NCBI GenBank assembly: GCA_010093815.1
Contig: ML996587.1
DNA: 20,000 bases
Source: Pseudovirgaria hyperparasitica
Taxonomy: Eukaryota
Strand: one strand, 5' to 3'
Under the pieces are notes generated by a model. That model was given only the letters and a program-made list of their open reading frames with translations, did not search any database and was not told the DNA's origin. This document shows positions 1 through 20,000 of this stretch, piece by piece (position 1 is the stretch's first letter; every line of letters begins with the position of its first letter). The translations under genes and the position numbers were made by a program.

Positions 1-2015
1 TTATTAATAGCTAGAAGGTATATATTATTAGCGTATTCTACTATCTCTATATATTATATTCTCTATAGAAGGTCTATAGTAAAGAAGAGGAAGAGAATTA
101 GAGAGATAGTACTTCCTTATAGAATACTATATATTATCTTCTTATATTTACTTTAATATCTAGAGATATATATCTAGGTAATTCTTTTAGTAAGAAAGGA
201 CTATATAAACTTTATAATCTATTCGGGTATACGTCTCTTCTATAGGTTATAGATAAGTCTTATATAGTTTATCTTATTAAATATACTAGCTATATTAAGG
301 GAGAGTAATATTACTATACGTCTCTACTTCTATATAGTCTAAATAACTTTAAGAATATATTAGATAGTAGTAATTAGAGAGCTTCTAGTCTTCGCCTTCT
401 AGTTTACTAGAAGAAGATTATATTCTTATACTATAGTACTTATCTTCTTTATAATTATAGCCTTAAGTATCTTACTAAGATAAAAGAGAAGGGTAATTAG
501 TCTCTATCCTTTTAGAGAGTTAGAGTTCTTCTCTAGCTTTAGAAGTATAATAGTATAGATAGTCTAGAAGCTTTAGGGGTAGTATCTATTCTTAGTATAT
601 ATCTAGAAGATAAGACTAATAAGTAGTAGAGTTATCTATATAGTATATTTAAGGTATCTATTTAGTATTCTATCTAGTCTAGATACTTTATTATTTAGAA
701 GTACTTTAATAGTATTAAGTATATTCTCTTCTATAATCTCTATAGAGATATTAACTATATCTAGATATATAGTATCGTTAATATCTAATAGGTCTACTAG
801 CTCTAGAGAGGGAAATATAACCTTTTAGAGGATCTCTATCTTCTTAGAACTTATAGTATATATTCTTCCCTAGTATATTAGAGAAGATATTAGGAGTAGT
901 AGCGTTAGTATATCCACGCTCTTAGCCTACTTTACTATATACTATAGCTCTATAGCCTATTATATATACTTATTAGTAATTATATACTAGTATTTATATT
1001 ATTTATTATAGAGAGCTCTATTATAAGATTAGATTATCTCTTTCTATTTCTTCTATACCTTAGCTATCTAGATATAGTATACACGTATATATAGTCTCTA
1101 GGCTTTCTATCTACTTTTATATATTTAAGGTATACCTCTTATATCTAGAGACTTATATATTTAGTATAGTATATATTTATCTCTTAAGTCTTAGAAGGCT
1201 TAAAGAAGAACTTATATAGCTCTATCTATAGCCGGGCTATTAGATATATTAACTATAGAGAGATATAGAATTACTAATTCTAGGTCCTCCCTATACTTCT
1301 TCTAGTTAGTATCTTTCTATAGCTATCTCCCCCTTTATTTATTAGATATAGATATATCTATTATAGTCTCTATATACTTATGGTTAGAGTCTATCTATAT
1401 CTTACTAGGGCGGTAGTATTCTACTCTATAGCTTATATATTCTATAGCGAGAGTAAGGTCGAGTATAGATCCCTTCTTATTCTATTTATACTTTCTCTAT
1501 ATAATCTATCTAACTAGTATAAGAAGATATAGAAGGTCTTAGTATCTTATATATAGTTCACTCGCCCTAAGCTCTTCTCTAATAACTATTAGGCCTCTCT
1601 ACTATCTATAGTAGAGGTTAAAGTCGCCTAGAAGGATATATTATTCTAGTACTATAATACTCTCTAGTATAGTATCTAGTATAAGTAATTCTCTCTAGTT
1701 ATAGATATTATAGATATAGAGAGGCCCTATATTTATCTAGAGATATAGTATTATCTAGAGGTTATCTCGGTCTATATAGAACTATTCTAAGAGCGGGATT
1801 AATTTACATATATAGAATAGAACTCTTCTATCTAGGTCTAGGAGGTAGATAGTATAGTATTCTAGGTGTGTCGTTAGTTTATTAGTTTAGTAGTATTTAT
1901 ATAGCTTCTAGATAGCTATTATCGCGGTATCTATCTCTTCTAGAAGTATAGTCTAGTTTTCTTATTTATATTATACGTTTACCTATATAATAATAAGTAT
2001 ATCTTAGCTTCTTAT
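1..2015 (-). pseudogene. LINE ORF2 (apurinic-like endonuclease + reverse transcriptase), RIP-degraded, partial
   Basis: Minus-strand motifs: I*VNV...IIAI*KL (IQVNV/IIAIQEP, ~1990-1905); ILLGDFNLYY (GDFNLHH, ~1637-1608); KG*RLITLL (KGWRPITLL, ~512-486); LLSLNIASIFNKINY (LSLDIAGAFDKVNH, ~308-264); IL*GSTISLILFLFF (GIPQGS, ~125-80); YANN (YADD) at 35-24. The inferred start (2015), GDFN and YANN are in one frame. Confidence 0.9.
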
Positions 2016-3487
2016 TAGATACTAGGGAATACTTAAGTCTATATACTAGTAGTATTAAGGCGTAACTATCTCTATATAGTAGCTACCTTAAGGATACCCT
2101 AGGGTCGCCTAATCTTCCTCTATATAGTATACTATTATATATTAGTTCTACTCTCTTATAGATTAGTAGATATAGTTATAGATAAGGTTAGAGTAGATAG
2201 TAGAGGCCTTATAGCCTAGTATATCTACCTTACTTCTCTCGCCTTTATAGCGTTAATATACTTAGTAACTTATTTATATTTTATATATATTACTAACTAG
2301 AATAGGTATTTTCTATTATAGTTAGAGTACTTAGTAGTTTCTCTATCTTATATACTATTACTCTAGGTCCTATAGGGGTATTTCTAGGTACTATAGCTTT
2401 AATAATACTAGCTATATATAGCCTTTTAAGAGTACCTCTACCTAGTATATCTATACCCTTAATAGTTAAAGTATTAGATTATTATCTATACTTAGTTCTA
2501 TAGTTCTACTATAAGTAGTTCCCCTTTAGCTAAGAAGCCTTTCTATATAATCTTATAGATAAGAGCGGGGTCCCTAAGCTCTACTATTATAGTAGAGTAT
2601 TTTTTTAATTTTATCTTAATTCTCTATATATTTTTCTACTATATCTTTATAATCTTAATTCTAGGGTATTTTTAGTTATTAGATCTCTCTATTTACTTAA
2701 TATTATTATCTCTAATAACTTAGCCCTAGATAGAGATAGTATATATCTATATTAGGTATATATTTATATAGATAGACGCGCTAGAGAAGATATTATTTAT
2801 TATGTTTAGGTTATAGAAGATAGTCTACTAGACTATATTAGTAGTAGTTATTAGTACTATACCTTCTAGAGTAAGTTCAGCTATAACTATATTTAACTAT
2901 ATTTCTTTCTATTTATTAATTTTATTAATAATATTCTTTAGGGACGTCTACTAGACTTATATAAGTACTTTCTTATTCTAGATAGTAACTTATATACTAT
3001 ACGCTCCTCCCTTAGATATCCTTAGTATCTAGACTATCTTAATTATACTATCTATTAGTATAGTAATCTGTATCTATATACTAGAGCGTTTCTTCTAGAT
3101 AAGGCCCTCCTAGATTCTTAGTAGACTAGCTTTAATTTAGTCTAGTCTAGACTCTAGACTTACTTCTAGCGTCTATTTTACTTCTATAGTAAGCTCCTTA
3201 ATATTCTAGACTAGACTCTAGAAGATATTAAGAAGAGTAGTCTCTTCTTTCTTAACCTCTCTCTCTATATATACTATCTAGTATTTAATCTTATCTATAA
3301 GGGTATCTCTAATTGGAGTCCTCTCTATCTTAGTTATCTATAGTATTTTATACTCTTAGTTATTTTCTATTTTTTAGATATTAGATTAGTTATTCTAGAA
3401 TATACTACTATATAGCCGTTTCTACTATACTAATAGTAGAGGTATATCTAGTAGAAGCTAGGGTATATTAGTACCTAAGGCCGCTAT
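2015..3487 (-). pseudogene. LINE ORF1 (gag-like nucleic-acid-binding protein with CCHC zinc knuckles), RIP-degraded
   Basis: The frame from ATA (inferred ATG) at 3487 to TAA at 2017-2015 is 490 codons. It contains I*YFNY*GYRY (IQCFNCQGYGH after reversing RIP) from 2479 and further Y-for-C/H knuckle patterns to ~2375. Confidence 0.75.
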
Positions 3488-3489
3488 AG

Positions 3490-3522
3490 TTTATTAGTTA
3501 AGGGCTACCCTTAACTAATAAA
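3490..3522. repeat. Palindrome/hairpin with 15-bp arms immediately upstream of LINE ORF1
   Basis: tttattagttaaggg-cta-cccttaactaataaa; its 31-bp core recurs at 19578-19608. Confidence 0.9.
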
Positions 3523-3768
3523 AAGAGAGTTAGCGTGTTAGTATTTATTAGTAGTAGTCTATACTTACTACTCTAAAGAGTTTTTAAGTATATATATATA
3601 GTATCTCTATACGTTAGTACTATTATATATTATATACTATATATATATATATGTATTAAAGGTTATTATACTCGGTATACTCTATTAACTAATATATATA
3701 GATTACTATATCGCCCCGAATTAACTAGTTTTAGTCTCTTAGAGTATTAGAAGTTTAATTCTTATATA

Positions 3769-5123
3769 TTATTAATTATATAAGTAATCTTATATAGATC
3801 TATTATTATATAGTAAAGCTTCTTCTTTAGTCTAATACTATAAATATTCTTACTATTTAGTAAAACTTAATCTCTAATATTAAAGATTATAGGTTTTCTA
3901 CCCTTATTATAGTATAATTTACTATAATCTATAGTATCTTATAGTAACTTTATAATACTTCTTTATATTTAGAATAGTTCTATAGTAATTTCTATTACTT
4001 TAATATTAGATTATTCTACTTTAAACTATATTTCTAAGAACTATATATTATAGTTCTAACTAAAGGTTACTTTAAATAAACTTACATAGATTAATATATA
4101 ATAGCTATTATTATATATAAATTCTATAATATAGACTAATCTTATCTAGTTATTCTACTTATAGTTATAATATATATATAAATATACCTTAACTATCTAA
4201 TTCTACTACTCTATCTATCTATCTATTTATAGATAGAATATAGTACTAAGTTTCTACTTAATTCCTAGTATATAGTAGAAATCCTTCTAAAATTTAGAGA
4301 TTATCTATAGACCTCTATCTAAAACTATACTATTTAGTATACTATAGAGCTAAACTATATTATAGAGTAGTATATCTATAAGATCTAGTACTTAGATTAT
4401 CTTTCTTATAGAAATATAGTATAATATCTTTATAAATCTATCTAGAACTATAAGTAAACTATTATAAATATATCTAAGATACTTACTTAGGGGTAGATCT
4501 ATAATAAAATCTATTAATAATTTCTTCTATATCTTCTTTAGTATAGATAATAGCCTTAATTTACTATATAGTAAGTATCTATATACTTTTATATACTAGT
4601 AAACGTTATATATTTTTATATAGTCCTTTATATATCCATAAAGACCTAGCTAGTTATATATTCTTTAGATTAAAATAACTATTCTTATAATACTAAAGTA
4701 TTCTACTAATATATAATTATATTATTCCCTTAAAATATTAATTTATAAGCCGCCTTCTAGTATATATAGTTAGCCTTAGAAGTAGATTATATCTAATTAT
4801 TATTTCTACCTTAATAACTATAGTAGATCTATAGTACTTCCTTTTATACTTATAACTTTCTTTACTAATATATTAGAATTCTAGGTAGATTTAATTAAGT
4901 CTTTAAGGGTTTTCTTAGTTTCTTAGATATTTATTTAGATTACTTAATACCTACTTTAATTCCTACGGAGAATTACTAAAAGTATCCTAGCTTCTAGTAT
5001 TCTATTAGATAACTAGTCTTATAGTATCTATAGTATAGTATAGTCTAGATTATACTAACTATCTATATTATTCTATAATAATTTCTTATAATCTTTATAC
5101 TATAATGGAGAATTAGCTTTATT
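3769..5123 (-). mobile_element. Gypsy chromovirus copy B, distal part (end of RNase H region and integrase), ending at ~3769
   Basis: Reverse complement of copy A 8685-10039 with no net length difference; more heavily RIP-mutated than A. Confidence 0.92.
5119..5123 (+). repeat. Left 5-bp target-site duplication (TTATT) of copy A; right copy at 12508-12512
   Basis: Junctions are gctttatt|tgttagg and tcttaca|ttattctctc. Rejoining them restores the family pol sequence (reverse complement of gagagaataaagc at ~8680-8692). Confidence 0.93.
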
Positions 5124-5351
5124 TGTTAGGACTTAGCCTTAGATAGAACCCGACCTACACGTACCTTAGCTAACAGGGATAGGAGGTGACGTGAAGGGCG
5201 GTAAACAGTCACGTGCTAGATAGATCGGCGTCCCTTTATGTATATACTCTCGGATTCCTACTAAAAGGGTTTGGTAGTAATTCGTTCTATAATAGAATAC
5301 ACCCTATTATTCCATCTAACTATACTACTATCTAATAACCCTATTCTTACA
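5124..5351 (+). repeat. 5' LTR of copy A (228 bp)
   Basis: tgttagg...tcttaca; direct repeat of 12280-12507. About 18 differences by eye, all but one of them transitions. TATA-like tract at ~5237-5246 and CACGTG at 5210-5215. Confidence 0.96.
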
Positions 5352-5353
5352 TT

Positions 5354-5362
5354 CGAATTACT
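5354..5362 (+). promoter_or_regulatory. Putative self-priming primer-binding site (Tf1/sushi type)
   Basis: CGAATTACT, starting 3 nt after the LTR end, is the exact reverse complement of AGTAATTCG (5276-5284), which lies ~30 nt downstream of the TATA-like tract. Confidence 0.7.
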
Positions 5363-5376
5363 CCCTATATAGTACT

Positions 5377-6699
5377 ATAGTTAAGATAGTCTAACTAGAA
5401 CCGAGAAGGTCGACACGATCCACTATAGGGATAAGTAATACTATATTAAATAATAGGGATCCTCTATAATCGGTATTAATCCCGGCCGTTTCTAACCGAG
5501 AAGTGGAAATATTAGACTAAATCACGGAGCTTTTAGACGAAGAAATGGTAGATACGCCGAGTAACTTCTAATAATATAAAGCCGGATAACGAGTCGTGGC
5601 GGAGCCACACGAGGTATCATAATAAACCATTACCGAACTTTAGAAATATATCGTAAATTAGGCTCGAGAGATTCAAACCCTTAAAGAATAGATAGAACGT
5701 GCGAAACTCCTCGCAAAGAGACAAGAACTTAAGGAGTCTCTTAAAGAACTACGCCGAACGATAGTAGGTGGACGACTTCCTATACTAATTCAGGCGGAAT
5801 TAGTTTACCCACCATTAGAGTTACGACAATCTACTATATACCTAGCCGCTTCGTTACCGATTTACCCTACTCCTTCCCTAGATATACTAAAACCTAAAGA
5901 CCCGACTATATTTATAGGGAAGAACTAAAAGGAGTAGAAAGACTAGAAGAGAGACTACGAAAAGTACTTCCTTAATAACTCTCTACTCTTTTCTACTAAA
6001 GTATAACACATTTCGTTCGGAGAACGATACCTAGACTTATAATCCCGCGATCAATAGGATAGATAGAAGGAAGTATAGCTACTATCTACGATAACCTAGG
6101 AATATTTAGCTATATTTATACTAAACACCCTCGGAACGGATAGAGAACGTAAAAGAAAGGTACTATCTAAGTTAAGAAGCGTAGCATAACGACCGAACTA
6201 GACACCTACTTAACTACTATAATACCTCTAAAACCTATAGAATAATATCCCTATACTATAGGAAAATATTCGTATATTCTAGTTTCGCAAAGTACTACTT
6301 CCATTAATCCGCGAAAGACTAGGAATAGTATTATTAAGTTTTAACTATCTACACGAATTAGAGGAGAAAGCTAATAAACACTACCGTATCCTTAAGGAAC
6401 GCGGCTCTCTAGGTAAAACTAACGAACCCTATACGGGTTAGAAACGAGGTCGATCGAATACGTTCGATTAAGAGTAACCTTACCGCGATTAGTACTAGAA
6501 GAGCGTAAATCGAGGTAGAAACGCGTTAAGAGGACACCGAAATAATCGAGGCGGTGCTTCTTAACGCGGAAAAGGATAAGATATAGGCTTAAATATAACG
6601 CCTATCGTAAAATAGTAGGATTATAGCGCACTTCGTTACTATAAGTATAGAGAAATAGAATATATTTCACCTAACTATAAGAATCTAAAAAAAGAATAG
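5377..6699 (+). pseudogene. gag: gag of copy A with C-terminal CX2CX4HX4C knuckle, RIP-degraded
   Basis: One frame from ATA (inferred ATG) at 5377, containing KPKDPTIFIGKN*KE*KD*KRDYEKYF and RYYKYREIEYISPNY (RCYKCGEIGHISPNC) at ~6634-6678; ends AAA AAA GAA TAG. Confidence 0.85.
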
Positions 6700-9600
6700 A
6701 CTAGTACACGAGACCTAACCACGTCCTTAGCTAAATTATATATACTTAGAAGGAGCCGTAGCGCCTTCCGGCGAGTAAAGATCTAATATTACTAAAGATA
6801 TTATTATCTATAGTAAATAGTAATAAAACTATATAGGCTCTTATAGATACTAGTATAGAAGATAACTATATTTCGTTAATTCTTATAAAGACGTATAGAT
6901 TATCGTACGATCTCGGTAAAGTTAGCCGAACTATCGTAGTTAATAGATATGAAGTTAGAACTTTAGGCAAAGCTATAACGAATTACGAAGTTTATAACTC
7001 GAAGATAATAAAATAGTAGATGTCTAATAAATTTATCGTGGCTAATATTAGCTAATAGAATATAATTCTAGGGATGCCTTAGCTTAGACGCCTAAACCCT
7101 ATCCTTGATTTTTAGAAGGAGATATTGACGTTCCGATAATACTATAGTAAATTATACTAGTAAGTCATAACTATTAGTAAGGAGGCATTGAACCTCGCTG
7201 TACGGACCCGATCGTCGCTAATCTATCTTACGTCCTTATCGATCGTTAATAAAGATAAGGATAATAGTAATAATCGGGGCGAAGACACGCTACCCAACGT
7301 ATATTCGTAGTATATGGATGTGTTTTCGGTAGAAGATACGTCACTTCTCCCTAATCACGGGCCGTATAAGCTAAAGATCGAGCTCGAAGAGGGAGTAGAC
7401 GTCCCTTATAGTCTACTTTACCTACTTTCAAGACTAGAACTTAAAGTTCTTTATAAATATATTAAAGAATACCTCGAAAGAGACTAGATACGTTATAGTA
7501 CGTCATCGGCCGGTATACCTATTCTCTTCATAAAGAAGAAAGACGGAAGTTTATATCTATACGTCGACTATTAGGTACTAAATACGGTGACTAAGAAGAA
7601 TCGTTACCTATTACCGCTAGTTAGTAAATCTTTAGACTAATTAACGAAGGTAAAGTACTTTATAAAGCTAGATTTATAAGATATATATTACCGGCTTTAA
7701 ATTCGTCGCGGAGATAAGTGGAAAACCGCATTTCGGACTAGATATAGTTATTTTAAGTATACTATTATACTATTCGGGCTAATAAATGTGCTAGGAGCGT
7801 TTTAAGGATATATTAATACTATACTCGTAGGATTACTTAACGTGATTTACGTAGTTTATCTCAATGATATACTAATTTACTCCGATAGTATATAGGATTA
7901 TAAAGGACACGTGAAATCGGTGCTAAATCGTCTAAGGTAGTATAAACTCTACGTAAAATTATCTAAATGCGAGTTTCACTAATAAGAAGTTGGGTTTCTC
8001 GGCTTTATTATAATATATGGCGGCCTAAAAATGGAGCCGGAGCGTGTAAAGACTATCATAGAATAGCTAGAACCTACTACTATACGTTAAATTAGAATAT
8101 TTATAGGTTTCGTGAACTATTATCGTAAATTTATTATAGACTTCTTACGAATTACGGCGCTACTTAATAAACTTATAGAGAATGGCGGTAAAATTCCTAT
8201 AGATAGGCGAGTATAGCGTAAAGCTAAGTCGGTCGAGATATAGTTAACGCCGGAAGCGCGAGATGCGTTCCGATCATTAAAGAATTACTTTATAACTACG
8301 CCGATTCTTAGGTATTTCGATTCTAAGAAGTATATTCGGGTCGAAACTAACGCGTTAGAATTCGTAATTACTAGAATCATTAGTTAACCGTATAAAGATG
8401 CGAAAGACAAGGTATAATAGCACCCGGTCGCTTTCTTTTCCCGTAAAATGGCGGATATAGAGACGCGTTATAATACGCACGACTAGGAACTACTTATAAT
8501 CGTCGAGAGTTTTAAGTAATAGCGATATTATTTAGAAGGCTCCGTATATTAGATCGAATTATTATTAGATTATATAAATCTACGTTACTTTATATCGACT
8601 AAGGTCCTTAATCACTAATAAGTACGTTAGGCTAAGTAGATATTAATATTTAACTTTAACATCTTATATAAAGCTAGAAGAGAGAATAAAGCTAATCCTC
8701 TATCGCAGCATAAAGATTATAAGAAATCGTTATAGAATAACGTAGATAGTTAGTGTAAGTTAGACTATACTATACTTTAGATACTATAAGACTAGTTATC
8801 TAATAGAATACTAGAAGCTAGGACACTTTCGGCGATTCTCCGCGGGAATTAGAACGGGTATTAAGTAATCTAAATAAACGTCTAAGAAACTAAGAAAACC
8901 CTTAAAGACTTAATTAAATCTACCTAGAATTCCGATATATTAGTAAAGAAAGTCATAAGTATAAAAGGAAGCGCTATAGATCCGCCGTGGTTATTAAGGT
9001 AGAAATAATAATTAGACGCGATCTACTTCTAAGGCCGACTCTACGTGCCGGAAGGCGGCTTACGAATTAATGTTTTAAGAGAATAGCACGATTACGCGTT
9101 AGTAGGGTACTTTAGCATTATAAGGACGGTTAATTTAATCCGAAGGATATACGACTAGCCGGGTCTTTATAAATATATAAAAGACTACGTAAAAATGTAT
9201 AACGTTTACTAGTATACGAAAGTATATAGATACTTACCATATAGCGAATTAAGGCCATTACCTATACTAAAGGAGGCATAGAAGGAATTATTAATGGATT
9301 TCATTATAGATCTACCCCTAAGTAAGTATTCTAGATACATTTATAATAGTTTACTCGTAGTTCTAGATAGATTTATAAAGATATTATACTATATCCCTAT
9401 AAGGAAGACGATCTAAGCACCGAATCTTATAGATATACTACTCTATAACGTAGTCCGGCTCTACGGTATACTAAACGGTATAGTTTCGGATAGAGATCCG
9501 TAGATAACGTCTAAATTTTAGAAGGATTTCTACTATACGCTAGGAATTAAGCGGAAACTTAGTACTATATTCCATCTATAAATAGATAGATAGACGGAGC

Positions 9601-10457
9601 GGTAGAATCAGATAGTCGAGGCGTATTTACGCGTATATTATAACTATAAGTAGGATAACTAGGTAAGGTTAGTCTATGTCGCGGAATTCGCGTATAATAA
9701 TAGCCGATATACGTTAACCCACGTGAGTCTATTCGAAGTAAACTTCGGTTAGAACCATAATATATAGTTCTTAGAGACTTAGTTTAAAGTAGAATAACCT
9801 AACGTTAAAGTAATAGAAATTACTATAGAACTATTCTAAACGTAAAGAAGCGTTATAAAGTTACTATAAGATACTATAAATTATAGTAAATCGTATTATA
9901 ATAAGGGTAGAAAACCTATAATCTTTAATGTTAGGGATAAAGTTTTACTAAATAGTAAGAATATTCGTAGTATTAGGCTAAAGAAGAAGCTTAACTATAT
10001 AATAATAGGTCTATATAAGATTACTCGTGTAATTAATAACCAGGCGTACGAGTTATAACTCTCTCCTACGTTAAAGATATATAATATATTCTATATTACG
10101 CTTCTCGAGCCATTTCATGCCTTATTATTACCGGATCGTTCCGAATAGATACTATATAAAGTAGTTACGTAAGAAGGTATAGATATCTACGAAGTTAAGT
10201 AGATACTTAGCTAGTAACGTGCCGAAGATAGTACGTAGCTATATAAGATTCGTTAGAAAGGATATAATTCTAATAAAGATACTTAGGAACCTATAATAAA
10301 CATTAGTAAAGTAGCGATATTAGTATATAAGTAGTAATTAGTAAAGGAAGCCGCGGAATCGCAGAGAATTATACTAAAGTACAGCGATTTAACGTTTTTT
10401 AGTATAGTTTAGCGCTAAGGACGGCCGCCTAAAAGGAAGAAGGTGAAAGAGATATAG
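6690..10457 (+). pseudogene. pol: pol of copy A: protease, reverse transcriptase, RNase H, integrase, chromodomain; RIP-degraded
   Basis: Frame is -1 relative to gag. Motifs: ALIDTS 6837; KWKTAFRTR ~7717; VVYLNDILIYS 7851; VETNAL 8340; H..H/C..C zinc region 9081-9210; MDFIIDLP ~9294; IVSDRD 9480; FHL*IDR*TER*NQ ~9570; IGLYKI (GPY) ~10005; YEVK*IL...YKIR*KGY...T*EP (chromodomain) 10188-10293. The end position is approximate. Confidence 0.95.
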
Positions 10458-10813
10458 ATCTTTAAAACATTCTAAGGAATTAAGGAACTTCCTTAGAAAG
10501 TTCGAACTTAGAACTTTAAAAAATTTAACTAAAAAAGAGACTTAGAAAAATGATTTACTAAGAGAAATAGACATTAAAAATCGGTGCCGATTGGTATAGA
10601 TCGGTATAGATTACTAAAGAGATTAAAGAAGTTATTATTAAAGAAAGATGAAATTAAGAAAGCTAGAAGAAAATATAAAGATCTATATAGATCTATGTAA
10701 ACTCACACTAATCTATCTAGAAGAAGCAAGATCGCTTTAAAATTAAAACCGAAAAACCAAAAACGCTAGATAAAAGAGATATATTAGTACCGATTGGTAT
10801 AGATCTAAACTAT

Positions 10814-11708
10814 TTATATCGGAGTAGGAGTAGAAGTACTAATTACCGCGATAGTTACATCTAATTCCTTTTACTAGTTCTTATTTACCATAGTATAGAG
10901 CTTTATAATATAAGTCTCTAGCCTTTTATTCCGATACTAGAAATTCTATATAGCGCGCCTTATAGCTATAAACTCCTCTATAGAAACATATAGAGCGGCG
11001 GGACCTAGGACGGAGAGGGACGGACCGGCGCGGGCACGCTAAGAATTATATAAATCAGCGAAAAGATTTAACGATTGGTATAGAACCATATACCTTTAGT
11101 ATAGAAACCTCTAGATTAGAGCCATCTTCCCTAAATTTATAGCTCTTTAGCATGCGCGAGGAAGGAACCTTAGCCTTTTTACTAGAACCTTTTCTAGGAA
11201 TTCTAATATCGCCGGTATATAGAAAGAAGTCTAAAGTAGTAGAGATTTTAGCACTATTATAGAGATTAATATATATTAGTAAGAATCTATAACGATTTAA
11301 GAAAAACGATATTACCTAGTAATCGCGGTAATAATAGCTATAGTAGATTCCAATAAATCCTTATAGATCTTATTAGAATTATACTCCTAGGCGTAACCCT
11401 TACCTTAGATATATAGCTTATAGAAAGCCTTCTCTAAGGCGTTGCGATTAGTAGTACTACGCTTCTTATTAGTAGGGGTTACTAGAGGCCTAGTAGTAAT
11501 CTATACTAATATAAGTAAATCTACGTAAAGTTCTTCGAACTTACTTAAATATCTATAAGTAATAACGCTTCTTAGTCATGTAAGTACCGTATATTATAGA
11601 TTTAGTACTACTATAAGTAATATACGACGGAAAGCGACAACCATAATAATATATAGCTAGATTATTAGAGCCCGGCCTAGGTCGGGGTAGATTAATAGCT
11701 TTCGACAT
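10814..11708 (-). pseudogene. Antisense accessory gene inside copy A: 4 exons (11708-11545, 11489-11316, 11253-11094, 11038-10814), ~240 aa, putative Cys-rich (Zn2Cys6-like) N-terminus
   Basis: ATG at 11708. Three GT..AG introns of 55, 62 and 55 nt with fungal donor and branch-like signals, in mutually consistent phases. Spliced length is 723 nt. The 7 internal stops are all TAA/TAG. Same structure in copy C. Confidence 0.72.
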
Positions 11709-12263
11709 ATTAGTAATATATATAAGATAGAGATTATTTAAAGGCGCCTATTTCCGTACTAATTACTTTAGAGCGTCGAGATTTCGGGAAACTATATTAT
11801 AATTATTACTAATTTATGCGGATTATTACGAATTATACTATTACTAGCTAAGGACGGTATAAAAATTAGTAAAATGCGTAAATCGCACTAAATTATAGTA
11901 AATCTATATAAATCTATGTCTATAAGGATCGGGTAATATACCTAATAATCTAAAAAACTCTATAAAGAGTTAAGAAGTTTTTTAAAGAAAGGAATATTTC
12001 TAAGAAAAGATTTTAATATAGGTAGCATCTAGGCTTACCTAATTAGATCACGTGATACGCTAGGCCTAATTAGGCAATCTTACCTATGTAAGAAGTTAGA
12101 ATAGATAAAATCTAGTTTATTAGGAAAACGCTTATATAAATCTTAGATTAGCGAATATTAGTAAATATCTAAGACGAAGTATAGAGAACGACTAAGGTCT
12201 TACGAGACTTAGAATAGGGATATAGAGATAGGTAACGACCTAGGTCGCTAAGGGTAGCTTCCT

Positions 12264-12279
12264 AGAGGGAAGGGATAAT
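12264..12279 (+). promoter_or_regulatory. Polypurine tract of copy A
   Basis: agagggaaggga-taat directly before the 3' LTR; mirrored at 17159-17174 in copy C. Confidence 0.88.
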
Positions 12280-12507
12280 TATTAGAACTTAGCCTTAGGT
12301 AGAACCCGACCTATATATACCTTAGCTAATAGAGTTAGGAGGTGACGTAAAGGGCGGTAAATAGTCACGTGCTAGATAGATCGGCGTCCCTTTATATATA
12401 TACTCTCGGATTCCTACTAAAAGGGTTCGGTAGTAATTCGTTCTATGATAGAATACACCCTATTGTTCTATCTAACTACACTACTATCCAATAACCCTAT
12501 TCTTACA
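12280..12507 (+). repeat. 3' LTR of copy A (228 bp)
   Basis: tattagaac...tcttaca (initial TG mutated to TA); direct repeat of 5124-5351. Confidence 0.96.
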
Positions 12508-15500
12508 TTATTCTCTCTTCTAGCTTTATATAAGATTTTAAAGTTGAATATTAATATCTACTTAGCCTAATATACTTATTAGTAATTAAGGACCTTAGTT
12601 AATATAAAGTAATATAGATTTATATAATCTAATAATAATTTAATCTAATATATAGAACCTTCTAAATAATATTACTATTACTTAAAACTCTTAATAATTA
12701 TAAGTAGTTTCTAGTTATATATATTATAATATATCTCTATATCTACTATTTTATAGAAAAATAAGACGACTAGATACTATTATATCTTATTTTTTATATC
12801 TTTATACGGTTAACTAATAATTCTAGTAATTATAAATTCTAATATATTAGTTTCGACCTAAATATACTTCTTAGAATTAAAATACCTAAGAATTAGTATA
12901 GTTATAAAGTAATTCTTTAATAATTAGAATATATCTTATACTTCTAGTATTAACTATATCTTAACTAACTTAGCTTTATACTATACTTATCTATCTATAG
13001 AGATTTTACTACTATTCTCTATAAGTTTATTAAGTAGTACTATAATTTATAAGAGGTCTATAATAAATTTATAATAATAGTTTATAAAATCTATAAATAT
13101 TCTAATTTAATATATAGTAGTAGATTGTAGCTATTCTATAATAGTCTTTATACGCTCTAGCTCTATTTTTTAACCGCTATATATTATAATAAAGCTAAGA
13201 AACCTAACTTCTTATTAGTAGAACTTATATTTAAATAACTTTATATAGAGCTTATACTATCTTAGATAATTTAGTACTAATTTTATATATTCTTTATAAT
13301 TCTATATACTATTAGAGTAAATTAGTATATTATTAAGATAGACTATATAGATTATATTAAGTAATTCTATAAGTATAGTATTAATATATTCTTAAAATAC
13401 TTCTAGTATATTTATTAGTCTAAACAGTATAATAGTATACTTAAAATAACTATATCTAGTCTAAAATATAGTTTTCTACTTATCTCTATAATAAATTTAA
13501 AGCTAGTAATATATATCTTATAAATCTAGCTTTATAAAGTACTTTACCTTTATTAATTAGTCTAAAGATTTACTAACTAGTAGTAATAGATAATAATTCT
13601 TCTTAGTTACTATATTTAGTATCTAATAGTTAATATATAGATAGAAACTTCTATCTTTCTTCTTTATAAAGAGAATAGATATACTAGCTAATAATATACT
13701 ATAATATATCTAGTCTCTTCTAAGGTATTCTTTAATATATTTAGAAAGAACTTTAAGTTCTAGTCTTAAAAGTAGATAAAGTAGACTATAAGAAATATCT
13801 ACTCCCTCTTTAAGCTTAATCTTTAGCTTATATAGTCTATAATTAGAGAGAAGTAATATATCTTCTACTAAAAATATATCTATATACTATAAATATATAT
13901 TAGATAGCGTGTCTTTATTCTAATTATTACTATTATTCTTATCTTTATTAAGAATTAATAGAGATATAAGATAGATTAGTAATAATTAAGTCTATATAGT
14001 AAGGTTCTATACCTTCTTACTAATAACTATAACTTACTAGTATAATTTACTATAATATTAGTAGAATATTAAGATCTTCTTCTAAACATTAAGAATTAGA
14101 TTTTAATATTTAAGCTAAGGTATTTCTAGAATTATATTCTATTAGCTAATATTAGCTATAATAAACTTATTAGATATCTACTATTTTATTATCTTTAAGT
14201 TATAAACTTTATAATTTATTATAGCTTTATCTAAAGTTCTAACTTTATATCTATTAACTATAATAGTTTAGCTAACTTTACTAAGATTATATAATAATCT
14301 ATACTTCTTTATAAGAATTAATAAAATATAGTTATCTTCTATACTAGTATCTATAAGAGCCTATATAGTTTTATTACTATTTACTATAGATAATAATATC
14401 TTTAGTAATATTAGATCTTTACTTACTAGAAGGTACTATAGCTCCTTCTAAGTATATATAATTTAGCTAAGAATATAGTTAGATCTTATATACTAGTCTA
14501 TTCTTTTTTTAGATTCTTATAGTTAGGTAAAATATATTCTATTTCTCTATACTTATAGTAATAAAGTATACTATAATCCTACTATCTTATAATAGATATT
14601 ATATTTAAGTCTATATCTTATTCCTTTCTATATTAAGAAGTACCGCCTTAATTATTTTAGTATTCTCTTAATATATTTCTACTCTAATTTATACTCTTCT
14701 AGTACTAATTATAGTAAGGTTACTCTTAATTAAATATATTTAATTAACCTTATTTCTAACCTATATAGAGTTTATTAGTTTTATCTAGAGAGCTATATTC
14801 CTTAAGAATATAGTAGTATTTATTAGCTTTCTTCTCTAATTTATATAGATAATTAAAACTTAATAATACTATTTCTAGTCTTTCGTGGATTAATAGGAGT
14901 AGTACTTTATAAAACTAGAATATATAAATATTTTTCTATAATATAGGGATATTATTCTATAGGTTTTAAAGGTATTATAGTAGTTAAGTAAATATCTAGT
15001 TCGGTTATTATACTACGCTTCTTAACTTAGATAGTACCTTTCTTTTATATTCTCTATCTATTCTAAGGCTATTTAGTATAAATATAGCTAAATATTTCTA
15101 GGTTATTATAGATAGTAGCTATATTTCCTTCTATCTATTCTATTAATTATAGAATTATAAGTCTAGGTATTATTCTCTAAATAAAATATATTATACTTTA
15201 GTAGAAAAGAGTAGAGAGTTATTAAGGAAGTACTTTTTATAGTCTCTCTTCTAGTCTTTCTACTCCTTTTAGTTCTTCTCTATAAATATAATTAGATCTT
15301 TAGATTTTAGTATATCTAGAGAAGGAGTAGAGTAAATTAGTAATAAAGCGGCCGGGAGTATAGTAGATTATTATAACTCTAGTAGTAGATAAACTAATTC
15401 TACCTAAATTAGTATAGGAAGTTATCCGTCTACTATTATTCGGTATAGTTCTTTAAGAGACTCTTTAAGTTCTTATCTCTTTATAAGAAGTTTTATATAT

Positions 15501-16073
15501 TTAGTCTATTCTTTAAGAATCTAAATCTCTTAGACTTAATTAGTAATATACTTCTATAGTTTAGTAATAGTTTATTATAACACCTTATATAGCTCCACTA
15601 CAACTTATTATCTAACTTCATATTATTAGAAGTTACTTAGTATATCTACTATTTCTTTATTAGAAAGCTCTGTGATTTAGTCTAATATCTCTACTTCTTA
15701 GTTAGAAATAGCTAGATTTAATACTAATTATAGAGGATCCCTATTATTTAATATAGTATTACTTATCTCTATAGTAGATTATATTAACCTTCTTAGTTCT
15801 AGTTAAACTATCTTAACTATAGTACTATATAGAGAGTAATTTAAATATAAGAATAGGGTTATTAGATAGTAGTATAGTTAGATAGAATAATAGAGTATAT
15901 TCTATTATAGAATAAATTACTACTAAACTCTTTTAGTAGAAATCTAAGAGTATATATATAAAGAGACGCCGATCTATCTAGTATATAACCATTTACTACC
16001 CTTTATACTACCTTCTAACTATATTAGCTAAGGTATATATAGATCGGGTTATATATAAGACTAAGTCCTAACA
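12508..16073 (-). mobile_element. Gypsy chromovirus copy B, proximal part (5' LTR, gag 15820-14498, PR, RT, RNase H)
   Basis: Reverse complement of copy A 5124-8689 with the same length; continues at 5123 on the far side of copy A. Confidence 0.94.
15846..16073 (-). repeat. 5' LTR of copy B (228 bp)
   Basis: tataagaataggg...agtcctaaca; adjacent to the degraded PBS/leader at 15832-15845; outer flank ttagc. Confidence 0.93.
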
Positions 16074-16930
16074 TTAGCTAGCTAACGTTATATTAGAAGA
16101 GTTAAGTACCGCTATTCTATCTCCTCTATCTATTAATATTAATATACTAGCGATTATAATCTAATCGCCTTATAAATTAATATATAATAAGAGTTTAAGC
16201 GAATATATAAAAGTCTAATATTATATACTATTTAGGGCTAGAGAGGAAGCGTCTACCGGCGTAGTAGTTATTAAGGTAATAGTAGAAGTCTATATATAAC
16301 TAGATATACTAAGTCCGCCTTCTTCTTATATAGTTCTATTACTAGATAATATTACTAGTTTTAATATTATAGAAGAGGAGTTTATAGATACGAACCTATG
16401 AATGTTAGTATAATATTAGCTTAATAGTATATATTATAGTATAAGGTAAGTTATATTTAGACTATAGTTAGATATATATACTAGTATACTAACGGATATA
16501 TAGTATCTCTACTATAAATAGAATAGATAAGATATAGCTAGTAATATCTTACTATCTAGAAGAGATAGTTACTATAGAATTTAGAAGATAGACTCGGTAT
16601 CTATAGTATTAGTATATTAGATAGTTAAACCTTTATACAATACTATTTACTTATATCTATATTTATCTAAGCTCTAATTTAATAGCCTTCTATAATATAC
16701 TATATACTTAGTTAGTAAGCTACTAGACTTATATAATAGTAGTATACTACTCTACTTTATATACTACTTAAGCTACTATTACTTTAGTCTATGTTAATCT
16801 TAGCTTTCTTTAGTTATCTCTATATTATAAAAGAAAACTTCTATAAATCTTTTCTCTACTTATCTTAGTTTTTAAATCTAAATCTTACCTTCTATACTTT
16901 ATTCTATATTAATTATAACTATATATAAAT
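16074..16930. other. Unassigned RIP-mutated spacer with one intron-like segment on + (16446-16503)
   Basis: No similarity seen to the other elements in the window; gtaagt...actaac...tag spans 58 nt. Confidence 0.4.
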
Positions 16931-17158
16931 TGTAAGAATAGGGTTATTAGATAGTAGTATAGTTAGATAGAATAATAGAGTATATTCTTTTATAGAACGA
17001 ATTACTACTAAACCCTTTTAGTAGAAATCTAAGAGTATATATATAAAAAGACGCCGATCTATCTAGTATATAACTATTTACCGCCCTTTACGCCACCTTC
17101 TAACTATATTAGCTAAGGTATATATAGATTAGGTTATACCTAAGACTAAGTTCTAATA
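16931..17158 (-). repeat. 3' LTR of copy C (228 bp)
   Basis: tgtaagaataggg...agttctaata followed by the PPT complement attatccccttcc; outer flank taaat. Confidence 0.93.
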
Positions 17159-17730
17159 ATTATCCCCTTCCTTTAGGAAGCTACCCTTAGTAACCTAGAT
17201 TATTATCTATCTCTATATTCTAATTCTAAGTCTTATAAGACCTTAGTCGTTCTCTATACTTCGTCTTAGATATTTACTAATATTTATTAATCTAAGATTT
17301 ATATAAGCGTTTTCCTAATAAACTAGATTTTATCTATCTTAAATTCTTATATAGGTAAGATTACCTAATTAGGCCTAGCGTATCATATAATATAATTAGA
17401 TAAGTCTAGATACTATCTATATTAAAATCTTTTCTTAGAAATATTCCTTTCTTTAAAAAACTTCTTAACTCTTTATAGAGTTTTTTAGATTATTAGATAT
17501 ATTACCCGATTCTTATAGATATAGATTTATATAGATTTACTATAATTTACTATAATTTATATAGCTTACTAACTTTTATAGTATACTTAGCTAATAATAA
17601 TAATAATCTATAAGAATCTATATCAATTAGTAGTAATTATAATATAGTTTCCCGAAATCTTAATACTCTAAAGTAATTAGTATAGAAATAGGCGCCTTTA
17701 AATAATCCCTATCTTATATACGTTACTAAT

Positions 17731-18625
17731 ATATTAAAAGCTATTAATCTACTCTAACCTAGGCCGGGCTCTAATAATCTAGCTATATATTATTATAGTT
17801 ATCACTTTCCATCGTATATTACTTACGGTAGTACTAAATCTATAATATACAGTACTTATATAACTAAGAAGCGTTATTACTTATAGGTATTTAAGTAAGT
17901 TCGAAGAACTTTATATAGATTTACTTATATTAGTATAGATTACTACTAGGCCTCTAGTAACCTCTACTAATAAGAAGTATAGTACTACTAATTATAACGC
18001 CTTAGAGAAGACTTTCTATAAGCTATATATCTAAGGTAAAGATTATATCTTAGAGTACGATTCTAATATAATCTATAAGAATTTATTAGAATCTACTATA
18101 GCTATTATTACCGTAATTATTAGGTAATATTATTTTTCTTAAATTATTATAGATTCTTACTAATATATATTAATCTCTATAATAGTACTAAAATCTCTAC
18201 TACTTTAGACTTCTTTCTATATACTAGTAATATTAAAATTTCTAGAAAAGGTTCTAGTAAAAAGGCTAAGGTTCCTTTCTTATATATACTAAAAGACTGT
18301 AAATTTAGAGAAGATAGCTCTAATCTAGAAGTTTCTATACTAAAGGTATATAGTTCTATACTAATTATTAAATCTTTTTACTAATTTATATAATTCTTAG
18401 CGTACCCACGCTAGTCTATCTCTCTCTATTTTAGGTTCTACCGCTCTATAGATTTCTATAGAGGAGTTTATAGCTATAAGGCGCGCTATATAGAATTTAT
18501 AGCGTTAGAATAAAAGGCTAGAGACTTATATTATAAAGCTCTATACTATACTAAATAAGAACTAGCGGAAGGAATTAGATATAACTATTACAGTAATTAG
18601 TACTTCTACTTCTACTCCGACTTAA
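17731..18625 (+). pseudogene. Second copy of the antisense intron-containing accessory gene (exons 17731-17894, 17950-18123, 18186-18345, 18401-18625)
   Basis: Exon and intron lengths are identical to copy A and all six GT/AG dinucleotides are retained; the start codon is mutated to ATA. Confidence 0.7.
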
Positions 18626-18921
18626 TTAGTTTAGATCTATACTAATTAGTACTAATATATTTCTTTTATCTAGTGTTTTTAGTTTTCGGTTTTAATTTTA
18701 AAGTAATCTTACTTCTTCTAGATAGATTAGTATAAATTTATATAGATCTATATAGATCTTTATATTTTCTTTTAGCTTTCTTAATTTTATCTTTCTTTAA
18801 TAATAACTTCTTTAATCTCTTTAGTAATCTATACCAATCTATACTAATTAGTACCGATTTTTAATGTCTATTTCTCTTAGTAAATTATTTTTCTAAGTCT
18901 CTTTTTTAGTTAAATTTTTTA

Positions 18922-18999
18922 AAGTTCTAACTTTAAACTTTCTAAGGAAGTTCTAAGTTTAAACTTTCTAAGGGAGTTCTAAGTTCGAACTTTCTAAGG
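18922..18999. repeat. Tandem repeat, 3 x 26 bp (aagttctaagttcgaactttctaagg)
   Basis: Units start at 18922, 18948 and 18974; copy A has only one unit (~10491-10516, reverse complement). Confidence 0.88.
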
Positions 19000-19233
19000 A
19001 AGTTCCTTAATTCCTTAGAATAAATGTTTTAAAGATCTATATCTCTTTTACCTTCTTTCTTTTAGACGGCCGTTCTTAGCGCTAAACTATACTAAAAAAC
19101 ATTAAATCGCCGTACTTTAGTATAATTCTCTATAATTCTATAGCTTCCTTTACTAATCGCTACTTATATACTAATATTACTACTTTACTAATATTTATTA
19201 TAGGTTTCTAAGTATCTTTATTAGGATTATATC

Positions 19234-19842
19234 ATCTAAGCCCGAACGGGCGCCATGGGACTCCTATACTACATCCATAAGAGAGGCGTTCCCGACACCT
19301 CCCTATAGTATAAGGCATACGGCCGGAGAGATATAATACGCTACTATCTAGCTATATGCCCTAATCTCCATATATAATAGTAATAGCTTATCTACGTTAT
19401 GAAGACTTTAGATATCGTATAATAGCTTAATAAGTACCCTAAGGACGTCTCCCGATAGATACTTATATATCTACTACTCCTCTAGTACTAGTGGACCTGG
19501 AAATATATACCGGAAGAGACCCGGTATATGCCGGTAGTAACCCGATATATACCGGAAGAACCCTAGGAGAACCCCGATTATTAGTTAAGGGCAGCCCTTA
19601 ACTAATAACCTCCGCACCTACACGTGCTACCTAAGGGTAAAATAACGGTAATATAGGCTATAGGCTAATAGGCGTACCCTATAGCTATATACCTAAGATA
19701 AAATAGAGGTTTAACGAGATATAGTTATAGACATAAGGAAGTTTTTCCCTATAGGGTTTCTTCTTATATAGTGGCTTAGACTAGAGGAGGCATAGGCCTA
19801 TAGAGTACTACTCTACCTAGTTATATAATATTATTATTATTA
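19234..19842 (+). mobile_element. 5'-truncated LINE (ORF2 C-terminus, 3' UTR, (TTA)n tail) inserted in the chromodomain of copy C
   Basis: 16-bp TSD ttattaggattatat(c/t) at 19218-19233 and 19843-19858. The frame from 19234 reads I*ARTGAMGLLYYIHKRGVPDTSL*YKAYGRRDIIRYYLAICP (QxRTG...CxxC...H...C of LINE ORF2). The tail (tta)4 is at 19831-19842. Confidence 0.9.
19578..19608. repeat. 31-bp palindrome at the ORF2 end / 3' UTR of the truncated LINE
   Basis: ttattagttaagggc-a-gcccttaactaataa; 30/31 identical to the reverse complement of 3491-3521. Confidence 0.9.
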
Positions 19843-20000
19843 TTATTAGGATTATATTCTTTCTAATAAATTTTATATAGCTATATACTATCTTCGGCGT
19901 ATTACTAGCTAAGTATCTACTTAACTTTATAGATATCTATATCTTCTTACGTAACTACTTTATATAGTATCTATTTAGAATAATCTAGTAATAATAAGGT

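Follow-up and report, generated by a model that had tools for sequence, protein, structure and literature searches.

The closest described system is the antisense gene brtn of Boty-like retrotransposons (Zhao et al. 2011, Virology 417:248-252, as cited in PMC7264820, PMC8365987, and PMC4227169). According to the citing papers, an extra ORF lies antisense between pol and the 3' LTR in elements of Botrytis cinerea and Sclerotinia sclerotiorum (PMC7264820), Boty-like gag-pol with a CHROMO domain occurs together with brtn-106 (PMC4227169), and brtn is also covered in BcGypsy1 (PMC8365987). A literature search for further antisense genes in fungal elements found only reports of brtn. Antisense ORFs have also been described in plant Ty3/gypsy elements, including Grande gene23, RIRE2, Retand, and PvRetro13, and their function is given as unknown (PMC7264820 and PMC4408406). 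For Grande, an own promoter for the antisense ORF has been shown and the protein is nuclear (PMC7264820). A coiled coil is reported in the antisense-ORF proteins of some Tat lineages (PMC4408406).

The locus described here shares with the Boty case, as the citing papers present it, a fungal host, a Ty3/gypsy element (with a chromodomain in Boty and a chromodomain-like stretch here), and a probable antisense gene between pol and the 3' LTR. We liken it to brtn by position and strand, brtn being known here from the descriptions in those papers. However, Boty hosts are Leotiomycetes, whereas the pol relatives of our element are mainly from Dothideomycetes, and the copies studied here are dead. 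The plant ORFs are likewise antisense, between pol and the 3' LTR, and described as without database homologues (PMC7264820), but they are from plants, mostly from the non-chromovirus Tat/Retand lineages, and their sequences are unrelated. An earlier reading of this DNA (the first-pass annotation) considered an antisense third gene to be undescribed in fungal chromoviruses. As described in PMC7264820 and PMC4227169, brtn of Boty-like elements is a precedent from 2011. Therefore, the gene discussed below is probably a further, dead example of a kind of gene that has already been published.

Element B and the antisense frame behind pol

The window, by which we mean the whole stretch of 20,000 nucleotides that was analysed, is AT-rich (18-37% GC). 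Positions 3769-20000 consist of copies of one LTR retrotransposon family that have decayed by RIP-type transitions, and positions 1-3768 did not match any part of this family. One copy, element B, is a complete LTR retrotransposon of 7384 nt (5124-12507) with LTRs of 228 nt each (TG..ACA), and it is flanked by the 5-bp target duplication TTATT. It was inserted within copy D, which is inverted, more heavily mutated, and now found at 16073..12508 and 5123..3769. Copy C is an inverted partial copy (19999..16931) and the sole second copy of the 3' region in the window. The coordinates of the individual features are collected in Table 1.

Pfam analysis of the gag-pol frame of B identified RVT_1 (2.4e-19), RT_RNaseH_2 (1.5e-17), Integrase_H2C2 (7.9e-07), and SH3_Tf2-1 (4.7e-10), all in one frame. 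Element B therefore has the order RT-RNase H-integrase by which Ty3/gypsy chromoviruses are recognized. Pfam did not find a chromodomain (PF00385) in the RIPped gag-pol of B at E values up to 0.01. By eye only, a chromodomain-like stretch (YEVK.IL...LYKIR.KGY...DT.EP) can be seen near the C terminus of pol, and PF00385 is present in most of its pol relatives. The pol of B is approximately 32-44% identical to chromovirus polyproteins, mainly from Dothideomycetes and other fungi, and even in its RIPped state it matches relatives with E values down to 1e-239. B and C are RIP-inactivated Ty3/gypsy copies of the chromovirus type, and their host is probably an ascomycete resembling Dothideomycetes. 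Copy D was useless for refining the choice of pol relatives because it is more mutated than B, and a two-copy deRIP of B pol with D removed only 1 of the 120 stops.

The pol frame of B closes with a TAG codon at 10455-10457, just after the motif GRPPKRKK, and the polypurine tract (PPT) occupies 12264-12275. Therefore, a spacer of approximately 1.8 kb is left over between them, as the first-pass annotation had reported. Rfam and tandem repeat finder analysis of this spacer produced no match. The spliced frame that had been proposed within it, on the minus strand, is present exactly as described. Its exons of 164, 174, 160, and 225 nt join in phase into 241 codons, and the whole region (10814-11708) falls within the interval from the pol stop to the PPT/3' LTR, which is the position of an aORF-3R. 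In B, the model contains 7 internal stops, all of them TAA or TAG, which undoing RIP can revert, and it has one cysteine only where the relatives described below have six conserved ones. Undoing one RIP change would also convert the intron 3 donor from GTATAT to GTATGT.

Table 1. Coordinates of element B, of the proposed antisense gene within it, and of the corresponding region in copy C
Feature	Coordinates	Strand	Remarks
5' LTR of B	5124..5351	+	TG..ACA; target-site duplication TTATT at 5119-5123
gag-pol of B	5355..10457	+	Single frame; 120 stops in 1701 codons (RIP-type); RT, RNase H, integrase zinc finger, Tf2-1 SH3
Proposed exon 4	10814..11038	-	4 internal stops in B; least convincing part; stop position putative
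Proposed intron 3	11039..11093	-	55 nt; GTATAT, branch-like CTGAT, TTAG; phase 0
Proposed exon 3	11094..11253	-	No stops in B or C; inside 86-codon open stretch 11315-11058
Proposed intron 2	11254..11315	-	62 nt; weak donor GTAATA, branch-like CTAAT, ATAG; phase 2
Proposed exon 2	11316..11489	-	Genomic frame 1; 2 internal stops in B, one (TAA) common to C
Proposed intron 1	11490..11544	-	55 nt; GTAAGT..CTAG; phase 2; no clear branch site
Proposed exon 1	11545..11708	-	ATG 11708-11706; genomic frame 0; within 64-codon open stretch 11747-11556
Presumed promoter and 5' leader of antisense gene	11709..12263	-	Inferred from position only
Polypurine tract (PPT) of B	12264..12275	+	AGAGGGAAGGGA
3' LTR of B	12280..12507	+	Target-site duplication TTATT at 12508-12512
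Proposed antisense gene region in copy C	17731..18625	+	Exon and intron lengths identical to B; 9 internal stops; ATA replaces ATG

RIP damage, openness, and database searches

The same layout had been claimed for copy C, in which the gene is on the plus strand because C is inverted. This was confirmed: across the whole gene, C aligned with B without an indel, and every boundary base was conserved. Five internal stops are common to B (which has 7) and C (which has 9), and those of C are likewise TAA or TAG codons that could have arisen by RIP. Between B and C, codon 9 reads CGA/TAA, codon 202 reads CGG/TAG, and codon 222 reads TAA/CGG. A CGA or CGG codon in one copy where the other has TAA or TAG means that some of the stops are mutational, as the first-pass annotation had argued. 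In the aligned 3' region, 183 of 199 scored differences between B and C were transitions, 103 of which were in a CpG context and 40 in a CpA/TpG context. A deRIP consensus had been suggested as a check on the frame, and the one built from two copies only (B and C) still left 6 stops in the antisense frame.

We also compared B with other genomic copies, represented by contigs of run X1 (10353 pieces matching the window), taking readings from the best 40 of 167 variant positions. Among the positions listed, the ATG of B reads ATA in most other genomic copies, which is a RIP-type change. Also among those positions, codon 183 is TAG in C and in nearly all other genomic copies, and B differs from them by a transversion. 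The four sequencing runs compared consisted of contigs; they showed no splice joints, which speaks neither for nor against expression, and in one of the organisms positions 10765-11700 had no coverage.

A second suggested check was that exons should be more conserved than introns. The reverse was seen, with 12.9% divergence between B and C in the exons versus 7.6% in the introns. However, the higher divergence of the exons arises from where mutable C and G remained, and so this comparison is uninformative for dead RIPped copies. RIP converts the cysteine codons TGY into the tyrosine codons TAY, and one difference of this type was seen between B and C. Exon 1 is rich in tyrosines, and RIP may have hidden a cluster of cysteines there, although alignments that read tyrosines as former cysteines were not significant.

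We then considered how open the antisense frame is. Stops occupy 8 of the 241 codons of the model (3.3%), compared to 7.1% in the true pol frame and 7.4-11% in other frames. In the spacer, the two longest runs without a stop (86 and 64 codons) are both on the minus strand, and both are kept in B and C. They are two of the six stretches of at least 60 codons listed over 5000-12600 on both strands. The 86-codon stretch is the longest listed over that range on either strand, and it is also the longest in C.

The main rival to a coding origin is that the spacer was always non-coding (3' untranslated or regulatory), in which case the frame is a chance choice of open segments bridged by GT..AG pairs. 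We consider this unlikely overall, for reasons that include the relatives described below, but several observations speak for it. Frames were chosen and then bridged to make the antisense model, and GT..AG pairs occur throughout the DNA of the window, as they are abundant in TA-rich RIPped DNA generally. When a dynamic program was allowed as many as 7 stops and 3 GT..AG introns in the spacer, the longest frames that it threaded had 319 codons (minus strand) and 279 codons (plus strand). With cheap introns it threaded the entire 20 kb on both strands. The observed minus-strand openness was reached in a fraction of 0.027-0.08 of 300 order-3 Markov simulations, depending on the measure (p of only 0.03-0.08), and five of the stops are common to B and C. 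On the other hand, stops are more than twice as dense in the true pol frame as in the model, which counts against a non-coding spacer.

Genuine pol windows were not distinguishable from their antisense strands by the same openness measures. Because the pol frame can barely be separated from wrong frames, the openness test has little power and cannot settle the question either way. Undoing RIP can account for TAA and TAG but not for TGA. No TGA is present in the model, but only about one is expected by chance, and so its absence has no power. By itself, the openness of the antisense frame is only marginally unusual.

Database searches with the window's own frame were negative. Pfam found no families in the four exon pieces of the model, and HMMER found no matches among 1.84 billion representative proteins when it was run with exons 1 and 3 only (as a frame-0 read-through with X at stops). 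This absence of homology also speaks for the non-coding rival. The pol of B is still findable despite RIP, and so RIP alone does not erase the homology of a conserved protein. Nonetheless, a short and fast-evolving accessory protein could lose its similarity after RIP.

Spliced antisense genes in undamaged relatives

Using an alignment of eight pol relatives, we fetched 93 loci, 15 from viral contigs and 78 from metagenome contigs. Two of these, L001 (a unit of 6994 nt) and L031 (approximately 7063 nt), are undamaged, have a GC content of 52-53%, and are near B in size. A GRPPKRKK-like motif is also found at the ends of their pol proteins. The pol of B is only about 32-36% identical to that of these relatives, and therefore they are not close kin of B.

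L001 and L031 are the two units of approximately 7 kb in which the spacer was worked out in detail, and in each the region from the pol stop to the LTR contains an antisense gene of four exons. Its three introns measure 39, 65, and 60 nt in L001 and 49 or 79, 72, and 58 nt in L031. The donors are GTATGT, GTAGGT, or GTAAGT, the acceptors are YAG, and CTGAC branch sites are present in four of the six. The predicted proteins have 259 residues (L001) and 296 or 286 residues (L031), and they are homologous, with 40% identity in exon 1 (E 9e-10) and 27% over their full length (E 5e-20). None of 300 shuffled controls reached this similarity (p = 0/300). The intron positions match, with phases 0-2-0 in both, as judged by eye from exon translations and tblastn alignments. 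Six cysteines are common to the two first exons (CxxC, CxRC in places ... GC.FP ... CxRCx6C), and both proteins have a basic, coiled-coil-like C terminus. A separately spliced antisense third gene, as proposed in the first-pass annotation, is therefore real at the same position in L001 and L031. The window frame itself, however, is without demonstrable coding.

A profile of both first exons retrieved a 286-aa hypothetical protein of Stemphylium lycopersici, P0121 (KNG50449.1, RAQ98632.1, and RAR00529.1). It is identical to exon 1 of L031 and follows the L031 gene model, except that its intron 1 acceptor is 30 nt later. Therefore, an independent annotation, that of Stemphylium lycopersici, has called the L031-type antisense gene. 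P0121 had no significant match in Pfam (best E 0.27) or in a PDB sequence search (best E 0.55), and the Atlas returned only leads below 0.9 and a poor model. A word search of longer proteins with L001 exon 1 retrieved none, and a scan of the viral contigs with the exon 1 alignment retrieved only L001 itself.

The window model and the genes of L001, L031, and P0121 have the same place, strand, and number of introns, with 241 codons in the window and 259-296 in the others. The distance from the pol stop to the antisense stop is 357 nt in the window, approximately 300 nt in L001, and approximately 325 nt in L031, and the gene spans 895 nt compared to approximately 943 nt (L001) and 1070 nt (L031). 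The phases of introns 2 and 3 (2 and 0) agree between the window and L001/L031, and the open stretches of the window have the same strand and order as the L001/L031 exons. However, intron 1 has phase 2 in the window and phase 0 in L001/L031, exon 1 is about 30 codons shorter in the window than in P0121, L031, and L001, and the six cysteines conserved in those proteins are not visible in the window frame, in which the positions outside the YGCRFP match described below could have been cysteines only if the tyrosines arose by RIP.

The sequence similarity that unites P0121, L031, and L001 could not be demonstrated for the window frame. There was no match when the window model was compared to the 93 fetched loci by tblastn. 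Similarity to the L001 and L031 proteins was not significant by tblastn or by literal and RIP-aware Smith-Waterman alignment with shuffled controls, the best Smith-Waterman p values being 0.03-0.08 and most being above 0.1. The RIP-aware alignment, in which each TA was permitted to have been CA, TG, or CG, was too permissive, as the most TA-rich parts of the window scored above the gene region. When the whole window was scanned with the relatives' proteins, the exon 1 of the first-pass annotation was outside the top 8 places. B reads YGCRFP where L031 has YGCVFP, a six-residue match with an E value of approximately 10 that we regard as anecdotal. We also considered the motif L-[H/Y]-x-G, which in the window, L001, and L031 alike follows the junction of intron 2 by 11 residues. 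Because this motif was noticed post hoc and the exon 3 similarity is not significant, we rejected it as evidence.

Origin of the frame and the wider class of antisense genes

We favor the explanation that the B/C family, when active, bore an antisense accessory gene of the brtn/P0121 kind, with its own promoter and three introns, encoding a small and probably nuclear nucleic-acid-binding regulator, and that this gene has since been killed by RIP. We assign this a probability of about 0.6. The architecture of pol, antisense frame, PPT, and LTR can be read directly from the window, and an intact, conserved, spliced gene is present in the relatives. That the window frame corresponds to the relatives' gene, that it had its own promoter, and what it did are suggested by position, strand, and analogy.

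Such a gene would be transcribed from a promoter beside the 3' LTR, towards pol. The three short introns would be spliced from the antisense mRNA, to give a protein of approximately 240-290 residues. In the genomic RNA the same introns would be antisense, and so they would go unrecognized and be copied faithfully at each retrotransposition, which would account for their presence in every copy. To judge from the intact relatives, this protein may have had an N-terminal cysteine cluster, presumably zinc binding, and a basic coiled-coil-like C terminus. A likely role would be in the nucleus, where the protein would bind nucleic acid and regulate the expression or silencing of the element itself.

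The comparison with L001 and L031 also counts against an always non-coding spacer. The spacers of both carry an antisense gene, and the 86- and 64-codon stretches kept in both window copies lie on the strand and in the order of their exons. Less probable still is that the element is regulated by a non-coding RNA transcribed antisense from the spacer, which might, for example, pair with genomic RNA and so feed RNA silencing; the open stretches would then be a coincidence. In agreement with this idea, PMC7264820 discusses non-coding antisense transcripts of LTR elements and control through dsRNA, and no protein homology was found for the window frame. However, L001 and L031 have protein-level conservation, canonical introns, and matching intron positions and phases, features that one would not expect in a non-coding RNA. 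Regulation by RNA could also exist alongside a protein. Finally, it is very improbable that an extra sense-strand ORF (env-like or other) was formerly in the spacer, because the 92-codon plus-strand open stretch that appears at 10984-11259 after the two-copy deRIP is of a kind that is common opposite a real coding exon, the spacer of B itself has no plus-strand stretch of 60 codons or more, its plus-strand frames contain 48-73 stops in 606 codons, and the conserved coding signal of the relatives is on the antisense strand.

If an antisense accessory gene is the correct explanation, the copy in the window is dead and has no direct consequence for the host. Its value is comparative, as it connects a RIPped element with a layout that relatives have kept intact and in which the gene is annotated only as a "hypothetical protein". 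The intact, conserved, and unstudied gene of the relatives is a more interesting lead than the window copy. Although the Botrytis case is the single one published, many more fungal chromoviruses may have antisense accessory genes. Such genes are easily missed or mis-annotated as host genes, and they might encode regulators, nuclear factors, or anti-silencing proteins.

A broader proposal, which we make tentatively and think somewhat less likely to be right than wrong, is that a conserved antisense gene with introns is present by the 3' LTR in many chromoviruses of ascomycetes and probably also of basidiomycetes, and that brtn, P0121, and the wreck in the window belong to one class. If so, this would be a widespread and essentially unstudied class, whose small proteins combine a cysteine cluster with a coiled coil and are possibly zinc-cluster-like regulators. 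The element would use an antisense protein to regulate its transcription or to resist silencing by the host, and the introns of the class would survive retrotransposition only by facing the wrong way in the genomic RNA.

Some of the other fetched loci bear on this proposal. Antisense ORFs are also present behind pol in L019, L024, L038, the related set L064/L070/L079/L080, and L082/L084/L089, although these came from a crude scan that also yielded many obviously spurious frames. Several have a stretch rich in E, K, and R together with the pattern CX2CX6-8CX10-11CX2CX6C. In the ORFs of L064, L079, L038, and L089, the spacing CX2CX6CX10-11CX2CX6C resembles that of the Zn(2)-Cys(6) cluster (PF00172), and a pattern search confirmed it for L064 and L079 only. 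Pfam gave a single sub-threshold match to PF00172, in L064 (E 0.029, 14.9 bits versus a cut-off of 21), and no match to it in L001, L031/P0121, or the window frame. The likeness to PF00172 is a pattern resemblance and not membership. Judged by eye among the candidates listed, at least 12 of the 93 loci have an antisense ORF close behind pol. The ORFs of the further loci named above start approximately 0.8-1.5 kb from the pol stop and end 0-850 nt from it.

Antisense ORFs behind pol in other chromovirus loci

Antisense ORFs were found directly behind pol in 10 of the metagenomic chromovirus loci that we had fetched through their pol sequences (L019, L024, L038, L064, L070, L079, L080, L082, L084, and L089). 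Their predicted products are rich in glutamate, lysine, and arginine, and several have a cysteine spacing like that of zinc clusters. These ORFs comprise at least two sequence families, one in L064, L070, L079, and L080 and another in L082, L084, and L089.

Repeated motifs in and around proposed and intact antisense genes

On the antisense strand of element B, the complete retrotransposon of the window, a 12- to 13-nt motif (TCTATACCAATCG) occurs three times, and copy C of the same family has it at the corresponding places (see table; window coordinates for both). One of the three is within proposed intron 3 of the putative antisense gene, and the other two are downstream of its proposed stop. 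L001 and L031, the undamaged relatives with an intact antisense gene, repeat an 8-mer of the type CCRTTHTR (e.g., GCCATTCTGAC) in the introns of that gene and in both of its flanks. The intronic copies overlap the CTGAC branch site.

Positions of the repeats, element copies, and motifs
Feature	Sequence	Position	Strand	Remark
Element B	window	5124-12507		target duplication TTATT
Copy D	window	16073..12508 and 5123..3769	inverted relative to B	same family; 19-25% GC
Extra segment of copy C (~600 nt)	window	19234-19842		missing from B; flanked by sequence that corresponds to B 10261 on one side and B 10276 on the other
Motif TCTATACCAATCG	element B	10599, 10802, 11083	minus
Motif TCTATACCAATCG	copy C	18355, 18636, 18838
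CCRTTHTR-type 8-mer	L001	177, 514, 603, 6319, 6710, 6961	minus
CCRTTHTR-type 8-mer	L031	3459, 3883, 3893, 4177, 4763, 4973, 5169	minus

Structure and mutation of the copies

Copy D houses element B as a nested insertion (window 3769-16073). Mutation is heavier in D than in B. Therefore, very different RIP loads lie side by side.

We compared B with C over window positions 10261-12275 and 17163-19233. Many of the differences are paired CG-to-TA changes, and 103 of the 183 transitions are in a CpG context. This reflects either prior saturation of the CpA sites in B and C alike or a mutational bias toward CpG. The extra segment of copy C may be an insertion.

An LTR match in another sample

A 96-nt part of the LTR (12318-12413) was matched, with 13 differences, by a 2,840-nt contig (sequencing runs X4 and X5) from a different sample under the same species label. 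The depth of this contig is very high (~2,600). Beyond the match, it runs on into GC-rich and apparently un-RIPped sequence. It may represent a relative of the LTR that has escaped mutation, or else host sequence.
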